Shown here: piece after piece, positions 1 through 64,000 of the stretch
Layout of the letters: each line of letters begins with the position of its first letter
How positions within the stretch are numbered: position 1 is the first letter of the stretch
Notes under the pieces: model-generated
Told to the model about the DNA's origin: nothing
What the model saw: only the letters and a program-made list of their open reading frames with translations
Database searches by the model: none
Source: a virus
Direction: 5' to 3' (one strand)
Length of the DNA: 64,000 nucleotides
Virus record (IMG/VR): IMGVR_UViG_3300025083_000017
Span: 5,293-69,292 of that record
Made by a program: the position numbers and the translations under genes

Positions 1-225
1 ATGATCCCCGTCCATTTTATCACGGAGTTGGTCAATTTTTGTAAAGAGTACAACGTCAACTTGTTCTTGTTTTGATATGCGTTCTTCATGTACTGCAAGC
101 ATCCGACTCACAGTAGTATTTACTTCACTTAATTTTTCTATTGCTTTATCGATTCGAAGAACTATTGGCTTCAAATCTTCAATTTTTTGTTCTAATACGG
201 CAACCTTAATTTGATGACTTTCCAT
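1..225 (-). CDS. Coiled-coil hypothetical protein, runs off the window edge (MESHQIKVAVLEQKIEDL...)
   Basis: Manual translation: ATG at 225, open to position 1; heptad-rich; overlaps the stop of the preceding gene. Not in the ORF track because it is truncated. Confidence 0.75.
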   Translation of the reverse strand, partial: MESHQIKVAVLEQKIEDLKPIVLRIDKAIEKLSEVNTTVSRMLAVHEERISKQEQVDVVLFTKIDQLRDKMDGDH

Positions 226-538
226 GAGGTTTGAAGTATGGATTGAACTCTAATGCTTTTTTCCTGGCCTTTTTGTCTTTTCTCTTTTGACCTCTATCCA
301 TCAAGTCTTTAATAGCTTTCTTCACGTACTTGTTACGACCATCCAATTTCATAGTGGAGTCGAAACCAGCAGTAGGACCAGCAGCAGGGGAGGAGCCACT
401 AAATCCACCAGATCCCCCAGGAGGATTTGCCACCATGCCTTCCTCATTGACACTGAACTCACTATACATTGCCGAACGAAACGCATCTACAAACCTATCA
501 ATTTTGTCTTTATCCATTGGTGATTCCATTAAGTGCAT
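206..538 (-). CDS. Small late protein containing a copy of the gp23 N-arm motif
   Basis: GFSGSSPAAGPTAGFD matches gp23 GFSGSAPASGPVAGFD in this window at 13/16; probable start MDKDK, overlapping the upstream gene end; basic C-terminus. Confidence 0.75.
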   Translation of the reverse strand: MHLMESPMDKDKIDRFVDAFRSAMYSEFSVNEEGMVANPPGGSGGFSGSSPAAGPTAGFDSTMKLDGRNKYVKKAIKDLMDRGQKRKDKKARKKALEFNPYFKPHGKSSN

Positions 539-890
539 CTAAACAATTCTGATCTAATTCGATCTCATGTATATAAGATCTAGGATAATCTGGAAGTTTA
601 TCTAGAAATATTACAAAGGTTTTAATGCACTCCCACAAGTTTTTATCGATCTTATAGAACAACATTGGGGTTGTTGCGTCTCCAAAGATATTATAAAGAA
701 TAATAAAGTGGTTAATAAGAAGGTGAACCTTAAGTTCACCCGTGCCCTTATAACGTTTAAGTAACCTTTTAATGTATCTAAAACGACTTAGATCTTTATC
801 AAAGTCTTCTCTAGTAACAGCTTGTGGGTTCTCATAATGTTTAATAGCGAAGAGGAGAAAGTTCTCCTCGTTCAATTCAGTAAATAACAT
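510..890 (-). CDS. Conserved T4-like hypothetical protein (MLFTELNEENFLLFAIKHYENP...)
   Basis: 126 aa ORF tightly packed with neighbours; resembles a common T4-like phage hypothetical. Confidence 0.75.
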   Translation of the reverse strand: MLFTELNEENFLLFAIKHYENPQAVTREDFDKDLSRFRYIKRLLKRYKGTGELKVHLLINHFIILYNIFGDATTPMLFYKIDKNLWECIKTFVIFLDKLPDYPRSYIHEIELDQNCLDALNGITNG

Positions 891-894
891 CTAA

Positions 895-1428
895 TTATGC
901 TTCAGCAGTAGGATATGCGAAATCAACAGGTGCAGTGGAGATACCTGACATAGCAACCAGAGTTTCTTTCTTAACTCTTGCAACACCTTCACAATCGGTA
1001 TAGGTTGTAACACCAACCCAACCTTCTGACATGCCATAGTAAGAAGGGTTAGAACCCAACAAACCATCTTCCTGATTTACACCATAAACCAATGAATCAG
1101 CTGTTCCATATGCTGCCTCACTGAACTTAGAATCAAGTACAGAAGACTTAGGAAGTTGTGATGCTGAGAAAGAAGTGGAAGCAATAGCTGCACCACTCAA
1201 ACCCATAGTAGAACCAATAGTTACAGAAATAGTACTAGCAACAGATACGATTACTGCATCACCAAAGTATACACCACCCTGTCCTCTAATTCCAAATCTA
1301 ATAACATCACCCTCAACAGCACCAGTAGTGCCAAAGGAAGTTCCAGCACCAGTCACCACTCCAGTAGCATAATTAAGAGATACTGTTCCTACCGAACTAA
1401 TGTTGTCGTTATTACCCCAAAGTGTCAT
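895..1428 (-). CDS. Putative virion structural protein (Gly/Thr/Ser-rich, beta-type)
   Basis: MTLWG start and GWVGVTTY..G..RVKKETLVAMS end, typical of cyanomyovirus virion proteins; TATAAATA upstream. Confidence 0.65.
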   Translation of the reverse strand: MTLWGNNDNISSVGTVSLNYATGVVTGAGTSFGTTGAVEGDVIRFGIRGQGGVYFGDAVIVSVASTISVTIGSTMGLSGAAIASTSFSASQLPKSSVLDSKFSEAAYGTADSLVYGVNQEDGLLGSNPSYYGMSEGWVGVTTYTDCEGVARVKKETLVAMSGISTAPVDFAYPTAEA

Positions 1429-1462
1429 GTCTTTTTCCTGTAAAGGTTACGTTCTTTCAAAT

Positions 1463-1470
1463 TATTTATA
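1463..1470 (-). promoter_or_regulatory. T4-type late promoter TATAAATA
   Basis: Exact gp55 consensus about 35 nt upstream of the ATG at 1428. Confidence 0.8.
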
Positions 1471-1492
1471 AAAACCTAGGAGAGAGTTTTAA

Positions 1493-1693
1493 TCACTCTT
1501 CCCTATTCTTGATTGCTTTTGTTACTACTTCAAGTAGTTGATCATCCATATCAGTCTTGGTCAGCTTAACCGCCTTAGCAAGAATAACAAGACAGATCTC
1601 AACCATTTTCTCACCGAGTTCTTCATTCTCAGGAATTTTTGAAATAGCATCAGTAATAATTTTAGATGCAAGTGGAAGTAGGAATGCAAGCAT
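1493..1693 (-). CDS. Small helical hypothetical protein
   Basis: 66 aa ORF (MLAFLLPLASKII...TDMDDQLLEVV) of a type common in cyanophages. Confidence 0.7.
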   Translation of the reverse strand: MLAFLLPLASKIITDAISKIPENEELGEKMVEICLVILAKAVKLTKTDMDDQLLEVVTKAIKNREE

Positions 1694-1724
1694 GATGATT
1701 CTCTATACTATAGTATATATCGGA

Positions 1725-2405
1725 TCAGTTACTTTTCTTAGTATCTATGATAGCACCTTTACCATGCTTGGCACGGATTTGTGCTTTTACAATATCCAAT
1801 GCAGAGGGACCACCAACAGGTTTCTTCTTACCAAATGTATTTGGTGTGTTACTAACTGGTTTGTTGTAACGATTGTTGCCATCAACACCACCCCTCTCCA
1901 TTCTTCTATCTCTTAGACCATCTTCAGTTTCTTCCTTTGCAAGTTTGGTTGCAGTGGCGTACATTACAGACTTGGCATCTTTACCATATCTTTCTTCAAA
2001 TCCACTCTTATTCTTTTTCATGCCCTTGACGATATCTTCCTTTTCTTCCTCCTCACCAGGAGTCAAAGTTCTTTCTTTCAACTTACCAGGTTTTCTACCT
2101 TCCTTGGTATCTTTATCATTCTGAAGATTCTCAATATCTCTTTTCTTTTTTTCTTTATCATTATCATCACATTCACAGTCACTTCCTTCATCAATTTCAG
2201 TCACTTCAATTACAAGTGCACCAATCTGTCCGAAGGCTTCTTTCATCACGGGATTGATTGTGATCTTATTATCTACTTTCTTATCACCAATTCTTACTTC
2301 AGACTTACCTTCAGTCTCTGGTTCAGAAGATTCAATATCAACTACTTCACGTAGATCTTCTCTCCAATTTGAATGATTTTTTCTCATGGATTTCAAACTA
2401 GACAC
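1725..2405 (-). CDS. Highly charged putative internal head protein
   Basis: K/E-rich; module EKEDIVKGMKKNKSGFEERYGKDAKSVMYATATKLA; late-type ATAAATA at 2421-2427. Confidence 0.65.
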   Translation of the reverse strand: MSSLKSMRKNHSNWREDLREVVDIESSEPETEGKSEVRIGDKKVDNKITINPVMKEAFGQIGALVIEVTEIDEGSDCECDDNDKEKKKRDIENLQNDKDTKEGRKPGKLKERTLTPGEEEEKEDIVKGMKKNKSGFEERYGKDAKSVMYATATKLAKEETEDGLRDRRMERGGVDGNNRYNKPVSNTPNTFGKKKPVGGPSALDIVKAQIRAKHGKGAIIDTKKSN

Positions 2406-3687
2406 GTTTTCTCTTGTAGGTATTTATGAATTCCCTAATATTTGTCTTAGGACCTTTATATGGTTTGCCACCAGGTTGAAGATTAGTTTTATCACCCTTA
2501 TCAAAACCAGGAGTCATGTCAACGGCATTCTTAAAGTAACCAGTAGTTCCTGTAAGAGTGTTTGGTTTCTTAGGTGTCCTCATCTTACGGTCCATTTTGA
2601 CCTCAGTATACTCAGTCAGGTCTCTAATCCAAGACTTGAACATAATATTATTCTCTGTTACACAGATGAGATAGTTAGTTCCTCTACGAATAACCTTACC
2701 AACCAATCCAGTGTTAAGGTTTTCTACCAATTGATTAATCTTAAAGATATTGCCAGTGACATAATTTTCTCGTAGGTTCTTCCAATCAAATCTAGGTGCA
2801 ATCTCCCAGAGAGACCAACCTTCTTCAACTTTCATTGCCTTACGAACAGTATTCATAATCTGTTTTGCAGCCCTATCATCTACAACATCAGGAACACCAG
2901 TCCTAAACAGTTCAAAATCATTCTCGGCTGCAGCCTTTCTCATCTTCGATGCAGACATTCCAGATACACCTTCTGCATCTTCGTCTCTTTCACCAGCAGA
3001 AATAGTTTCAATATTCTCAAAATCGTAGAGTTCGCCATTATATTTCTGTGCTAGGTTGTCAAACTCCCCAACTCTATCAGAACCAACAACAATCTTTACA
3101 TCAGAGAACCCTTCATTATTAGCCAACTTAAGTGCGTCAAAGATAGTCTTTACACTCTCATCATTGACAATATTGTCTGCATGATCTGGGAAGACCGTCT
3201 TCATCATGTCAGTCTTTTGATTTGGATCAAGTGGATTCTTCTTTGCGTCAAATGATCTGGATGGATAGATTCTCAATTCTCCATCACCTGCAACTTGTTC
3301 TGCAGCATCGAGAAGTTTTAAATGACCAACTGTAGGTGGATTAAATCTACCAAACACTAAGGTAACACTCTCTCCTTCACGTTCTTTACTACCACCTTCT
3401 TCATCTTCACTACCAGATTTCTCACTCGGTTCTTCCTCTGGTGCCTGAGTCTTTTTACCTACCTGTTGTTCAGGTGCTTTATATTGTGCAGTCTTTGTAT
3501 CTTCTCTTTCATTACCACCAGTTTTCTTATCAGTAAATCTAAGTTCACCACCCTCAGTTCTAGCAACAATATTACCAGCTTTATCTACCCAGTTTCCCTG
3601 TCCATCACCAGTTAGACCAAGTTGCTTTGCCCGTGTGGAAGCCTTAGTCTGTCTTGCCTCGGAAAAAAAGTTTAGGAAGCTTTTCAT
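2398..3687 (-). CDS. Cytidylyltransferase-like (HxGH) nucleotidyltransferase, probably virion-packaged
   Basis: FGRFNPPTVGH, VVGSDR and SASKMR motifs; N-terminus MKSFLNFFSE resembles the T4 capsid-targeting sequence; ATAAATA at 3709-3715. Confidence 0.85.
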   Translation of the reverse strand: MKSFLNFFSEARQTKASTRAKQLGLTGDGQGNWVDKAGNIVARTEGGELRFTDKKTGGNEREDTKTAQYKAPEQQVGKKTQAPEEEPSEKSGSEDEEGGSKEREGESVTLVFGRFNPPTVGHLKLLDAAEQVAGDGELRIYPSRSFDAKKNPLDPNQKTDMMKTVFPDHADNIVNDESVKTIFDALKLANNEGFSDVKIVVGSDRVGEFDNLAQKYNGELYDFENIETISAGERDEDAEGVSGMSASKMRKAAAENDFELFRTGVPDVVDDRAAKQIMNTVRKAMKVEEGWSLWEIAPRFDWKNLRENYVTGNIFKINQLVENLNTGLVGKVIRRGTNYLICVTENNIMFKSWIRDLTEYTEVKMDRKMRTPKKPNTLTGTTGYFKNAVDMTPGFDKGDKTNLQPGGKPYKGPKTNIREFINTYKRKRV

Positions 3688-3714
3688 TTCTATCAATATC
3701 CTATGTTTTATTTA

Positions 3715-5850
3715 TTAGAAAAACCTGTTGTTCTTATTATACTTGGCGAGGAAGGATTTTCCCCACACAGTGGCCTCTTCTTGAAGTGTCTTAAACATTT
3801 TACCGAGAGACTTATATTTCCCAATCCTTTCCATATCGACACCACCGTTCTCAACCATATATGAAGCAAAGGCTGCATCACCACCACCACTATCTTCTGC
3901 GTGTCTGATAGCATCACGATATGTACTCTTGATATTCTCCTGTTCTTCTGGCGATTTACCTACCATAGAAAGGAATACTCCACGATAGTAATTGTCAGAA
4001 CCCATGGAATTAGATCTTGGTTTAGATCCCTCAACATTCTTTTGTTTATTGTATCCTCTTGGGAGACCTAGCGCAGTAATGACTTCTTTTGCAATCTTAG
4101 ATTGTGTCTCAATAGAGTTCCAAGCACTTTTAATTTCTTTGTCTCCGCTCTCGTTTGCAACTACACCCAATTCTTTTTTAGCCTTCTTTAGTCCCGCCTC
4201 ATGATTATCCATCATATCCATAAACACTTCAGGTGACATACCCTCAGCAATTTTTCCATCTTCAGTAACAAATGCTCCCATGAGTTCAGATTCTTTTGTT
4301 GGAATAGAATTTCTATAATCAAAAATGTCTGACCGAGTTTCCCAGTAACCGTCATCCTTTTCAGATAGAGGATCGACTTGCTTCTCAAAGAACTCCTCCA
4401 TAGAAAGATCACTCTTTGCTTGGTTCACATTAGCATTCACAAGTACCCAGTTTTTTTCATGTTCTCTTGTTTTAAATTCTTCTAGATCACCTTCTGCCTT
4501 GGATGCTGGACGGATATGTTCAAGATCAATGTTATCAATATTTAAAGGTAGACCAGTGTATGCATCTACTCCGCCCTGTTCAAGATACATTTTCCACACA
4601 TACTTGGCTCTATCAACACCACCATTACCTCGCAGTTCATTTCCATCTTCATCGTAACCTAAGAAATGATTTTTTCCAAGTTCTCCCTTACCTGCCATAC
4701 CCTTTTTACCCCAGGTCTGTTTTAATTTCTTAGGTAAAATGTCAAACGTTGCATTTACTAATTCATCATCTACTTCATTGTCCCTAACACTTCTTACAAA
4801 CTTCTCAACACTCGTCTTATCATCAAAGTCATAGGTATCAAACATTCTATCCTTTGACAATGCGAGTTGTTCTACATCAAACTTACCTAGAGAATTAAGA
4901 CCAGCACCATTGTTTGCCCTACCAGTAAACTTATGTGCATTGGCTACTAGTGCAACAAAAGAGTTTTGCTTCTTTGCATCCATATTTGAGATGAGATCTT
5001 CAAATGGTTTGAATACCTTATCCATATATTTTGCATATTTTGCTTCACTCTTCTTCACTGCATCAGTTGCCTGTTCCCCGGCAAGTCTTCTAAGTTCCAA
5101 CATTGTGTCCTGAAGATCAGCAATGTTGTCTGCATCAGGTTCGTCCTTAAGAAGAGCCTCAACCTCTCCAGTTTTTTCTTTAACTTTATCTTCTTTCGCT
5201 CTATTAAGAGCAGTCTTCATAGTGATTGGTTTAGGAGCACTATCTATCCTCTCCTGCTTTTTATCAGCCTCTTCCTGTTCCTTTCTTGCTGCATCAATCA
5301 ACTTTGACTGTGCATCTATTTCAGCTTGTTCTTCAGCTTCTGCTTCTGCCGCAGCCTGTGCCGCGATAGCCTCTGTCTCTGCATCAGCCTGAGCAATCAT
5401 GTCATCAGCTTGTTGATCAATCTGTGCCTTTCTCTTAGCACTCATTGCAGACTCTCGTCCACGAGCCAACATCTTTTTGACAGTCTGTTTATCACCAGAT
5501 TCTAATGCCTCAGCATCTGGTCCACCAGGAACATTCTTGGCTTGTTGGTCAGTTACTGATGGTATTTCTTCTGGTTTAGGTGCGTCTTTTCTGAAGTCAG
5601 ATAGAGTCTTTTCTTTTTCAGTCTCTGCCTGACCTACAGGAGAGTTTGCCATCCTACTAGTCAAGGGTTCTTGAGATGCAGGGACAAACTTATCACCCTT
5701 TACCTGACCAACATATTGACCTTTGTTATCATAGTATCTACCGAACTTAGATGTTACACCACCAGCACGTTCAGCATCCTTCCTTGCCTGAGACTCATCG
5801 TTCTCGGCAAGGTAGGCATCGGCCTTTCTTAGATATTTAAATACATCCAT
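3715..5850 (-). CDS. Large charged protein with internal HNH nuclease domain
   Basis: YLEQGGVDAYTG..IDLEHIRP..NWVLVNANVNQAKSD is an HNH signature; N-terminal module shared with the neighbouring nucleotidyltransferase; long Ala/Glu helix. Confidence 0.7.
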   Translation of the reverse strand: MDVFKYLRKADAYLAENDESQARKDAERAGGVTSKFGRYYDNKGQYVGQVKGDKFVPASQEPLTSRMANSPVGQAETEKEKTLSDFRKDAPKPEEIPSVTDQQAKNVPGGPDAEALESGDKQTVKKMLARGRESAMSAKRKAQIDQQADDMIAQADAETEAIAAQAAAEAEAEEQAEIDAQSKLIDAARKEQEEADKKQERIDSAPKPITMKTALNRAKEDKVKEKTGEVEALLKDEPDADNIADLQDTMLELRRLAGEQATDAVKKSEAKYAKYMDKVFKPFEDLISNMDAKKQNSFVALVANAHKFTGRANNGAGLNSLGKFDVEQLALSKDRMFDTYDFDDKTSVEKFVRSVRDNEVDDELVNATFDILPKKLKQTWGKKGMAGKGELGKNHFLGYDEDGNELRGNGGVDRAKYVWKMYLEQGGVDAYTGLPLNIDNIDLEHIRPASKAEGDLEEFKTREHEKNWVLVNANVNQAKSDLSMEEFFEKQVDPLSEKDDGYWETRSDIFDYRNSIPTKESELMGAFVTEDGKIAEGMSPEVFMDMMDNHEAGLKKAKKELGVVANESGDKEIKSAWNSIETQSKIAKEVITALGLPRGYNKQKNVEGSKPRSNSMGSDNYYRGVFLSMVGKSPEEQENIKSTYRDAIRHAEDSGGGDAAFASYMVENGGVDMERIGKYKSLGKMFKTLQEEATVWGKSFLAKYNKNNRFF

Positions 5851-5853
5851 CTA

Positions 5854-7146
5854 TCAGACATTCAATCCAACAGCTCTCATCTGTTTCTTCATTGCCTCGG
5901 CCTTCTCGGGATTACGTTGATAACCCTCTTCAACATCCCATGCGTCAACCTTTGCCTGAATGGCTTCCAGTTCAGCTTCAGAGAACTCAACACCTTCCTT
6001 CCTGGTCATTTTATCAACAGCGCGACCAATACCTTTCTGCCTCTTATCAATCTTCTTATCTTTAGGTGTTTGACCTGGATAACCGATTTCGGCATCCCCG
6101 GCATCATCTTCACCTTGAGAATAAGACCTTTTCTCAACATCCTTAGATGCTTTCTTTACATAAGAACCCATAGTTCCTTTGGAAAGTTCGTCAAGATGTT
6201 CAAGTTCTTCTTTCTTCATCTTAGTTCTGGAGTCCATTGCCATACGACGCTTGAACTGTTTGTCCGCCCCTTTGGCATCACCTTTTGATTGAGATCTCAT
6301 ATCCATGTCATAGGCTTTTTTCTTTGCCTTGTCTACGCGAGCAGTTCTCTCAGGAGTCATGGGCATGTAACCCTCCTTCTTTGTATCACACTCACAGGGT
6401 TCTTTACCACACTTCTCACACTCACCTTTCTTACCCATGGCTTTTTTGATAGCCTTGTCCTTGGATCCAAAGTATTCGTCCTTACCGGATTCTACTTTAC
6501 CATCACCATCATAATCTTTATCAGCCTTCTTCTCATAGATGGCCTGATAGATGTCACCAACATCCTTTCTAACAGTACCTTCACTCATTCTACTGGAGAC
6601 TTTATTGGCAGCATCACCAACTTTCTTCGCTGCTTTACCAATCATCCCTTTGATACCAGACTTGATACCAGCCTTAGCATCTTTGGCCTTACGCATAGTC
6701 TGTGCAGATGCATTACTTGCACCTTGCTTCAATCTGTTTGCTTTATCCGTTGCAGACTGCTTTGCATCTCTGTATGCACCGTAAGATTTAACTGCACCCT
6801 TTGCAGCCTTCTCCTTTACCTTACCCATGGCACCTTTCAGTGAAGACTTCACTGCGGACATTTTCTTTGCCCTTGGGGACTCAGTATCACTACCGTAAGT
6901 TACTCTTGCTTCTGTAAGTACTTCTTCAAATATTGCTTCGCACTGTTCGACACTATAACCTTCTTCGAAAAGTTCTTCAAGAACTTCTTCAGCAATATCA
7001 TTCAACTCAGTTTGATTGATCAAGGAGAAGTCCATCTCACTGATTTCATCCTTATGAGAGTAAAACTCTTCTTTAGCTTCTTTGTTATGAACAGCGGAAT
7101 ACGCTTCCATAAAGTTACGCATTGATGAAGACATCTGATTAATCAT
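5854..7146 (-). CDS. Highly charged modular putative internal head protein
   Basis: TATAAATA at 7162-7169; modules DYDGDGKVES, CGKEPC, LDELSKGTMGSYVKKA; probable start MSSSMRNFMEAY. Confidence 0.65.
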   Translation of the reverse strand: MINQMSSSMRNFMEAYSAVHNKEAKEEFYSHKDEISEMDFSLINQTELNDIAEEVLEELFEEGYSVEQCEAIFEEVLTEARVTYGSDTESPRAKKMSAVKSSLKGAMGKVKEKAAKGAVKSYGAYRDAKQSATDKANRLKQGASNASAQTMRKAKDAKAGIKSGIKGMIGKAAKKVGDAANKVSSRMSEGTVRKDVGDIYQAIYEKKADKDYDGDGKVESGKDEYFGSKDKAIKKAMGKKGECEKCGKEPCECDTKKEGYMPMTPERTARVDKAKKKAYDMDMRSQSKGDAKGADKQFKRRMAMDSRTKMKKEELEHLDELSKGTMGSYVKKASKDVEKRSYSQGEDDAGDAEIGYPGQTPKDKKIDKRQKGIGRAVDKMTRKEGVEFSEAELEAIQAKVDAWDVEEGYQRNPEKAEAMKKQMRAVGLNV

Positions 7147-7363
7147 TACTTTCTATATCTTTATTTATATTCTCTAGATATTCTCGTTCGGATGAATACA
7201 CAGAAGAGGGGTCGAGATAAATCTCAACACCCTCTTGAATACTTGGTATCAACCATTCATGTACTGGTAGGCATGCTTCCCAGTTGACAGGTTGAATACA
7301 GTTCATAATAATTACAGACCAGAATGCTGCTGTGTAATTTAAAAGTGTGGTCACTGGTCCCAC
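7139..7363 (-). CDS. Small hypothetical protein with hydrophobic N-terminus
   Basis: ORF track; AFWSVIIMNCIQPVNWEAC; probable GTG start near 7354. Confidence 0.6.
   Translation of the reverse strand: MGPVTTLLNYTAAFWSVIIMNCIQPVNWEACLPVHEWLIPSIQEGVEIYLDPSSVYSSEREYLENINKDIESND
7162..7169 (-). promoter_or_regulatory. T4-type late promoter TATAAATA
   Basis: Exact consensus at the boundary between the small-ORF region and the late block. Confidence 0.8.
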
Positions 7364-7509
7364 ACCAATTGTTTAGCCAGGGTATCTCTCAACTTATTAA
7401 TACGCTTCTCATCAAAGTGTGCGAAGTTAGGATACTTCTCAACCTTCTTATAATAATGAAGTGCATTGAGGATGATAGTATAATCCTCCATTGAGAGTTC
7501 AAACTTCAC
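7351..7509 (-). CDS. Small hypothetical protein, 52 aa (MKFELSMEDYTIILNALHYYKK...)
   Basis: Manual translation; GTG start overlaps the upstream stop; fills the gap exactly. Confidence 0.65.
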   Translation of the reverse strand: MKFELSMEDYTIILNALHYYKKVEKYPNFAHFDEKRINKLRDTLAKQLVWDQ

Positions 7510-7772
7510 AAATCAACTCCTACAGAAGAACTACCGACAACTCTAGTGTATAGATGTAGTGTACCTTCCTGTTCACACTTCAAATGCCAACGTGTCATAG
7601 TAATTACATTGTCTCTAATTGCTCCAGTAAGCATTCCACGTCCACCTTTAGTCATACTAGAAAACATACCATAACGTGTTGACCAGACATAGAATACATC
7701 GTCAATTAATTCTGCACCCTCAGGTACAACAACAGTGTTTTCAGCTTTAGTGATTGTGTTCATTTGATTCAT
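7506..7772 (-). CDS. Hypothetical protein
   Basis: 88 aa ORF overlapping neighbours in operon fashion. Confidence 0.65.
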   Translation of the reverse strand: MNQMNTITKAENTVVVPEGAELIDDVFYVWSTRYGMFSSMTKGGRGMLTGAIRDNVITMTRWHLKCEQEGTLHLYTRVVGSSSVGVDL

Positions 7773-7950
7773 ACTCTCGCTTTGTCTTGAAGTAAAGTTT
7801 ATAGTAAGGTTTTTTCATTTCATTCAAAGTATTCATATCATCTTCAAATCCCAGGTATTTGCAAAGTTGATAAGAACCTTCCAACTCACTAATCAATCTT
7901 AGTATGTTAGCAGGGTGTCTCTCAAGTCCACCAAAATCATACTTACTCAT
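7747..7950 (-). CDS. Hypothetical protein (MSKYDFGGLERHP...)
   Basis: 67 aa ORF with ATGA coupling. Confidence 0.7.
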   Translation of the reverse strand: MSKYDFGGLERHPANILRLISELEGSYQLCKYLGFEDDMNTLNEMKKPYYKLYFKTKREYESNEHNH

Positions 7951-8078
7951 AATACAATCTCAAAAGGATATAAGTTTTTTACAACTGTATTGGGATCTAA
8001 TTCAGATTTATGTACCCAACGATATCGTATACACTCAAATTCAGGATCCCAAGTCATAACGCAAGTATAATCAGTCAC
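7947..8078 (-). CDS. Small hypothetical protein
   Basis: 3' part of track ORF 7947..8135; GTG start near 8078 inferred from overlap with the upstream stop. Confidence 0.5.
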   Translation of the reverse strand: MTDYTCVMTWDPEFECIRYRWVHKSELDPNTVVKNLYPFEIVL

Positions 8079-8385
8079 GTTGCCTCCAATCATCAGGTTT
8101 GTCTTGCTGAAACCAACTCTTAATGTCGTCAGCATCAGTGAATCCCTTTTTGTGATTGGATGGATCGGGATCTCCTAAACCCATCCTATTCAGAAAATCG
8201 TCTGTACTGCCCTCTTCAATCTGTTGAGAAGATTGTCGTCGTGCTTTTTGTAACCAATCACGAGCAGTAGTATGACTCTTTGCCAACTTCTCGGCCCAGA
8301 TCATATCATCTAGTTTAACTTCTTCACCATTGGCAATACATTTACAGATGAATTCTAATTTGAGTCTGTACTGAGTAGAAAGCAT
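8071..8385 (-). CDS. Conserved cyanophage hypothetical protein (MLSTQYRLKLEFIC...DWRQRD)
   Basis: 104 aa ORF of a recognisable cyanophage hypothetical type. Confidence 0.75.
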   Translation of the reverse strand: MLSTQYRLKLEFICKCIANGEEVKLDDMIWAEKLAKSHTTARDWLQKARRQSSQQIEEGSTDDFLNRMGLGDPDPSNHKKGFTDADDIKSWFQQDKPDDWRQRD

Positions 8386-8407
8386 ATGAGTTCACTCTTT
8401 GTAATAT

Positions 8408-8626
8408 TTATTCTGTATCTGGTGTGTTATTCTTTTTGTTAAACCCAAATGGACCGGCAGATTCTTCTTCTAGTGCTACCTTTAGTGCAACACCACCGAT
8501 TGCTTCCATACATTTAAGAACGTCTTCTGTCTTAGCACCTTCACCAAGTTCTTTGGCAACGTACCAGTATTTTGGCCAGAATGTTTCTCCTGCCCTTTGA
8601 TAATCATCAAGTGTTAGTAGTTTCAT
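8408..8626 (-). CDS. Hypothetical protein
   Basis: 72 aa; ATGA overlap with the MTase stop. Confidence 0.7.
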   Translation of the reverse strand: MKLLTLDDYQRAGETFWPKYWYVAKELGEGAKTEDVLKCMEAIGGVALKVALEEESAGPFGFNKKNNTPDTE

Positions 8627-9741
8627 AGTTTTGATAATACTTCTTTGTAAATGTTTTCTGCGATGGCTTTCATCATTAGAGGTGGTACCATTCTACCAAC
8701 CCTCTCAGATTGTTGTGAATGAGAACCAGTCAAAATAAAATCATCAGGGAGTGATTGAAGTCTTTTGAGTTCTTGGATTGTGAAACTTCTATCCTCATTC
8801 CAATGAATCAATCCACCACTCGCAGTAAGTGTTGGTGCTGCTTTGAAAAATGATGCTCTCTTGGTATTGAAACAATGACCCTTCTCATGATAATCCATAC
8901 CAGATAGAATCTTTTTAGGATTCTTTGGCATCTTTTTGACTACACTTTGATAGACACTACTGTTCAACATGTGGTCAGTTAGTCTATTTACATCCTCTGG
9001 ATCATTCTCTACACCATCAATAATGTCAGATATGACAGTTTCTTTGGGTGAAGTGGGAGGGAACAATGTAGATACAGTAAGAACATTTAGACCAATCTTA
9101 TCCGCAATATCATTACGAACTGCAATAAAGATTAGTCGTTCTCTACCTTGACCAACACCATGAAAAGATGCTCTCATTACTTTTGATGTAACAAGATAAC
9201 CAATCTCCTCAAATGCATTAGTAATCTTAGCATAATAAGTCTTTGCCTCACCGATTGTCAACCCCTTAACATTCTCAGCAACAATAACCTTGGGTTGAAT
9301 TGATTTGGCAACACGAATATACTCAAAGAACAAGTCTTCAATGTTCTCTACCTTCTTACCATCAGAGTAGTTCTTGGTCTTACCCCAACCATCAGAGTGT
9401 TTAGCACCCTCACCACGACACATAGACCCTGCTACAGAGAATGCTGAACAGGGTGGTGACCCATCAAGAATGTCTAGTTCCCCAGGTTTCAGACCAGTGA
9501 TCTTGAGGAAGTCACCGCCTACCAACTGTTTGATGTCATCAGGAACAATATGAGTTGAGGGATAGTTTGCAGCATAAGTCTTTCGTGCTTCCTCTACAAA
9601 CTCATTAATACACAGAATCTTACCACCAGCAAGACGATAACCAGTAGAGGATCCTCCACCGCCAGCGAATGTAGATATGACAGTGAACTTGGCTTGTGCC
9701 TCACCGTCATAAACATCTTGTAACTTATATGGTAATTTCAT
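8623..9741 (-). CDS. C5-cytosine DNA methyltransferase-fold enzyme, predicted carboxymethyltransferase
   Basis: Motif I FAGGGG, IV GSPPC, VI ENV, VIII QGRER, IX RLQSLPDDF; motif X reads GRMVPP instead of GN(A/S)VPP. Confidence 0.9.
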   Translation of the reverse strand: MKLPYKLQDVYDGEAQAKFTVISTFAGGGGSSTGYRLAGGKILCINEFVEEARKTYAANYPSTHIVPDDIKQLVGGDFLKITGLKPGELDILDGSPPCSAFSVAGSMCRGEGAKHSDGWGKTKNYSDGKKVENIEDLFFEYIRVAKSIQPKVIVAENVKGLTIGEAKTYYAKITNAFEEIGYLVTSKVMRASFHGVGQGRERLIFIAVRNDIADKIGLNVLTVSTLFPPTSPKETVISDIIDGVENDPEDVNRLTDHMLNSSVYQSVVKKMPKNPKKILSGMDYHEKGHCFNTKRASFFKAAPTLTASGGLIHWNEDRSFTIQELKRLQSLPDDFILTGSHSQQSERVGRMVPPLMMKAIAENIYKEVLSKL

Positions 9742-10553
9742 ATTGGTAGAACTCCTTCACCAGTAGATGCATAGTCGGAAGCCAAGTCCATAACTCTCTT
9801 CCTCTTACGATTATTTAGCATTTTATCATCTAATAAAGTTTCAAACAAGTGGTCAATATTAGAACCAAGTTGAAGATTGATATGATCCTTTACATTAGTG
9901 ACTCTATCAAATTCTTTTTTGAATGCATCTCGTACAACTTGTTTCTGTTTGGGTTGATTCAATTCAAACCAATCATACTTGAAGAAGTAATCTCTTACTT
10001 CATCATGGTAAATGTAAGGATGTACTAGTTTTATATCTCTCTCATTTGACAACTGTTCGATCTGACGAAACCCTGTCACATTATGTGGCATAAAATAATT
10101 ACGTCTGAACTGATCAAACTTTTCTTTCGGTTCTTTGAAATGAAGGATAGCTTTCTTACTCACACCATAGTAACCATCAGCACCAATACCAGTTAAAAGA
10201 TATGACTCTTTGATGTGAGGGAAGACATATAAGAAGGGGAAAGTACATTCAAAGTGTGTTTTCTTCCTACAGTCATAGTCTTTGACCAGACGTTTAAAGT
10301 CATCTACAAGATTATCCGTAGGAACAACAATAGTCTCACAGTCCCAACCAAACTCCTTGCTGACTTCTTCAGCTTTGTTTGCATCATAAGACTTATCACC
10401 TTCAAGGTGAAAGGTATATGCAGTAATTTTTTTACCAAGACGATGGGCAGCAAAACCCAAACTCAGACTGTCTACACCTCCAGACAACAAAATCCCCACA
10501 GTATTTGTGGGGACTTTATGAATAATGATATCCTTAAGGATGGTATCAATCAT
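9738..10553 (-). CDS. Asparagine-synthetase-like ATP pyrophosphatase (synthetase domain only)
   Basis: PP-loop LLSGGVDS, LTGIGADGYYG, late HPY motif; lacks an N-terminal Cys glutaminase domain. Confidence 0.8.
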   Translation of the reverse strand: MIDTILKDIIIHKVPTNTVGILLSGGVDSLSLGFAAHRLGKKITAYTFHLEGDKSYDANKAEEVSKEFGWDCETIVVPTDNLVDDFKRLVKDYDCRKKTHFECTFPFLYVFPHIKESYLLTGIGADGYYGVSKKAILHFKEPKEKFDQFRRNYFMPHNVTGFRQIEQLSNERDIKLVHPYIYHDEVRDYFFKYDWFELNQPKQKQVVRDAFKKEFDRVTNVKDHINLQLGSNIDHLFETLLDDKMLNNRKRKRVMDLASDYASTGEGVLPI

Positions 10554-11245
10554 TTAATTGCAATAACTCCAACGAACTGATGATTTCTCCAGAAGATCTG
10601 ACAGTCTTTGAACCCTGCAGTCATCACCATATCTCTCAACTCAGACCATGTATTAGGTTTCAACATATCACGAAGTTGTTTCTCCTTATCCATGATTTGT
10701 TCAGCAGAGAAGGTCTTTCTCTTGTAATCATAATGATTAAAGGTAAGAAGTTCTTGAAAGAATGCATTCTCACACATCAACTTCTCGGCAAAGATGAATG
10801 CACCACCCTCATTGAGACCATTATATATCTTATTGATAGTCTCCTGTCTGGTAGTCTTGGGCATGAACTGTAGGGTGAATAGTGATGTTACCAGAGAACA
10901 GTTCTTGAACTCATAGTTAATAACATTACCACGGACCCATTCTAATATTGCACCAGGGTATTCTTTACGAACCTCGATATGACGTTCTTCAAGATCATCA
11001 TAGAAACTACCAGCAAGTTCTACACCCACATAATGTGCATACTGACGATTAGGGTTGTTACCAATAATCATCTTGGTAAGTTTACCTGTGGAACACCCAA
11101 CATCAACGACTTTAGTATGGTCTTCTACAAAGTATCGTGAGAATGATACAGTGTCCTCTAGAAGGTTTGAGTAACCTCTGATACTATCGTTGATATGATT
11201 ATCAAATCCTTCAGGAGAATGTGCAAAAGAAAAGTCGTATGTCAT
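10550..11245 (-). CDS. cmoA: CmoA-like carboxy-S-adenosylmethionine synthase
   Basis: FDNHINDSIRGY, DVGCSTG, FTLQF, GGAFIFAEK, AGF..FW..F.G.IA.K follow the CmoA family pattern. Confidence 0.8.
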   Translation of the reverse strand: MTYDFSFAHSPEGFDNHINDSIRGYSNLLEDTVSFSRYFVEDHTKVVDVGCSTGKLTKMIIGNNPNRQYAHYVGVELAGSFYDDLEERHIEVRKEYPGAILEWVRGNVINYEFKNCSLVTSLFTLQFMPKTTRQETINKIYNGLNEGGAFIFAEKLMCENAFFQELLTFNHYDYKRKTFSAEQIMDKEKQLRDMLKPNTWSELRDMVMTAGFKDCQIFWRNHQFVGVIAIK

Positions 11246-11246
11246 A

Positions 11247-11432
11247 TTACTTACCGTGTGTTTCGTATTCTAGTGCGTCGTCAATTTTTTTGTCAAGTGT
11301 TGCAATAACATTACGAACATCTACAATTCGTGGTGGAATACATGTGGGGTCAAGAGTATAACCCTTTTGTTCTACAAACAGAGCCTGACGAACTACTGCT
11401 GCTTGTTGTAAATTTAGTTCAAGATTAATCAT
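11247..11432 (-). CDS. Small hypothetical protein
   Basis: 61 aa ORF with strong AGGAGG RBS. Confidence 0.7.
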   Translation of the reverse strand: MINLELNLQQAAVVRQALFVEQKGYTLDPTCIPPRIVDVRNVIATLDKKIDDALEYETHGK

Positions 11433-11443
11433 AGATCTCCTCC

Positions 11444-11962
11444 TTATGATAGTGCTTTAGAAAGTTCTGCGTTGATAGTCAATGCCACATCTGAGGGAAC
11501 ATTGGCATATTCTGCTTTAAAATTACTGTCTTGAATAATAATTATGGCACATCCCTCGTCAATTTTAGTTTTGCTTTCTTCAATCATAGACACACTTTCT
11601 GGAACTCCATTACCATCTTCAAACCAAGCAAATTTTCCAATAGACCTTTCCTTAAAAATATTAGGAAGATCATCTCTCCAATCATTCCATTCAGGAGAAA
11701 GTTTACGACTGACAAATCTTGTTGAAATCATATCAACAATCTTATTTAACTCATCATCATCAAAGAGAAAAGAAAAGTGATTTCTCACAATATCTTTAAT
11801 TCCTCTCAAACAACTGCTATTTGGATTCCTAATAACTTGGTCAGCAAGCGCTCTACGAACGATTCTTCTCCAACTCTTACTAAACTCCTCATCAAAAGAT
11901 GGAAACTTTTCTTTAAGTTGATCTACTGTTATTTTTACTTTTTTCTTATTTCTTGTAGTCAT
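11444..11962 (-). CDS. AT-rich orphan protein inserted behind mazG
   Basis: 172 aa ORF flanked by a near-direct repeat of the mazG 3' end. Confidence 0.65.
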   Translation of the reverse strand: MTTRNKKKVKITVDQLKEKFPSFDEEFSKSWRRIVRRALADQVIRNPNSSCLRGIKDIVRNHFSFLFDDDELNKIVDMISTRFVSRKLSPEWNDWRDDLPNIFKERSIGKFAWFEDGNGVPESVSMIEESKTKIDEGCAIIIIQDSNFKAEYANVPSDVALTINAELSKALS

Positions 11963-12405
11963 ACATCTCCTTCTTGACGGTTTTCGGAATACTGAACATC
12001 AAATGTTCCTTCTGGATAACGAGCAGAGAGTTTCTCTACATTCATTGAAAGAATTTCATCGAAGTCAGTGTCAAGTGCCATACATGCTTGTGCCATGTAC
12101 CACATAATGTCACCCATCTCACGTTTCATATGAAAGACATTCTCTTCGGTATATGGCTTACCTTGAAGAAACATTTTCTTTACAACTTCAGCAAACTCAC
12201 CAGCCTCAGCAGTCAAACCAAATGCAGCAGTCATCAATTGAGTGACATTACAATCATCTTTGACTTCAAGTTCAGTGAGTCTTTTTGAAAGAGTGGGCCA
12301 ATCAAGACTTGGTTGACTTGTTGTTTGACGAACGAAATCAACATATTTGGTAGGGTCGATGGTCATAGTTTTAGTTGTAATAGTTTCTTGTTGTCGTAGT
12401 TTCAT
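11959..12405 (-). CDS. mazG: MazG-like nucleoside triphosphate pyrophosphohydrolase
   Basis: GLTAEAGEFAEVVKK and REMGDIMWY, NVEKLSARYP motifs; follows gp41 as in cyanomyoviruses. Confidence 0.92.
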   Translation of the reverse strand: MKLRQQETITTKTMTIDPTKYVDFVRQTTSQPSLDWPTLSKRLTELEVKDDCNVTQLMTAAFGLTAEAGEFAEVVKKMFLQGKPYTEENVFHMKREMGDIMWYMAQACMALDTDFDEILSMNVEKLSARYPEGTFDVQYSENRQEGDV

Positions 12406-13778
12406 TAGAACTTGAACCCTTCAAATGTCTTTTTGGGTTTGTCATCATAAGTATACTCCTCATCCTTCTTATTGTCAAGAAGGTCATCCTGTGCTGTTTG
12501 CTCACAATCGTATAGTCTCATCTTGGCACGATCAATACCAATCACAAATCTCTTGTAGACGTTACCATCATTGTATCTGTTCTTCAATTGTTTTACAAGT
12601 ATCTGTCCCAAGGATTCGAGCTCTTCAGTACTAATAAGGGCAAACATAAGATCAGCAGTAGCAGGGAGACCAAAGGACTCAGAAGTATCAGTAAGCTCGA
12701 CATCAGAGCTACCATAACCAGAACGAGTGGTCTGCGTGGCAGATACGATAGGGACGTTTGCTTCGCAAGCCAATCCTCTAAGTTCTTCAGCAATGCTTTT
12801 AATAACTGTATATGAATTAACATTACTACCTCCCCTATACCTAGAGGAAGCACAAATATTGAGGTAATCAATAAAAATAATGTCAGGTCTAAATGATTTC
12901 TTAAGAGCAAGCTCATTGAGAAGTGCGGTAAAGTGTCCACTATGTGCACTCGCGGTTGGGTATTCTTTGATGATAAGTGTTCCTTGAGTCTTTTGTGCGA
13001 GGTTTGTTACCTTCTTCTCAAAAGTCTGTTTAGGAAGTTCACCTATGTCTTGAATATTTACATTCAAAAGATTGGCATCAATCCTTTCCGCAATCTTCTC
13101 TTCAGCCATCTCCATAGTAATATACAATACGTTCTTACCAGTAAGAAGAACAGAAGAAGCCATATGACACATAAACAAAGACTTGCCGACACCAGTCCCA
13201 GCAAGGGCGATGTTGAGTGTCTTATTAGGAAGACCACCTTTTGTAATCTTGTTAAAGAAGTCCAGGTCGAATGGAATCCGATTCTCTTTTCTGTGGTAAG
13301 ACTCATACCGCTCTTCGTAGTCTAGAAGATAATCATGACCAACATGATTATCAAAACTTACAGCAAGTGCATCAGAAAGAATAGAAGGGATTGCATCAGG
13401 AGCTTTATTGTTATCCTGACCGTCTGCAATCTGAATCGATTCCATCAAAGCCAAATAGATGGCTCTTTCTCTACACCACTTTTCAGTGGTATTTAATAAC
13501 CAATCGTGGTCTGTTGGTTCGTTTTCTAGACAACTAATGAGTTGAGTAACTTCCTTGAAGTTAGACTCATTGATGTCACTTCTCTTCTCAATCTCAATAG
13601 AAAGAATCTCTTGAGTTGGAACATCATTATACTGATTTACAAAGTCGGTTATCTCCTCAAATACAATCTTTTGATTAGCATCTTGGAAATAATCTGGTTT
13701 GATGAAGGGAATACATTTTCTTAAGAAGTCTTCATTATGCAATAGATTCTTGAGTACAAGAAATTCAACCTTCTCCAT
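12405..13778 (-). CDS. gp41: Replicative DNA helicase gp41
   Basis: Walker A AGTGVGKS, IDYLNIC, SATQTTR, QLKNRY. Confidence 0.97.
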   Translation of the reverse strand: MEKVEFLVLKNLLHNEDFLRKCIPFIKPDYFQDANQKIVFEEITDFVNQYNDVPTQEILSIEIEKRSDINESNFKEVTQLISCLENEPTDHDWLLNTTEKWCRERAIYLALMESIQIADGQDNNKAPDAIPSILSDALAVSFDNHVGHDYLLDYEERYESYHRKENRIPFDLDFFNKITKGGLPNKTLNIALAGTGVGKSLFMCHMASSVLLTGKNVLYITMEMAEEKIAERIDANLLNVNIQDIGELPKQTFEKKVTNLAQKTQGTLIIKEYPTASAHSGHFTALLNELALKKSFRPDIIFIDYLNICASSRYRGGSNVNSYTVIKSIAEELRGLACEANVPIVSATQTTRSGYGSSDVELTDTSESFGLPATADLMFALISTEELESLGQILVKQLKNRYNDGNVYKRFVIGIDRAKMRLYDCEQTAQDDLLDNKKDEEYTYDDKPKKTFEGFKF

Positions 13779-14772
13779 AACTAAACTCTTTCCGTGCGAT
13801 TTGATCTAATTGTTCCATCACCTCTGGGGTGAAGTATGTCTCTGGGTCTTTCAGGATTGCCTTGGCATAGACTTTCTTACCGTCCATCTCATACCGTCCA
13901 GCAACATTCTTCCACAGTCCACCAAGTTCTCCTAGCTCAAGTAGACCATAATAACGATCAAGACCACGATGATCGTAATAGAGACGAATAGTAACATCCT
14001 TATTCTCCTTGCTTAAACGCGACTTAGCAGTCTTTGCCTTGATAAGGTTTCCAACGACTTCCGTTCCATCCTTTTCTTTCTTCTTACTGAGATAGATGAT
14101 AGTACTAGCAGCGTACTTAAGACCACTACCACCCCCCATTTCTTTAGTAGGAACGTAAGAGCCAATAACATCGTAGGTATGATTGGTAACAATCATTGGA
14201 ATATTTGCTTGACCAAGTTTCAATGTTAACATCCTAAATGCACCTTTAACAAGTTGAGATTTAGTCATGTCTCGAACCTGTTTATCGTTCAATGCATCAG
14301 TTATCTCCTTCTCAGTCGATAACATACCCAAAGAGTCTAACACGAACATACAAGGTTTACGTTCGTCTTCTGGTGTCTTCAAATATATATCAACAGCCTG
14401 TAGTGCCTTCTGTCTAAACTGTTCAATTGTTACGACATTCACAACAACCAGTCGTGTTAAGTCAATCCCACGACTTGAAAGAAGAGATTTGTTAACTGCT
14501 GCCTCAGTATCAAAGTACAGACAGTAACCGTCAGGATTACTGTCCATAAAATTCTTAACCACAGCGAGACTAAAGAAAGTCTTCCCAGTAGAAGACTCAC
14601 CAGCAATGGCAGTAATCTTATTCCCAGAAACACCACCAAATATACTACCTGAGACCAGTGAATTAAGAACGTAAGAACCCGTGTCCACATAGGTTTCCGT
14701 GTCGTCGATGTTTGAGGCAAGTTGGGTATACTCATCACCAATCTCTTTTACAATATCTTTTAAGAAGTCCAT
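13765..14772 (-). CDS. uvsX: RecA-like recombinase UvsX
   Basis: GESSTGKT, LDSLGML, MGGGSGLKYAAS. Confidence 0.96.
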   Translation of the reverse strand: MDFLKDIVKEIGDEYTQLASNIDDTETYVDTGSYVLNSLVSGSIFGGVSGNKITAIAGESSTGKTFFSLAVVKNFMDSNPDGYCLYFDTEAAVNKSLLSSRGIDLTRLVVVNVVTIEQFRQKALQAVDIYLKTPEDERKPCMFVLDSLGMLSTEKEITDALNDKQVRDMTKSQLVKGAFRMLTLKLGQANIPMIVTNHTYDVIGSYVPTKEMGGGSGLKYAASTIIYLSKKKEKDGTEVVGNLIKAKTAKSRLSKENKDVTIRLYYDHRGLDRYYGLLELGELGGLWKNVAGRYEMDGKKVYAKAILKDPETYFTPEVMEQLDQIARKEFSYGEG

Positions 14773-17267
14773 CAGGCAAAAAACGAATCAAGGTTTACAG
14801 TTTTCTCAACATGCCATCCAATAGCATCAAGAATGGTCTTGAGTGGTTCAAGGAAAGCTTTGTTGAATTGTAGGTCATAATCAACGTACTTGTCAAGACC
14901 AATCTCACTAGGGAAATCTGAAATAAACGAGATTACATTTTCCCTAATAATGTTTGGTTTCTTGAGGTAGATAAACTTAATCTTCTCACCATTGTTGATA
15001 TAAGAATACTTATTTGTCAGACCATACTCTTTAATATAATGATTATATAGAAGTGCCCCACGAACATGAATAGGAGAACCCTTACCGTAGATAGTTGAGT
15101 AACTCTTATGTTTCTTTACATCAGAAACTGAACGAGGGAATGCAATCTCTTCTGGTCGCATATTATTAAACTTCTTCCGAGAGTCTTCGATGAAATCAAT
15201 TACCTCATCCTCAGTACCGTTCATCATCAACTTAAGAGCATCCTTAATCATCTTTCTACAGGGTGCAGGTGTAGATGATTTGACTGCCTCGATACCCATA
15301 ATCTTCAGTTTAGGTTCTGAATATCTAACCCCTTCACTGTCCCACACATTGAGAATGTATCTCTTTTTTGCTGTCCAGATTCCACGGTCTGCAATATTCT
15401 CCCGTTTCATCTGCATCTTCTGATCGTATGCATTTACATACGTCGCAAGTTCCTGGTAAGACTCCTCAATAAAAGGTTCCAACTTCTCTTCGCAGATCTT
15501 GTTAAGTATGGACACAACCTCAACCTTATTATCAGACTTACTAGAAAGAAATTTATCAACAATAGGTCCAAAGTTAATATAGATTGAGTCAGTGTCAGAT
15601 GCAATGACATAATCCGTATCTTGAGTTTGTAATAGGTTATTTAGATACCCGTTTACCTTGTTCTCAATCCATCGAATAGAAGTTTGTCCTGAAAGAGTGA
15701 TGGCTTCTGCATTAGCAAGTTTAAAGAAACGAAAGTATTGATTACCAATTGCACCATAACAAGAGTTCAATGCAATCTTACGAGCCATCTGGAAGTTATT
15801 GTATTTTGCGATATCTTTCTCTAGTTGTTTAGTGGGTTTCTTCTCATACTCTTGTTGTGCTTGGAGCATTTTCTTCTTATAAATCTTACGCTCTGCATAC
15901 ATCTTCTCCATGAGTTCAGGCATAAACCCTCTAATGTCCTTACGAAACATTGCACCATTAGCACAGACTGCATAGTCCTTATACATCTCAAAGGTGATCT
16001 CCTTGTTTAAGATCCTATCAATAGTTGCGGAAGGATGTTTCTCTTCAATCAGAGTCTCTGGAGAAATATTGTATTGCATCATCAGGTGAGGGTACAAGGA
16101 GTTAAGGTCAAACGATACCACCCAGTCATAGACACCAGGAATAGGTTGTTTTACATATGCACCTTCATATCTCTTCTCCTTATCACTTCTATCTCTAGGA
16201 GGTACAACAATGTCTCTCTTCTTGAGATAATTATAGATGATGGTGTCCCACATACGAACTTGAAACATAACATCGACATAGTTTACCTTAGCATCATATG
16301 CCATGGTTAATGCCAACTCAATCAGTTTCATCTTGTCTTCCATACGGTCAACAAGTTCTACGTCAACAATGTTATAGTCTACAAATTTTTTCCAGTTACC
16401 ATCATAGAACTCTTTGAACGTATTGAACTCTGAGTGGTCCAACTTCTTCTGACCAAGTTCTACTTCTGCGATATAATCTAATCGATACGACTCCTGTGCT
16501 TTATAAGTAAACTTCTTATAAAGTTCAAGATAATCTAGAGTAGTGACCCCAGCAATATCAAAAGTATTGAACTCTCTACCTTTAATAAAGACAGCTTCTT
16601 GACTTACAATGCCCCAAGGAGAAAGAAGTTTCAACTTCTTGAGTCCCATTATGCGATCGATTCTTCCACATAAGTATGGAATATCATACAGTTTTACGTT
16701 CCAACCAGTTACAATTTCTGGTGGGTTCCGATTCCACCAGGCAATGAATGAGTTGAGCATGTCAATCTCATTTTCATAATGGTAATAAGTTACGTTACTC
16801 TGGGATGGCGTATATCTATGTCTACCCCAGGTTGTAATCTTTTTAGTTGTGTAATCCTGAACAGAGATAGTTAACATCTCTTCAGAGCAAGAATCTGGAT
16901 CAGGAAATCCCTCTTCAGACTTAACCTCAATATCAATCGTTATGAGATTGATCTTTGTAATGTCAAACTTAATCTCATCTTCAGGATAGTTTTCAGAGAT
17001 GTATTGAAATGCATATCGGTCATTACCATAAATCTTGAAATTATCTACGCCATCATACTTCTTGTAGAACTCTCTACAGTCACGAATAGAACCCGGAATA
17101 ATAGGTTCTAGATTATCTCCCTCTAATGTTTTATACTTTGACTCTCGGTTAGAGTTAACAAAGAGAGTTGGTTGGAACTCATCTTTGAACATGACACTCT
17201 TACCATTTTCATAACCACGGACGAGAACATTGTTTCCAACCAATTGAATGTTCGTATAAAACTTCAT
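14772..17267 (-). CDS. gp43: Family B DNA polymerase gp43
   Basis: Exo DIE; pol motifs FDLNSLYP, KIALNSCYG, SDTDS, KKRY. Confidence 0.98.
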   Translation of the reverse strand: MKFYTNIQLVGNNVLVRGYENGKSVMFKDEFQPTLFVNSNRESKYKTLEGDNLEPIIPGSIRDCREFYKKYDGVDNFKIYGNDRYAFQYISENYPEDEIKFDITKINLITIDIEVKSEEGFPDPDSCSEEMLTISVQDYTTKKITTWGRHRYTPSQSNVTYYHYENEIDMLNSFIAWWNRNPPEIVTGWNVKLYDIPYLCGRIDRIMGLKKLKLLSPWGIVSQEAVFIKGREFNTFDIAGVTTLDYLELYKKFTYKAQESYRLDYIAEVELGQKKLDHSEFNTFKEFYDGNWKKFVDYNIVDVELVDRMEDKMKLIELALTMAYDAKVNYVDVMFQVRMWDTIIYNYLKKRDIVVPPRDRSDKEKRYEGAYVKQPIPGVYDWVVSFDLNSLYPHLMMQYNISPETLIEEKHPSATIDRILNKEITFEMYKDYAVCANGAMFRKDIRGFMPELMEKMYAERKIYKKKMLQAQQEYEKKPTKQLEKDIAKYNNFQMARKIALNSCYGAIGNQYFRFFKLANAEAITLSGQTSIRWIENKVNGYLNNLLQTQDTDYVIASDTDSIYINFGPIVDKFLSSKSDNKVEVVSILNKICEEKLEPFIEESYQELATYVNAYDQKMQMKRENIADRGIWTAKKRYILNVWDSEGVRYSEPKLKIMGIEAVKSSTPAPCRKMIKDALKLMMNGTEDEVIDFIEDSRKKFNNMRPEEIAFPRSVSDVKKHKSYSTIYGKGSPIHVRGALLYNHYIKEYGLTNKYSYINNGEKIKFIYLKKPNIIRENVISFISDFPSEIGLDKYVDYDLQFNKAFLEPLKTILDAIGWHVEKTVNLDSFFA

Positions 17268-17533
17268 TCCTTCACCAGGCTCTCGTATTTGTCTCTCAGT
17301 TTACTATTGGGTTCCGTAATCGTCAAGATTTTGTCCGAGTGAATCATGAATGTGTTTTGATTCGTGATATTGATCAACCAAGGTTGTAATGTCATATTCA
17401 AGTCATCACTCAAAATAAATGGTTCCGTCATTTTGCAATCAGGATCTCCAATTTCACATGTTATTTCTTCAATCTGTGCTAACAGAATCTGTTGATTCAT
17501 CAGAACTAGCACTTTCAGATTCTCTAGCTTCAT
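17264..17533 (-). CDS. Hypothetical protein (Sm-like paralog)
   Basis: 89 aa ORF coupled to gp43; PW and ILTITEP motifs shared with the neighbour. Confidence 0.75.
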   Translation of the reverse strand: MKLENLKVLVLMNQQILLAQIEEITCEIGDPDCKMTEPFILSDDLNMTLQPWLINITNQNTFMIHSDKILTITEPNSKLRDKYESLVKE

Positions 17534-17828
17534 ACTGGTCTACTCCGTCTTGGTACATTGTTTTTAATTGATTCACTGGTTCAGTAATTGTAACTACCCA
17601 GTCAGAAACCACAGGAATCACTTTGTCAGAACTTAGTGGCATCCACGGTTGAAGTTGAATTTTAGATGGAACTTTAGCACTACCTTCTACCTGACTCATG
17701 TCAGCAACAAGTTTTACTCTACAAGGATACTTAAGATAGTAACCAACTACCTTTTCCTCAACAACCATTTCCTGAATATCTGCGACTACATCTTCCCCAG
17801 ATTTCAGAAGTAAAAGTTTTACAGTCAT
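17469..17828 (-). CDS. Hypothetical protein (Sm-like paralog)
   Basis: MTVKLLLLKSGEDVVA...PWMP...VVTITEP. Confidence 0.8.
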   Translation of the reverse strand: MTVKLLLLKSGEDVVADIQEMVVEEKVVGYYLKYPCRVKLVADMSQVEGSAKVPSKIQLQPWMPLSSDKVIPVVSDWVVTITEPVNQLKTMYQDGVDQYEARESESASSDESTDSVSTD

Positions 17829-17851
17829 TTTTTTTATAATTTCCTAGTTTA

Positions 17852-17880
17852 ATTATACCAATAAAAAAGCGGGGTGTCAA
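17852..17880 (-). promoter_or_regulatory. Perfect sigma70 promoter TTGACA-N17-TATAAT for the gp43 operon
   Basis: Minus strand TTGACA CCCCGCTTTTTTATTGG TATAAT. Confidence 0.9.
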
Positions 17881-17904
17881 CTGGCAATTGCCAGTTACCC
17901 CGCT
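17862..17904 (-). terminator. Intrinsic terminator after hsp20
   Basis: AGCGGGGT-AACTGGC-AATT-GCCAGTT-(GAC)-ACCCCGCT followed by a T-run. Confidence 0.85.
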
Positions 17905-17928
17905 GTCTATGCGACGACGATACTCTAT

Positions 17929-18357
17929 TTAGAGATACTCTTTGCGCTGATGATGTTCTGGAACAACCTTTGTAAGGGTCACTGACAAAAGTCCGTCTTC
18001 AAATACGACGTTGGAGACTTCTGTATCTTCAGCAAGGGTCCAGGATCGCTCAAAGTTTCTTCTAGCCAGACCCTTGTGGATAAACGTCCCTGTCTCGTCA
18101 GATGCCTCTTTTTCCCCCCTGATAAAAAGTTTTCCATACTCGGTGTAAGCATTTACTTCTTCCTTTTTGAATCCTGCTAGTGCGATTTCTAAACGCGTTT
18201 CTGTACTATTTACCTGAACTACGTTGTATGGAGGGTAGTTCTGTGTAGATGCGTTGAAAATTCTGGTAAAGTAATCATCCATACCAATAGAATTTCTAGT
18301 AATCTGATGCATTAGCTGATCCAAATCTGCAGCATTATACTTCGTTAGATTAGTCAT
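17929..18357 (-). CDS. hsp20: Small heat shock protein Hsp20
   Basis: NYPPYN, LEIALAGF, HKGLARRNFERSWTL, GLLSVTL; true start MTNLTKY after AAGGAG (the track start at 18495 is too far upstream). Confidence 0.95.
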   Translation of the reverse strand: MTNLTKYNAADLDQLMHQITRNSIGMDDYFTRIFNASTQNYPPYNVVQVNSTETRLEIALAGFKKEEVNAYTEYGKLFIRGEKEASDETGTFIHKGLARRNFERSWTLAEDTEVSNVVFEDGLLSVTLTKVVPEHHQRKEYL

Positions 18358-18360
18358 TTT

Positions 18361-18410
18361 AAGCTCCTTATTAAAGCGAGTTTGTGTTGTGTGGACCCTT
18401 ACGGCATCCG
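18361..18410 (-). promoter_or_regulatory. hsp20 5' UTR with ROSE-like SD-sequestering hairpin
   Basis: CUCGCUU-UAAU-AAGGAG with bulged G; upstream hairpin GGAUGCC-GUAA-GGGUCC; late promoter TATAAATA at 18414-18421. Confidence 0.6.
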
Positions 18411-18428
18411 ATGTATTTATAGCGCAAC

Positions 18429-18512
18429 AAAAAAAGTAGATACAGTATAAACCGTATCTACCTATAAGGGTTTCCGACTTTTGTAGAGACCGCACGAAAG
18501 GAGTCTCACACT
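18429..18512 (-). ncRNA. Candidate ~80 nt small RNA
   Basis: ATAAATA at 18513-18519, hairpin GAGAC...GTCTC, single-stranded GTCGGAAACCC, then 11-bp terminator stem plus T7; no credible ORF. Confidence 0.5.
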
Positions 18513-18519
18513 TATTTAT

Positions 18520-18684
18520 TCAAGACATAAAAAAAGAGGGTGTGGAAACCCTCCTGTCGTTATTTGGATTTTTGGGGTCAAAGTCAGGATCATAGTCATC
18601 TTCTCTCGGATCTATATGGGAATCCCACCAAAAGTATTGGCATTGATCTAATCGTAAATGACGTAGTGGTTTACTGAGTTTCAT
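18520..18684 (-). CDS. Possible 54 aa protein after regA (MKLSKPLRHLRLDQCQYFWWD...)
   Basis: Manual translation; TAATG coupling to regA; the 3' end runs through a terminator. Confidence 0.45.
   Translation of the reverse strand: MKLSKPLRHLRLDQCQYFWWDSHIDPREDDYDPDFDPKNPNNDRRVSTPSFFMS
18529..18553 (-). terminator. Intrinsic terminator of the regA operon
   Basis: GAGGG-TTTCCACA-CCCTC followed by T7. Confidence 0.7.
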
Positions 18685-19121
18685 TAACCCTCCTCTTCGG
18701 TTTTACCTCTCTTACCAATATTATATTTTTGCTCCAGAATCCATTCTTGTTTGTCCTTATAAGACAGAACTTTAATTTGATTCAGTGGTGCAATATCAAG
18801 AATTGAATCTTCATTGACTATCGTAATGAGTCCCCAATCAGCAAGAAGCTTAGTAATACGATTCCTACGCTGAACATCGTTAATAGTAAGATTAGCGTAT
18901 TTACCATCTAGAGCAAACAACTCTTTGAAGTGAACGATAAAGTACTTACCCTGTTTATGAAGGATATGACATGATTGATACAACTTCTTTTCTTTTCTAG
19001 AAGCAACACCAATGCGAGTCAGGGTTTCTCTGACTTTAAGAAAGTCATCAGGTTCATTTAATCGGATCTCAACCATTTGGTCTTGAGACCAATCTACCTG
19101 AGGTTCAGCAGTCTGATTCAT
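18684..19121 (-). CDS. regA: Translational repressor RegA
   Basis: PDDFLKVRETLTRIG, LYQSCHILHKQG, HFKELFALDG. Confidence 0.97.
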   Translation of the reverse strand: MNQTAEPQVDWSQDQMVEIRLNEPDDFLKVRETLTRIGVASRKEKKLYQSCHILHKQGKYFIVHFKELFALDGKYANLTINDVQRRNRITKLLADWGLITIVNEDSILDIAPLNQIKVLSYKDKQEWILEQKYNIGKRGKTEEEG

Positions 19122-19504
19122 TTTTTTCCACCAGTGTCAAGTCGTTGTTTGATAAAATCAATTTGTTCATTAGATAGTATTTTCAGTACCTGAGATGCTT
19201 TCTCATTACTATAACCATAGTATTGTTTGACAAACTCTAAATCTGATACCTTTTCCTTTCTAAGCCAAGGAGAGAATCTCTTCCTCTTTCTCAATATATT
19301 TAGATAAAAATTATATTGCATATCTTTATCTAGGAAATGATACTTATTCATTTCATTAGCAAACAAGACACAATCCAAGTGACCTGACAAACATTTATTA
19401 ATAATAAAGGGGGGATATTCTTTAACAAGAGTTGAATCTTCTTCGATAAGATTCTCTTTGGTAAAGTTGATTGAATTCAACCAATCCTTCAATTCAGTAG
19501 TCAT
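19118..19504 (-). CDS. gp62: Clamp loader small subunit gp62
   Basis: YPPFIIN, ANEMN, RKRKRFSPW, YYGYSNEKA. Confidence 0.95.
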   Translation of the reverse strand: MTTELKDWLNSINFTKENLIEEDSTLVKEYPPFIINKCLSGHLDCVLFANEMNKYHFLDKDMQYNFYLNILRKRKRFSPWLRKEKVSDLEFVKQYYGYSNEKASQVLKILSNEQIDFIKQRLDTGGKK

Positions 19505-19507
19505 ATA

Positions 19508-19795
19508 TCAGAGAATCAATTTTGAACTTGGGGTTTTGATGGGAGAGAACATCTCTTCATATTTTTCAACTAGTTCGTCATTTACATTGGCAATGTAGAC
19601 AATCCACTTCTTACTAATTTCCAGTTCCTTCTCGGTTCGTTTTAGAAGAGGAGCATAAGGAGCGAAACCAAGTTGTCCATCACCTTGATTAAATGCAACG
19701 ATTGCATTCATGACAATAAGACTTTCATCTTTATCTTCAAGGACTTCTGCCACTACATCTTCACCAGAAGACATACGAAATACTTTAACGTTCAT
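19508..19795 (-). CDS. Hypothetical protein (Sm-like paralog)
   Basis: Probable start MNVKVFRMSSGEDVVAEV; ends ...TPSSKLIL. Confidence 0.8.
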   Translation of the reverse strand: MNVKVFRMSSGEDVVAEVLEDKDESLIVMNAIVAFNQGDGQLGFAPYAPLLKRTEKELEISKKWIVYIANVNDELVEKYEEMFSPIKTPSSKLIL

Positions 19796-19907
19796 AATTT
19801 TGTTCAATATTAATGTTTTGATAATACAAATTGATGGCCATACCACCCATAACCATCCAGTAGATTACAAGCATAGTCATGCCAACTTTGGTTGGAATAC
19901 TTGTCAT
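19785..19907 (-). CDS. 40 aa single-TM membrane peptide (MTSIPTKVGMTMLVIYWMVMGGMAINLYY...)
   Basis: Manual translation; ATGA overlap with the gp44 stop. Confidence 0.6.
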   Translation of the reverse strand: MTSIPTKVGMTMLVIYWMVMGGMAINLYYQNINIEQNYER

Positions 19908-20854
19908 TTGAACTCACACTCAACCATGATCTCGGTGAGACAAGCCAACATATTTATCTCTTGGTCCGCAACGAATCCACTTTGAAACTGATACTTAGCA
20001 ATAATGAGGACAGCAGCAGCAATCCCAGAACCTTCCAAGTGTGTGTATATAGCATCGTAAATACTACGAATAAGTACACTAGGATCATTGTCCAGATTAT
20101 CAACGACCCACTTTCTGACTTTAGAGAAGTCTTTAGCTTTGAGACTCTGGAATAAATTGTCTGTTTTGACATTACTAAATGCTGCAAGAATACCGGTATC
20201 AATCTTTCCACTGACAGAGTATCGTTGTAGTTCATTAAGAACTCGCCTCCAATCAGGAAAGTGTTTCTGAATTAGTTCGACAAGTACTTTCGGATCATAT
20301 TCCACACTCTCCTTCTCAAGTATAGTCCTGAGACGGTTGAAAAACTTGGCTGCAAGTTCCTGTCGTTCCTTTCCCTTAATGGCAAAGTCGATGACTGCAC
20401 ATCGGGAGTGGAGGGGGGCAATGATCTTATTTTTGTAGTTGCAGGTGAAGATGAATCTACAATTGCCAATGAACTCCTCAGTAAACGCCCGTAGGCAGAG
20501 TTGTACATCTGGGGTTGTGTTGTCAGCTTCGTCAATGATAATGATTTTGTGTTTAGCACTTGACGAAAGCGATACGGTCGAAGCAAAATTCTTCGCATTG
20601 TTTCTGACAGTATCAAGGAATCGTCCCTCATCGGATCCATTGATGACATAATAATCTACTCCTAATTCATGACAAAGGGCTTTGGCCACTGTGGTTTTAC
20701 CACATCCAGGTGGACCAGACAAAAGTAGATTAGGGACTTCACCTTTCTCTACAAATTGTTTAAATGTATTCTTAATCCCATCAGGAAGAATACAATCTTC
20801 AATAGTTTGTGGTCGATATGACTCAACCCAAACAAATTCATTACGACTCATCAA
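19904..20854 (-). CDS. gp44: Clamp loader large subunit gp44
   Basis: YRPQTIEDCIL, GPPGCGKTT, IDEAD, LHSRC. Confidence 0.97.
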   Translation of the reverse strand: MMSRNEFVWVESYRPQTIEDCILPDGIKNTFKQFVEKGEVPNLLLSGPPGCGKTTVAKALCHELGVDYYVINGSDEGRFLDTVRNNAKNFASTVSLSSSAKHKIIIIDEADNTTPDVQLCLRAFTEEFIGNCRFIFTCNYKNKIIAPLHSRCAVIDFAIKGKERQELAAKFFNRLRTILEKESVEYDPKVLVELIQKHFPDWRRVLNELQRYSVSGKIDTGILAAFSNVKTDNLFQSLKAKDFSKVRKWVVDNLDNDPSVLIRSIYDAIYTHLEGSGIAAAVLIIAKYQFQSGFVADQEINMLACLTEIMVECEFK

Positions 20855-20987
20855 CTTTCCTCATAATAAAAGAATCACCATTATCAATAAATTCTAACAT
20901 ATCTCCTTCTTTCCATCCAGTTTCCTGGAGTATTTCTTCTGTGAAGGTTAAAATTCCATCGTCACTAACTTTCAAAGTAGTTTTCAT
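20841..20987 (-). CDS. 48 aa AbrB/MazE/SpoVT-type DNA-binding protein
   Basis: Manual translation MKTTLKVSDDGILTFTEEILQETGWKEGDMLEFIDNGDSFIMRKVDES fits the swapped-hairpin pattern. Confidence 0.7.
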   Translation of the reverse strand: MKTTLKVSDDGILTFTEEILQETGWKEGDMLEFIDNGDSFIMRKVDES

Positions 20988-21139
20988 CCAGAGTAATCAA
21001 TAATAAATTTATCTTTCAAGTGCCAGTGAATGTCATCATGCACTTGTTGCATTGCATTGTGTTTGATTGCCCAGTGATCATCATCATCGTTGATGAGGAC
21101 AGTGACTTGGGTTTTCACATCAACTCTAATTACTTTCAT
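20984..21139 (-). CDS. 51 aa His/Asp-rich hypothetical protein
   Basis: Manual translation MKVIRVDVKTQVTVLINDDDDHWAIKHNAMQQVHDDIHWHLKDKFIIDYSG; coupled at both ends. Confidence 0.65.
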   Translation of the reverse strand: MKVIRVDVKTQVTVLINDDDDHWAIKHNAMQQVHDDIHWHLKDKFIIDYSG

Positions 21140-21666
21140 CACACCCACTCAGGTTTACGATCGGGAATACGGAGATAGTTATTTTTTACCCATGGTTTAG
21201 ATGCAACATACATTTTATACTTGGTATAAATGTCAACTGTTGTATCATACTTGAACTCATCAGGTCCAGCAAATATAAAAGGAGTTGTTTCTTTACCAGA
21301 TCTACCAGTAGGATCTCCAGTTGGTAAGATTTCCTTTGCAGCATGTAAGGTATTGAGACATGTGTGTACTTTACCATACCTTTGTGTGTACTCATCACAA
21401 AGGGCAAGACCATGATGTAAAAGCCACTGCCAGTTCATCACAAACTCATTTGCCCAGATGGTGCAAGGGTGGTTACGGAAGGCACCTTTCTCTGTGCTGT
21501 ATGGGGTTCCATCGGCCTTGGGTAAAGTACCGAACCCATGACCCCACTTATCTGAACAGACGATAGCAAGCATCTGACAGGTCTCTAGAGGCATCTTGAC
21601 AATGTGCTTGTCAGGTAGAACCTTGGCGCTCTGCCATGGATTCGAAGAAGTCACGAAGATATTCAT
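21139..21666 (-). CDS. Pyrimidine-dimer DNA glycosylase/DenV-related family protein
   Basis: MNIF..P..SA..LPDKHIVKMPLETCQML, HPCTIW, EY..RYGKVH. Confidence 0.75.
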   Translation of the reverse strand: MNIFVTSSNPWQSAKVLPDKHIVKMPLETCQMLAIVCSDKWGHGFGTLPKADGTPYSTEKGAFRNHPCTIWANEFVMNWQWLLHHGLALCDEYTQRYGKVHTCLNTLHAAKEILPTGDPTGRSGKETTPFIFAGPDEFKYDTTVDIYTKYKMYVASKPWVKNNYLRIPDRKPEWV

Positions 21667-22126
21667 TACTAAAAAATTGCATCAGGTATTGCACACCCCA
21701 GTTTAGTGTGCCTTCAGGAAAAACGTCAACCTCTCGTTCCAAGAGTTTCAATGCTGTTACAATTCTTTCCATTCCACACACTTGTGCAGTGGCTTCAGAA
21801 ATTTTCATAAACTCAGCATAGTCTTTATCACTACCTTTCTTCACACCATTGACATAAAACTCTCTTGCTTGACGCATGAGTTCTTCAGTTTCTGGCAAAA
21901 AAGTAATAGTCTCTTCTCTAAGAGGTATTGCCATGTTCTTAATACATGACATACTAAATTTCATTACCTCTCGGGTTTGTTCAATTGGTAATGCGTGTTC
22001 TAGGCCATCACGGAATGCATATTGAATTACTCCATTAGAACATTCCATGACACGAAGAACAGCAATCTTGTCTAACTCGGAGTCAGGAAGATTACCGTAT
22101 TGTTCTTTCCAGTCAGTCATAATCAA
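21611..22126 (-). CDS. Hypothetical protein
   Basis: 171 aa ORF following gp45. Confidence 0.7.
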   Translation of the reverse strand: MIMTDWKEQYGNLPDSELDKIAVLRVMECSNGVIQYAFRDGLEHALPIEQTREVMKFSMSCIKNMAIPLREETITFLPETEELMRQAREFYVNGVKKGSDKDYAEFMKISEATAQVCGMERIVTALKLLEREVDVFPEGTLNWGVQYLMQFFSNEYLRDFFESMAERQGST

Positions 22127-22788
22127 CCAAAGGTAGAGTCGGGTTCAAGTGCGATGTAGTATTGAACATCGTAGTTCTGATTACTAAAACGAGACAACAA
22201 CTTAGAAGATACAACTACATTATAGTTACCAGGAATAATCTTCAGGTTCTCTTCTTTGAAGTTGAATACAAAGTCAGTATCAGTCTCACCGACAATGATA
22301 GAGAAGTCATTAGAAGTGTCATTCTTCTTGTCACGAGAAACAAGTTTGATAACACCATTCTCACCAATAGCAGATACATCAGGGAGTTGATAAACCGATG
22401 CAGCCTTCTTGAGTTTCTCAAGTTGTTGACTGGTCAGTTCAAAACATACATCCTCAGAAGGAAGTGTAATCTCTTTCTCAGGTGGAGCAACAATTACAGA
22501 AGGGTCAGCAAAGAAATACTTCGAACGTGACTTACCTTCTTTGATGACAACATACTGGTCCCGTTCAAAATCAAGGTCAGGAGAAGAGTGAAGAGACAAA
22601 CCATTCAAGAATTGGTTCAGGTCATAGATACCAAAATCTTTAGGAAATTCTTCAGCAACATTAGCTTCAACCAGGATGTTCTTCATCACTGAGATTGAAC
22701 GCAACTTACTACCTTGCTTGAACAAGATAGATTGATTGATAGAAGAGAAGTTCTTAAGAAGACCAACAGTGGATTCAGACAGTTTCAT
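22123..22788 (-). CDS. gp45: Sliding clamp gp45
   Basis: MKLSESTVGLLKNFSSINQS, FGIYDLNQFL, YYIALEPDS. Confidence 0.97.
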   Translation of the reverse strand: MKLSESTVGLLKNFSSINQSILFKQGSKLRSISVMKNILVEANVAEEFPKDFGIYDLNQFLNGLSLHSSPDLDFERDQYVVIKEGKSRSKYFFADPSVIVAPPEKEITLPSEDVCFELTSQQLEKLKKAASVYQLPDVSAIGENGVIKLVSRDKKNDTSNDFSIIVGETDTDFVFNFKEENLKIIPGNYNVVVSSKLLSRFSNQNYDVQYYIALEPDSTFG

Positions 22789-22790
22789 AA

Positions 22791-23225
22791 TTAAAATGTT
22801 TCGTAGTTACCTTTAGGTTGCTTGTTAATACCAGAAAAATGGTAGAGAAGAATACAATAGTGTATTGCCTTCAGAATGTCCATCTTTGACTTTCCACCCT
22901 TCTTACCGAAGCGGGAAAGATACTTAATAGCATTAGATCTACAGAAAGCTTCTGCGTCACCAATACTATCAATCAGATCGAGTGTTTGAGTCTTAGACTC
23001 TTTAGAAGTATAGTGAGATTGATAAGTCCCTGACAAGTAATCACGAACTTCTTTTAATGCAATGTCTTCGTTGTACTTCCAAAAATGTACTGGTTCAAGA
23101 TTTAATTTAATCTCATTAGATTCGGTCAATTCAATTTTGTCCTCATTAGAAACAAGAGGGGTCCATTCGTACCCCTCCTCTGGTAAAGAATTCATGTGAT
23201 CATATAATAAACTCCATGCGTTCAT
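22791..23225 (-). CDS. DUF3310-like (T7 gp1.7-related) protein
   Basis: HY...AFCRSNAIKYLSRFGKK...DILKAIHY motif; probable start MNAWSLL. Confidence 0.7.
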   Translation of the reverse strand: MNAWSLLYDHMNSLPEEGYEWTPLVSNEDKIELTESNEIKLNLEPVHFWKYNEDIALKEVRDYLSGTYQSHYTSKESKTQTLDLIDSIGDAEAFCRSNAIKYLSRFGKKGGKSKMDILKAIHYCILLYHFSGINKQPKGNYETF

Positions 23226-23229
23226 TCTA

Positions 23230-24309
23230 TCAAGTATCCTCCTCAGTGTCAACTTTCATCTCAAAATCAGCGTCTACTTTATCATAAAGTTCCAAGAAGG
23301 AGGACTTAGTTTCATCATCAAAACGATTGATACAAACTTGAATTGCTTTACTCTTGTCACCAAAGATACTGTAAGCACGAACGATGTGAATCAAACGACG
23401 GGTTGAGATAACATCTTCAATACCACCATCGTAGAATGTCTTACGAATGATATCAGCCCAGTCACAGAGATGCTTACAGAACTGTCGGTCTTCAATACTA
23501 AGGTCTAGAGCAATTCCTTCTAGAATTCTCTGTTCAGTCTTGACCGTTGGATACTCTTGTTCGAGAGTAATACAGAAACGTTCTAAGAATGCCTCATTAA
23601 GAACATTGGTTCCAATAAAACGACCGTCATCGCTGCCTTTACCTTTAGTATTTGCAGTTGCAACAACATTGAATCCCTCCTTGGGTTGTACAAACTTACC
23701 GGTCTTCTTCAAGAAAACACCTTTACCTTCAAGAATAGATTGAAGACATAGGATTTTATTAGATGCCAGGTCAACTTCATCTAGAAGCAACACTGCTCCA
23801 CGTTCCAGAGCCTCGATGACTGGACCGTTATGCCAAACAGTTTCGCCATTAACAAGACGAAAGCCACCAATAAGATCGTCTTCGTCAGTCTCGATAGTAA
23901 TATTGACACGGATTAGTTCTCTCTTGAGTTGGGCACAAGCCTGTTCAACCAAGAAAGTTTTACCATTACCAGAAAGACCCGTGATAAACGATGGATAGAA
24001 TAGACGAGACTGAATAATCTTTTTGATGTCTGTAAAATTACCAAACTTGACGAAGGTATCGTCTTTTGCTGGAACTAGATCTTGTTCTCCTACAGGAGTT
24101 GCAGGAGTTGCGTGATAGGTTTGTTCTAGTTGTTCTTGAACGGTAAGATTCCACTTGCCGCGACCAGTCTTATATTCGTCTAGTTTTTTAGTCACAGTCT
24201 GATAGTTGCAGTCATTCATTGAACACCAGGCACGAAGGTCACCAGAAGTAACATTTTCGCCATACAGTGATTGAAGAGAAGTGACTACGTATTCTTTTGA
24301 TAGTGCCAT
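23230..24309 (-). CDS. cobS: CobS-like/MoxR AAA+ ATPase
   Basis: GLSGNGKT, LLLDEVD, NEAFLERF, ISTRRL; probable start MALSKEY. Confidence 0.88.
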   Translation of the reverse strand: MALSKEYVVTSLQSLYGENVTSGDLRAWCSMNDCNYQTVTKKLDEYKTGRGKWNLTVQEQLEQTYHATPATPVGEQDLVPAKDDTFVKFGNFTDIKKIIQSRLFYPSFITGLSGNGKTFLVEQACAQLKRELIRVNITIETDEDDLIGGFRLVNGETVWHNGPVIEALERGAVLLLDEVDLASNKILCLQSILEGKGVFLKKTGKFVQPKEGFNVVATANTKGKGSDDGRFIGTNVLNEAFLERFCITLEQEYPTVKTEQRILEGIALDLSIEDRQFCKHLCDWADIIRKTFYDGGIEDVISTRRLIHIVRAYSIFGDKSKAIQVCINRFDDETKSSFLELYDKVDADFEMKVDTEEDT

Positions 24310-24337
24310 GATGTATGTGGTGTGGTCAACAAAGCTA

Positions 24338-24392
24338 ATATAGTCCAAAACCACTCGTAACGGTGAGTGGTTGGGACAGTTGTCAATCTGGT
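24338..24392 (-). promoter_or_regulatory. Cyanomyovirus early-type promoter overlapping a hairpin
   Basis: CCAGATTGACAACTGTCCC, then hairpin AACCACTC-N8-GAGTGGTT, then TATATT. Confidence 0.6.
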
Positions 24393-26524
24393 CAGGAGAT
24401 CAGGTTGACGAATTGACTAAGTACTTTTCTATTTAGAGACTTAGCCTTGAGATTTTTGGCAAATGCTGATTTGATTTTTGATTTAGATGCTCCATCATCA
24501 ACTTCAAACTCGGTATCATTATTCAAACCGGTATCTAACATACCAAAGTAGGAAGTATAACCAGAATTTTTAATCTCATAGAACTTTTCTTTACGAACAA
24601 CTTTCATAAGTTCATCACTAACTTCCATGTACCGACGTAGGAAAGGTTTGAATTCATAATTAGAAGCAATACGGATGCCGATAAGATTTACATCAGGAAA
24701 ACTTTCTTTCAAGTCTTTCAATAGAAGTTCTGTGAATTCATAGTATTGACCAGGAACTTTATAAGTGTGTCCAGTCTTACGATTACGAATATAATCACTA
24801 GGACTCATTCGAGCAATAGACATCTTACCACCCATGTAATCACATGTTCTGAACACAGGTAAGTGATTGGCTTCACCATCAGTCAGAATAATAGTATTAA
24901 CTTTTTGAACTCTATTCTTCATTTTAAACTGAGGAATAATCTGATGAAGACAAACAATCGCTTCATTCAAGGGAGTACCAGAAAGAGAAAAGTTCAGTGG
25001 AGGTTCATAGTTTGCATTGAATGAACAAGAATATGCAATTCGATACAAAGACAACATCTGCTTATCAAGTTCTGCCTTTCGTGTATCACTAGTAAAGAAG
25101 TGAAGGAGATTGAAGTCGGGAGAGACTACTAACATATTATCTCTTACATCTTGATATTCAATATCTTCAAATTTAACCCTTGGCATATACCGTTGTTCTG
25201 TATGTCGGTTCTCGATGTAGTTGTTACTGAATGCATATACATCGAATGGAATATTTACTTTCTTACAGAACCAAATCAAATTGAAGAGTTGCTTTATGGT
25301 AGAAAGAAGAGTAGTACCCATAGAACCTGACCAATCAAGAATAAAAATAAGACCATGATTCTTACCATCAGGTAGTACATTTACCTTCTTAAACAAATCC
25401 TCATTGTATTTGTAGGTATGAAGTTTAGTACAATCCAGTACACCAGTCTTTGCAGTCAAAGACCGTGTATATGCATCTGCTGACTTCTTACATTCAAACT
25501 CTTTTACAAGATAGTTGACTTCTTTTTGAGTAGATGATTTAAACTTATTATACTCACTGTCAACATAAGTAAAATCTACTGCCCGTATTTTACGGTATGT
25601 TCGTGAATACTCGTCCCAGTAAGTTTCTTCAGTAGAAAGTTTTGTCCAGTGGTCATCTATCTCTTTATGACATTTTGCATTAGAGATAATAATTTGCTCT
25701 ACATCAACCTCAGGGACCTCATGATATTCAGGATTTCTACCTTGTTCAGTTATACCATTCAGTTCTTGAGTACCTTCATTGAATGTTTGGTCTGTCTGAA
25801 CTTGTGGTTCCTCCTTAACAGTATCCTCACTAGAACCTTCCGTAGAACCTTCTGTAGAACCTTCAACCTCTGGAGTTTCTGTACCGGATGTTTCTTCTTT
25901 CTCTGGTTCACTATCAATAGAACCTTCTTTGTTTTGACTGGTAGGAACATTTTTAACAGTTTCTTGTTCTTCTACCTCACCAATACAATACTTGTAAAGA
26001 ACTTCTGCCGCAAGAACTGCTTCATCGAAAGTTTCTGTTTTACCTACGATGTCTAGAATATCTTTCTCTTCACCATCACCTATAGGCACATTAATGAAGT
26101 TACCGATCTTATAGTAAAGATTGATACGATCAGCAAGATTCATATCTCCAAGGTCTTTATCTCCAAGTTCAAAAAAATCTTGATCTGATAATTCTTTATA
26201 ACCTTTATAGAAACTCTTTGCCAGACCAGGATACCGACGTTTCATCAGTTTCTCAATACGAGCATCTTCAGTGACGTTCACAAACTGTTGAGGAACTCGA
26301 TCTTCCCAATCCCATTCATTAGGTGTATAAAGGGCATGACCCACTTCATGACCTACCAACATATCATATACACTCTCACTGGCCCGTTTCCACATAGGAA
26401 GAGTTAAGACTCTATTCTCAACATCAAATTGTGCGGTTTCAATATTACGATTCTCAACTAAAATATCTTCAGTGGCTAGAAGTTTTGCTAGTTGTGATTT
26501 GATTTCGTAGTTGACCATAGTCAT
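24392..26524 (-). CDS. CobT-like protein: N-terminal HExxH metallopeptidase-like domain plus VWA domain
   Basis: HEVGH..NVTEDARIE, acidic linker, MIDAS LDWSGSM, GTPL, LTDGE; paired with the AAA gene. Confidence 0.85.
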   Translation of the reverse strand: MTMVNYEIKSQLAKLLATEDILVENRNIETAQFDVENRVLTLPMWKRASESVYDMLVGHEVGHALYTPNEWDWEDRVPQQFVNVTEDARIEKLMKRRYPGLAKSFYKGYKELSDQDFFELGDKDLGDMNLADRINLYYKIGNFINVPIGDGEEKDILDIVGKTETFDEAVLAAEVLYKYCIGEVEEQETVKNVPTSQNKEGSIDSEPEKEETSGTETPEVEGSTEGSTEGSSEDTVKEEPQVQTDQTFNEGTQELNGITEQGRNPEYHEVPEVDVEQIIISNAKCHKEIDDHWTKLSTEETYWDEYSRTYRKIRAVDFTYVDSEYNKFKSSTQKEVNYLVKEFECKKSADAYTRSLTAKTGVLDCTKLHTYKYNEDLFKKVNVLPDGKNHGLIFILDWSGSMGTTLLSTIKQLFNLIWFCKKVNIPFDVYAFSNNYIENRHTEQRYMPRVKFEDIEYQDVRDNMLVVSPDFNLLHFFTSDTRKAELDKQMLSLYRIAYSCSFNANYEPPLNFSLSGTPLNEAIVCLHQIIPQFKMKNRVQKVNTIILTDGEANHLPVFRTCDYMGGKMSIARMSPSDYIRNRKTGHTYKVPGQYYEFTELLLKDLKESFPDVNLIGIRIASNYEFKPFLRRYMEVSDELMKVVRKEKFYEIKNSGYTSYFGMLDTGLNNDTEFEVDDGASKSKIKSAFAKNLKAKSLNRKVLSQFVNLIS

Positions 26525-26544
26525 TTCGTTTCCGATAGACATAG

Positions 26545-26600
26545 TATATAACAAAACCCAACCAAAAAATGGATGGGTCGTACAGTTCTATTATTGGCAT
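26545..26600 (-). promoter_or_regulatory. Cyanomyovirus early-type promoter with internal hairpin
   Basis: GCCAATAATAGAACTGTAC, then ACCCATCCA-T4-TTGGTTGGGT, then TATACT. Confidence 0.55.
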
Positions 26601-26605
26601 ATAGA

Positions 26606-26643
26606 CCAATCCCCTTCACTTATTAGGTGAAGGGGATTTTGGT
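26606..26643. terminator. Strong hairpin terminator
   Basis: ATCCCCTTCAC-N7-GTGAAGGGGAT inverted repeat. Confidence 0.75.
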
Positions 26644-26663
26644 TTTAAACTCCTTGATCGTTT

Positions 26664-26831
26664 TTATTCGGTAAGAATGTGACGGCAGAACCTCCTTGCG
26701 GTGCTATCGATAATTTCGCAATCGGAAATACATTGAAAGTAATCTGTGACTTGATCTCGTGTCTCCTCATTAGTTGACTTGTCATCCCATTGCCATGACG
26801 CCAGTTCATTCCGTGATAAAAGGTCTTTCAT
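26664..26831 (-). CDS. 55 aa Cys-containing small protein resembling picocyanobacterial small proteins
   Basis: Manual translation MKDLLSRNELASWQWDDKSTNEETRDQVTDYFQCISDCEIIDSTARRFCRHILTE; GGAG RBS; own promoter and terminator. Confidence 0.75.
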   Translation of the reverse strand: MKDLLSRNELASWQWDDKSTNEETRDQVTDYFQCISDCEIIDSTARRFCRHILTE

Positions 26832-26851
26832 AGTATTCTCCATATCACTGT

Positions 26852-26885
26852 ATTATATAGTCTACTTTGTGTTAGTTTACTAACA
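26852..26885 (-). promoter_or_regulatory. Promoter with TATAAT -10 and palindromic operator TGTTAG-N4-CTAACA
   Basis: Perfect 6-4-6 palindrome at 26870-26885 over the -35 region. Confidence 0.6.
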
Positions 26886-26912
26886 TTTGTATATTTGTAA
26901 AATAACTAAACA

Positions 26913-27536
26913 TTATTTTTTTGAACAGTTTATATTGAATACTATTGATCTTCTGTATCCTTCATCGTCAAATGGTTTTACGTAGTGGTACAAATTTCCA
27001 GGGATAACATACAATCTTCCAACGATGGCGTCTACCGTAAATTCAGAATCAAATTCCCTAGAACCATTTGAGGAACATAGAGCGGTATGAGTAAATGCAT
27101 CGGTTCTAACCAATGTCAATCCTTCAGATTTTTTTGGGACCTCAACATAATATACACCGATAAGATCTAGTTTTCCGTGATTATGAATTACATTGTAAGC
27201 ACCGGGTCCATTCTCCAATAACCAGGAAAATATTTTATCGGCAAACAAGTTAGTATGATTTGATTCTAAGAAGTAATTAACAAACTCCTCAGTAAGATCA
27301 AATATTTTTTTTATATGTTGGAACTCAGTTCCAAGAGTAAACTGTCCATCATCATAACTACATGGTTTTGAATGCCAACCATGAACATTGGTTTTTTTTA
27401 TACCAGAATCTATATTCCTAAGATTAATAAAGTCGGATCTGACATCATCAGTATTGATAAGAGAAGTCAAATCAGTAGACACGATAAAACTAGGAAATAT
27501 ATTCGTATCAAGAAGGCAATCTGAAAATTTACTCAT
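26913..27536 (-). CDS. 2OG-Fe(II) oxygenase (TIGR02466-like)
   Basis: GWHS, HNH, GVYY, PGNLYHYV, RRSIVFN. Confidence 0.85.
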   Translation of the reverse strand: MSKFSDCLLDTNIFPSFIVSTDLTSLINTDDVRSDFINLRNIDSGIKKTNVHGWHSKPCSYDDGQFTLGTEFQHIKKIFDLTEEFVNYFLESNHTNLFADKIFSWLLENGPGAYNVIHNHGKLDLIGVYYVEVPKKSEGLTLVRTDAFTHTALCSSNGSREFDSEFTVDAIVGRLYVIPGNLYHYVKPFDDEGYRRSIVFNINCSKK

Positions 27537-29242
27537 ACCTTTCTAGAGAATCCTTTAAACTTTTCAAATCGAATGACTTGATTGAATTTATCTTCAATAC
27601 CATCCTTATGAGAAATGACGAACACATTTGTATTTGGTTGTCTATACCGAATAATTTTCATGAAGTCATCTGACCCACTCCCATCTAGACTACTATCACA
27701 AACTTCGTCTAGGATCATCAGGTTAGTGTTGACAGAATTTTTAACTCTAGATATTTCTCTCCAAGTAAAAAGTAGAGACAAGTCTATTCTCATCTTCTCA
27801 CCTTCACTGAAAGATGCGTAAGAGAAATCCTCATGAATCGGAGATTCAATCGTCTCGTTAAACTCTTCATCAAGTTTAAAGTTGATATAGAAGTCCATCA
27901 TCTGGAGGTAGTTATTTACCTGTTGGTTGATGAGAGGAAGATACTTCTTAATAATCTTCGCCTTGACTCCACCGTCTTTAAGAAGACTGTATACGAAATC
28001 ATGGTAGGAAATATTCTCTTTCCGTTTAGTAAGTTCATCATATGTTTGGTCAAGTGTACTTCTTAAGGTTTCTAACTTTTCATGTTCAGTATTTCTGTTC
28101 TGGATCTGACTGGCAACAGTTTGAATTTCTGATTCCAGTCCCCTAACCTGTTTCTGTAAGCTAGAGATCTGTACATTGAAAGAAGAAATTTCATTAAGTA
28201 CTTTTGTAGTGTCCTTGGTGAGTTGATTAAATTGTGATTCTCTCAACTCTTCGTCTTTAATTGCACCTTGGAGTTGTTCATACCCCTCACGCAACTCTTC
28301 TGCTTTATTTTGAGAATCACTAATTCTATTTACACGGAATGATTCTTCAATGTCCTGGTCACAGGTGGGACAAACCGTATTTTCACTGAAGAATTTATGT
28401 TCCTTTACAATAGTCTGTATTCGTTGTGACAATTTACCTTTGACATTACCAAACTCACGAAGTCTTTGTTGAACTCCTTCAAATTTTTCTAATGATTTAT
28501 TGAGTTCGGTCAATCTATCTTCTTCAGTTAAACTTTTCTGAAACAAGGTTTCGATTTCGGTATTGATAGATTCAATACTATTAGTCTTTGTGGTAATGTC
28601 GTCTTTACTTTGACTCTCAAGTTTATCGATAAAGTCTTTTTGCATATCGACTTTATCTTGAATTGATTCTTTCTTCAACTGTAGAGTCTTTGTCTCTTCA
28701 CGAATGATACGAATCTTGGATTTGATTAGATCATTCATCGATGAGAAGATTTTAATATCAAGAAGATCTTCTACAACTTCTCTACGACTAGATGCGGGTA
28801 GTTGCATGAAAGGAACAAAGGTAGAAGAACCTAATATCACAATCTGAGTGAAACTCTTATAGTTCATCTTTAGAACATTCTGTTCCAACCACTTCTGTTG
28901 GTCTATCGCAGAGTGTGATTGATCTAACTCCTCACCATTACGAGTAATCTTAAAGATATTTGGTTTGATACCACGCTGAATTTTCCACTCTACACTGTTG
29001 ACATCAAACTCAATCTCAACCAAACAACTCTTCTCATTTGTAGAGTTGATAAGTTGTGCCTTATTAATCTTACGAAATGACTTTCCGTACAAGACGAATG
29101 TCAATGCATCAAGAATAGTTGACTTACCTGCACCATTGGCACCGATGATAAGAGTGGTTGCAGTTCCATCAAGAATAACTTCTGTTGGTTGATTACCAGT
29201 GCTCAAAAAATTGGCCCAGGAGATTTTCTTAAAGGTTATCAT
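27533..29242 (-). CDS. gp46: Recombination endonuclease ATPase subunit gp46 (SbcC-like)
   Basis: GANGAGKST, CPTC hook, FSEGEK, LDEV, ISH. Confidence 0.97.
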   Translation of the reverse strand: MITFKKISWANFLSTGNQPTEVILDGTATTLIIGANGAGKSTILDALTFVLYGKSFRKINKAQLINSTNEKSCLVEIEFDVNSVEWKIQRGIKPNIFKITRNGEELDQSHSAIDQQKWLEQNVLKMNYKSFTQIVILGSSTFVPFMQLPASSRREVVEDLLDIKIFSSMNDLIKSKIRIIREETKTLQLKKESIQDKVDMQKDFIDKLESQSKDDITTKTNSIESINTEIETLFQKSLTEEDRLTELNKSLEKFEGVQQRLREFGNVKGKLSQRIQTIVKEHKFFSENTVCPTCDQDIEESFRVNRISDSQNKAEELREGYEQLQGAIKDEELRESQFNQLTKDTTKVLNEISSFNVQISSLQKQVRGLESEIQTVASQIQNRNTEHEKLETLRSTLDQTYDELTKRKENISYHDFVYSLLKDGGVKAKIIKKYLPLINQQVNNYLQMMDFYINFKLDEEFNETIESPIHEDFSYASFSEGEKMRIDLSLLFTWREISRVKNSVNTNLMILDEVCDSSLDGSGSDDFMKIIRYRQPNTNVFVISHKDGIEDKFNQVIRFEKFKGFSRKV

Positions 29243-29504
29243 ATTCTTCGTCAGGTGGGATTACAATGTCATTGGGGGTGATCACAGTATAACGGTGATC
29301 GTGCATTTCACAAGTTTTTATCATCACTTCATCATCTACTTCCAACACAGTCATTTCAGGATAACCAAGTTCTTCTAATTGCATAGAATATCTTGTTGCA
29401 TCATCTTCTTCCATAAAGATATAAAGAACCTGTTCTCCATCATCATCAATAACAGAATATGCTCCTTCTTTTTCTTTACCTACGACTGTGATAATATGCA
29501 TCAA
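29229..29504 (-). CDS. Conserved hypothetical protein
   Basis: 91 aa, between gp47 and gp46; F.EEDDA.RY motif. Confidence 0.8.
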   Translation of the reverse strand: MMHIITVVGKEKEGAYSVIDDDGEQVLYIFMEEDDATRYSMQLEELGYPEMTVLEVDDEVMIKTCEMHDHRYTVITPNDIVIPPDEEYDNL

Positions 29505-30541
29505 ATAACCTCACATGCTTCCTGATATATTTCTTTAATCAGGGATTGAATTAATGGTTTATTTAACTCGGTTTCAGACTCATCAATATATCTACTTAAG
29601 ATAGACATAGTGTCTTCTGATTCTTCTGCTTCAAACTCTTCACTCTCAATGAGTTGAAAGTTCTCTACAATCTTAAGGTCTGCAACACCAGTTGAATACA
29701 GTTTGTCAATGAATTTTTCAAACTTCTTGATGTCACTTTTCTTTCTTACGATGACCTTGACGATCTTATTCTCATACTCTGTAGTATTGAATGTTTGATG
29801 GTCGGTATCTTCGTAGTAGATGTTATAGAAGAGTCTGTGAGGATTATTTACCGGAGTGTGTTCTAGAGATTCTGTATCAAAAAGAGTGAAACCTCTGGCA
29901 TCTTTGACATCACTCCAGAACATTTCATAGGGATTACCGAGATAATAAACGGTCCCATTGTCGGATCGAGTGTGATAATGTCCCGAGAATACTTTTTTGA
30001 ACTTATCAAAGGATCTACTGTCGTGACCATGGTCCATGACGATTTGACTGTTGACTTTGAATCCATTGAGTTCAAGATGTCCCATTGCGACTGAACACTT
30101 GGTCTTACTGATAATCTTATTGGTTTCTTTTTGGTTCTCTTCATTGATCCAAGGAATAAAGAGAGTTTTAAGACCGCCCAGTGACACCTCTGTAGGAGAA
30201 GAATAAACCTCAACATTATCATATTCTTTCAGTAGAAGGTCTACTGCATTAACTTCGTTCGTGTTCTTGTAATATGCGTCATGGTTACCAACCATAAGAT
30301 GCATTTTGATACCTCTTTCTTTAAGAGGGTCGAACACAACTCTCTTGGACCACTTTAGTGCTTTGAATTCAATACCCTTACGACTATCAAATGCATCACC
30401 CATATGTACTACAGTATCGATACCTTCCTTTTCTAATGTAGGAAAGAAGATATCATTATAGAACTTTTCAAAGTAGTCGTGAAAGAGTTTCGAGTTTTTA
30501 CGAGCACCATAATGTGTGTCGGTTATGATACCAATCTTCAT
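29501..30541 (-). CDS. gp47: Recombination endonuclease subunit gp47 (SbcD-like)
   Basis: DTHYG, GDAFD, GNHD, GHLE, SGHYH. Confidence 0.97.
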   Translation of the reverse strand: MKIGIITDTHYGARKNSKLFHDYFEKFYNDIFFPTLEKEGIDTVVHMGDAFDSRKGIEFKALKWSKRVVFDPLKERGIKMHLMVGNHDAYYKNTNEVNAVDLLLKEYDNVEVYSSPTEVSLGGLKTLFIPWINEENQKETNKIISKTKCSVAMGHLELNGFKVNSQIVMDHGHDSRSFDKFKKVFSGHYHTRSDNGTVYYLGNPYEMFWSDVKDARGFTLFDTESLEHTPVNNPHRLFYNIYYEDTDHQTFNTTEYENKIVKVIVRKKSDIKKFEKFIDKLYSTGVADLKIVENFQLIESEEFEAEESEDTMSILSRYIDESETELNKPLIQSLIKEIYQEACEVI

Positions 30542-30543
30542 TA

Positions 30544-30921
30544 CTATTCCTTAACTTCCCAAGACCCACCAACACCACCTTCTAGATTGACCACAATATC
30601 TTGTGGTTCAACAGGAGTATATGGGTGTTGGGGTTTGTGTTCTCTATCCATAGGTAAAGATCCAGTCAAATCTCTACGAGATTGGTTTTTGATAACAATG
30701 AAACAATCTTTATTATACTTACGAGTACCGATAGGTGACTGCCACTTTCTATTGTACTCTTCACCAACATCAATACCTGAAACTTGAGTACCACCAAGTT
30801 CTACAGTAATCTCGTCATCTACAGACCAACCAAGTTTTTCTACATAACTAGCAACTAGTTCATTGATAGTTGGTTCTTCTAAGATACGTTCTTCTGGGTC
30901 AAGACTTCCATTCATAATCAA
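30544..30921 (-). CDS. Conserved hypothetical protein
   Basis: 125 aa ORF coupled to gp55. Confidence 0.75.
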   Translation of the reverse strand: MIMNGSLDPEERILEEPTINELVASYVEKLGWSVDDEITVELGGTQVSGIDVGEEYNRKWQSPIGTRKYNKDCFIVIKNQSRRDLTGSLPMDREHKPQHPYTPVEPQDIVVNLEGGVGGSWEVKE

Positions 30922-31397
30922 CCACCTCTTAGTTTTTGATGTACTGCATCTTTGATGCTATTATAGTCAGAGTAATTGCCACTGTCAAGTTCATTAGAGT
31001 CGAATACTTCATCGAAGTCACTCTTCTCAAGAATTTTATTTTTAATTTCTAGTTGCTTCTTCTCTTGAGAAATCCTTCTCAGGAAGGCATAGTAGATAAT
31101 CTGAGTGAAGTATGCAAAGGGATTCTTTGACTTCTCTGGATTAAAGTTATGAATATATCTTACACAGTTTTCAATACCATCACAGATCATATCATCCTTG
31201 AACATGTAGTTCACGAAGTTAGGTTTGTATGATAGATGGTTTGCAATCTTCAGGAAACATTCACCAATATACCTAGGAATAACTGGTTTGGGTTGGTCAT
31301 TGAGTTTTGCTGTTGCAACCTGTGCAAAGTAATTCTCAAGAGCATTCAGAAATTCCTTATTGTTTACATAGTGTTCTGTACTTCTTGGTTTTGGCAT
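30918..31397 (-). CDS. gp55: Late transcription sigma factor gp55
   Basis: HYVNNKEF, DMICDGIENC, NPFAYFTQI..AFLRRI. Confidence 0.97.
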   Translation of the reverse strand: MPKPRSTEHYVNNKEFLNALENYFAQVATAKLNDQPKPVIPRYIGECFLKIANHLSYKPNFVNYMFKDDMICDGIENCVRYIHNFNPEKSKNPFAYFTQIIYYAFLRRISQEKKQLEIKNKILEKSDFDEVFDSNELDSGNYSDYNSIKDAVHQKLRGG

Positions 31398-31437
31398 AAT
31401 AGCTTCAAGTCTTTAACCCGAATAATGTGTTGTACTT

Positions 31438-31466
31438 ATTATAACATGACCTTATCAGTTCGACAA
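31438..31466 (-). promoter_or_regulatory. Sigma70-type promoter for gp55 (TTGTCG-N17-TATAAT, extended -10 TG)
   Basis: Read directly on the minus strand. Confidence 0.75.
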
Positions 31467-31469
31467 GTG

Positions 31470-31498
31470 TTGACAAGAATACAAATGCCACATAGACT
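31470..31498 (+). promoter_or_regulatory. Antisense sigma70-type promoter TTGACA-N17-TAGACT
   Basis: Perfect -35 and 17-nt spacer; back-to-back with the gp55 promoter. Confidence 0.6.
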
Positions 31499-31533
31499 AG
31501 GCTTGTCCCGGTTGATAGATAAGTTATAGGTTC

Positions 31534-31917
31534 TTAGAGATTATAAAGTTTCTCTAAAACTTCTTTTGCATCATGAACATTAGAGATGTAACCCATCTTT
31601 CTATCTAACTTCTGAAAGTTACCTTTAGTAGACTTTCTTATGTACTCTTGATAGTTCATAATCATTTCTAGATTTTCAGATTCAGACATTGTAAGAACAT
31701 CATCTAGATTAATTACAAACAGATCTTCATGAGAAGTCTTTAACCATGGTTCAAATTTATACCCAGTAACAGAACCTCTGCTCTTTACAGGTTCTATCAT
31801 AATGGGATTTGATACCAGTAACATAGTTCTATCATCCTCATCAGATGCTGCTACCTTAGCAAATATTTCGTCACCACATTTAAGTTTTATGGTGGCGAAA
31901 AAGTCATCTTCTATCAT
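31534..31917 (-). CDS. Conserved hypothetical protein (Sm-like paralog)
   Basis: IKLKCGDEIFAKV...PWLK...VLTMSE. Confidence 0.8.
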   Translation of the reverse strand: MIEDDFFATIKLKCGDEIFAKVAASDEDDRTMLLVSNPIMIEPVKSRGSVTGYKFEPWLKTSHEDLFVINLDDVLTMSESENLEMIMNYQEYIRKSTKGNFQKLDRKMGYISNVHDAKEVLEKLYNL

Positions 31918-31930
31918 ATGCTCTCCTTGT

Positions 31931-33394
31931 TTAGTCTTTTATGTCAATAGTTAAAATATCGTAGTTGAACTGTTCAGAAACATAAATTTTGATACGTTCA
32001 ATAAAATGATTCAGTGTATAGTTTTTTCTTGAATTAATTGTAAAGTCATCTGCAATATCATAAAGTTTGGCACTCACTTTATCTTTGCCTTTACGTAGGA
32101 CTCTACCAATACTCTGCAAGTTCCGAATACGAGATTTTGATGGAGAGGCAAATATTACATTGTGTAGATTTTTAATATTAATACCGGTACTGAATGTTCC
32201 GTATGATGCAACAATGATAGCGTCTTTTTGTGATTCAGTAATGAGTCTGACTTGTTCCCTATCTTCTGCACCAACACCACCGTGAATAAAGAATACTCTT
32301 CTTCCTTCACTTACCTTATTATTTATCATCTCATATAAAATTGCACCATGAGACTCAACACGACTGAATAATACGAGAGTATTACCTTTCATATCACAAG
32401 AAAGATTTGTAATAAATTTATTTCTCATCTCGTGAGAGATGAGATGCTGAATCTCATCCTCATAGGTATCAAACTTTTTGGGTCTATACTTTAATACGAG
32501 ACATTGAATATCAAGTGTCGCAAGATGACCTTCATCAATCAGTTTTTTTGTTCCAGTAACTTTATATGACGGTCCAAACAGTCCCTCTAACACCCACTTA
32601 TGGGTCTGTGTCCCGTCTAATGTTCCTGTGAATCCATATCTATACTTTGCATGATGTAACTTATCCATAATCCCTACAAGAGACTTAGACTTAAACAAGT
32701 GTGCTTCATCACCAATGATGACATCATAGTCCTCAAAGAACTTTCTATCCAATTGATAAACAGACTGCCAGGTGGTAATAGTTACTTCATTTGTATTGAC
32801 CCTCTCACGCCCTGCGTAGATACGGTGACAGTGGTTCTCTGGATCCCAACCATAGTCCTTGAAATCTTTATACATCTGCTCTACAAGAGATGTAGTGGGA
32901 ACAACCAATAGAATTTTATTACCTTTTGCTACATGGTACCTGACAATAGTGTAAATCATAAATGACTTACCAGATGCTGTAGGTGATATTAGCAACTTAC
33001 GATTATATCTTAACGCATCATAAACTGCTTCTATCTGATAGTCTCTCGGTTCAAAATGAGTAATGGACTTCATATAGTCCTTGACACCACCTAACGACAC
33101 AAAGTCATTAACTTCGAATGGTGGTCCGTAAAATTTATTATTCTCAAACTTATATGTGTAACCTGAAGTCTCACAAAATGCAATAATTTTATCTAGAAGA
33201 CCTACATAGATCCTCTTCGTCTTCATATTATAAAGATGTATCTCACCGTTCCAATGCCTACTCCTATACTGTGGCATGAACTTTTTTGATTCCACTTCAA
33301 AGGTAAAGCGGTCTCTGAGTTCATACTCTACATGTGGTTCGGTTGTTATTTTTAGATATACTTCGTTTACCTTCTCAATTGTCAAATGAGACAT
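31931..33394 (-). CDS. uvsW: SF2 helicase UvsW
   Basis: PRDYQ, SPTASGKS, DEAH, TGT, QSIGRVLR. Confidence 0.96.
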   Translation of the reverse strand: MSHLTIEKVNEVYLKITTEPHVEYELRDRFTFEVESKKFMPQYRSRHWNGEIHLYNMKTKRIYVGLLDKIIAFCETSGYTYKFENNKFYGPPFEVNDFVSLGGVKDYMKSITHFEPRDYQIEAVYDALRYNRKLLISPTASGKSFMIYTIVRYHVAKGNKILLVVPTTSLVEQMYKDFKDYGWDPENHCHRIYAGRERVNTNEVTITTWQSVYQLDRKFFEDYDVIIGDEAHLFKSKSLVGIMDKLHHAKYRYGFTGTLDGTQTHKWVLEGLFGPSYKVTGTKKLIDEGHLATLDIQCLVLKYRPKKFDTYEDEIQHLISHEMRNKFITNLSCDMKGNTLVLFSRVESHGAILYEMINNKVSEGRRVFFIHGGVGAEDREQVRLITESQKDAIIVASYGTFSTGINIKNLHNVIFASPSKSRIRNLQSIGRVLRKGKDKVSAKLYDIADDFTINSRKNYTLNHFIERIKIYVSEQFNYDILTIDIKD

Positions 33395-33422
33395 GATGTA
33401 ACTTTTCAGTTACTATTATTTA

Positions 33423-33605
33423 TTACATATTGTCAAATCTATGTTCTAATATAATTCTATAAAAATTATCTCTCATCATGATAAGGTCTTCTTGTTCTTG
33501 AGCATCACCACCAGGCCATCTCTGAACTGCCTGAGATAAACCTGTGTGAATGAGACGAATACCTTCTATAGGTAATTCTATATGATAATAACCTTCCTCA
33601 TCCAT
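33423..33605 (-). CDS. Small hypothetical protein
   Basis: 60 aa; TAATG coupling to uvsY. Confidence 0.7.
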   Translation of the reverse strand: MDEEGYYHIELPIEGIRLIHTGLSQAVQRWPGGDAQEQEDLIMMRDNFYRIILEHRFDNM

Positions 33606-34039
33606 TAACCTGCCCCAGATGTGAACCTCATATAGTCAATTGAGTTTTTAATTTGATATGTTCTATTAGTTATCTGTTTTAAAATCTCTTCAATATACTT
33701 CAACATGACATCGTAATATTCTATCTTCAACGAAACTCCTGAGAGTTTCTCATCTGCGTCAAGATACTTTGACATAGTGTCTTTATCTCGGATCTTTTTG
33801 GGAAACGGATTTTCGATATAAACATCTGGATCTGCCTTACCTGCGTAGAATTCATATCTCTCATGACGAATGTTTTTCTTTTGTTGTTCTGCTTTCTTCC
33901 TCAACAACATGAGGTTATTATAAATGTCATAATATTTTGCATGCAAAACAGGAATGTTTATGGATTCTGTATGTAAGTTATCAATATCAATTTTAGAATC
34001 CTTTTCCCACATCTCTTGGATTCCGGTCAAGTCAATCAT
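33605..34039 (-). CDS. uvsY: Recombination mediator UvsY
   Basis: D..ID..L..ES..IP.LHAKY, YLDAD, R.YQIKN.I; synteny gp3-uvsY-uvsW. Confidence 0.92.
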   Translation of the reverse strand: MIDLTGIQEMWEKDSKIDIDNLHTESINIPVLHAKYYDIYNNLMLLRKKAEQQKKNIRHERYEFYAGKADPDVYIENPFPKKIRDKDTMSKYLDADEKLSGVSLKIEYYDVMLKYIEEILKQITNRTYQIKNSIDYMRFTSGAG

Positions 34040-34588
34040 TTAACAACAATCAAATGGTTCTATCGTATAGTTAAGATACTTGAAAGTAACGTCAGCTGTC
34101 AAGTATTCCACATCAGTCAATGTTGAGTCAAAGTTAATGTCAGACAGACTAGTCGGAAACATGTCTAAGAATTTGACTACAAACAACGGTGTATTTATTG
34201 CACTGAGTATCGTTAGAGTCCCATCAGAAGTTAAGTTAATCTCACTTCGTTCTTCTTTAGGTACATCCCAAGAGTTTTGAAATTTATAAATCTCGTCTAG
34301 ACTATCTGGAAACCCAAGACCCCTCATCCAGTTTTGGATTTGCATATAGTTCTCAAGATTTTGATCGATCAAAAATCTGATTCTTAAATCATTAAAATCT
34401 AAGATATCACCAACTCTAGGTATCATCTTTAGATAACTGGGTTGATTTGGAGAACCGAGTGTAAATCCAGGAACATTAATTGCGTTACCAAAAAACCCAA
34501 CTTTATCAGCTTTTGCTACTGAGAATCTAAATCCAGTGGCTTGTAAGAAGTTTCTATCGGTAACTTGTCCTGCGAATGAGTTTGTCAT
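34040..34588 (-). CDS. gp3: Tail completion protein gp3
   Basis: NFLQATGFRF, FLIDQNLENY, FPTSLSDINFD, VTFKY. Confidence 0.9.
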   Translation of the reverse strand: MTNSFAGQVTDRNFLQATGFRFSVAKADKVGFFGNAINVPGFTLGSPNQPSYLKMIPRVGDILDFNDLRIRFLIDQNLENYMQIQNWMRGLGFPDSLDEIYKFQNSWDVPKEERSEINLTSDGTLTILSAINTPLFVVKFLDMFPTSLSDINFDSTLTDVEYLTADVTFKYLNYTIEPFDCC

Positions 34589-34746
34589 TATTCGTTAATT
34601 ACGACTCCAGAATATCTGTGATGTTCTTCATTAGCATCTCCTTCATTATTAAATTGCTTCCTTTCAGTGAACATTTCTGTCCACTGATCATTCCCTTTAT
34701 AATAAACTTCTTTGTTACAAACGAGTTTCTTAATATGAGATGCCAT
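34588..34746 (-). CDS. 52 aa hypothetical protein (MASHIKKLVCNKEVYYKGNDQWTE...)
   Basis: Manual translation; ATAAATA at 34768-34774; TAATG coupling to gp3. Confidence 0.7.
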   Translation of the reverse strand: MASHIKKLVCNKEVYYKGNDQWTEMFTERKQFNNEGDANEEHHRYSGVVINE

Positions 34747-34773
34747 GGGTTTAAGGCAGTGATGTATTATTTA

Positions 34774-36093
34774 TCAGAGACCCGCATCGGTTAATCGTTG
34801 CTCAAGGGTTTCGATCTTTGCCATTGCTTCTTGCAATGCCTTAATTGCCATCCACATCATTTTTTGCTCTTTAACACCCTTCCTTGTAGTCGTCGAATTT
34901 GTGTCAAAAGTTGATAGGACTTGGGGGCTAACTGTTTCAATTTGCTGAGCAATGACGCCATAACACTTATCTTCAGAATTGTCTTGGTCATTAAAATGGA
35001 ATTGCCTCAATGTCCACTGCTTAAGTTCGCTCCAAGTGCTATCCATGTCAACAATGTTTTTCTTCTCGCGTTCGTCAGAAAGATTAACATTACTGCCAGA
35101 GAAATTACGAATACCTCCGTCTAGTGAAACATAGTATCTGTAACCATTTCTCGTTGCATTTGTGTTATAAATATGATTAACATTGAGATTATCTGATCTG
35201 TTAGTAACTACATCTACAGTTGCTGCAGAGCCTCCTATTATTTTTACGCCAGGAACACTGGAATTGGATGCACTTGTGGTGCCAATTAATACCCTGCCCG
35301 AGCTGTCGATACGCATCCGCTCAGTGTCACTTGTCCCGGTATGAAACTGAAGTGCATCACTAGAAGTTGAACATGTAATAGAGGCACGTTTGCTATTACC
35401 AGCGTCTTCCCAACCAATTTTTCCAATATCACCTGCGTCTTGACCAAGCGTAATTCCAAACTGTGGAGTAGAATGATTTATACCAAGATTGCCACCAGAT
35501 GTAATCCTCATCCGCTCGGCGTCATTCGTGAAAAATGACATTGAATCGTCATTATGGTCATACATCAATCGACCTACGTTAAAGTCTGAGTCTCCAAAAA
35601 ATAGTTGTGATGTACCTGTATCACTTGGTGCTTCTATTGTTAAAAATGTACCGTTACCTGTGGGTGATTTGATTACTAAACGTTCACGGTCGTCACTAAA
35701 TCCTGCAACTCCAATTACAACTCTACCCGAGCTGTCGATTTGCATGCGCTCGGCAGATGCCGTATAGTCGAAAACCTTAAGCGCGCTTGCTCCGTTTTGG
35801 ATACCGTAAATCTTAGAAGTATTAGTATCATTAAGAACTACACCAATGTTGCTAGTTGCACTAGTTCCTTGGATATTTAATAAGTTTGAATCCGTGACAG
35901 TAGTTCCACCAACTGTCATATTACCACCAGTTACCTGGAGACCACTCTGTGCAGTAATAATACCAACGGAATCAATATTACTTACATCTTCATAAGTGAG
36001 TGTACCTGCAATGGACACCTTGTCATTAGACCCACCAATAGTAATCAGATTACCACTACGGGGATTGATATTATTAGTGAGAATATTTGACAT
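34774..36093 (-). CDS. Tail-fibre-like protein with C-terminal peptidase S74 intramolecular chaperone
   Basis: Three ERM(R/Q)I(D/T)S(S/G)G repeats; SDEREKKNI, YGVIAQQI, KALQEAMAKIETLE; ATAAATA at 36114-36120. Confidence 0.85.
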   Translation of the reverse strand: MSNILTNNINPRSGNLITIGGSNDKVSIAGTLTYEDVSNIDSVGIITAQSGLQVTGGNMTVGGTTVTDSNLLNIQGTSATSNIGVVLNDTNTSKIYGIQNGASALKVFDYTASAERMQIDSSGRVVIGVAGFSDDRERLVIKSPTGNGTFLTIEAPSDTGTSQLFFGDSDFNVGRLMYDHNDDSMSFFTNDAERMRITSGGNLGINHSTPQFGITLGQDAGDIGKIGWEDAGNSKRASITCSTSSDALQFHTGTSDTERMRIDSSGRVLIGTTSASNSSVPGVKIIGGSAATVDVVTNRSDNLNVNHIYNTNATRNGYRYYVSLDGGIRNFSGSNVNLSDEREKKNIVDMDSTWSELKQWTLRQFHFNDQDNSEDKCYGVIAQQIETVSPQVLSTFDTNSTTTRKGVKEQKMMWMAIKALQEAMAKIETLEQRLTDAGL

Positions 36094-36112
36094 CGATCAA
36101 ATTACTTTTTTA

Positions 36113-36604
36113 CTATTTATCAATCAGTTTCCATCTATAACTACCAGCTGTCTTCCTTTTACCACTACATGCCATACTTATCATACTGACAGACACACCC
36201 GCAAAATTTGCAGCATCCTGCAAACTATCAAATACTTCTTCGGTATCAAGGTTTATTACTGATTTGGCCACAGCTTTTGATAGGATTTTTTTCTTCTCTT
36301 CCGAACAGGGGATACCATAACTACCACCGTCTCCACCAAGGGTTGCGTTATACTCTGGTTTAATTTTATCAATCCAATATACCTCCCTAGTACCCTGGTC
36401 TTCTTTACTACACTCCTCTAATATACTCCACTCAAACATATCTCTACCATACTTGATAAGTGCATTAGGGAAAGGGTGGTTATATCCTTTATTATTTGCA
36501 TACCACCAGTGTGTGCTTTCTCTCTGTCTCAAACGTTTATAAGTGGTGCGACCAATATAGGATTTACCATTCTTTTTATTAACGGCCTGGTAAATATATG
36601 CCAT
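36113..36604 (-). mobile_element. Free-standing GIY-YIG homing endonuclease (Seg-like) with C-terminal HTH/NUMOD-type domain
   Basis: YIY..YIG.T, R..E..H, E..WI..PEYN, FDSLQDAA..ISMACSGKRKTAGSYRW; own TATAAATA at 36627-36634. Confidence 0.88.
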
Positions 36605-36645
36605 GATTATTTTTAGCTTCTTAACTTATTTATAAGAGTATGCAT

Positions 36646-36673
36646 AAAAAAAAGACCCCCCGAAGGAGGTCTT
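36646..36673 (-). terminator. gp23 terminator with cUUCGg tetraloop
   Basis: AAGACCTC-CTTCGG-GGGGTCTT followed by a T-run. Confidence 0.9.
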
Positions 36674-36694
36674 GATAATCAATGAGGCTAGAGC

Positions 36695-38119
36695 CTACAT
36701 CAAATTTTTGACAGCAACTCTTCTGTAGTAACGGTTGGAGTTGATGCGGAGTCTGCCAAGACCCTGAGTTGTACCTTCGGCAAAGGGGTTCGCTACGAGT
36801 CCGTAACGAGTCTTGAAGCCGATTTTGGGTTGGAAGGTGTTCTCTCCAACTGCACGAACCATCTGAAGAGGAACGTATGGGCAGTAGAACAAGCCAGCGT
36901 CATAAGGTGAAGAACCCTTATAACCAACGACGTAGTACTGATTACCACCAGCCGCGTTAGCAGAGGTCAGGTTAGCAGAATATGGGTCGATGTATACACG
37001 GAACTTACCGTTGATCGTACCAGCGAATGTGTTACCCGTGTCATCGACATTCAGGTTTGCATTCAGTGCTGGGGTGTAATCAAGGATACCAGCCATGGTC
37101 AGTGCGGAAGCAACGTCTGCGGAACACAGAACCATGTTGCCCTTTCCTCTACGAGTTCTTTGAGCAATCGCGTTAGCGTCTCTCTCGATTTGGAACAGAA
37201 GTCCTTTGAACTTCTCAACGGACCAACGACCATTGGAGTCAACGTCCAGGTCGAAGATACCAGCAGTTGCGGTGTTAGAAACAGCGCCTTGCTCAGCAAC
37301 TTTGTAGATGGTACGGATAACTTCTCTGTTGATTTCCGCAAGGATTTCAGTAGAGAGGATGTTAGCCAGTTCGGCTTCAGCGTTAAGACCGTGAATAGCC
37401 TTAAGGTCTTGTGCCAGTTCCAAGCTGTACTCTGCTTTCAGAGCTCTAGACTTGGCGGTTACGGTGACTTTCTCGATCGAGAAGGCCATCTGATTGAACT
37501 GATCGCCAGTACCTGCTCCCAGGTTCTCAGCGTCACCAGTCTGCATTCCTTCACCAACGTTATATGGTGAGGGGTTCGTGGTTGCGGTACCAACGGGGTT
37601 CAGAACTGAAGGGTTAGGACCATTCTGTGAGGTAGTACCAAGACCAACAGGGCCATCGGCGAAACCACCTTCAAGATTGAATCCATCATCCTGACCAGCG
37701 AATGCTGTATTAGCTTCGTTGAACAGTGCTTCGTCGCCAGACTGATTCTCATAACGTGAACGCATCGCGAAGATGAGTCCAGTAGGTCCGTTCATTGGTT
37801 GAACGCCAGCCAGGTCATATGCGACCAGGTTAGGCATTGCACGTCTGATCAAGGAGATCAGTACGGGGTCGAAACCAGCAACAGGGCCGGATGCGGGGGC
37901 AGAACCACTGAAACCAGCAGGGTTACTACCTGCAGAGTTAGTGGGGGATTCCATCAGGTTGATACCCTGACTGAATGCTGCTTCCTCACGGAGGAATTTT
38001 TCTTGGTTCTCGAGCAGGACTGCGGTTACGCTTCTACGGTGTGAATCCTTGATTGGATCAAGGCCTTCATAGTCGAGAAGTGGACTCCACTTTTCCTGCA
38101 GATGTTCAGATTGAAACAT
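36695..38119 (-). CDS. gp23: Major capsid protein gp23
   Basis: GVQPMNGPTGLIFAMR, SRALKAEYSLELAQDLKAIHG, FQPKIGFKTRYG. Confidence 0.99.
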   Translation of the reverse strand: MFQSEHLQEKWSPLLDYEGLDPIKDSHRRSVTAVLLENQEKFLREEAAFSQGINLMESPTNSAGSNPAGFSGSAPASGPVAGFDPVLISLIRRAMPNLVAYDLAGVQPMNGPTGLIFAMRSRYENQSGDEALFNEANTAFAGQDDGFNLEGGFADGPVGLGTTSQNGPNPSVLNPVGTATTNPSPYNVGEGMQTGDAENLGAGTGDQFNQMAFSIEKVTVTAKSRALKAEYSLELAQDLKAIHGLNAEAELANILSTEILAEINREVIRTIYKVAEQGAVSNTATAGIFDLDVDSNGRWSVEKFKGLLFQIERDANAIAQRTRRGKGNMVLCSADVASALTMAGILDYTPALNANLNVDDTGNTFAGTINGKFRVYIDPYSANLTSANAAGGNQYYVVGYKGSSPYDAGLFYCPYVPLQMVRAVGENTFQPKIGFKTRYGLVANPFAEGTTQGLGRLRINSNRYYRRVAVKNLM

Positions 38120-38162
38120 TTGCTTTACCTAATAGTTTGTTTTGTTTGAATGAATGTTAAAT

Positions 38163-39212
38163 TCAGCTTTTGAACGCACCCAGTGTTCTGAGATATGCAT
38201 CCATGGATCCTGCAACAGGAGCAGGGGTACTATCCACACCCTCGGAAAGGGTTTGGGGAGCGTCAGATTTTGTAGTTGGAGTTCTGGAGAAGTATGACTC
38301 CTTCAGGGTTTCCAGCTTTTCACGATATTCTTCTTCACTTTCAAACTCAATACTTTCAGCGAGTGAAGCGAGCTTCTCTTTCTGTGTAGCGGCAAGGCCT
38401 TCAGAAACGTTATCAAGAATATTGTCAGAAACTGACTCGGCAAGACGCTTGTTCAAGCCGATATTCTTATCAATTTGCTCGTTGAGTTTTGTCTCCATAT
38501 CATCAAGTTTGTCTACCATGCTCTCAAGAACATCATATTTTTCTTCAGGGATAGTTACATAATGCTCTTCAAATAGACCCTTCATTCCAGAGAGGAAGGA
38601 TTCTGTCATTTCGGTCTTGAGACCATGTTCGATTGCCAACTCATTCTCAGTCATCCACTCTTGGCAGATATACTCAAGATACGAGTCAACTCTTTCAGTA
38701 AGAGATTCCTTAAGGGTTTCTCTTTCTTCGTCCAGTCTGGCTTCAAACTGAACTTCCAGGGTTTCCTGGATTTCTTTGATTTTAGAGGTTAATGCGGCTT
38801 CAAAGATGACCTTAGCCTTTTCTTTGAATTCTTCGGAGAGCTCTTCGCCACCGAGAAGTGCGTTTACATCTTCTTCAATGTCGATGCCTTCGTCTTCAGA
38901 AACAATCTCTTCTTCTTCAAGAACTTCTTCTTCTGCAGATTCGATTTCTTCTTTAGCCATTGATTTCATTGCATCAGCCTTAGCAGCTTTTGAATTTACT
39001 ACATCGTTAACTGTTTTGATCTTAGGCTCATTGAGCTTTGCAGAATCATCGTCAGCTCTGTAGTTTTCTGGTGTTGGACCGCCAAGATCCTCGTAAGAAG
39101 GTGAAAGACCTTCGCCGGGATTTGATAGCTTCTGCATTGGTTCAGCAGATTGAGCGTTGGCGTTCACAGCAGTTTTAGATTGCTCCATTTCTTGTAAATC
39201 TCCACGAGACAT
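38163..39212 (-). CDS. gp22: Prohead core scaffold gp22
   Basis: ELSEEFKEKAKVIFEAA, VDSYLEY, GMKGLFEEHY; TATAAATA at 39250-39257. Confidence 0.95.
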   Translation of the reverse strand: MSRGDLQEMEQSKTAVNANAQSAEPMQKLSNPGEGLSPSYEDLGGPTPENYRADDDSAKLNEPKIKTVNDVVNSKAAKADAMKSMAKEEIESAEEEVLEEEEIVSEDEGIDIEEDVNALLGGEELSEEFKEKAKVIFEAALTSKIKEIQETLEVQFEARLDEERETLKESLTERVDSYLEYICQEWMTENELAIEHGLKTEMTESFLSGMKGLFEEHYVTIPEEKYDVLESMVDKLDDMETKLNEQIDKNIGLNKRLAESVSDNILDNVSEGLAATQKEKLASLAESIEFESEEEYREKLETLKESYFSRTPTTKSDAPQTLSEGVDSTPAPVAGSMDAYLRTLGAFKS

Positions 39213-39278
39213 TTGAGGGTACTCCGATTAACCTTTTTTAATCTATATTTATTTATAATTTGTTTATTTCAATACCTT

Positions 39279-39929
39279 TTAAAGATTATTCAAAAAGTTG
39301 TTGAAAAGGTCGAGCTTTTGCTCGTCAAGTTGCTTAGTAGTTACAAGTGTGTTAATATGCTTGTAAGTTTTGGCGGCTTGTTGTTCTCTAAGAATACCAC
39401 CATCCCAGATCCACTCTTTACCTTCCATGATACCTTCAACGAAAGCATCAGGTGCAGAAGGGTCTGCAACAATATCAGCAGCAGTGGCCAACATAAAGTC
39501 AGAACCAACAACGTTGATACCATCTCTAGTTTTGGTCAGTGATCCAATGCCTCTAGAAGAAACTCCCAGTTTGACACCTTCACCAATAAGTGATTGTGCA
39601 ATCTGACCCATTGGGGTTGAGAGGATTTTTGCCTTACCAATGAAGTTTGTTCCACTTTCTTTGAGTGAAACAATTTTGTGACTGACACGATCCAAGTTGA
39701 CTGTTGGACCATCAGGATGACCCAATTCACCAAGGGCCCTACCACACTCAATATGGTTTTCTGAGTATCGTTGGACTTCCTTTCTCAGGCCCTCCATTTG
39801 ATACATTCTTCCATTACGATTGCAGATGTCTCCTTGAAGGAAGATACCTTCAATGAACATACTTTTTTTACCGTTCTTTTCTTCAACGATAAAATCAACT
39901 GTTTCGATTTCTTCTCTAATAAGTTGCAT
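39279..39929 (-). CDS. gp21: Prohead protease gp21
   Basis: NRNGRMY, GELGHP, GVSSRG, DIVADPSAPDA. Confidence 0.97.
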   Translation of the reverse strand: MQLIREEIETVDFIVEEKNGKKSMFIEGIFLQGDICNRNGRMYQMEGLRKEVQRYSENHIECGRALGELGHPDGPTVNLDRVSHKIVSLKESGTNFIGKAKILSTPMGQIAQSLIGEGVKLGVSSRGIGSLTKTRDGINVVGSDFMLATAADIVADPSAPDAFVEGIMEGKEWIWDGGILREQQAAKTYKHINTLVTTKQLDEQKLDLFNNFLNNL

Positions 39930-39934
39930 TGTTC

Positions 39935-40483
39935 TCAGGATCTTTGTACTTGTTGGATGTGAACGGTGCCAGTTCCAGATGCTGTAACTGCAGCAACCTT
40001 AATTGACCTTCTCAATGTTGCATAATTTGGATCAAATGTTCCTACAACGGAGGAAGAATTATAATCAATGACACATCTTGTACCAAAAAATCCACCAATA
40101 TTAGCGGTATTATTGACTGATAGAACGTTTTGATGTGCAAAATCAAATGCTGATTGACCATCAACAGTCAACGATACTGCCTCTCCTACTCCAAAAGGAC
40201 ATCCAGTTCCTTCTGGAAAATCTAGAGTTGTAGTAGTTCCTTTTGTGTATGCAACAACTCTTTGAGATGCTACAGGTCCAAGCGAAATCTCTGCAGTATC
40301 AGTTGTAGTTACAAAGAAGTCTGAAGAAGTTGCAGTTGGGTTATTGCCATATGCAATATGAACCCCTGCATTCAGTGCTACAATTCTAATAGTATCCGAT
40401 TGTTGCGGAATTGCTGATGTTTGAGTAGAAGAAGTACTAGTTGCAAAAGTAGTATTGACTCCTACTGGTCGTGTCGCGCCCAT
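39935..40483 (-). CDS. Conserved putative structural protein
   Basis: 182 aa Thr/Ser-rich beta protein between the prohead core gene and gp21; CTAAATA at 40514-40520. Confidence 0.75.
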   Translation of the reverse strand: MGATRPVGVNTTFATSTSSTQTSAIPQQSDTIRIVALNAGVHIAYGNNPTATSSDFFVTTTDTAEISLGPVASQRVVAYTKGTTTTLDFPEGTGCPFGVGEAVSLTVDGQSAFDFAHQNVLSVNNTANIGGFFGTRCVIDYNSSSVVGTFDPNYATLRRSIKVAAVTASGTGTVHIQQVQRS

Positions 40484-40522
40484 TATTTTAATTACAATAG
40501 TTACTTATAAAGGTATTTAGTA

Positions 40523-40726
40523 TTACTCTTCTTCTGAAGGTCCTGTTTCTACCTCAGATTCAATTTCTTCATCAGAAACTGGCTCATCAAAAATTGATGC
40601 GGCAACGTTTGGTCTGATAGTTTCAATCTGTTCTGCACTCTTTGCAAACAAAATGTCTTTGATTTTATCACTGATTTGTGATGCAGACTCGTCATCTTTG
40701 ACGAGCATGTCCATAAGGTCATCCAT
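40523..40726 (-). CDS. Small acidic prohead core protein (gp67-like position)
   Basis: 67 aa acidic ORF right after the portal gene; CTAAATA at 40752-40758. Confidence 0.75.
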   Translation of the reverse strand: MDDLMDMLVKDDESASQISDKIKDILFAKSAEQIETIRPNVAASIFDEPVSDEEIESEVETGPSEEE

Positions 40727-40754
40727 GTTGATTAATAATTACTTTAAAGTTTAT

Positions 40755-42431
40755 TTAGATTACACCACCGGCTGGATTTTTTGGAGCCGCTGGATCTTTG
40801 GGTATTTCTGGTGACTGAATTGCATCGCCACCACCAGTATCAGGTGGAAGTGCACCACCCATTTCTGGGCCCCCAGCCATTCCAGGATCCATTGCAATTG
40901 CATTAGGATCGGGAATTACACCGTTTTCGATTTCTTTTTCGATCAATTCATCTTGCTCAATAATTTCATCATCAGTCTGACGGAAGATACTTCTTCTTAT
41001 ATAATCAGAAGAGTAATACTTACCAATATATGGTTCCATCAATGTTGCAAGATTAATTCTTTCTGTCAGCAACTCTGCATCTTTTAGTTCTGCAAAGTGA
41101 TTGTCATACATGAAGTCATATTGGATATGATCTGCCATGTACTCCCAATCTTCGGGAGTCACAATATTCTTAAGAAGAAGTTGAGTTCTCAACATGTCGT
41201 TAAACATATCAGAGAATCTCTTTCTCATTCTTCCAACAAACTTGGAGAACTTAACCTCGTCTCTCAAGATTTCAGAAGAACGACCCAGTGACATACCAGA
41301 ACCTTCACCTTCAATTCTGGTTTCAGGAACATTCAATGCCCTATAAAGTTTTCTTTGGAAGTAATTGATATCAGTGATTTCGCCAAGGTTCTGACCACCA
41401 GGAAGTGTAGTAATTTCAGTACCACGACCACCTTCTCTTCTAGGTAACCAGAAGTCTTCCATCATAGACATGAACTTCTTATCATCACGAAGTTCGCCAG
41501 TGTTTGCATCATAGACTAACTTGTTTCTATAACGCATCATGACATCACGCAGATACTGTTCTGCCTTCTGTTTGGGAAGATTACCAACATCAATATAGAA
41601 GATTCTTCTTTCTGGTGCTCTTGATAGTCTGTAGATAACCAAACTATCCTCAATCATCATCAACTGATTGAGTGGTTTGATTGCCTTATGCATCCAGGAC
41701 AATGTAAGTCCTTTGTTTCTATCTACCAGACCAGATGTACAATAGGTAACAGAATCACGAGTCATCTTGACTCCTTTCTGTGGATTACCACCATACCCAG
41801 TACCAGTACGAGCATCTGGAGTGTAGATGAAGAATTCTTCTATCTCTGGAAAATCGTATGAAGTTTCATTGGAATTTGTAAATGCTGTTTGTGATGTTTG
41901 AAGACTATCAGGACCCTTCTTCTTTAACTTACGAACATACCGCATTTTTGCCGAGTCAATGTATCTCAGCTCTTGAATACCATCTTGTGGTTTCTTTTGG
42001 TCAATAACTTTATTATAGTAAAGTCTTCCGTCAATATACCAATTCCTAAAGATTTCGTGTGCCTTCTTATCAAAGTCAAGAAGTTCAAGAATGTATCTAA
42101 ACTCTTCTCTTACCTTTTTCTTGATATTATCACTTGCACTTAGATTGGACAGTTCGATTGATACTGGAGTATCATTTGTATCTGAAACAATTGCTTCGTT
42201 TACAATATCTTCGATCGCACTATCACATTCTGGATAGAGTGCCATCTGACGATATCGTCTGATTAAATCAGTCTCGTTCTTATATACGCCTTCAATATCT
42301 ACGTAGCTACCAAAAAAACCGCTACTGACATAGTTCTCCGATCCATCCTGATTATTGGGTGGAATCGGAGATACTACACCAGGCGGTGTTTTTTCGCCAT
42401 CTTCAATTGAGTAACCAAATAGTCTCGCCAT
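40755..42431 (-). CDS. gp20: Portal protein gp20
   Basis: RAPERRIFYIDVGNLPK, EDFWLPRREGGRGTEITTLPGG. Confidence 0.98.
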   Translation of the reverse strand: MARLFGYSIEDGEKTPPGVVSPIPPNNQDGSENYVSSGFFGSYVDIEGVYKNETDLIRRYRQMALYPECDSAIEDIVNEAIVSDTNDTPVSIELSNLSASDNIKKKVREEFRYILELLDFDKKAHEIFRNWYIDGRLYYNKVIDQKKPQDGIQELRYIDSAKMRYVRKLKKKGPDSLQTSQTAFTNSNETSYDFPEIEEFFIYTPDARTGTGYGGNPQKGVKMTRDSVTYCTSGLVDRNKGLTLSWMHKAIKPLNQLMMIEDSLVIYRLSRAPERRIFYIDVGNLPKQKAEQYLRDVMMRYRNKLVYDANTGELRDDKKFMSMMEDFWLPRREGGRGTEITTLPGGQNLGEITDINYFQRKLYRALNVPETRIEGEGSGMSLGRSSEILRDEVKFSKFVGRMRKRFSDMFNDMLRTQLLLKNIVTPEDWEYMADHIQYDFMYDNHFAELKDAELLTERINLATLMEPYIGKYYSSDYIRRSIFRQTDDEIIEQDELIEKEIENGVIPDPNAIAMDPGMAGGPEMGGALPPDTGGGDAIQSPEIPKDPAAPKNPAGGVI

Positions 42432-42470
42432 TGCAATATATTTACTAGAAGTGTATCTCCTAGTTATTTA

Positions 42471-43103
42471 TCACTCAATCAAAACTTCACCAGCACCACT
42501 ACCAGAAGACTCCAGTGAGTTGCCAATCGTATAGTATTGAACATCGAATGATACAGTAAATTCTTCTAGCGTATCCCCACTATCATATCCGAGTGCAATT
42601 TCACTGATATTCGTTGGGAAAATATCGAAGAACTTATACGTTCTCAGAACTGCGGACTGACCACCACTATTCGTGGTTGAAAATCTTTCAGCACCTCTAC
42701 CGAGTTGCTGAACATATGCGTCAGTCATATACGATGATGGGTTGGTAACACCAGTTGCATCATCAAGTTTGCTGATAACGTTTGCCCATCTCTCGAACGA
42801 TGTTCTGAGTTGAAAGTCTTCATCATTGATGATGGTGACTGTCCATGGGTCAAAGGTTCTGTCTCCAGCAACCTTTAATTGTCTACCTCTAAAAGGTACA
42901 GGAATTGAAGGTGTGTTTGAAGCGGGAAGGGCTGCAGCCTTACAAAGGAACTTAAATGTTCCATTCTCCGACTGGTCACCACTACCCCAGGCATCAGAAA
43001 TTGCTGATGGGAATGATGGAATTGAAACTTCAAATAGATTGGGGCGGGCGCCACCGCCCGCTAATCTAGATTTGAATTGTGATAATGATTTTGTGTCTGC
43101 CAT
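42471..43103 (-). CDS. gp19: Tail tube protein gp19
   Basis: GGGARPNLFEV, AGDRTFDPWTVTI, FPTNISEIAL. Confidence 0.97.
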   Translation of the reverse strand: MADTKSLSQFKSRLAGGGARPNLFEVSIPSFPSAISDAWGSGDQSENGTFKFLCKAAALPASNTPSIPVPFRGRQLKVAGDRTFDPWTVTIINDEDFQLRTSFERWANVISKLDDATGVTNPSSYMTDAYVQQLGRGAERFSTTNSGGQSAVLRTYKFFDIFPTNISEIALGYDSGDTLEEFTVSFDVQYYTIGNSLESSGSGAGEVLIE

Positions 43104-43135
43104 TAGTTGATCCTCCTAGTAGTTATTTAATATAA

Positions 43136-45580
43136 TCAAACAGTACCAATTACTTCTTCGAAGTCAACACCCGTTCTAGTGGCAACGAACGTCAAGGTGA
43201 CGAAGTTGATAGACTTGGTTGGCTTCAGGAAGATATCAGCTCTAAACTCATTGTTGTCAATGACATCTGGAGTGTTGTTGGATTCGTCACAAATAACTCT
43301 GAAATCATAAACACCTCTCTTGGCTTGAACATCTCTCAAATAGGGTTCGACAATGTTAACAAAGTTTGCTCTAGTGTTAGAGTCATTGAGTTCGAACAAC
43401 TGGTCATTTGCAGCTCCCTCAAGAGCTTGTTCTACAGTCAAGAACAATCTTCTTACGTTAATTCTATCGAAGGCCGAAGAATATGCAAGAGCAGTCTTGT
43501 CACCGTAAAGTGCAATACCAGAACCTCTTTGGTTGATGATTGAGTTCACTCTAGCAGAGTAGAGTTCGTCTCTTTGATTCTTAGTTGGGTTGTATGCCAT
43601 CTTAACAGCATTATTCAGAACACCTCTCTGGAGACCAGCAGGGGAGAACCAAGGATATGCATTAAGTGCAGTTCTTACCATCAGACCAGCAATATCACCA
43701 TTGGTTGGGATATAACGGAATGCGTTATTGAATCTATCGAAGGTATACTTATAACCAGTATCAAACACCGCATAAGACGATGATTGTAAAGGTGAATAGA
43801 AACCTAATACGTTTGCGGTTTGTGTATTAGAATCAGTTACATTTACAACATTAGCTCTATGCGGAGAGATAGTCGCAACACAATCTTTCCTCTGTTCCGC
43901 AATAGAAATTAGAAGATTGGCCTTCGCTTGTGATTCATTTTCTACCGCAAGTCCTGGACCCATGATTAGATAATCAACTGCAATCTCATCTTTATTAGAA
44001 AATAGATTGTAACCTTGCAACAGACCTGGGAGGTCAGCTGACATACCCTTATTTGCACTATAGTCAACACCACCAGTTAGTGTGTAACTTACATTTCCTA
44101 GTGATGAGAAATTAGTATTTTGTGCTTCTTGACCCCAAAGGCCTTCGGCAGTGGTATATGGTGTGGTCGCAGTTGAGAAACCAGATGCTGTTGGAATCGT
44201 ATTCCAATAAGTATCTTGTGCATTAGATGGATTAAATCCAGCAAAAGCAAACTTCGAGTTGTTTGCAATGAATTCCTTGTAGTAAGTCCTAGTAGGATTG
44301 TCTCCATCAGCAGTAGCATCAGAAGCCTTGGACAACGATACAAATCTCTCAACAATATTACCTTGAACGCCGGTAACATCTCCACTGTCGTCTACAACCA
44401 CTACGTGGATTGCGTCGTTTGCACCAGATCTTTCAGTTACAAATCTGTTAGATACTGGTCTTGGTGCAATGTTTCTCCAGTAAACTGTAGAGTTATTAAG
44501 ACCAAGAGTTTGTTGATCGTACCAATCAGTGACTGTTGCACTGGTGAATGTCGTAGCCGCAATACCACTGGCTGGAGTAGTAATTAGTGTATCACCATCA
44601 GAGAATGAATTTGCAGAATTGTAGTTCTGATAATCAACAGGAGTCTCAGATCCTGCAATTGATGTCAATGTTTGATATGTAACAGCTGTACCAACCAATG
44701 CAGATTGTGCAATACCTACAGCCAATGTGATTGTAGAAGAGCTAAAACTTACAATACGAACTCCACCTTCGGCACCATCAACTCCGGGATTATTTTGAAT
44801 AACCGCGAGAGTTCCAGTAGTAATACCAGCGGTACTATTAACAGAAATTGTTTCTGTACTAGCAACTCCAATAGTTTTTACCGTAGTAAAACCAATGTTC
44901 TCAGTAGATTGAGTAGTTGGGGTAACTCTTGAAAGTACCTTAACTTCAATCGAACTATTAGCAGCAGTTTGTGCGTCAGTATTAACTCCAGTAATGATAC
45001 CTTTCAGATTACCATTGAACTGAATTAGTGAACCATTGCCAGGGATCGTAGTTCCATCCTTTGCAGTGGATACGCCATAACCAACAACAAATCCTGATGC
45101 ACCTGGATTAGTGGTGGCAATACTGATAATCTGATCTGACAGGTTATCAATCGTACAAACCTTCAGACTATTCGACCATGTACCGGGGTTTCTTGCTGCC
45201 CAGTAGAAACTGGAGTCTGTCTGATGATTCTGCTCATAATCATCCAGGTTGTCAATTCTAACAGTATCCGAAGCTTGTTGAGTTCCGGCATTACCATTAT
45301 TCAGGGTGTCTCCACCGACTCTAACAACTTTTAGAATACCACCGTAGGAGAGGAATGAATTTCCAGACATCCAGTACTCGTACTGTCTATCAGTTCCAAT
45401 TGGCTTACCAAAAGTATCAAGGAATTGTTGCTGTGTCTCAATCGTAATTGGCTCATTTACCGGTCCCAGTGAAAAGGGTCCTGCAATTGCACCAATGTTG
45501 TCAAGAACATTCTCAGCTCTTCCAACAGTTAAGTCAACTTCCCTGACTAAAACTCCTGGAGATAGTTGAGGAGTAGCCAT
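43136..45580 (-). CDS. gp18: Tail sheath protein gp18
   Basis: SPGVLVREVD, PWFSPAG, FDRINVRRLF, CDESNNTP; ATAAATA at 45617-45623. Confidence 0.98.
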   Translation of the reverse strand: MATPQLSPGVLVREVDLTVGRAENVLDNIGAIAGPFSLGPVNEPITIETQQQFLDTFGKPIGTDRQYEYWMSGNSFLSYGGILKVVRVGGDTLNNGNAGTQQASDTVRIDNLDDYEQNHQTDSSFYWAARNPGTWSNSLKVCTIDNLSDQIISIATTNPGASGFVVGYGVSTAKDGTTIPGNGSLIQFNGNLKGIITGVNTDAQTAANSSIEVKVLSRVTPTTQSTENIGFTTVKTIGVASTETISVNSTAGITTGTLAVIQNNPGVDGAEGGVRIVSFSSSTITLAVGIAQSALVGTAVTYQTLTSIAGSETPVDYQNYNSANSFSDGDTLITTPASGIAATTFTSATVTDWYDQQTLGLNNSTVYWRNIAPRPVSNRFVTERSGANDAIHVVVVDDSGDVTGVQGNIVERFVSLSKASDATADGDNPTRTYYKEFIANNSKFAFAGFNPSNAQDTYWNTIPTASGFSTATTPYTTAEGLWGQEAQNTNFSSLGNVSYTLTGGVDYSANKGMSADLPGLLQGYNLFSNKDEIAVDYLIMGPGLAVENESQAKANLLISIAEQRKDCVATISPHRANVVNVTDSNTQTANVLGFYSPLQSSSYAVFDTGYKYTFDRFNNAFRYIPTNGDIAGLMVRTALNAYPWFSPAGLQRGVLNNAVKMAYNPTKNQRDELYSARVNSIINQRGSGIALYGDKTALAYSSAFDRINVRRLFLTVEQALEGAANDQLFELNDSNTRANFVNIVEPYLRDVQAKRGVYDFRVICDESNNTPDVIDNNEFRADIFLKPTKSINFVTLTFVATRTGVDFEEVIGTV

Positions 45581-45662
45581 GTTTTCTCTCTCCTTTGTTA
45601 CTCATTTAACTAAAAATATTTATGAATATCCCGGTTTTGATAGGGTAAACAAGAAGTAAACC

Positions 45663-45914
45663 CTACCAATCAGGATATTCCCATCTTGATTTCGGAGTTC
45701 GGTCTTTCTTTCTCTCTTTTACATACTCAATGAAACACTCCTTACAGACATATGAATATGAAGAAGGAACCGCTCCTCTATCTTTTCTTGTCCTGTAAAA
45801 ATCGTCCACAAGATTTTTGACTTCACCACAACTTTTACATCTTCTATCATTTAACAGTAAATGACCTAGTTCTAGTTGCTCATCAAAGTCCATTAGTAGT
45901 TCCAGAGTTCCCAA
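45663..45914 (-). CDS. Small CxxC...CxxC zinc-finger protein
   Basis: RCKSCGEVK...FY...YVCKEC, ends WEYPDW. Confidence 0.75.
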   Translation of the reverse strand: MGTLELLMDFDEQLELGHLLLNDRRCKSCGEVKNLVDDFYRTRKDRGAVPSSYSYVCKECFIEYVKERKKDRTPKSRWEYPDW

Positions 45915-47560
45915 CCACCGGCTGCCGAACCATACTCATCATATTCATTACTCTTGGTATACCACCTGTCTCCCTCGTTATCTACAAAGGTTCCTTCATC
46001 TAAACCATCATTCATAAAACCAAATGGTGCCATGTCTTGTTCTATTTGATTCTTCTGTTCCTCATATAATCTCTTACGAACATCTTGGTCGGTCAGTTCT
46101 TTAAAGTAATCTTGAGCAACCAACCATGCATAGATGACTAGACACATTGCAAGGTCATCATTACAACCTTCTTCTGCTTCGAATGAATTACTCTTTGAAA
46201 TGAATGTAGTCAGTTCTGAGATAATCTCATAATCATTAAAAATGAGTTTATCTTCTTCAATCATTGTCTTGAGATTAAGTGACCCAATCTTCTTGACAGT
46301 CTTGGACATCTTAACTCCAAGTTGTGTTTTAGTTCCAGAGAAACCCTGTCCTACAACCTGTCCTGCTCTACCACGCATTGCACACATCAGAACATTCTGA
46401 TACTCTAAATCATATTGAAGAATACTTGCAACCTGGTCTCCAATATCATTGACCTCACAAAGAACAAATGCATTGTTGTATTTCTTTGCTAACTGAAAAA
46501 TAATGTTAGGGAACAACATTGGTTTGATTTCATTGTTCCTATACTTCGCCACAACTCTATGTGGGAATGTAGTAATATCAGTAATAATAAATGCAGAGTA
46601 GTCATTACCTACTCCTCGTGCAACGTCAACAGTTGCAATATAATCGTGGTCAGGAATTGGTGCAACATGAACATCCAGTCCTGCACTCGTTTGAATTGGA
46701 TTATCATACACCATAGTTTTGAGTTTACTTGGTGCAATTAATGTATCAACAGACCCAAGAAATTCACACTCAAACTCAATCTTGAACTGTTGTTCAGAAG
46801 TGTTCTTGATTGTTTGCTCTTTCCAGACTTCATCCCTACCAGGAACTTCTGACCAATGAACGTCAGTTGGAATATATTCATTCTTTGCCTTCTCTGCATC
46901 ATGCCACATTCTATAAAAGTGGTTCATGCCGTGAGGCGTAGAAACAATAATTACCTTCGTTGATTTACCTGAAGTGATAGTAGGATAAACAGAGGCAAAG
47001 AATGCGTCAGCAACATGATTGGGAACAAACGCAAATTCGTCCAAGAAGAGGATATTGAAAGACATACCTCGAACAGCTGACGCTGAGGTAGAAGCTGCAA
47101 GTATCTTACTACCGTTCTCTAACTCAATGTTGCCTTTGTTCCATACAAGAATACCCTGTTGCATCCACTTTGGTAAGTTCTCATATGCAGTAGCCAGTCT
47201 TGCGAGCAGTTCTCTAGCCGTTGTAGCCTTGTTAGCCAGAATACCAATATTGACACTATCATTGAAGATTGCATAATGAAGTAGATACGATACACAGGTG
47301 GTTGACTTACCAGTCTGTCTAGGCATCTTACAGATATTAAATCTATTCTCGTGGAAATTATTGATTAACTTATCTTGGAAATCGTAAGTCTTGAATGGTT
47401 GAAGTCCATGGTCCAAGGTTACGATCTTTACATAATTATTTGCAAAGTATACTGGGTCCTGTTTACACTTAATATATTCTTCAATATTCTCTTGCGTAAA
47501 CTCAATAGGGGTATTCGCCTTCTTGAGAAGGGGATTACCCAAATAAACATCATTACTCAT
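45893..47560 (-). CDS. gp17: Terminase large subunit gp17
   Basis: PRQTGKST, LDEFAF, STPHG, DVARG, DDLAM. Confidence 0.98.
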   Translation of the reverse strand: MSNDVYLGNPLLKKANTPIEFTQENIEEYIKCKQDPVYFANNYVKIVTLDHGLQPFKTYDFQDKLINNFHENRFNICKMPRQTGKSTTCVSYLLHYAIFNDSVNIGILANKATTARELLARLATAYENLPKWMQQGILVWNKGNIELENGSKILAASTSASAVRGMSFNILFLDEFAFVPNHVADAFFASVYPTITSGKSTKVIIVSTPHGMNHFYRMWHDAEKAKNEYIPTDVHWSEVPGRDEVWKEQTIKNTSEQQFKIEFECEFLGSVDTLIAPSKLKTMVYDNPIQTSAGLDVHVAPIPDHDYIATVDVARGVGNDYSAFIITDITTFPHRVVAKYRNNEIKPMLFPNIIFQLAKKYNNAFVLCEVNDIGDQVASILQYDLEYQNVLMCAMRGRAGQVVGQGFSGTKTQLGVKMSKTVKKIGSLNLKTMIEEDKLIFNDYEIISELTTFISKSNSFEAEEGCNDDLAMCLVIYAWLVAQDYFKELTDQDVRKRLYEEQKNQIEQDMAPFGFMNDGLDEGTFVDNEGDRWYTKSNEYDEYGSAAGGWELWNY

Positions 47561-47562
47561 AA

Positions 47563-48489
47563 TTAATTATCCGTAAGCAAAATATCAAATGTACAAGTAT
47601 ATCTACCATTATTTGATAATGTATGCATTCTTGCATCAATATCTGTTTTTTCTGGGAATGACTGAGGAATCGGATAAGTGAGTTGATATGGACCACCAAC
47701 ACCATTTACTTCTGCAATGTGCCTTACTCCAAAATTCCCTGTACCACCTTCACGAACAAAAAGTTTAAAACTACCTGTTGATGTTCCCTGTGCAGTTACA
47801 TCTAATCTCATTATAGAGCCAGTTTTACCTGCAGGAACAGTATATACTGACATCAGTGTCTGTCCTATATTTTCTAATATTTTTGCAACAGTGGTTGTAG
47901 ATACTCTTATTAGAATACGTTTACTGTTTGCAATATCGGCGGTGTTTGCATAGATCGCTCTATACACCCTATAAAACGTATTTGTGGTAGTTGCCGAGAA
48001 ACCAGATATAGTTACTGTCTCTGTAATGACATTGTAATTGACATCAAGTCCTTGTATTTCTACAGTGTCTCCATCAAGGTCAGTACTAGTATTGTTTTCA
48101 TTATTTGGATTTACAACTCGAACTTCAAGTTGACTGCCTGCAGAAATTGTATCCCAAGGATAAATTGTATCATTTTCATCCCAAATCGTTCCGTTAGTAT
48201 CCTGACTCATTTCAGGAACAGCACCAAACTTATGAATTTGTCCGTATCCTGGAGGTAAAGAGATTTGGGGTATGGGTGTTACAACCCATGGTGAAGTTCC
48301 TTGATTTACCGTAATACTATTACCAATAGATACAACTGTATCCGAAGAGATACCCGATATATTAGCATCTACAGGAAATCTATTATCAGTAGAAATATAT
48401 TGACCATCACTTGATGCTATACCCATCACTTCAAACAAGGTAGTTTCTTGTTTAAGAAATGTACCTATTCCAGAATTCCAAATAGCCAT
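47563..48489 (-). CDS. Putative structural beta-rich protein
   Basis: 308 aa; HKFG..IW..YPW, IQGLD.NY, YTVPAGKTG motifs. Confidence 0.65.
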   Translation of the reverse strand: MAIWNSGIGTFLKQETTLFEVMGIASSDGQYISTDNRFPVDANISGISSDTVVSIGNSITVNQGTSPWVVTPIPQISLPPGYGQIHKFGAVPEMSQDTNGTIWDENDTIYPWDTISAGSQLEVRVVNPNNENNTSTDLDGDTVEIQGLDVNYNVITETVTISGFSATTTNTFYRVYRAIYANTADIANSKRILIRVSTTTVAKILENIGQTLMSVYTVPAGKTGSIMRLDVTAQGTSTGSFKLFVREGGTGNFGVRHIAEVNGVGGPYQLTYPIPQSFPEKTDIDARMHTLSNNGRYTCTFDILLTDN

Positions 48490-48492
48490 ATA

Positions 48493-48831
48493 CTAAACCC
48501 AATCTAATTTACCAGGATGATATCTTTTGATATCACCAAACCTAACTGATGATTTTTGTTCTACTGGATATACTCGTTGAACAATTGCACCAGGATATTC
48601 ACTTTGTAGTTGTTCTGCTAACTCCTGATTAGTTGGTAGTCTTACTGAGTCAGCCTGTTCTAACTGTACCCTATAAATACTACCCATCCAAACAAAGTCT
48701 GCAAGATACTTATAGTTTTCTTCCACCTGTTGTTCTGGAGAAGCAGAATTATCACCACCTACATTGAGTGTTCCATTGAAGTCACCATTAATAGTGACTG
48801 ATTCCTGTATAAAATCTTTAAAATTTTTCAT
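48493..48831 (-). CDS. Putative internal head protein with capsid-targeting-like N-terminus
   Basis: MKNFKDFIQE resembles the T4 IP targeting sequence MKTYQEFIAE; TGATG coupling. Confidence 0.7.
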   Translation of the reverse strand: MKNFKDFIQESVTINGDFNGTLNVGGDNSASPEQQVEENYKYLADFVWMGSIYRVQLEQADSVRLPTNQELAEQLQSEYPGAIVQRVYPVEQKSSVRFGDIKRYHPGKLDWV

Positions 48832-50222
48832 CAGCACTTCCACTTTCTAAGGGCAAGAGCCTTACGAGTAGGTTCCCCATTAGGTTTTTTCATTGGTCCT
48901 TTAACTCCACCCATACGAGCACAGAAAGATCTCTTTCTAGGACCACCTTCTGGTTGAGGAGCCTTAAGATCAGAACCAGGATTTTCACGTTCGTAAGACT
49001 TACGTCCCTTCTCGTTCAAACCACCTTTCTTATTCTTACCTTCTTTCCTCTGCCATGCAGCAGACTTCTCTTCAAGTTCTTCTACTTCCTCATTTACACC
49101 TACATTAATCATAGGCTCACTTGGATTGTATGGTGCAATATCAAACCTTTGAAGATGACAACCAGGATAAATCTTCTCAAGAGCATCTTTGACTTCATTT
49201 CTCGAAGGTCTCTTAACTTCTGGGAAGAAGAGTTTCATCATCATATACTTACCTCTCCAGGTAAATCCTACCAGATAGACATTACCATTTTGTGCGGGAA
49301 CTCTGGTTGCTTCTTCAATAGTATTTTCTTCCTTCATCTTTTCACGTTTTGCCTTTGTCTTAGCAAGGATACGTGCCTTGGCATCGTCCTGATCCTTTTT
49401 AGGGATAGGAGTTACAGCACCAACTTTTTGATCAACATCACCCGGAGCATATCCTTCAACCTTCACACAATTAGGAACTACTCTCTTACCCTTTTTCTTC
49501 ATACCCTTCTGGGTATACCCAACCCAACACTTCTCATCAAGAACTTCTACTTCAATACCTGCGGCTTCCATACACCTGATTTGAAGGTCAGTAAATTCTG
49601 GAAGAGCCATGAATTCTTCATTCTTCTTTGACTTACCGTAGTTGGCAGCACCTTTCTTACGACACTGAACCAAACGACCAGATGCATAAGCAGAAGGCCA
49701 TACAGAAGCAGATGCCTTTACCTTATGATAACAAGCATCTTTCTTACCAGAACCTGAACCTTTCTTATCTGTTCCTTCAGTTACTTCTTCTTTCTTACCA
49801 TATGTAATACAAGGATTCTTACCACACCCACAATTTTTTTCTTCTTTCATATCTTTAGAGTGTTTTCTAAGTCTCTTTGCCTGACTTGTATGCATTTCTA
49901 CAGCCCCATCAAGTTCCTTAGCAATCTTATCAATTTCTTTTGATTCCTTCATTTTCCTAGGACTATCGGTTTTGACATAAGTTGGCTTTGCAGCACCAGA
50001 CTTTGATTGTTGGTTTGGGTCTGCTTTTTTCTTTCTACTTTGTGCCGACTTCCTTTCCGCAGGAGTCATACTAGCTCTCTTTGAAGAAGATACGCACTTA
50101 GGTGTTCCTTCGCCTGGTTTATCACTGGCACATGTACCACCAGTGACTACATTGACCCAACCAGACTTACCGTCTTTGGACTTGGATCCCTTAAACCACT
50201 TATGTAGATTACCTTCCTGCAT
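48831..50222 (-). CDS. Lys-rich modular putative internal head protein
   Basis: Basic Cys/Trp modules separated by acidic (L/I/V)xE sites; ATAAATA at 50248-50254. Confidence 0.75.
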   Translation of the reverse strand: MQEGNLHKWFKGSKSKDGKSGWVNVVTGGTCASDKPGEGTPKCVSSSKRASMTPAERKSAQSRKKKADPNQQSKSGAAKPTYVKTDSPRKMKESKEIDKIAKELDGAVEMHTSQAKRLRKHSKDMKEEKNCGCGKNPCITYGKKEEVTEGTDKKGSGSGKKDACYHKVKASASVWPSAYASGRLVQCRKKGAANYGKSKKNEEFMALPEFTDLQIRCMEAAGIEVEVLDEKCWVGYTQKGMKKKGKRVVPNCVKVEGYAPGDVDQKVGAVTPIPKKDQDDAKARILAKTKAKREKMKEENTIEEATRVPAQNGNVYLVGFTWRGKYMMMKLFFPEVKRPSRNEVKDALEKIYPGCHLQRFDIAPYNPSEPMINVGVNEEVEELEEKSAAWQRKEGKNKKGGLNEKGRKSYERENPGSDLKAPQPEGGPRKRSFCARMGGVKGPMKKPNGEPTRKALALRKWKC

Positions 50223-50256
50223 GTCAATAGAAAGAATTCTGTCCTACTATTTATTA

Positions 50257-51336
50257 CTATGTAATAGTGACAGAACCATCAATAATCGCATCTTCATCAG
50301 AAGCAACACCTACCCAGGCAGTTCCAGTATAAACCTGAACAACATCAGTAGTAGAATTGTAAATCAACGCTCCTGCTGATGGCGTTAATGCATCTCTCTC
50401 TGTAGTAGTAAGAATTCTAATGCCATTTGCTACCCCACCAGTACTTTGGTTTTCAATTACATCCCACTTTTGAGTAGTAGAATTATATGACAGTATATAA
50501 CCATTCTGAAGACCAGCAATATTGACATCATCAAGATCCTTGATGAATCCAGCACCACCACCTCCAATAGTAGAGGTGTGTCTGACACTTTCATAGACCA
50601 TCTTACGCAGTTGATCTATTTCTCTTCTCAGTCTATTAACTTCACTATCCTTTCCATCAATGTCAATCTCTTCATCTGGAGTTAACTTATCCAGAATCTC
50701 AATACTCTTCATCATATTGGTAGAATTATCAACCTTCACATCAACATCATCTCTTATTTTTGCAAGAGTTTCCAATTCTTTTATACTCTCACCGAGTTCT
50801 TCAACATCTGCAACAGGTTCTGATGGTTTAAGAGGTTCTGGTTTAATTATATCTTCAGTTTCTATCTCAATAGGTTTATAATCATCTTTCCAATTACTAG
50901 TATCTACTTCTTCTTTCTGCTGTTTTACCCAATCATCAGGTATAAGATTATGTTTTTCTTTAAATTGATTATGTAATTTGGTTGGTGTAATATTATACTC
51001 TGCACTAATCCCTCTCATAAGCCTATCAATTGACTTATAGGATGTACTTTTAAGATTTTTAAGTTCGGTCTCTAGAACATTTACTGCATTTATCGCACTT
51101 TGTTCTACCTTAGGAGTTTCACTAAACAAAAACGCTTCAAAAATTTTTGCGTCTTTTTTAATTTTTTCTAATTCTTTTTCTTTTTTTAAACTTTTTTCTT
51201 TAACCTTCTTTTTTTCTTCACTCAAACTTGAGAAAAGGTCTCCTAAGGATACCTCTCCAAGTATTTCTTTAGTCTTTTCTTTGTCTTTTTTCTTTTCTTC
51301 GCCAATAAGAGAAAAGAAATCTCCTAAATTATCCAT
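50257..51336 (-). CDS. Charged hypothetical virion protein with C-terminal fibre-like motifs
   Basis: GGGGAGFIKDLDDV and TTTERDAL..GALIYNSTT..YTGTAW. Confidence 0.7.
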   Translation of the reverse strand: MDNLGDFFSLIGEEKKKDKEKTKEILGEVSLGDLFSSLSEEKKKVKEKSLKKEKELEKIKKDAKIFEAFLFSETPKVEQSAINAVNVLETELKNLKSTSYKSIDRLMRGISAEYNITPTKLHNQFKEKHNLIPDDWVKQQKEEVDTSNWKDDYKPIEIETEDIIKPEPLKPSEPVADVEELGESIKELETLAKIRDDVDVKVDNSTNMMKSIEILDKLTPDEEIDIDGKDSEVNRLRREIDQLRKMVYESVRHTSTIGGGGAGFIKDLDDVNIAGLQNGYILSYNSTTQKWDVIENQSTGGVANGIRILTTTERDALTPSAGALIYNSTTDVVQVYTGTAWVGVASDEDAIIDGSVTIT

Positions 51337-51338
51337 TT

Positions 51339-51674
51339 TTATACAGATACAGTTGCATTTACAATAACTGAACCCTCAAAAGCCTTTGATACTACACTCG
51401 AACCAGAGGTTATAAGGATATCATAGTAGTTTCTACCTACTGTCAAATTTGATGTAATTGTTGCACCCATCGACAACGTAATTGTTCCAGTGGTTGATGC
51501 AATACCCACAGTAAAACTACTTGAGCTACTCAAATCTTCTGGGTACTTCCTAATTTTAGAAACTCCAGTATACCCAGTCAAATCAATAATTGTTTGATCA
51601 GGATTCTTCATCACAAAATTCTGGGAAAAATCTGTTCCTTTATCAATTTGTATATTTACAGATTCGGCAGCCAT
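51339..51674 (-). CDS. Small beta-sandwich structural protein
   Basis: IDKGTDFS, DLTGYT, GRNYYDI, EGSVIV; CTAAATA at 51690-51696. Confidence 0.75.
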   Translation of the reverse strand: MAAESVNIQIDKGTDFSQNFVMKNPDQTIIDLTGYTGVSKIRKYPEDLSSSSSFTVGIASTTGTITLSMGATITSNLTVGRNYYDILITSGSSVVSKAFEGSVIVNATVSV

Positions 51675-51684
51675 TTCAGTCTTT

Positions 51685-52110
51685 TTAGGTATTTAGGTCC
51701 TTACCCGCATTCTTTAACATTTTTTGAAGGTCTGCGGTAGAACCAACAAAAAGTGCATTATTGACGGTTGTTGGTCCTTTCGATTCTTCTTCTTTATTGA
51801 CATCTTTAAGTTTTTTCTGAAGGTCCATCAACTTATCTGTAGCATCAGAGACACTCTTAATTAATTGACCAGCAACTTCATATGCTCTTGGCATCTCGCT
51901 TTCTTGAGCAAGTTCTAAGATTCCATTGATTGCTTCCTGACCCTTTTCAATGATTGAATATAAATTACCTCTCGTGTATTCATAGTCTTTACGAATATCT
52001 TCCTTAGAAGTTTCATATCTTTCAATTCTTTGTTCAATAACATTTTTTTCTGGTTTTACCTCTATTGGTTCAACATCAAAAGTTTCATTGAGCTTTTCAT
52101 ACTTATCCAT
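51685..52110 (-). CDS. gp16: Terminase small subunit gp16
   Basis: DYEYTRGNL, PRAYEVAGQL, NNALFVGST. Confidence 0.95.
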   Translation of the reverse strand: MDKYEKLNETFDVEPIEVKPEKNVIEQRIERYETSKEDIRKDYEYTRGNLYSIIEKGQEAINGILELAQESEMPRAYEVAGQLIKSVSDATDKLMDLQKKLKDVNKEEESKGPTTVNNALFVGSTADLQKMLKNAGKDLNT

Positions 52111-52118
52111 GATTTACC

Positions 52119-53120
52119 TCAGAAAAGATTTCCGTCAAAACCAAAATTGTCACCAACTTCAATTTGTTCATTATCTGCTTGAGTTATTGCATATACTTTT
52201 TCACCAAGTAAATGATTTTGTAATGGTGATTTATCTTGAGCTCTCTTGACCACCAACCTATTTCCGGTCACATTATCTACATACATTTCTTCTTGACCAA
52301 TGTAGATATATGATTTTTCTTGAATTTTAGTTCCGTCATCAACATCGATTATGGTCTCTACCATATCAACATTCTCTGAAAGTAGGGTTGCAACTACACC
52401 ATCATAATCTTTAACTGCTCTTGGTGTAACCTGATAAGTAACATCTCTCTGATAAGAATTTCCACTGGTTGACCCAGCAACATATCCAACAGTAACCTTC
52501 TTGATAATATCGGAAGAAACATCTTTGAGGGGACCAAAGACATAAGTCTTTGCAGTGAACGTTAGAGTATATACTAGTGCTCTTCTTGTGTCAAAATTAC
52601 CTTCATAATCATCACTCATATCAATATTATCCAGTTGAACCGGAACATTGATTACTTCATTCAGATTACCCAAGAACTTGATGGGGAGTGTATAACCCGG
52701 TTGAAAGTAAGGAACAACTTGTTCAATAATTTGAAGCATATCATCATTCAATTTGGTATAAATTGAAAGAGTGATTGTCATGTTATACGGAACAGGAAGA
52801 TATCCTTTCTTCGTCTCTGTTCCATCGGAATTTGTATAAACTACCGTCTGGGTTTGAGTTGATTTCCTTGAGGAGTCATATGCCAAATTTGTAAATTCAA
52901 ATGACATCCTTGGAAGTGTAATTTGAACTGGCGAGTTCAAATCTGGATTCTGTTTCAGTCTTGCAAGAAATTTTTGAGTAGGTCCGTAAGCAAGAGGAAC
53001 TTTAATGACACTGGATGTGGAGTCATTCTCATCTTTATGTTGAATTTGGATTCCATTAAACAAAGAACCAAATCCAATAATTACAGATCTAAAGATCTCA
53101 TTGTAAAAATATTCAAACAT
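52119..53120 (-). CDS. gp15: Tail sheath stabiliser/completion protein gp15
   Basis: FGSLFN, KVPLAYGP, LPRMSFE, QIIEQVVPYFQP, DDYEG. Confidence 0.95.
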   Translation of the reverse strand: MFEYFYNEIFRSVIIGFGSLFNGIQIQHKDENDSTSSVIKVPLAYGPTQKFLARLKQNPDLNSPVQITLPRMSFEFTNLAYDSSRKSTQTQTVVYTNSDGTETKKGYLPVPYNMTITLSIYTKLNDDMLQIIEQVVPYFQPGYTLPIKFLGNLNEVINVPVQLDNIDMSDDYEGNFDTRRALVYTLTFTAKTYVFGPLKDVSSDIIKKVTVGYVAGSTSGNSYQRDVTYQVTPRAVKDYDGVVATLLSENVDMVETIIDVDDGTKIQEKSYIYIGQEEMYVDNVTGNRLVVKRAQDKSPLQNHLLGEKVYAITQADNEQIEVGDNFGFDGNLF

Positions 53121-53158
53121 TACTTTGAAGACATATACTTCTATTTAACAACTTTTAA

Positions 53159-54628
53159 TTACGGCATACCAAATGGATTAGATGTTGAAAAATCTAAAAT
53201 TGTTTTTGCTTCTGCCTCAATGTTATCATTATCAGCAAATGGTGTAACTAAATCATCCGTATTCACAGATCCAATTACATATTTTGCTCCAGATGTATTG
53301 CCGGTTATATATTCTTGCGGAACAAAACTACCACTTACAATACTAATCTCCATAATGTTTGTAACACCATTCCATTCTTTAACTCTTGCAGTTGTACCAG
53401 ATATAGAACCAGTTACAGTCTCATTAAATACGAACATTCCACCAACATTAATATCGGGATTATCGACAAATGGTGGATCAATAATTACGACTGGGTTGGT
53501 ATCGTATCCAGAACCACCATCAATAACATAAATTGCAGTAACAATACCCGCACTAATTGTTGCAAGACCAACAGCATATCTAGATGGTGACGGATAGAAT
53601 GAATCGAACGTAGTAGTAGAAGAATCCAAATAATGATTAGTATCACTGAATAATGGATAAGTACCTGCGGTCAAACCAATGGAAACCTTAGGTGCCTTGA
53701 TATATCCAGAACCACCATCTGTAACTGAAATTGTCCGAATAGAACCGTCTGTGGAAATACCAGTAGTGGCAGCTGCACCAACACCAGTATCACCAGTTAT
53801 TGATATCCAAGGTGGGGTAATATATCCACAACCAGCATCTGTCATATGAATAGCTGAAATTCTACCACCTATACCATTACAATTTGGATAATTATATGAT
53901 AGTGATGCAATACCTGTAGCAGTAATTCCTCCTGGAGGTGCGGAAGAGAATCCAACTTGAGGTTGTGTCACATAATCTTTACCCATATTAGTAATGGTTA
54001 CGTGACTCACTGCACCTGCGGGACATACCTGTGCGGTAGCTGTTGCAGATCTACCAGCACCAATTAGTGCCAGTGTCTGAATATAACCAATCTGTGCAAT
54101 CTCATCATCAATGTCTTCAATACCAGTATCGATAACCTCGTCTTCGTAACGGAAGAGTTCACACCTTAATTCATAGACATATGTCTTCTTAAGTTGGTAG
54201 AAAGGTTGTTCATGTTCTACAAACTTAATTTCAAATAACCTATCCCCAAGAGGGAAGTATATTAAATCTCCCTCTTTCGGTCGTGTCGAAAGTTCAATAT
54301 CTGGAACATCTTTAATCAGCGGTGTAATATAATTCTCATATCTTTCTTTTGAAATGACGAGTTGTAGGTCATCTCTATTTTCAATACCAAACTTTGATAG
54401 AATACTTCCCTGACCAGTATATCCCTCATAATTATCAACATATGCCTCAATAGGATATGCATTAGTGAAGTCCGATTGAATAACTTCTTTTATGATAGTA
54501 TTAGTTTTAGCATACCTTCTGGGTAAGTAATAGACCTCTATTCCATACATCCTCAACTGCTCGTTGACAAGACTCTGGACTAGATTCTGCTCAGTTTTAC
54601 TACCGTTCAGGAAAAATGGGTTGAGCAT
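53159..54628 (-). CDS. gp14: Neck protein gp14 with C-terminal beta-repeat extension
   Basis: YGIEVYYLPR, RPKEGDLIYFP, PFYQL; C-terminal DFSTSNPFG. Confidence 0.93.
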   Translation of the reverse strand: MLNPFFLNGSKTEQNLVQSLVNEQLRMYGIEVYYLPRRYAKTNTIIKEVIQSDFTNAYPIEAYVDNYEGYTGQGSILSKFGIENRDDLQLVISKERYENYITPLIKDVPDIELSTRPKEGDLIYFPLGDRLFEIKFVEHEQPFYQLKKTYVYELRCELFRYEDEVIDTGIEDIDDEIAQIGYIQTLALIGAGRSATATAQVCPAGAVSHVTITNMGKDYVTQPQVGFSSAPPGGITATGIASLSYNYPNCNGIGGRISAIHMTDAGCGYITPPWISITGDTGVGAAATTGISTDGSIRTISVTDGGSGYIKAPKVSIGLTAGTYPLFSDTNHYLDSSTTTFDSFYPSPSRYAVGLATISAGIVTAIYVIDGGSGYDTNPVVIIDPPFVDNPDINVGGMFVFNETVTGSISGTTARVKEWNGVTNIMEISIVSGSFVPQEYITGNTSGAKYVIGSVNTDDLVTPFADNDNIEAEAKTILDFSTSNPFGMP

Positions 54629-54634
54629 AATGTA

Positions 54635-55507
54635 TTACCCAATAAGATCTAAAGGTGGAAGTTCATATGTACTCATCATCTTCTCTTGAATCCTATCAAG
54701 ATCTGCTTGACCGTCTTCATATATCTGTCTTCCATTAAATTCAATACCACCTGGAAGCTTCACACCCTGAAATTTAATTAAATTTTGACCCCACTGTTTT
54801 TTGACAAGTGCGGTTACATAGGGTTTCAGGAACGAATCGTTCCAAATTCTTGAATACTCATTGGGGTCATTTGCCGCCCAACAATCAAGAACAATAAACT
54901 CACCAACCTGCAACTCGCTCCAATCAATGTCCAAATATAATTTATCGGTTCTTTGATTAAATCTAATCTGCTTATGTGTATTCAGGATAAAGTTAATTGT
55001 CTCCAAATAACCCATTGTCATTGAATATGATGTCAAATCATAACCAGATGCACCAAATCCATTGAGACCAATAAAGTCATTCAACATCATTTGATATTTG
55101 ACATTGAACATTCCTTGTCCCATTCCACCACCAAACTGGAATGCTTTATTCACTCCAATAATTGAAGGTGGAATTTGTATATAATTGCTATTTTGATAGT
55201 ATGTAAATGTTGTCGCAGTTCCTACAATATTTGCGGTAGCTGATGTTGATGCAATACCTGTGGTTCCACTTTCATTTTGCGGTGCACCAGGTGGTCTTGC
55301 TCTTCCCCTATTAATATCGTCCTGTGTTATCTGATACTTCAAATATACCTGGGTAACACCATCAAAGTGTCTCTCATTGAAATATTGAATTGCATCATCA
55401 ATAAGATCTTGGACCTGTTCGTCAGCAACATTGACCTCCAAAACAGGAGCACCAAGTTGTCTCAAAACATAATCGGTAAATTCTTGTCTGGTGGTAGGCT
55501 GAGCCAT
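54635..55507 (-). CDS. gp13: Neck protein gp13
   Basis: LRQLGAPVLEVNV, QWGQNLIKF.GVKLPGG; TATAAATA at 55532-55539. Confidence 0.95.
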   Translation of the reverse strand: MAQPTTRQEFTDYVLRQLGAPVLEVNVADEQVQDLIDDAIQYFNERHFDGVTQVYLKYQITQDDINRGRARPPGAPQNESGTTGIASTSATANIVGTATTFTYYQNSNYIQIPPSIIGVNKAFQFGGGMGQGMFNVKYQMMLNDFIGLNGFGASGYDLTSYSMTMGYLETINFILNTHKQIRFNQRTDKLYLDIDWSELQVGEFIVLDCWAANDPNEYSRIWNDSFLKPYVTALVKKQWGQNLIKFQGVKLPGGIEFNGRQIYEDGQADLDRIQEKMMSTYELPPLDLIG

Positions 55508-55530
55508 TTATATAAGAACTTCTATATTAA

Positions 55531-55794
55531 CTATTTATAGTCTGGTCTTAACATCGATGTAATATCCGAAAGTAGACTCTTAATGTCACTCATATCACCC
55601 TTTAGAGATAGTACTTCAGTTTGAAGAGAATCAAGTCTTTGCCTCTCCTTAGTCATACTATCTCGGTTTTTCACATAAGCTTGGAACTGGGGGTTATTTT
55701 TATTAAGAATGGCTCCGGTTGAGGAGTCTCTAAAATAACCTTCCATTCCTTCCACTGGTATTAACTGGTTCATATTAAGCGAATGCAATTGCAC
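55531..55794 (-). CDS. Small coiled-coil hypothetical protein
   Basis: VEG..RD..TGAILN motif; probable start MNQLIP. Confidence 0.75.
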   Translation of the reverse strand: MQLHSLNMNQLIPVEGMEGYFRDSSTGAILNKNNPQFQAYVKNRDSMTKERQRLDSLQTEVLSLKGDMSDIKSLLSDITSMLRPDYK

Positions 55795-58700
55795 GAAGAG
55801 CTCTTATGAGTGGAGCATTGGACTGATCGATCGATGTACTCACTATCTTGACACGGAAAGATCCAAATGGTACCAAATCATCAATTGTAAATTTATACTC
55901 TTTGTAGAGGTTCACAGACGGCTCTGGTTGATAAGAATCAATCGTAGGCACTCTTACATCAGATGTACCATTATTGTTCGAGATATCAATGATAGAACCA
56001 TTACTAGCAATATTCGAATATCCTGGGAATGGAATAAAGACTGTCTCTTCCGCCCTAGTATCCTGGTTCAATGCATAGAATAGTCTAATATCATTATTGT
56101 TAGAAATGTATGCGTCTAATATAACTTGGAGAGAAGTTGCAGGATTCTCAAGAACAATATTCTTAGAAACATATACAAACGCATTTGGATCATTTTCAGT
56201 ACCATTGACTCTAAAGTCAGATGCATAATTAGTAACCGGCCTATTTACTCGGTTTGATGTAAAGACTACAGAAGCATTATCCAAGTCAATTGCAGGACTC
56301 AATCTTTCGTCAGTAGTAAACATACTGAACAACATAGAGAATGATTTCTGGCCAGGATATACGTCACTATTCAAATATAGAGACTCATTCAGTGGCGATG
56401 CAATCATTCTCTGAGAGTTGAAGTAATTTTTAGTGAAGAGATTAACCTGTTCATACCCCTCATCGGCGTATGCCTGTTGATTTCCAGAAATACTTGATGC
56501 AGAGACTGTTCTTACTTGAGAGATTAAATTAGTACCAGTTGGCGTGATTGTAGTTACTTTTGGTGTAATTAACGAGTACGGTAAGTTATAAGAACCTGCA
56601 ACATCTGGACCACCACCAACAGTTCTTTCATTAAAGTACAATGGGGGAAATCCATCTGCATTACCGACTGCTCTATTAGTACCACCAATGTTCATCTGAA
56701 CTTTGATATAGTAGTAATCCAGACCAATAGGTGCCTCTACTAAATCACTTGCATTAACATTTGAAAGTAGATGTTGTCTATTAATTCTTCTCAATGAAAC
56801 ACCATTTAATTCATACTTACTAACAAGTTCTCCCAGATCGTGAGTTGCAATTTGTGTATTATCAATTCCTCTTACAATACCAGTCAGTGTTCTACCATTC
56901 ACACCATTGTAACTGATAATTTCGTCTCCGATCTTAACATAGCCAGGATTAGTGGCACCAACTCCAATATTTTCAAATCTATTGAATTCAGTTGCGACAC
57001 CATCAAGAGTAATAAATGTAGTTGTATTAAATTGATATTCTTGGGCAAGACTGATTGGGGTAGAATTTGAAACTACATCAGTAATAGTAAGTCTATCTAC
57101 ATTCGAATGTAAACCATGATTTCTTTGGAACACTCTAATATAATCACCATTTGTTACAACGTTTATTGGAGAAACAGGAATTACATCTCCACCAACACTA
57201 GAATTGAGTTCTGTCGTAATACCACTATTGTTATCATAATGTAATGGGTAACCTGAATTAGTTACAAAATTACCTTGAACATTATTCAATATCAGAGTGT
57301 TATTTCCGAGAATCGATTCCACAGAAAGTTGCATTCCAGAACCAAGATTAACACTACCCAAATTGACTGGAGTTAATACATCACCAACAACATAGCCAAC
57401 ACCCCCATTGTTTATAGTTGCTGCTGTAGCAGAACCATTAGTAATAGTAATATTTGCAGTAGCATTTAATCCTGTACCAGTAATTGAAGTTAGCGCAACT
57501 CCAGTGTATGATTGACTACCACTTGCAGGTACATACCCACTACCCACATTTGTAAGTGAAAGATTTGATGTAGCAGATCCTGCAAATGCAACCAATGTGC
57601 CAGTTGCACCAATATTGAGTTGTTTGACGGTATTGCCTACAGTTAGATCAGCATCTTGAACCGTAGTTCCAAGACCAACTCTAATTTCTCTAGAATTCAT
57701 AGAGAGACCAGTTGGATCAATCTGCGAAAGTGATGTAGGTAGATTTGGGTTAAAGAATTGAACGTTACCAGAAGGGTTAAACGAAGATCTAAAAATCTCA
57801 AACTTAAGGTCTTCATACTGACTTGGAGTCCATACCGAAGCATTTTGAGATTTGAACAAAGAACCAAGAAGAGGTTGTTCTGTTACAAGAATCTGACCAG
57901 CCTCTTGGTCTATAGTTCTTACGTCAGCCTCACCCAATCTACTAATCCATACCTTCCACTCAACTGAGTGTGAGAGTAGAACCATAGCATATTCAGTTCC
58001 ACCGGTTAGAAATACTGGAGATTCTAATGTAATGGTATATGGAATAGAACCATCTTCGCTGGTGGTCACGTTTGCAGGTTCAATGTCAACTTCAGAGAAA
58101 GCAAGAACAGTCTCTGTTGGCGTTCCAAGTCTACATTCTCTCAACTGGAAAGTTGCTGGAAGGTTTGCATCTTTTGCTTGGAAGAATACATTGACTTTAG
58201 TAACAAAAATTCCAGTCTCATCATCAACACGGAATGTTTGCGCAAGAGGGTCTCCTCCAAAAATGCGTCGGCGTGGTGGTCGAGTTGGTCTTCGTATAAT
58301 ATTATTTGTGATGTTGTTACGCGTTACATTAGTAACATTGGTTACATTAGTAATAAAATCTTGCTGGATATTTGTGATGTCTTGCTCGATTGTAGTTGTA
58401 ACTTCAAATCCACTTTCAACTGCAATAGTATTAGTTGTGAAATTATCACCAAGACTTCTTAATTGACTAAAGTCTTCAGTTTCAACTGAAGCATTTCTCA
58501 AAGAGAGTGTTGTTCCTTGAGTGACATCTACATCACCCTGTGAATAGAATGTCCCTTCTCCTGCAGTGGTTGTGGCTCCTTCAATCTGACTGTTAATTCT
58601 ACTACTGGTAAGTCTAAATCTTGATCTGCCAGTTTCAAACGTTGGGTTAGCGTTGTTTGCACCATCAGGTACTCTGAATGAAGCCTGTACAGTACCAACA

Positions 58701-61700
58701 CCATCACTAATAAGTCTTACGTTAGTGACTCTTGCTTGGGCACCACTAGTCCTACCCGTCAAAATCATTCCTCTTGAGATATAACCACTAAACTGTGGAA
58801 AATCTTCAGAAGCAAGACTGAATGTATCGACGTTTACAGTACTAGAAGATTCTGAATAAACAGTATTGACAGAAACGTTTCTGTCATAAGGACTTTGATC
58901 GTAAAGATCTGTTGGGTTATTATATGGACCATACTTATGATCAGACTTTGCAACTCTAAAGTCGATACGTGGAGTGGAGCTGGAATTATTTCTTCTAGAA
59001 CCACCGTTATTCAATCTACCATTAACAAGTTCACCGACGACGAATGCCCCATGAATCATTTCAATTTCAATCAACTTAGGTACAACAAACCTGTTTACAT
59101 TTACTTGATCAAAGAATGAATAAAGTCTAGTATAAGGTCTGAATCTTGTTGCAGTAACTTCAATATTCCGAGATCTCATGAAGTGAATGATATCTCTTCT
59201 TACAACTCTATCTCCAAGAGATTCTGTCTCAATTACTTCATTAACTGTAGATTGTGTTCCAGATCTTTGTTGATCTAGTGTAACTCCACCACTTGCAGAA
59301 ATGTTATTGACAATTGCATCACTTGCATCAACAATCTGATCAACACCAACATCTCTTCCACGAAGAAGATTATCTACAAGACCATTTGATACTACATCAG
59401 ACGCACCTTGAACGAATTGTTGATCATTTGACAATGACATGTTCAAGTTAACACCAACAGTTTCCCATGAATTCCACAGAACAGGACTTACACCAGTTCT
59501 TGAACCATCTGCATTGGTTGTTACTTCTGCACCAAGAGATTCCGCAATACCTTGGAATGAACCTTCCATCATTACGTTGTTGACTTCAAGTCTATTGACA
59601 TCAATCCAAACATCAACATCTGGAGTTAACCTAATATTACCTTGCCAGAACTGAATTAGGAAAGGAGTTACACTTTCAATTCTTGTTGCATATGGTTGTG
59701 TTAGCCAAGATCTGTCAGTGTAGTCAAGAGTGATAACTCTTCCGGTTCTCTGAATCCCATTACCAACAATCTCTGCGAATTGAGAATCTTGGTTGGTATC
59801 CGAAGTTTCTCCAATTCCGGTAATTGCAGTTGTTCCTAGTTGGAGATTGACTGCGGTAGTATAGTGTGAAGGTCTTAAGATACCTTTTCTAGTATCAACA
59901 CTATTTTTGATACCAATCGTAGAATCTTGGGGTTCAAGAGAAGAGAAGTTATCTACGAAAATACCAGACTTAAACCTATTATTACCATTTGAATCTTCTA
60001 CAAACATATTGAGAGTATTCGACTCAATTTGACTCAAGGAAGTGTAGTACTCAAGATTTTTAATTCTCTGCTCAAGTTTGGCGATATCAGTCATTTGATA
60101 TCTCTTATGTTCTACAAAATTAATTTTTGCATCAGAGGTGTTATATAAGTATGCAGGTAGGAAAACATTTGCAATATTCATTGCTCCACTGATACTATCA
60201 GGAAGTCTTGGTTGATCCTGAGGGGTACCTTCAATTACGCTTATAGAACCCAATTTATCAATATAAATTCTATCTGCTCTTGGGAGATAATATTCATAAC
60301 CAAGAGTCATTACTTCATCCGAAGCAATAATATGGTTAGAACTATGTTGATTCCCATCAACAGTATCTACAAAATTTCTACCGTCAAATTCTAGTGGTGA
60401 TCTTGCACCAGCAGCAACGACATAATCAGTTACTCTAGGTCTTACATCAATAATATCTGAATTTCTATGTCCATTTACTGTAGACAATTTAGCATAGTCA
60501 AAATTATTATAAGAATTTGCTGTGGTGATATCACCTTGATCCGCAGGATCATAATATGCAGTTTGATAGTAAACCCTCAGTCTTCTAGAAGGAATTCCTG
60601 CAGAACCCTTTCTGATAATTCTTGAGTAATCATAATAACCACCTTTCTGACCATTAGAGAACTTAAAATCTTTGGTGATATTTTTAGAACCCAGTTTTGC
60701 GCTGTTGACAATACCATTGGTTGATGACAGATTACCAGATACAATTTCCCCATTTTGGAAAGTTGAACTATTCAAATAGATAAAATATACTTTAGTATCT
60801 GTAAATCTCTCTACATATATTGCCTTGGCTCCACTAGTTTGACCAGTCAGTGTCTCACCGATAAGTAAATCATTAGTTGTTCCACTAACACCATCCATTT
60901 GAGATATTGTCATAAATGGAGCAACAGGATCTCCCACATCATCAGATTGGAATATGCCATAAATCTTAGTCACATCTGGGGTATTCAGACAAATAACTTC
61001 GTCCTGTACTCTTGTTCCAAATGGATAGTTTCCTGCAACCAATCCATCAGCTAAAGTCGTAGAACCAATACCGGAGGCAGCTGAGCTTGACTTGTCGATA
61101 ATAATACTATTAGAGACAGAATTCAGTTTAGTTTTAGATGTAATATTACTTTTTCTGATTGTAGTAATAAGTGTGGTGTCAACATCATCTGCACCCAGAC
61201 CAGTAATTTGAACTGATGCAAATCCATTAGTAAATACAAACTTGTCTTCAGTAAGAACCTCAGTCTGACCATTTGACCGAATTAAAGTATATTTTTCTTC
61301 GTCAAAGGGCAAGAATACTTCATTATCTCCAGCATTAATAACTGCAGTAGAATTAGATGTGATATTTGTATTATACTGTCTTCTGATAACAATATCAGAG
61401 TCAATCAGGTTTACAGACGCAACATTACTTTTGGGGAATGCACTATACAGTGATTCATTATCGGTAAGATTGCCAGAACCGGAATTTCGTTGAGCTCTAG
61501 TACTGATTATCTGTACATTTGAAACTGTCTCAGTTCCTGCAGGAAGAGCACCATCACATATACCAGCAACTGTTGTTATACCACTAACTGTAATATTGGT
61601 TCTACCAACTCCGGTAATTCTTGCAAATGTTGCTGCATCTAGATTAGTTCTAGAGAACCTTACGAGGTTACCAACAGTGGCAATACCAACAAAAGAGAAG

Positions 61701-63478
61701 CCAGGATTTACTGGAATTGAAATTCTTGAAGAATTTGCAATTTGTGGTGAACAAGTTGCATTACCAATATCAAAAACTGGAGTTTGAATAATATCTGCAG
61801 TAAATGTATTCCCAGTTCCTACAATACCAAATACCGATTTAGTATCTGACAGTGAGAAGTTAGTTGACTCAGTGACAAATCTTGCATTATCAAGAACACC
61901 GTTAAATAAAAGTCTTTCACCATTAAAGAAATCACCTTCAACACTATATGCAGTAATTGCTGTTCCTGCACTTACCGAATACTTAAGAAATCCAGTTGCT
62001 CCACTTGACTCACCTTTAATATAGGAAGATGTGTTAAGAGTTACTGGTTCATTGAGTGTAATATCAGTGTAGGTTTGAACATCAAAGAGTGAGAGATCCC
62101 AAACATTCAAATTTGGGAAGGTTGTATCATAAGAACCAGACTCAAGCACAAAGTCATAGATTCTTGCAATACCAATTTCTTTACCTGGCGCAGTTTCTTG
62201 ATTTACACCAACTCTTCTACTTCTAAGACTCAGGGTATTTGAAGTATTGATACCAATAGTCGGAGATCCAAAGACCCTATTCAGTGCTATAGTTGGACCG
62301 AAACCAAAATTAAGACCTTGATTTTGTAATTGCTTAGTTGCTCTTGGTTTTGGGAAGTCAATTAAAGAAGGTACTATAGTTTCTACTTCGTAACCTTTGA
62401 CATATGCTTTACCTGGAGAAATTTTATAAACTCCGATATTGTCATCAGGTGTATTTCCAGACTGAGTAGTTTGACCGGGATTATATATTCCTCGGTTTCC
62501 TTCTTCGTTGTTTAGACTGTTTTTTACAGTAGTAACAAATTCTTTTACATAATAATGACCAGATTCATCAAAAGTTCTTTTTGCAAACTCATCACCTAAG
62601 AAATTATACTCAGTATCTGTATTAATTGATCTTAGAACACCATTACTAACTTCTGAAAGTTGAACAAAGTTACTTTCATCAAAATTATCGAGAGGCTTTT
62701 TAGCTAATATTGGTGTTATACTAAGTCTATCTGCACCTGGTGCTGTATAATTATTAAATCCTTGAGCGTTATCACTCAACGATGGGTCAACATCAGAAGA
62801 AATGATCTCCTCAATAATATCGAGACCAACTCTATAAGATGGAGTATTACTATACTGATCAAGAATTAGAGTCTGAGTTGCAACATCGACAAAATAACCT
62901 CTCAAGAAATAAATTCCTTGTGAAAGGTTGAAAGACGAACCGATAATAGGAGCATTTTGTGGAATCGTAGAACAAAATCCCTCACCAGATGCAATGAAAG
63001 TTGATGCGTAGTTAATATTTGTACTGGTGGTTAAAATTTCTCCACTGATAAAAGTACTTACATCCTCTTCAGAAGATGAGTCTTCGTAGTTGACGTATAG
63101 TGTATAAGTTCCTCTATCTGACTCATCCTCGGTGATATAAGTTACAACACGTGCAGTTACGTTTGATGATTTGCCAGTAATAATCGTCCCGACTAATTGA
63201 TCGAGATATATGCTTACAGGTATACCAAGAAACTCAGGTTCAATCTGAATTCCATAAAAGTCTTTGACATAGGTCAAATCACCAGGAATAACCTTAGCAC
63301 CTTCTTTGAAGAAATGGTTGCCCATGTCTTCGACTTGATTCTGAAGAATTGACTGCAGTCCAGTTAATTCTCTAGCCTGAACTGGATAGCCAGGTTTGAA
63401 AAGAATCTTATAATAATTTTGGTCAGGATCAAAGTCGTCAAAATATGGAGCGACGTTTAGATTAGTTTCCTGTGGCAT
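55775..63478 (-). CDS. Giant virion structural protein, VrlC/DUF4815-like
   Basis: PYFDDFD, VQARELT, APGADRL, RIKNLEYYTSL, DPLAQTF, GSLFKSQN; usual position after gp8. Confidence 0.88.
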   Translation of the reverse strand: MPQETNLNVAPYFDDFDPDQNYYKILFKPGYPVQARELTGLQSILQNQVEDMGNHFFKEGAKVIPGDLTYVKDFYGIQIEPEFLGIPVSIYLDQLVGTIITGKSSNVTARVVTYITEDESDRGTYTLYVNYEDSSSEEDVSTFISGEILTTSTNINYASTFIASGEGFCSTIPQNAPIIGSSFNLSQGIYFLRGYFVDVATQTLILDQYSNTPSYRVGLDIIEEIISSDVDPSLSDNAQGFNNYTAPGADRLSITPILAKKPLDNFDESNFVQLSEVSNGVLRSINTDTEYNFLGDEFAKRTFDESGHYYVKEFVTTVKNSLNNEEGNRGIYNPGQTTQSGNTPDDNIGVYKISPGKAYVKGYEVETIVPSLIDFPKPRATKQLQNQGLNFGFGPTIALNRVFGSPTIGINTSNTLSLRSRRVGVNQETAPGKEIGIARIYDFVLESGSYDTTFPNLNVWDLSLFDVQTYTDITLNEPVTLNTSSYIKGESSGATGFLKYSVSAGTAITAYSVEGDFFNGERLLFNGVLDNARFVTESTNFSLSDTKSVFGIVGTGNTFTADIIQTPVFDIGNATCSPQIANSSRISIPVNPGFSFVGIATVGNLVRFSRTNLDAATFARITGVGRTNITVSGITTVAGICDGALPAGTETVSNVQIISTRAQRNSGSGNLTDNESLYSAFPKSNVASVNLIDSDIVIRRQYNTNITSNSTAVINAGDNEVFLPFDEEKYTLIRSNGQTEVLTEDKFVFTNGFASVQITGLGADDVDTTLITTIRKSNITSKTKLNSVSNSIIIDKSSSAASGIGSTTLADGLVAGNYPFGTRVQDEVICLNTPDVTKIYGIFQSDDVGDPVAPFMTISQMDGVSGTTNDLLIGETLTGQTSGAKAIYVERFTDTKVYFIYLNSSTFQNGEIVSGNLSSTNGIVNSAKLGSKNITKDFKFSNGQKGGYYDYSRIIRKGSAGIPSRRLRVYYQTAYYDPADQGDITTANSYNNFDYAKLSTVNGHRNSDIIDVRPRVTDYVVAAGARSPLEFDGRNFVDTVDGNQHSSNHIIASDEVMTLGYEYYLPRADRIYIDKLGSISVIEGTPQDQPRLPDSISGAMNIANVFLPAYLYNTSDAKINFVEHKRYQMTDIAKLEQRIKNLEYYTSLSQIESNTLNMFVEDSNGNNRFKSGIFVDNFSSLEPQDSTIGIKNSVDTRKGILRPSHYTTAVNLQLGTTAITGIGETSDTNQDSQFAEIVGNGIQRTGRVITLDYTDRSWLTQPYATRIESVTPFLIQFWQGNIRLTPDVDVWIDVNRLEVNNVMMEGSFQGIAESLGAEVTTNADGSRTGVSPVLWNSWETVGVNLNMSLSNDQQFVQGASDVVSNGLVDNLLRGRDVGVDQIVDASDAIVNNISASGGVTLDQQRSGTQSTVNEVIETESLGDRVVRRDIIHFMRSRNIEVTATRFRPYTRLYSFFDQVNVNRFVVPKLIEIEMIHGAFVVGELVNGRLNNGGSRRNNSSSTPRIDFRVAKSDHKYGPYNNPTDLYDQSPYDRNVSVNTVYSESSSTVNVDTFSLASEDFPQFSGYISRGMILTGRTSGAQARVTNVRLISDGVGTVQASFRVPDGANNANPTFETGRSRFRLTSSRINSQIEGATTTAGEGTFYSQGDVDVTQGTTLSLRNASVETEDFSQLRSLGDNFTTNTIAVESGFEVTTTIEQDITNIQQDFITNVTNVTNVTRNNITNNIIRRPTRPPRRRIFGGDPLAQTFRVDDETGIFVTKVNVFFQAKDANLPATFQLRECRLGTPTETVLAFSEVDIEPANVTTSEDGSIPYTITLESPVFLTGGTEYAMVLLSHSVEWKVWISRLGEADVRTIDQEAGQILVTEQPLLGSLFKSQNASVWTPSQYEDLKFEIFRSSFNPSGNVQFFNPNLPTSLSQIDPTGLSMNSREIRVGLGTTVQDADLTVGNTVKQLNIGATGTLVAFAGSATSNLSLTNVGSGYVPASGSQSYTGVALTSITGTGLNATANITITNGSATAATINNGGVGYVVGDVLTPVNLGSVNLGSGMQLSVESILGNNTLILNNVQGNFVTNSGYPLHYDNNSGITTELNSSVGGDVIPVSPINVVTNGDYIRVFQRNHGLHSNVDRLTITDVVSNSTPISLAQEYQFNTTTFITLDGVATEFNRFENIGVGATNPGYVKIGDEIISYNGVNGRTLTGIVRGIDNTQIATHDLGELVSKYELNGVSLRRINRQHLLSNVNASDLVEAPIGLDYYYIKVQMNIGGTNRAVGNADGFPPLYFNERTVGGGPDVAGSYNLPYSLITPKVTTITPTGTNLISQVRTVSASSISGNQQAYADEGYEQVNLFTKNYFNSQRMIASPLNESLYLNSDVYPGQKSFSMLFSMFTTDERLSPAIDLDNASVVFTSNRVNRPVTNYASDFRVNGTENDPNAFVYVSKNIVLENPATSLQVILDAYISNNNDIRLFYALNQDTRAEETVFIPFPGYSNIASNGSIIDISNNNGTSDVRVPTIDSYQPEPSVNLYKEYKFTIDDLVPFGSFRVKIVSTSIDQSNAPLIRALRAIAFA

Positions 63479-63483
63479 ATCTC

Positions 63484-64000
63484 TTAGAATTGCAAGATAA
63501 CTTTAACATCTTCTTTCTGAGAAGAGGATCGGGTAACAGAAGGTCTATTATCAACATAAATGATATCACCAGAATATTTTTGTGATTCTGGATTTGATAC
63601 TCCTTTTGTGAATTCCTGACCCAAGTAGTATGTCCTACTATTTATTGCAGTAGAAACGCCAGTAAAGTTCGCATCAATAGTCAATGTATTGCCTGAAGTA
63701 GGAACAATATTAACAGTACCACCGTTAGTGGGTGATGAAGTAAATTCTAGCTGATTAAATCCATAGACAGGTACAGTATTTTTTGTTCCATCCGTATTAA
63801 ATCCAGAAGTTCTTCTATCTTGCCAATACTTCAAAACACCGGTCTGTTCATCATAAGAAACAACCTTTCCTACAGCAGTAGAACCAAGTCCAACAGTTTG
63901 AGTTATAAAGGAATCTGGAGCAAATACTGCTTCACTATAACCAGTACCCACTAATTTAAGTGCATACAGAGCACTTGCTTTATCTTTGGTAAGAAATGAA
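63484..64000 (-). CDS. gp8: Baseplate wedge protein gp8, 3' part (begins beyond the window)
   Basis: C-terminal SGDIIYVDNRPSVTRSSSQKEDVKVILQF; frame open to the window edge. Confidence 0.88.
   Translation of the reverse strand, partial: SFLTKDKASALYALKLVGTGYSEAVFAPDSFITQTVGLGSTAVGKVVSYDEQTGVLKYWQDRRTSGFNTDGTKNTVPVYGFNQLEFTSSPTNGGTVNIVPTSGNTLTIDANFTGVSTAINSRTYYLGQEFTKGVSNPESQKYSGDIIYVDNRPSVTRSSSQKEDVKVILQF

Follow-up and report, generated by a model that had tools for sequence, protein, structure and literature searches.

The closest described system is the CmoA-CmoY-CmoX pathway of Synechococcus phage S-B43, which Yang et al. (Nat Commun, PMC12783734) established in December 2025 through biochemistry, LC-MS of DNA from virions, and a crystal structure of CmoX (8YF3). 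In S-B43, CmoA converts SAM and prephenate into carboxy-SAM (Cx-SAM); CmoX, a homologue of C5-methyltransferases (C5-MTases), transfers the carboxymethyl group post-replicatively to C5 of cytosine at GC sites in DNA; and CmoY, an AsnB-like enzyme, couples the new carboxylate to glycine as an amide at the expense of ATP, both in vitro and in the virion. The final base is 5-glycylcarboxymethyl-dC (m/z 343.1), the modified share of C is 10%, and the modification blocks HhaI (PMC12783734). The bacterial CmoA/CmoB pathway, which leads to cmo5U in tRNA, contains a homologous CmoA that makes the same cofactor as in S-B43; its acceptor, however, is tRNA ho5U, used with CmoB, whereas the acceptor proposed here is C5 of DNA cytosine. 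As described in the part of PMC12783734 that deals with engineered M.MpeI N374K, a basic residue at the Asn position of motif X permits the use of Cx-SAM, as it does in CmoX, but the engineered enzyme targets CG, while CmoX is a natural enzyme that targets GC and rejects SAM. The hydroxymethyl-pyrimidine hypermodifications of phages, as outlined in a section of the same paper, follow the same two-step logic of a reactive handle that is then decorated. Their handle is a hydroxyl that becomes glycosylated, aminated, or carbamoylated, whereas that of the CmoA-CmoY-CmoX system is a carboxylate derived from Cx-SAM, added post-replication, and decorated by amide ligation. Our literature search on carboxymethylcytosine, CmoX, and phage Cx-SAM returned PMC12783734 alone for the phage system; the first-pass annotation of the present locus had cautioned that similar cassettes might already have been published, and the appearance of this paper justified the caution.

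The locus described here belongs to an uncultured T4-like marine cyanophage, Kyanoviridae-like and known from a metagenomic contig. According to the ORF listing of the window (the whole stretch of 64,000 nt that was analyzed), three ORFs of 231, 271, and 372 aa lie on the minus strand at positions 10550 to 11245, 9738 to 10553, and 8623 to 9741, respectively. Based on orthology to S-B43 and on the matches given below, they were assigned as cmoA, encoding a putative Cx-SAM synthase; cmoY, encoding a predicted ATP-dependent (AMP-forming) amide ligase that consists of the synthetase domain alone; and cmoX, encoding a predicted DNA cytosine C5-carboxymethyltransferase. An ATGA at 10550 to 10553 contains both the stop of cmoA and the start of cmoY, and another at 9738 to 9741 links cmoY to cmoX in the same way, exactly as the first-pass annotation had described the genes and their overlaps. 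At about 20% nucleotide divergence, S-B43 has the same gene order, the same protein lengths, the same ATGA coupling, and the same site downstream of gp41 and mazG. S-B05 and RB11-B likewise share this gene order and the ATGA coupling.

The gene for a gp41-type DnaB helicase (12405 to 13778) and mazG (11959 to 12405) are followed by ORFs of 172 and 61 aa and then by the cassette. In Synechococcus phage S-SM2, the same slot contains mazG, a 172-aa ORF, a 63-aa ORF, and then a tRNA and other genes, and the cassette is absent; the slot downstream of gp41-mazG is variable between phages, as had been claimed for this locus. The mazG-cmoA interval differs from that of S-B43, with the 172-aa and 61-aa ORFs of the window resembling those of S-SM2. 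The 61-aa ORF, which lies directly upstream of cmoA (minus strand, 11247 to 11432; phrog_24723, E value of 1.7e-21; function unknown), is probably outside the pathway, because S-SM2 has a counterpart of it even though it lacks the cassette. One 73-nt contig of X1 skips positions 11428 to 11959, but with 25 letters on its shorter side it is too short to interpret. At the other end of the cassette, a third ATGA (8623 to 8626) couples cmoX to a minus-strand 72-aa ORF of unknown function (8408 to 8626), which matches phrog_2171 (E value of 4e-33), has no match in Pfam, and has homologues at the equivalent position in S-B43, RB11-B, and RN05-S, the last a phage that carries only cmoA and cmoX of the three genes. 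A sigma-70-like promoter sequence with 11 of 12 consensus positions (TTGACA, 18-nt spacer, TAGAAT; minus strand, 11267 to 11296) precedes the start of cmoA by 22 nt; since such matches are frequent in the region (27 versus 15.7 expected), we count it as no more than a match to the consensus. A terminator scan of the minus strand between 7800 and 12600 found none. In line with the earlier statement that no cmoB-like gene is present, the CmoB model TIGR00452 had no match in the whole 69,292-base record, itself a fragment estimated to be 36% complete.

The window CmoA aligned without gaps to all 231 residues of the S-B43 protein (SpCmoA) at 86% amino acid identity, and SpCmoA is an active Cx-SAM synthase (PMC12783734). 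It matched TIGR00740 (E value of 1.7e-31, residues 11 to 231), phrog_4752 (E value of 9e-70), and the structure of Escherichia coli CmoA, 4GEK (E value of 2.4e-26). The scores were below the NCBIfam cut-offs for bacterial equivalogs (109.7 versus 193.3 bits for TIGR00740 and 99.1 versus 285 for NF011995), and by sequence the protein groups with a phage branch and not with the bacterial equivalog.

Similarly, CmoX aligned over its full length and without gaps to S-B43 CmoX (SpCmoX) at 87% amino acid identity. Its top match in the PDB was 8YF3 (E value of 8e-223, ungapped), whereas HaeIII, HhaI, and other ordinary C5-MTases matched at E values of 6e-22 or weaker. All nine CmoX residues named in PMC12783734 are kept, namely, the cofactor-binding residues F25, E47, F48, and D69 at the same positions, the catalytic SPPC motif (S95-P96-P97-C98), and R350. 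At this level of identity, CmoX would be expected to use Cx-SAM, not SAM, and to modify GC sites. Of its 47 differences from SpCmoX, 28 fall within residues 190 to 269, a variable region between conserved motifs, and the target sequence may therefore have shifted from GC. GC dinucleotides hold 13.3% of the cytosines of the window, and three quarters of that share would amount to 10%, the modified share of C in S-B43. Depletion of GpC was considered as a footprint of the modification and rejected as unspecific: the observed/expected ratio is 0.71 for GC but only 0.57 for CG, and low values also occur for several unrelated palindromes.

The third protein, CmoY, is 82% identical to S-B43 CmoY (SpCmoY) over all 271 residues, again without gaps (48 of 271 residues differ). 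It matched PF00733 (Asn_synthase; E value of 8.8e-16) and carries a PP-loop, SGGVDS, at residues 24 to 29, so that together with TIGR00740 for CmoA and PF00145 for CmoX all three families named in the first-pass annotation were recovered. No glutaminase or GATase domain was matched in Pfam, as is also the case for SpCmoY, and because such a domain is absent CmoY most likely joins glycine and not ammonia. The earlier proposal had the new carboxylate amidated, which agrees with S-B43; its ammonia version (+57 Da) would instead fit the glutamine-dependent ligase of sister contigs described below, S-B43 using glycine, an adduct that the proposal had covered under "larger adducts." The sole PDB match of CmoY, the repeat-containing surface protein 4MKM, had no individually significant stretch and was discarded as spurious, and no solved relative of CmoY was found by sequence search of the PDB. 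Inspection by eye of the last 25 residues of CmoY, the gp43 polymerase, and an 88-aa DUF7468 protein revealed no shared C-terminal tail.

Two other readings of these proteins have to be weighed. The 372-aa enzyme contains a full PF00145 C-5 DNA methylase domain (E value of 3e-52) and also matches a dcm-type domain, as would be expected if it were an ordinary SAM-dependent C5-methyltransferase producing 5mC, with CmoA and the ligase serving some other purpose. Its motif X, VGRMVPP, however, has Arg-350 where HhaI has Asn; this arginine contacts the carboxylate of Cx-SAM and was the criterion of the survey in PMC12783734, where the wild-type S-B43 enzyme worked with Cx-SAM alone and neither cofactor was accepted by the R350N mutant. 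Genomic context points the same way. We carried out the survey of gene neighborhoods that the first-pass annotation had proposed, in which 80 CmoA loci were kept out of 126 relatives found in IMG/VR. CmoX lies downstream of CmoA on the same strand in 69 of the 80, and the remaining 11 contigs end 31 to 1,442 nt past cmoA, too early to tell; cmoA and cmoX are thus adjacent in every locus long enough to judge. An ordinary methyltransferase is accordingly a very remote prospect. It is also conceivable, though we think it improbable, that CmoY of the window joins a different amine, be it a small amine or an alpha-amino acid other than glycine, and yields a different final base. Of the three proteins, CmoY shows the lowest conservation relative to S-B43, and among the 80 IMG/VR loci its identity reaches 91% at best, compared with 99% for CmoA and 100% for CmoX. 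Nevertheless, its ungapped alignment is to an enzyme whose use of glycine was demonstrated both in vitro and in the virion, and its 82% identity far exceeds the approximately 30% level that groups the ligase cluster of SpCmoY in the network of PMC12783734, so that CmoY very likely falls in that cluster.

Collectively, the three proteins are, by sequence, orthologous to SpCmoA, SpCmoY, and SpCmoX, with all named catalytic and cofactor residues of CmoX kept, and we consider it highly probable that the cassette acts after replication as a cytosine hypermodification operon of the CmoA-CmoY-CmoX type with steps as in S-B43. CmoA would combine SAM with host prephenate to form Cx-SAM. Cys-98 of CmoX would attack C6 of cytosine, with Arg-350 holding the carboxylate of the cofactor, and the carboxymethyl group would go to C5 in double-stranded DNA, likely at GC dinucleotides. 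CmoY would then adenylate the new carboxylate and join glycine to it, and the resulting 5-glycylcarboxymethylcytosine would shield the phage DNA from restriction. The chemistry was measured for S-B43, whereas the window phage is known here from its genes alone; the glycine amine, the GC target, and the anti-restriction role are accordingly carried over by analogy. The route proposed in the first-pass annotation, from Cx-SAM through C5 carboxymethylation to ATP-dependent amidation with an anti-restriction role, is the one demonstrated in PMC12783734 for the orthologous enzymes (82 to 87% identical), and a reconstruction from sequence alone had matched the published chemistry.

The IMG/VR loci contain two forms of the ligase, the CmoY form in 21 and a long form in 53, and in public metagenome contigs both occur in the same samples. 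In four loci, a 315-aa ORF lies between cmoA and cmoY; a ParB-like label for it, prompted by a mention of ParBc in PMC12783734, was dropped, as it had no Pfam match and matched only phrog_27790, of unknown function. One IMG/VR contig, L005, has flanks 99.9% identical to the window but encodes a 465-aa ligase in place of CmoY. This ligase, of the glutamine-dependent AsnB type, has GATase_6/7 and Asn_synthase domains and an N-terminal Met-Cys. The tract that differs from L005 spans 9737 to 10946 (minus strand) and comprises the 3′ 390 nt of cmoA and the whole ligase gene, which we read as an exchanged module; the crossover footprint falls within cmoA and on the opening codons of cmoX. The glutamine-dependent variant, represented by L005 and by the A0A7T0Q3R0 cluster of PMC12783734, shares cmoA and cmoX with the window but has a long GATase-bearing ligase, whereas the window has the short glycine-type one. 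For the A0A7T0Q3R0 cluster, use of glutamine-derived ammonia was predicted by the authors, who were unable to obtain soluble enzyme (PMC12783734). The main text of that paper does not contain the word "swap" and mentions "recombination" in the cloning methods only.

The difference between the window and L005 could also be an assembly chimera, with the assembler switching strains inside the conserved cmoA and cmoX sequences, and not a real recombinant phage. Both sequences were assembled from metagenomes, conserved cmoA sequence surrounds the left breakpoint, and the sharing of samples by both alleles is the very situation that produces chimeras. Moreover, no single independent contig runs from cmoY through the 3′ tract of cmoA into the 99.9% identical flank: run X9 covers 10650 to 11352 by short overlapping pieces only, and runs X10 and X11 have no contigs of at least 97% identity over 10699 to 11182, a gap that we leave uninterpreted. 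At the cmoX side, however, a 2,021-nt contig from X9, a run not marked as a possible source, covers 8400 to 10415 with zero differences and thereby connects 1.3 kb of the very cmoX of the window with 0.67 kb of cmoY, and X10 and X11 each provide a 745-nt piece across position 9741, likewise with zero differences. Furthermore, the CmoY form occurs in cultured isolates as well as in the 21 IMG/VR loci, and with the long form in 53 both architectures are real. A chimera appears unlikely to us. In X10 and X11, contig depth is lower over cmoY (86.6 and 57.2) than over cmoX (about 351 and 209), as a minority allele might show, but we give this no weight because contig depth cannot rank genes.

The cassette of the window is an already known system, published in December 2025, and as one more environmental copy of a solved pathway it adds little alone. 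The comparison with L005 raises the possibility, which we put forward tentatively and at slightly less than even weight, that alternative alleles of the ligase gene are swapped among members of a single natural cyanophage population, such that near-clonal phages would carry different cytosine adducts if the products of the two ligases differ. Should the two ligases indeed give different bases, one would be a negatively charged glycine amide and the other a neutral carbamoylmethyl group, and near-clonal phages would differ only by this adduct. If true, such a difference would suggest that host defenses recognizing particular modified bases exert frequency-dependent selection. The window and L005 constitute a near-isogenic pair and thereby a natural experiment on DNA adducts, escape from restriction, and modification-dependent defenses.

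The cassette consists of three minus-strand genes, cmoA (10550-11245), cmoY (9738-10553) and cmoX (8623-9741), with open reading frames (ORFs) of 231, 271 and 372 amino acids (aa), respectively. The first-pass annotation had described these genes as joined by ATGA overlaps; its coordinates proved exact, and both internal overlaps were found by sequence inspection and by script. A third ATGA joins cmoX to a 72-aa ORF (8408-8626, minus strand), and a terminator scan of positions 7800-12600 revealed no terminator-like site on the minus strand. Because the four genes are ATGA-coupled on one strand without such a site, their sequence suggests a single transcription unit. A TTGACA-18-TAGAAT element lies 22 nt upstream of cmoA; it is a consensus match only, and the region is rich in such matches. 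Upstream of cmoA, the same strand carries a 61-aa and a 172-aa ORF, MazG (11959-12405; PF03819, E value of 2.3 × 10−8), the DnaB-type gp41 helicase (12405-13778), a RecA/UvsX homologue and an 831-aa ORF (14772-17267), whose position is annotated as DNA polymerase in related phages. By nucleotide similarity, the source virus is a T4-like Synechococcus myovirus, the record of which comprises 69,292 bases with an estimated completeness of 36%.

In the public metagenome run X1, one 73-nt contig links 11428 to 11959 and skips the 172-aa ORF; its shorter side has only 25 letters, and it may represent a variant lacking this ORF or noise. On the other side of the cassette, a 711-aa protein (3715-5850, minus strand) is charged and rich in Ala, Glu and Lys along its long N-terminal half and matches HNH_4 weakly over residues 429-481 (E value of 5.6 × 10−4; 20.3 bits, short of the 22-bit cut-off); the corresponding gene is annotated as hypothetical in phages RN05-S and RB11-B. 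The adjacent lysine-rich 430-aa protein (5854-7146, minus strand) had no match in a Pfam search. At its position, RN05-S has a similarly sized gene of 1,401 nt with a virion protein annotation, and RB11-B and S-SM2 carry a cytidyltransferase instead.

The 231-aa protein matched CmoA (TIGR00740, E value of 1.7 × 10−31, with a score below the curated bacterial equivalog cut-off; Escherichia coli CmoA structure 4GEK, E value of 2.4 × 10−26). The 271-aa protein corresponds to the synthetase half of asparagine synthetase (PF00733, E value of 8.8 × 10−16) with the PP-loop SGGVDS, and a Pfam search found no glutaminase domain in it. The 372-aa protein has a complete C5 DNA methyltransferase fold (PF00145, E value of 3 × 10−52). 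A nucleotide search gave three phage records with coverage of 80% or more across the cassette region; one of them, Synechococcus phage S-B43, is 80.5% identical over 91% of the region. The window and S-B43 proteins align end to end without gaps, at 87% identity for CmoX (325/372), 82% for CmoY (223/271) and 86% for CmoA (198/231).

The S-B43 system was described by Yang et al. (Nat Commun, 7 December 2025; PMC12783734), as the first-pass annotation had anticipated in cautioning that similar cassettes might be published. According to that report, SpCmoA converts SAM and prephenate to Cx-SAM (kcat of 2.33 per s), SpCmoX uses only Cx-SAM to place a carboxymethyl group onto cytosine C5 at GC motifs in double-stranded DNA, and SpCmoY ligates glycine to the resulting 5cxmC in an ATP-driven reaction. 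In the 8YF3 structure (1.9 Å), Arg-350 touches the carboxymethyl group, and activity is lost in the R350N mutant (PMC12783734). In S-B43 virion DNA, 5-glycylcarboxymethyl-dC (m/z 343.1) was present and 5cxmdC was not; approximately 10% of cytosines and 75% of GC sites were modified, and the modification blocked HhaI (PMC12783734). The best PDB match of window CmoX is 8YF3 (E value of 8 × 10−223), followed by M.HaeIII (6 × 10−22), and all nine CmoX residues named in PMC12783734 (F25, E47, F48, D69, S95, P96, P97, C98 and R350) are kept at the same positions. Every sequence-testable defining feature of the CmoA-CmoY-CmoX system was found in the window cassette, which on these grounds is a member of it.

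We consider it highly likely that the S-B43 mechanism applies to the window cassette. CmoA would convert host prephenate and SAM to Cx-SAM; after replication, Cys-98 of CmoX would attack C6 and the carboxymethyl group would go to C5; CmoY would then adenylate the carboxylate and add the amine, and the final base would protect GC-containing sites against restriction. The pathway of the first-pass annotation, in which a Cx-SAM synthase, a C5 carboxymethyltransferase and an amide ligase hypermodify DNA cytosine, is thus supported by orthology to the S-B43 enzymes, with glycine as the likely amine; the 48 CmoY differences from SpCmoY are scattered along the whole protein. Since 28 of the 47 CmoX differences from SpCmoX fall at residues 190-269, the variable region between conserved motifs, we only infer that window CmoX targets GC. 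GC dinucleotides hold 13.3% of window cytosines, three quarters of which is 10%, matching the S-B43 figure.

The system is already known, and the exception of interest is a near-isogenic ligase polymorphism. A survey of IMG/VR v4, UniProtKB and MGnify gave 5,615 CmoX candidates (PMC12783734), very probably including window CmoX, as the window is an IMG/VR record and its CmoX is 87% identical to the survey query. A literature search found no later phage work on the system, and the main text of PMC12783734 makes no mention of ligase swapping or natural recombination. The IMG/VR contig L005 aligns to the window in two blocks, one of 5,061 nt at 99.4% (window 15614-10554) and one of 3,370 nt at 98.2% (window 9741-6373). 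Between these blocks, it carries a 465-aa gene (L005:5065-6462) with GATase_6/7 and Asn_synthase domains and an N-terminal Met-Cys, where the window has cmoY. In the left block, 26 of the 31 mismatches fall within 10556-10946, the 3′ 390 nt of cmoA, and 5 in the other 4.67 kb; in the right block, there is a single mismatch from 9741 to 7624, at 9736. Given this concentration, we place the exchanged tract at about 9737-10946, with flanks 99.9% identical on both sides.

A chimeric assembly could also produce such a difference, and among public-run contigs aligned to 8400-12000 we found no independent single contig that phases cmoY across the cmoA 3′ tract with the far flank. However, a single contig of 2,021 nt from run X9, which is not flagged as a possible source, covers 8400-10415 and links window cmoX to cmoY with zero differences, and we regard a chimera as improbable. 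In runs X10 and X11, one contig tracks window cmoX up to 9741, where it departs into a loose end of 255 nt; the first 30 letters of this loose end are identical, in reverse complement, to the end of the L005 long ligase gene. Other contigs of these runs cross 9741 into cmoY without difference. The same samples therefore contain both ligase alleles, joined to one and the same cmoX. A second divergent patch lies beside the cassette region at 6373-7623, which holds 58 of the 59 right-block mismatches after 2.1 kb with one difference.

Co-occurrence of the genes had been set beforehand as a refutation test. A scan of IMG/VR with window CmoA yielded 126 relatives, and we retained the best 80, which are 84-99% identical; in 69 of these 80, tblastn placed cmoX downstream of cmoA on the same strand, and the remaining 11 contigs stop 31-1,442 nt past cmoA. 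In the slot after cmoA, 53 of the best 80 loci encode the 465-aa long ligase and 21 a ligase of the 271-aa CmoY type; 5 have none there, and 1 was not determined. Cultured phages S-B43, S-B05 and RB11-B carry all three genes, RN05-S carries only cmoA and cmoX, separated by 25 nt, and S-SM2 shares mazG, the 172-aa ORF and the small ORF with the window but lacks the cassette. The CmoA-CmoX pair is thus constant and the ligase slot variable, in agreement with the network analysis reported in PMC12783734.

Other arrangements were also seen. In 4 of the best 80 loci (L041, 1813-2760; L060; L062; L074), a 315-aa ORF lies between cmoA and cmoY; it has no Pfam family and matched only phrog_27790, of unknown function, in PHROGs. 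A different 1.4-kb insert occupies that position in L046. Three loci (L052, L057 and L058) carry two tandem CmoX paralogues after the long ligase, both with PF00145 and both keeping SPPC and GRMVPP; in L052 (3260-5505), they comprise 375 and 373 aa and are 71% and 87% identical to window CmoX. Such pairs may represent carboxymethyltransferases that differ in target sequence. Finally, RN05-S (locus L002, 3212-5051) and five IMG/VR contigs (L073 and L079-L082) have cmoA and cmoX without an intervening ligase, at gaps of 25-40 nt. Unless a ligase is encoded elsewhere, these phages should end at 5-carboxymethylcytosine.

Follow-up and report, generated by a model that had tools for sequence, protein, structure and literature searches.

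The cassette and its motif X arginine

The 64,000-nucleotide stretch of DNA analysed here (the window) comes from a T4-like cyanophage, of which the source record is a 69-kb fragment estimated to be 36% complete. Over window positions 1-64000, 44 of the 48 open reading frames (ORFs) of at least 150 residues lie on the minus strand, and no tRNA genes were found. The genes considered in this work are cmoA, cmoY and cmoX, with cmoY sitting between the other two (Table 1).

Table 1. Genes and sequence features of the cassette; enzymatic functions are predicted, and positions are those of the window.
Feature	Positions	Strand	Basis
cmoX: predicted DNA cytosine-C5 carboxymethyltransferase, C5-MTase fold, 372 aa	8623..9741	minus	ORF; PF00145; PDB 8YF3; identity to S-B43 CmoX
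Motif X, ERVGRMVPP	8680..8706	minus	translation; opposite HhaI FGNSV and HaeIII IGNAVP
Arg350 codon, AGA	8692..8694	minus	codon read here; R350 opposite HhaI N304; role in 8YF3 from PMC12783734
Motif IV, S95-P96-P97-C98-S99; catalytic Cys98, then Ser99 at the HhaI Gln82 position	9445..9459	minus	phmmer alignment; SPPCS
cmoY: predicted ATP-dependent amide ligase, asparagine-synthetase PP-loop domain, no glutaminase domain, 271 aa	9738..10553	minus	PF00733, E 8.8e-16; identity to S-B43 CmoY
cmoA: predicted carboxy-SAM synthase, 231 aa	10550..11245	minus	TIGR00740, E 1.7e-31; identity to S-B43 CmoA

The product of cmoX matches PF00145 with an E value of 3e-52 over profile positions 1-324 of 324, and TIGR00675 with an E value of 3.7e-45. 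Its translation contains the cytosine-C5 methyltransferase (C5-MTase) motifs FAGGGG (motif I), SPPC (IV), AENV (VI) and QGRER (VIII). The departure comes at motif X, near the C-terminus of the 372-residue ORF, where the Asn of the usual GN[A/S]V, which lines the SAM pocket on its methyl side, is absent and Arg350 stands instead. Translation of the minus strand bears out the original reading of this site: plus-strand positions 8680-8706 give ERVGRMVPP, and the plus-strand "tct" at 8692-8694 is AGA on the minus strand. In phmmer alignments to PDB sequences, R350 falls opposite Asn304 of M.HhaI (FGNSV) and the motif X Asn of M.HaeIII (IGNAVP); the arginine therefore occupies the motif X Asn position, as had been claimed. 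The same alignments place Cys98 opposite the HhaI nucleophile C81 and Ser99 opposite Q82. A further alignment with the C-terminal fragment of the query (fragment residues 3-52) runs without length change along 3av4_A 1255-1304 and puts R350 at chain position 1290. If this chain starts at DNMT1 residue 291, position 1290 is N1580. DNMT1 N1580 has in turn been equated with HhaI N304 in the relevant passage of PMC10666283.

The correspondence with M.MpeI, the enzyme whose engineered N374K variant the original prediction invoked, had to be taken from the literature. Its structure 4DKJ aligned to the query by phmmer only over 134-235, outside residue 350, and a search with the last 60 query residues alone, at E values up to 10, returned 28 sequences with 4DKJ not among them. 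The equivalence of M.MpeI N374 and M.HhaI N304 rests on statements in PMC6009647, PMC10666283 and PMC5944983. In the first of these, M.MpeI Q136A/N374A is named beside HhaI Q82A/Y254S/N304A; in the second, HhaI Q82 and N304 are assigned to the conserved motifs IV and X, and the same positions are described as engineered in M.SssI (Q142A/N370A) and M.MpeI; in the third, M.MpeI residue 377 is placed in motif X. The salt bridge from N374K to the cofactor carboxylate is described in PMC12015181 and PMC13288465.

Arg350 is not a chance variant of this one phage. It is fixed among close relatives: the motif X column reads Arg in every one of the 120 closest clusters at 90% identity, and likewise in all 80 related loci of IMG/VR. 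The Asn-to-Arg departure at motif X defines a CmoX subgroup within the PF00145 fold.

The top PDB match of the cmoX product is 8YF3, a 372-residue "cytosine-specific methyltransferase" (phmmer, E 8e-223). This is the CmoX of Synechococcus phage S-B43 (SpCmoX), whose crystal structure and Arg350 role were published in Nat Commun on 7 December 2025 (PMC12783734). According to the main text of that paper, SpCmoX transfers a carboxymethyl group from carboxy-SAM (Cx-SAM) to cytosine C5 in GC sites, a target determined by nanopore sequencing and oligonucleotide assays. The wild-type enzyme uses Cx-SAM only and refuses SAM. In the 1.9 Å structure with Cx-SAM, Arg-350 stands where HhaI has Asn-304 and is in contact with the carboxymethyl group; the Discussion remarks that this arginine "strikingly mirrors" M.MpeI N374K. 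The partner proteins are described as well: SpCmoA makes Cx-SAM, and SpCmoY, an asparagine-synthetase homologue, ligates glycine to the carboxyl of 5-carboxymethylcytosine (5cxmC), so that S-B43 DNA carries 5-glycylcarboxymethylcytosine (5gcxmC) on about 75% of its GC sites. Using SPPC plus R350 as a selection rule, the authors collected 5,615 CmoX candidates, on whose contigs they counted 4,257 CmoA, 2,251 ligase and 1,660 ParBc genes. In the literature collection searched here, PMC12783734 was the one paper on CmoX to turn up. The later discovery of 5cxmC in phage genomes is mentioned in PMC13288465.

The window proteins align to their S-B43 counterparts without gaps, at 325 of 372 identical residues for CmoX (87%), 198 of 231 for CmoA (86%) and 223 of 271 for CmoY (82%). 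All the CmoX residues that the paper singles out are unchanged, namely the cofactor contacts F25, E47, F48 and D69 together with S95-C98 and R350, and the window protein conforms to the published selection rule with its SPPC and its Arg at position 350. Many of the 47 substitutions among the 372 CmoX positions fall within 181-300, the variable region between conserved motifs. At the nucleotide level, the nearest phage records (S-B43, S-B05 and RB11-B) are about 80% identical over 91% of the 3.5-kb cassette. In the Pfam search, the window CmoY gave no match to a GATase domain. The best family of the window CmoA is TIGR00740, at 109.7 bits, which is under the curated NCBIfam cut-off of 193.3. 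A PF08003 search for CmoB, which was positive in 7 of 14 control genomes, gave no match in the 69,292-base record, and at about 36% completeness this absence concerns the fragment only.

The central ideas of the original prediction, that the arginine is the natural counterpart of M.MpeI N374K and that the enzyme is a DNA carboxymethyltransferase fed by a neighbouring CmoA, have thus both been demonstrated for the 87%-identical S-B43 orthologue (PMC12783734). The carboxymethyltransferase reading of the window is supported, but already known: the CmoX family, its structure and its arginine were in print by December 2025.

Linkage of the arginine to CmoA in viral loci

The original prediction had also suggested asking whether Arg-type methyltransferases are statistically linked to cmoA neighbours. 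Four scans of IMG/VR yielded 317 loci (L002-L318). The close relatives of the window CmoX, at 85% identity or more, make up 80 of these (L002-L081), and three alignment-led scans toward Asn-type and Leu-type relatives produced 234 loci in which motif X could be read. An HMM search at E values of 1e-5 or lower served to find CmoA-like ORFs, and methyltransferase ORFs truncated ahead of motif X were left out. Scanning IMG/VR with a single protein, either the Asn-type P0244 or the Arg-type P0154, found nothing, whereas the alignment-led scans succeeded.

A CmoA match is present in 63 of the 80 close-relative loci; the other 17 have no more than 2,521 nt upstream, which is under the largest cmoA-to-cmoX spacing seen. 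The linkage proposed holds in the 234 loci: a CmoA-like ORF accompanies 153 of 178 Arg-type loci and none of the 56 non-Arg loci (45 Leu, 10 Asn and 1 Gln). When both flanks reach at least 3 kb, the figures become 55 of 55 versus 0 of 16. The 25 Arg-type loci without CmoA each have a flank shorter than 3 kb and so are uninformative rather than contrary. In CmoA-positive loci, the distance from the methyltransferase to the CmoA gene is at most 1,898 nt for every one of the 191 Arg-type ORFs, with a median of 0, and TIGR00740 is matched by each of the 67 CmoA-like ORFs that the first scan gave. Fisher tests give p values of 8.7e-12 for the first set and 1e-34 for the 234 loci, although both overstate the evidence, as related loci are treated as independent. 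On supported branches, the first set holds 2 independent contrasts, all in the expected direction; the combined set holds 4, again all in the expected direction, and with a sign-test p of 0.125 these are too few to reach 0.05.

Domain fusions lend weak support to the same link. An Asn-synthase domain occurs in 7 of 97 Arg-type representatives and a CmoA domain in 1 of 97, while neither is carried by any of the 43 non-Arg representatives; the fusions cluster in few clades. In the former, the Asn-synthase domain is fused N-terminally to CmoX to give proteins of about 680-700 residues. In the latter, the 559-residue P0132, CmoX is followed by a C-terminal CmoA domain, the 1 member among 97 with a TIGR00740 match. 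Intein or Hint domains are inserted in several CmoX homologues. The Arg-type representatives with fusions or insertions are P0154, P0270, P0245, P0132, P0147, P0160, P0217 and P0134.

As a sister group to the CmoX clade, the 45 Leu-type loci (L162-L208) are among the nearest neighbours of the window protein on the trees. Their motif X reads ARIGLMVAP and their motif IV reads PPCP in 45 of 45, and CmoA was found in 0 of 45. The Leu-type methyltransferase follows a T4-like DNA polymerase gene in 33 of the 45 loci, and in 35 it directly precedes a Tet_JBP dioxygenase gene (PF12851, E 5e-11). We think that these loci probably belong to the phage MTase-TET route described in PMC8256090.

It is worth asking at this point whether the window enzyme could be an ordinary SAM-dependent C5-cytosine methyltransferase, in which Arg is tolerated without effect on the cofactor and the CmoA-like gene serves some other purpose. 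Its full set of C5-MTase motifs and its end-to-end PF00145 match are compatible with such an enzyme, as is the score of the window CmoA below the curated cut-off. The 87%-identical orthologue, however, uses Cx-SAM only (PMC12783734), and the Arg is invariant in the 120 close clusters and tracks CmoA in every locus where the flanks allow a call. The sister clades with Asn or Leu, by contrast, go without CmoA, and the Leu clade adjoins the Tet_JBP dioxygenase instead. Taken together, we consider an ordinary methyltransferase very improbable.

A second covarying site and repeated switching

Of the 150 nearest 50%-identity representatives, 99 are Arg-type with a usable alignment. Ten of the 150 were left off the trees: P0139, P0167 and P0219 have motif X before motif I, and the other seven have a C-terminal alignment score under 85 or stop short of position 350. 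The search signature GR(M)VPP put forward originally proved too narrow in its literal form, since exact GRMVPP is found in only 8 of the 99 Arg-type representatives; G-R-[A/S]-V-P-P is found in 61 of 99. SPPC, on the other hand, is present in 149 of the 150 representatives whatever their motif X residue, and is common to the Asn-type relatives. With SPPC shared in this way and GRMVPP rare, it is therefore the Arg, rather than SPPC, that carries the discriminating information within the subfamily, as judged from these alignments. The rare motif X residues among the 150 are Lys (P0140), Tyr, Met, Gln and Asp (P0137, P0152, P0238 and P0210). P0140, which combines the motif X Lys with an Ala after the Cys, would be nature's version of the engineered N-to-K replacement.

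Arg-type and Asn-type enzymes are intermingled in the phylogeny. On the best IQ-TREE tree, 13 Asn/Arg changes are required, of which at least 8 are forced by well-supported branches alone, and the FastTree picture is similar. Where gene context is visible, the Arg is accompanied by CmoA at each of these changes.

The motif X residue does not vary alone. The residue after the catalytic Cys, Ser99 in the window and the position of Gln82 in HhaI, covaries with it. Among the 89 Arg-type 50%-cluster representatives with a readable motif, this residue is Ala in 44, Ser in 36, Cys in 4, Lys in 3, Thr in 1 and Gly in 1, and never Gln; in their Asn-type counterparts, it is Gln in 23 of 33. The viral ORFs give a similar picture, with Ser in 177, Ala in 39, another residue in 4 and Gln in 0 of the 220 Arg-type methyltransferases, Gln in 6 of 10 of the Asn-type, and Pro in 45 of 45 of the Leu-type. 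Of the independent contrasts, about 7 of 8 pair Ala/Ser with Arg and none runs the other way, with sign-test p values of 0.016 (median) and 0.031 in two analyses. The second site is not mentioned in the main text of PMC12783734.

From this covariation, Ser99 may be regarded as a second pocket adaptation that accompanies the Arg, and this has a bearing on the published mutant. The original prediction expected an R-to-N revertant to change cofactor preference. As reported in PMC12783734, R350N of SpCmoX accepts neither SAM nor Cx-SAM; the Arg is therefore necessary, but the preference does not flip, and the choice between SAM and Cx-SAM is not a single-residue toggle. The dead revertant may reflect the adaptation at the second site. 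We would go further and suggest that SAM versus carboxy-SAM use is a repeatedly evolved two-residue switch and not a single Asn-to-Arg change, with near-identical phages separately swapping only the ligase, a proposal to which we give even odds. A two-residue switch would explain why the R350N single revertant is dead, and if it is true, a double change should convert enzymes in either direction. For dissecting the switch, the subfamily offers many natural pairs of Asn-type and Arg-type sister enzymes, with P0203 or P0263 against P0270 as candidates on the trees. Natural users of Cx-SAM seem to be marked by the combination of their motif IV and motif X residues. Both details could guide enzyme engineering for 5cxmC-based sequencing.

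The proposed pathway, its ligases and related systems

We read the ORF at 8623-9741 on the minus strand, with a probability of roughly 0.93, as a CmoX orthologue acting in a CmoA-CmoX-CmoY pathway. CmoA (10550-11245) would convert SAM and prephenate to carboxy-SAM. CmoX would flip out the cytosine of GC sites, and Cys98 would attack its C6; the carboxymethyl group of Cx-SAM would then be transferred to cytosine C5, while Arg350, at the methyltransferase motif X Asn position, would hold the extra carboxylate of the cofactor. CmoY (9738-10553) would adenylate the new carboxyl and ligate glycine to it, and the resulting 5-glycylcarboxymethylcytosine would shield the phage DNA from restriction. 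To this scheme the present analysis contributes the sequence with its residue alignment, the orthology and gene order of the cassette, and the linkage of Arg to CmoA; the chemistry, the Arg-carboxylate contact, the GC specificity and the glycine amine are carried over from orthologues at 87, 86 and 82% identity.

One IMG/VR contig (L002) matches the window at 99.4% identity over 5,061 nt (window 15614-10554) and at 98.2% over 3,370 nt (window 9741-6373). Between these two blocks, L002:5062-6458 exactly replaces the window cmoY (9742-10553) with a 1,397-nt gene for a 465-residue protein of glutamine-amidotransferase and Asn-synthase domains. To judge from the two sequences, the ligase gene has been cleanly exchanged between near-identical phages. 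The product of the L002 ligase is likely to be a carboxamide instead of a glycine amide, and if this reading is true, the final base would differ between members of one phage lineage.

More broadly, 56 of the loci L002-L081 have a full-length cmoA upstream of cmoX, and the genes in between vary. A 464/465-residue glutaminase-ligase stands there alone in 31 of the 56, and CmoY alone in 12, including L006-L009, in which only a 117-residue frame was seen by the ORF finder. In 4 loci there is nothing but 40 nt; in 4 there is a 314/315-residue protein with CmoY, in 2 a 443/448-residue protein with CmoY, and in 3 the glutaminase-ligase with a second CmoX paralogue. The 314-residue and 448-residue proteins have no Pfam match at an E value of 0.01 except for one weak LRAT match. 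Tandem pairs of Arg-type CmoX are common, with 276 methyltransferase ORFs having a motif X in the 234 loci. The order is typically cmoY-cmoX1-cmoX2-cmoA (for example L210, L220, L234, L252, L254 and L261-L267), and the two copies presumably have different target sequences.

Such exchangeable ligase modules, as in the contig that is 98-99% identical to the window on both sides of its 465-residue replacement, raise the question of whether the window CmoX works as described while its CmoY takes another amine, in which case the final base would not be the glycine amide of S-B43. That 31 of the 56 loci with full-length CmoA carry only the glutaminase-ligase between cmoA and cmoX points in the same direction, and the main text of PMC12783734 mentions ligase clusters with other predicted substrates. 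The window CmoY, however, is equal in length to the glycine ligase SpCmoY and 82% identical to it without a gap, and we regard another amine as unlikely, if somewhat less so than an ordinary methyltransferase.

It is worth pointing out that the raw sequence led to the same conclusion as the crystallography and biochemistry of the published paper, namely that carboxymethyltransferases, previously believed to be engineered enzymes only, had already arisen in nature. Because CmoX had already been published, the value here lies in the correct annotation of one more uncultured cyanophage member of the CmoX family.

The closest known system is that of S-B43. Its SpCmoX and the window protein are both of 372 residues, with SPPC, Ser99 and Arg350 in common, and both cassettes have overlapping genes in the order cmoA-cmoY-cmoX in a T4-like cyanophage background. 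The differences are the 47 CmoX substitutions and the origin of the window, an uncultured IMG/VR contig known from sequence alone. The engineered M.MpeI N374K, a CpG enzyme (PMC13288465 and PMC12015181), shares with CmoX a positively charged residue in place of the motif X Asn, and this residue is considered to pair with the carboxylate of Cx-SAM. The engineered enzyme has a Lys and a CG target, whereas natural CmoX has an Arg and a GC target, the latter known from S-B43; in addition, M.MpeI N374K still methylates with SAM (28% protection), while the natural S-B43 CmoX uses Cx-SAM only. A similar comparison can be made with the mTAG enzymes, M.HhaI Q82A/N304A and its M.SssI and M.MpeI equivalents (PMC10666283), in which the positions opened by design, the motif IV Gln and the motif X Asn, are those that differ jointly in the natural Arg-type enzymes, as Ser/Ala and Arg. 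The mTAG pair of Ala/Ala removes bulk to accommodate long synthetic cofactors, whereas the natural pair consists of a small residue and a charged one. Finally, the phage pairs of a C5-MTase and a TET-like dioxygenase (PMC8256090; bioRxiv 10.1101/2023.12.21.572611) belong to the same methyltransferase subfamily as CmoX and likewise install a C5 handle for later hypermodification. Unlike CmoX, the Leu-type clade has Leu at motif X, PPCP at motif IV, no CmoA, and in 35 of 45 loci Tet_JBP as the next gene.

Follow-up and report, generated by a model that had tools for sequence, protein, structure and literature searches.

The closest described system to the locus considered here is the CmoA-CmoX-CmoY cassette, which has been characterised in the Synechococcus phage S-B43 (Yang et al., Nat Commun 2025, PMC12783734). 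SpCmoA, which was assayed, forms carboxy-SAM from SAM and prephenate; SpCmoX places a carboxymethyl group onto C5 of cytosine in GC sites, and in its crystal structure (8YF3) this group is held by Arg350 (PMC12783734). The third protein, SpCmoY, is an asparagine synthetase homologue that carries out the ATP-dependent ligation of glycine to 5-carboxymethylcytosine (5cxmC), giving 5-glycylcarboxymethylcytosine (5gcxmC; PMC12783734). Co-expression of SpCmoY and CmoX in E. coli, whose own CmoA supplies Cx-SAM, resulted in 5cxmdC (m/z 286.1) being replaced by 5gcxmdC (m/z 343.1), and with the purified protein in vitro the product was absent if ATP, glycine or the enzyme itself was omitted (PMC12783734). 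Native S-B43 DNA was found to contain 5gcxmdC and no 5cxmdC, with around 10% of C modified, equivalent to 75% of GC sites, and the modified DNA resists HhaI (PMC12783734).

According to the main text of this paper, glycine was the only amine supplied to SpCmoY in vitro, hence the strict specificity of the enzyme for glycine rests on a single product having been seen, both in E. coli and in the DNA of the native phage; the adenylate intermediate was inferred by analogy (PMC12783734). The authors also describe the cluster containing SpCmoY as having residues for the glycine carboxylate, in which respect other clusters differ (PMC12783734). IMG/VR, from which the record studied here comes, was also used for their survey, and theirs was the sole account of the natural system found among the literature matches listed.

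The cassette and its phage backbone

The window is a 64,000 nt stretch of IMG/VR record IMGVR_UViG_3300025083_000017, which represents an uncultivated virus, is 69,292 nt long and is around 36% complete. Its gene content is that of a T4-like cyanomyovirus: there are CDSs for the gp23 capsid and gp20 portal proteins, the sheath, the terminase and a family-B DNA polymerase, along with UvsX, UvsY, UvsW, a gp41-type helicase, the clamp, the clamp loader and RegA, and nearly all of the annotated backbone genes are on the minus strand. The same strand carries three genes in the order cmoA-cmoY-cmoX, with the putative ligase gene cmoY in the middle and an ATGA stop/start overlap at both junctions. 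The features of the cassette, with the evidence for each in brackets, are as follows.

10550..11245, minus strand: cmoA orthologue, predicted Cx-SAM (carboxy-S-adenosyl-L-methionine) synthase, 231 aa (TIGR00740; identity to SpCmoA)
9738..10553, minus strand: cmoY orthologue, predicted ATP-dependent amide ligase consisting of an asparagine synthetase-type synthetase domain only, 271 aa (Pfam; identity to SpCmoY; AF2 and Foldseek)
10467..10484, minus strand: PP-loop SGGVDS of CmoY, ATP pyrophosphatase motif, residues 24-29 (aligns with SGGLDS, residues 234-239 of E. coli AsnB, 1CT9)
10164..10193, minus strand: TGIGADGYYG of CmoY, residues 121-130 (aligns with SGEGSDEVFG of 1CT9 and TGYGAD of beta-lactam synthetase)
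9795..9815, minus strand: NNRKRKR of CmoY, residues 247-253, including the N247-x3-R251-x-R253 signature of the SpCmoY-type subfamily (family alignments)
8623..9741, minus strand: cmoX orthologue, predicted DNA cytosine C5-carboxymethyltransferase, 372 aa (PF00145, 3e-52; match to PDB 8YF3)
9448..9459, minus strand: SPPC of CmoX, residues 95-98 (cmoX translation)
8692..8694, minus strand: Arg350 of CmoX (cmoX translation)

The 271 aa open reading frame at 9738-10553 is as given in the initial annotation, with the correction that its strand is minus; over the same interval, the plus-strand frame is full of stop codons. Its ATG overlaps the stop codon of the upstream gene and the protein starts M-I-D-T, which rules out an upstream extension; at the other end, its stop codon overlaps the start of cmoX. 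Two small flanking open reading frames, at 8408-8626 (72 aa) and 11247-11432 (61 aa), were considered as further members of the cassette and rejected. The first is found in 146 cyanophage records and the second in 24, whereas tblastn detected the ligase in only three Synechococcus phage records of the collection searched. Hence the small open reading frames are backbone genes, and cmoA-cmoY-cmoX is a discrete cassette set within a conserved backbone.

All three proteins closely resemble their S-B43 equivalents. The window CmoY and SpCmoY (UniProt A0A514ABJ0, QDH50619.1) are both 271 aa long and align without gaps, with 223 of the 271 residues identical (82%) and 243 positive (E value 4e-175); the corresponding tblastn match to S-B43 has an E value of 1e-139, a similarity far beyond chance. 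In a family alignment of 50 sequences (A1), chosen from the best 120 of 517 matches, conservation reaches 90% or more in 71 columns, and at every one of these the window protein is the same as SpCmoY. The 48 differences between the two all fall in columns that are at most 82% conserved. CmoA is identical to SpCmoA at 198 of 231 positions (86%), and matches the TIGR00740 CmoA model with an E value of 1.7e-31 and a score of 109.7 bits, under the equivalog cut-off of 193.3. Residues 1-372 of CmoX align with residues 1-372 of 8YF3 (E value 8.3e-223), with both the SPPC motif and R350 retained.

The gene order is also that of S-B43, as are the overlapping stop and start codons and the T4-like cyanomyovirus backbone. 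At the nucleotide level, the cassette is 80.7% identical to those of S-B43, S-B05 and RB11-B, and the replication block (helicase-UvsX-polymerase) is 82-83% identical to those of RB11-B, RN05-S and S-B05. Of these, RN05-S lacks cmoY, and bare 5cxmC would be predicted in its DNA. These similar levels of identity suggest that the cassette has diverged in step with the rest of the genome, as would be expected from vertical descent in a single lineage of cyanomyoviruses.

Given the 82% identity, the identical conserved positions and the identical gene context, the same substrate and product would be expected, and the open reading frame very probably encodes a CmoY orthologue that ligates glycine to 5-carboxymethylcytosine in DNA. 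CmoA would form carboxy-SAM from SAM and prephenate, with which CmoX would carboxymethylate cytosine at C5 in the GC sites of the phage DNA. At the next step, CmoY would bind ATP at its PP-loop and, by analogy, adenylate the carboxylate of 5-carboxymethylcytosine with the release of PPi; the alpha-amino group of free glycine would then attack the acyl-adenylate, yielding AMP and the amide, 5gcxmC. As the nucleophile would be glycine, and not ammonia derived from glutamine, a glutaminase domain would not be needed.

It had been proposed in the initial annotation that a glutaminase-less asparagine synthetase domain joins an amine or amino acid to carboxymethylated cytosine in DNA, which fits the assayed activity of SpCmoY (PMC12783734). 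The same annotation regarded the amine donor as unknown and the final base as possibly chemically new. For SpCmoY the donor is glycine, as judged from the omission of glycine, ATP or enzyme, and 5gcxmC was reported in December 2025 (PMC12783734). The enzyme, the pathway, the product and the structure of the partner enzyme are already known from that work. SpCmoY is known by assay and the window protein from its sequence, on a fragmentary contig.

The synthetase domain and the source of the amine

The Asn_synthase domain was the sole Pfam match to the 271 aa protein (E value 8.8e-16), with residues 18-188 aligning to profile positions 19-194 of 354. With the NCBIfam AsnB model, TIGR01536, only positions 247-450 of 517 were matched, corresponding to the synthetase half, and the score of 50.5 bits is below the equivalog cut-off of 267.1. 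Hence the protein does lack a glutaminase domain, as first annotated, and the SGGVDS and TGxGADxxxG motifs reported at the same time are both present, at residues 24-29 and 121-130. A separate glutaminase that might feed ammonia to the enzyme was also sought: a GATase match was found in none of the 64 window open reading frames scanned, and PF13537 (GATase_7) had no match in the 69,292 nt record, itself around 36% complete.

An AF2 model of CmoY built on A1 had a pLDDT of 93.4 and a pTM of 0.90. Its top Foldseek matches were beta-lactam synthetase (1mc1; E value 5.9e-11, TMq 0.71), carbapenam synthetase (1q19), AsnB (1ct9) and human ASNS, in each case covering only the synthetase half, which forms the C-terminal half of these 490-500 residue targets (TMt 0.37-0.42). 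Beta-lactam synthetase (1JGT/1MC1) and the carbapenam synthetase CarA (1Q15/1Q19) were the best structural matches (E values 5.9e-11 to 1e-9, TMq 0.62-0.71) and also the best PDB sequence match of a narrow profile (3.5e-6), which aligned with residues 230-352 of the former and 223-472 of the latter. These enzymes are derived from asparagine synthetase and, starting from an acyl-adenylate, form an amide with no ammonia drawn from glutamine. However, they are around 500 aa long and retain a non-functional AsnB-like N-terminal domain, a two-domain architecture that the window protein does not share; identity to them is 16-19%, and their reaction is a ring closure within one small molecule, whereas CmoY is predicted to join two molecules.

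With AsnB (1CT9) and human ASNS (6GQ3/8SUE), CmoY shares the fold, the SGGxDS PP-loop, the G-x-G-x-D motif (AsnB 347-351), the K..hR..F motif and, by prediction, carboxylate-adenylation chemistry. A broader profile built from 122 cluster-representative sequences (A3) matched 1CT9 with an E value of 2.6e-15. In this alignment, S24-S29 correspond to AsnB S234-S239, D126 to D351, and K204 and R208 to K429 and R433. Across the 122 representatives, the conservation of S24, G26, D28 and S29 is complete or no lower than 90%, and K204 is present in all of them. By contrast with AsnB, CmoY lacks the N-terminal Ntn glutaminase and has I123 in place of E348, a residue that we take to serve the ammonia-dependent step; among the 122 representatives, this position is mostly occupied by L, I, W or V. 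AsnB K449 is replaced by H224, found in 92 of the 122, although this pair lies at the edge of the match. As judged from these alignments, the ATP and PPi machinery is intact and the AsnB positions that we take to be ammonia-linked are replaced. AsnB acts on aspartate and ammonia, as opposed to the DNA base and glycine predicted for CmoY.

These observations bear on whether the enzyme might instead amidate 5cxmC with free ammonia, the other option raised in the initial annotation, giving 5-carbamoylmethylcytosine. A protein devoid of a glutaminase domain could be read in this way: ammonia-dependent PP-loop amidotransferases exist, and NAD synthetase is among the weak matches of the ligase and its profiles. 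We nevertheless consider it very unlikely, as the glutamate of AsnB that is presumably required for such a step is isoleucine here, and a full-text literature search returned no match for carbamoylmethylcytosine. In addition, SpCmoY gave no product without glycine, and the use of ammonia has been assigned to a different cluster of ligases, A0A7T0Q3R0 (PMC12783734). Like the window CmoY, the members of that cluster are AMP-forming and found beside CmoX and CmoA in phages, but they have a glutamine-hydrolysing domain that the window protein lacks; their use of ammonia is a prediction, soluble protein not having been obtained by the authors (PMC12783734). Glycine therefore remains the preferred nucleophile.

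Neighbours and fusions of the ligase family

Relatives of CmoY carry the database name 'asparagine synthetase B', and the protein has weak QueC and LarE matches, both under their cut-offs. These might point to a role away from DNA, either as an auxiliary metabolic asparagine synthetase or as a QueC- or TilS-like PP-loop enzyme modifying RNA or nucleotides. Such a role is the least credible of the alternatives weighed here: the TIGR01536 score is far below its cut-off, translational coupling links the gene to both cmoA and cmoX, between which it lies, and the orthologous SpCmoY acts on DNA in vitro (PMC12783734).

Relatives of the ligase that are naturally fused to DNA methylases also argue against a role elsewhere. 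Of 150 listed cluster representatives (687 having E values of 1e-3 or lower), the eight longest were scanned, and in six of these the ligase domain was joined to a C5 DNA methylase, with both domain orders represented. Five fusions were aligned, and all five keep both SPPC and the equivalent of Arg350. At the level of sequence, the fusions are an independent link between the ligase and the methylase. In the main text of the S-B43 study, 'fusion' is used solely for ParBc, and ligase-methylase fusions go unmentioned (PMC12783734). As the fusions might suggest binding between the two proteins, the complex of the window CmoX (alignment A4) and CmoY (A1) was also predicted; this returned a score of 0.00, with a mark of 0.32, which counts neither for nor against binding.

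The neighbourhood of the ligase gene was compared across the best 80 of 458 confirmed IMG/VR loci. Of these, 18 are at least 80% identical, and in every one the ligase has CmoX and/or CmoA as a neighbour as far as the contig extends; 14 have both, and the other four are cut by a contig end. Of the 49 loci in which the contig extends 1500 nt or more in both directions from the ligase, 27 were found to have both CmoX and CmoA and 22 to have neither within the locus. The latter are all relatives of 52-56% identity, where the neighbours of the ligase are T4 RNase H, DUF6433 and glutaredoxin; in the five such records searched, which are 8-23% complete fragments, CmoX and CmoA were absent from elsewhere in the sequence as well. 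Hence membership of the family is not in itself a guarantee that the substrate is 5cxmC.

The C-terminal motif and the modified base

The initial annotation had also described NNRKRKR as a basic C-terminus that may bind DNA. The stretch is indeed present, at residues 247-253, but is not the very C-terminus of the protein, being followed by a further 18 residues. Within it, all 50 sequences of A1 have N247, R251 and R253. Across the 122 representatives, positions 251, 253, 256 and 260 split the family: 46 have R-R-(D/E)-D, including the window protein, whilst 50 have S253, usually with Gly at 256. As these positions divide the family whereas the catalytic positions are conserved throughout it, this region resembles, on the evidence of the alignments, a motif with a specific function more than it does a generic basic tail. 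R251 and R253 are possibly a clamp for the carboxylate of the amino acid, although the region may instead bind the DNA backbone. The split is consistent with the published account, in which residues for the glycine carboxylate are a feature of the SpCmoY cluster and other clusters differ (PMC12783734).

It is in this region that the window protein might depart from its characterised orthologue, as residue 250, which adjoins R251, is K in the window (NNRKRKR) and G in S-B43 (NNRGRKR). Together with the rest of the 48 substitutions, this change raises the prospect of the same ligase chemistry being applied to 5cxmC in DNA with a different amine or amino acid, such as alanine, serine or a polyamine, to give an undescribed base; the main text of the S-B43 study does not contain an in vitro panel of amines (PMC12783734). 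However, the column at position 250 is variable (the top residue accounting for 32%), none of the 48 substitutions affects a family position with conservation of 90% or more, and both proteins carry the R251/R253/D256/D260 signature. Furthermore, the glycine adduct was the only one found, whether in E. coli or in native S-B43 DNA (PMC12783734). We therefore regard another amine as improbable for this enzyme, albeit less so than ammonia; it is similarly doubtful that the window CmoY, or close relatives differing around R251 and R253, would take another amine to form an undescribed amide-linked cytosine adduct. Ligation of glycine is the reading retained here.

If the assignment is correct, the window would represent one more marine cyanomyovirus with 5-glycylcarboxymethylcytosine at GC sites. 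GpC cytosines make up around 13% of C in the window (2 x 1616 of approximately 24,340 C, counting both strands), which fits the figure for S-B43, where the modification of around 10% of C corresponds to 75% of GC sites (PMC12783734). The DNA of such a phage would resist at least some restriction enzymes, HhaI being one, and would behave oddly in sequencing and cloning.

Other base hypermodifications of phage DNA include the N6-carbamoylmethyladenine made by Mom of phage Mu and the glycinyl and putrescinyl thymidines derived from 5-hmdU. These are likewise post-replicative, carry an amino-acid-like group and are presumed to counter restriction, but differ in both the chemical handle and the chemistry by which it is extended. 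The hydroxyl handles of 5-hmdU and 5-hmdC have been contrasted with the carboxyl handle that allows amide formation in the S-B43 pathway (PMC12783734).

Were the doubtful reading of another amine to hold after all, a corollary would be that the N-x3-R-x-R-x2-D-x3-D and x-S-x2-G signatures constitute an amine specificity code extending across the whole family. Which residues set amine specificity is a question worth pursuing at the level of the family.

Gene order, fusions and C-terminal signatures of the ligase family

The cmoA and cmoY genes are separated by a 443-aa ORF in locus L015 (2589-3920), and by a gap of 1-1.4 kb in three other loci (L012, L013 and L017); the relatives having an ORF at this position are close, at 86-89% identity. 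The ORF in L015 has weak GmrSD_N-like and HNH matches, both falling under the Pfam cut-offs. It may be the ParB-like protein to which PMC12783734 refers, or else an endonuclease that is mobile. Elsewhere, the CmoY-like domain is naturally fused to a C5 DNA methylase (proteins P0174, P0183, P0187, P0205, P0246 and P0170), with both ligase-methylase and methylase-ligase orders found. All five of the aligned fusions retain SPPC and the equivalent of Arg350; the main text of PMC12783734 makes no reference to such fusions.

Alignment of 122 cluster representatives revealed that the CmoY family can be divided by a C-terminal signature at positions 251, 253, 256 and 260 (numbering of the window's CmoY, P0001). 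R-R-(D/E)-D is found in 46 representatives, whilst 50 have Ser253, mostly followed by Gly256. These positions are candidate determinants of the amine ligated.

Ligases without CmoX alongside

Among the best 80 of 458 IMG/VR loci, 49 were adequately flanked, and 22 of these, all on records that are small fragments, have a CmoY relative with neither CmoX nor CmoA within the locus (L027, L029, L031, L032, L041, L042, L045, L046, L049, L050, L053, L054, L055, L061, L063, L069, L071, L072, L073, L077, L086 and L087). These relatives, at 52-56% identity, may have CmoX and CmoA elsewhere in the genome, or may act on a different substrate. In the two loci with scanned neighbours, L041 and L027, the ligase adjoins T4 RNase H and DUF6433 genes, with a glutaredoxin also neighbouring it in L041.

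Another arrangement is found in a jumbo phage:

Record 12234-17111 and about 32.6-34.8 kb: loci L003, L004 and L007, Erwinia phage pEa_SNUABM_1 (MZ443776.1)

Here a row of genes encodes a CmoA-like protein (34% identity), a 420-aa unknown protein, DUF1611, an Ala_racemase_N-like protein and a CmoY-like ligase (35% identity) retaining the RKRVMD motif. About 16 kb away lies a 717-aa C5 methylase, which retains the Arg350 equivalent and appears to have an intein-like insert directly after SPPC. The racemase-like and DUF1611 genes might be the source of another amino acid for ligation.

Window composition and a sibling phage lacking cmoY

Other accessory genes in the window are:

2398-3696, minus strand: 432-aa protein, cytidylyltransferase-like domain
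3715-5850, minus strand: 711-aa protein, weak HNH_4 match
26913-27536, minus strand: 2OG-Fe(II) oxygenase
36113-36604, minus strand: GIY-YIG endonuclease, adjoining the major capsid gene

Across positions 1-64000, GpC, with 1616 sites on each strand, is depleted to an observed/expected ratio of 0.71 and CpG to 0.57; the GC context, targeted by CmoX in S-B43, holds about 13% of the window's cytosines.

Synechococcus phage RN05-S (L002, PV261924.1) has two of the three genes:

3001-4119: cmoX
4145-4840: cmoA

Only 25 nt separate them, and RN05-S has no cmoY; nor was it among the only three Synechococcus phage records matched by the window's CmoY using tblastn. Its DNA is predicted to contain bare 5cxmC, making RN05-S a natural cmoY-minus counterpart for comparison.
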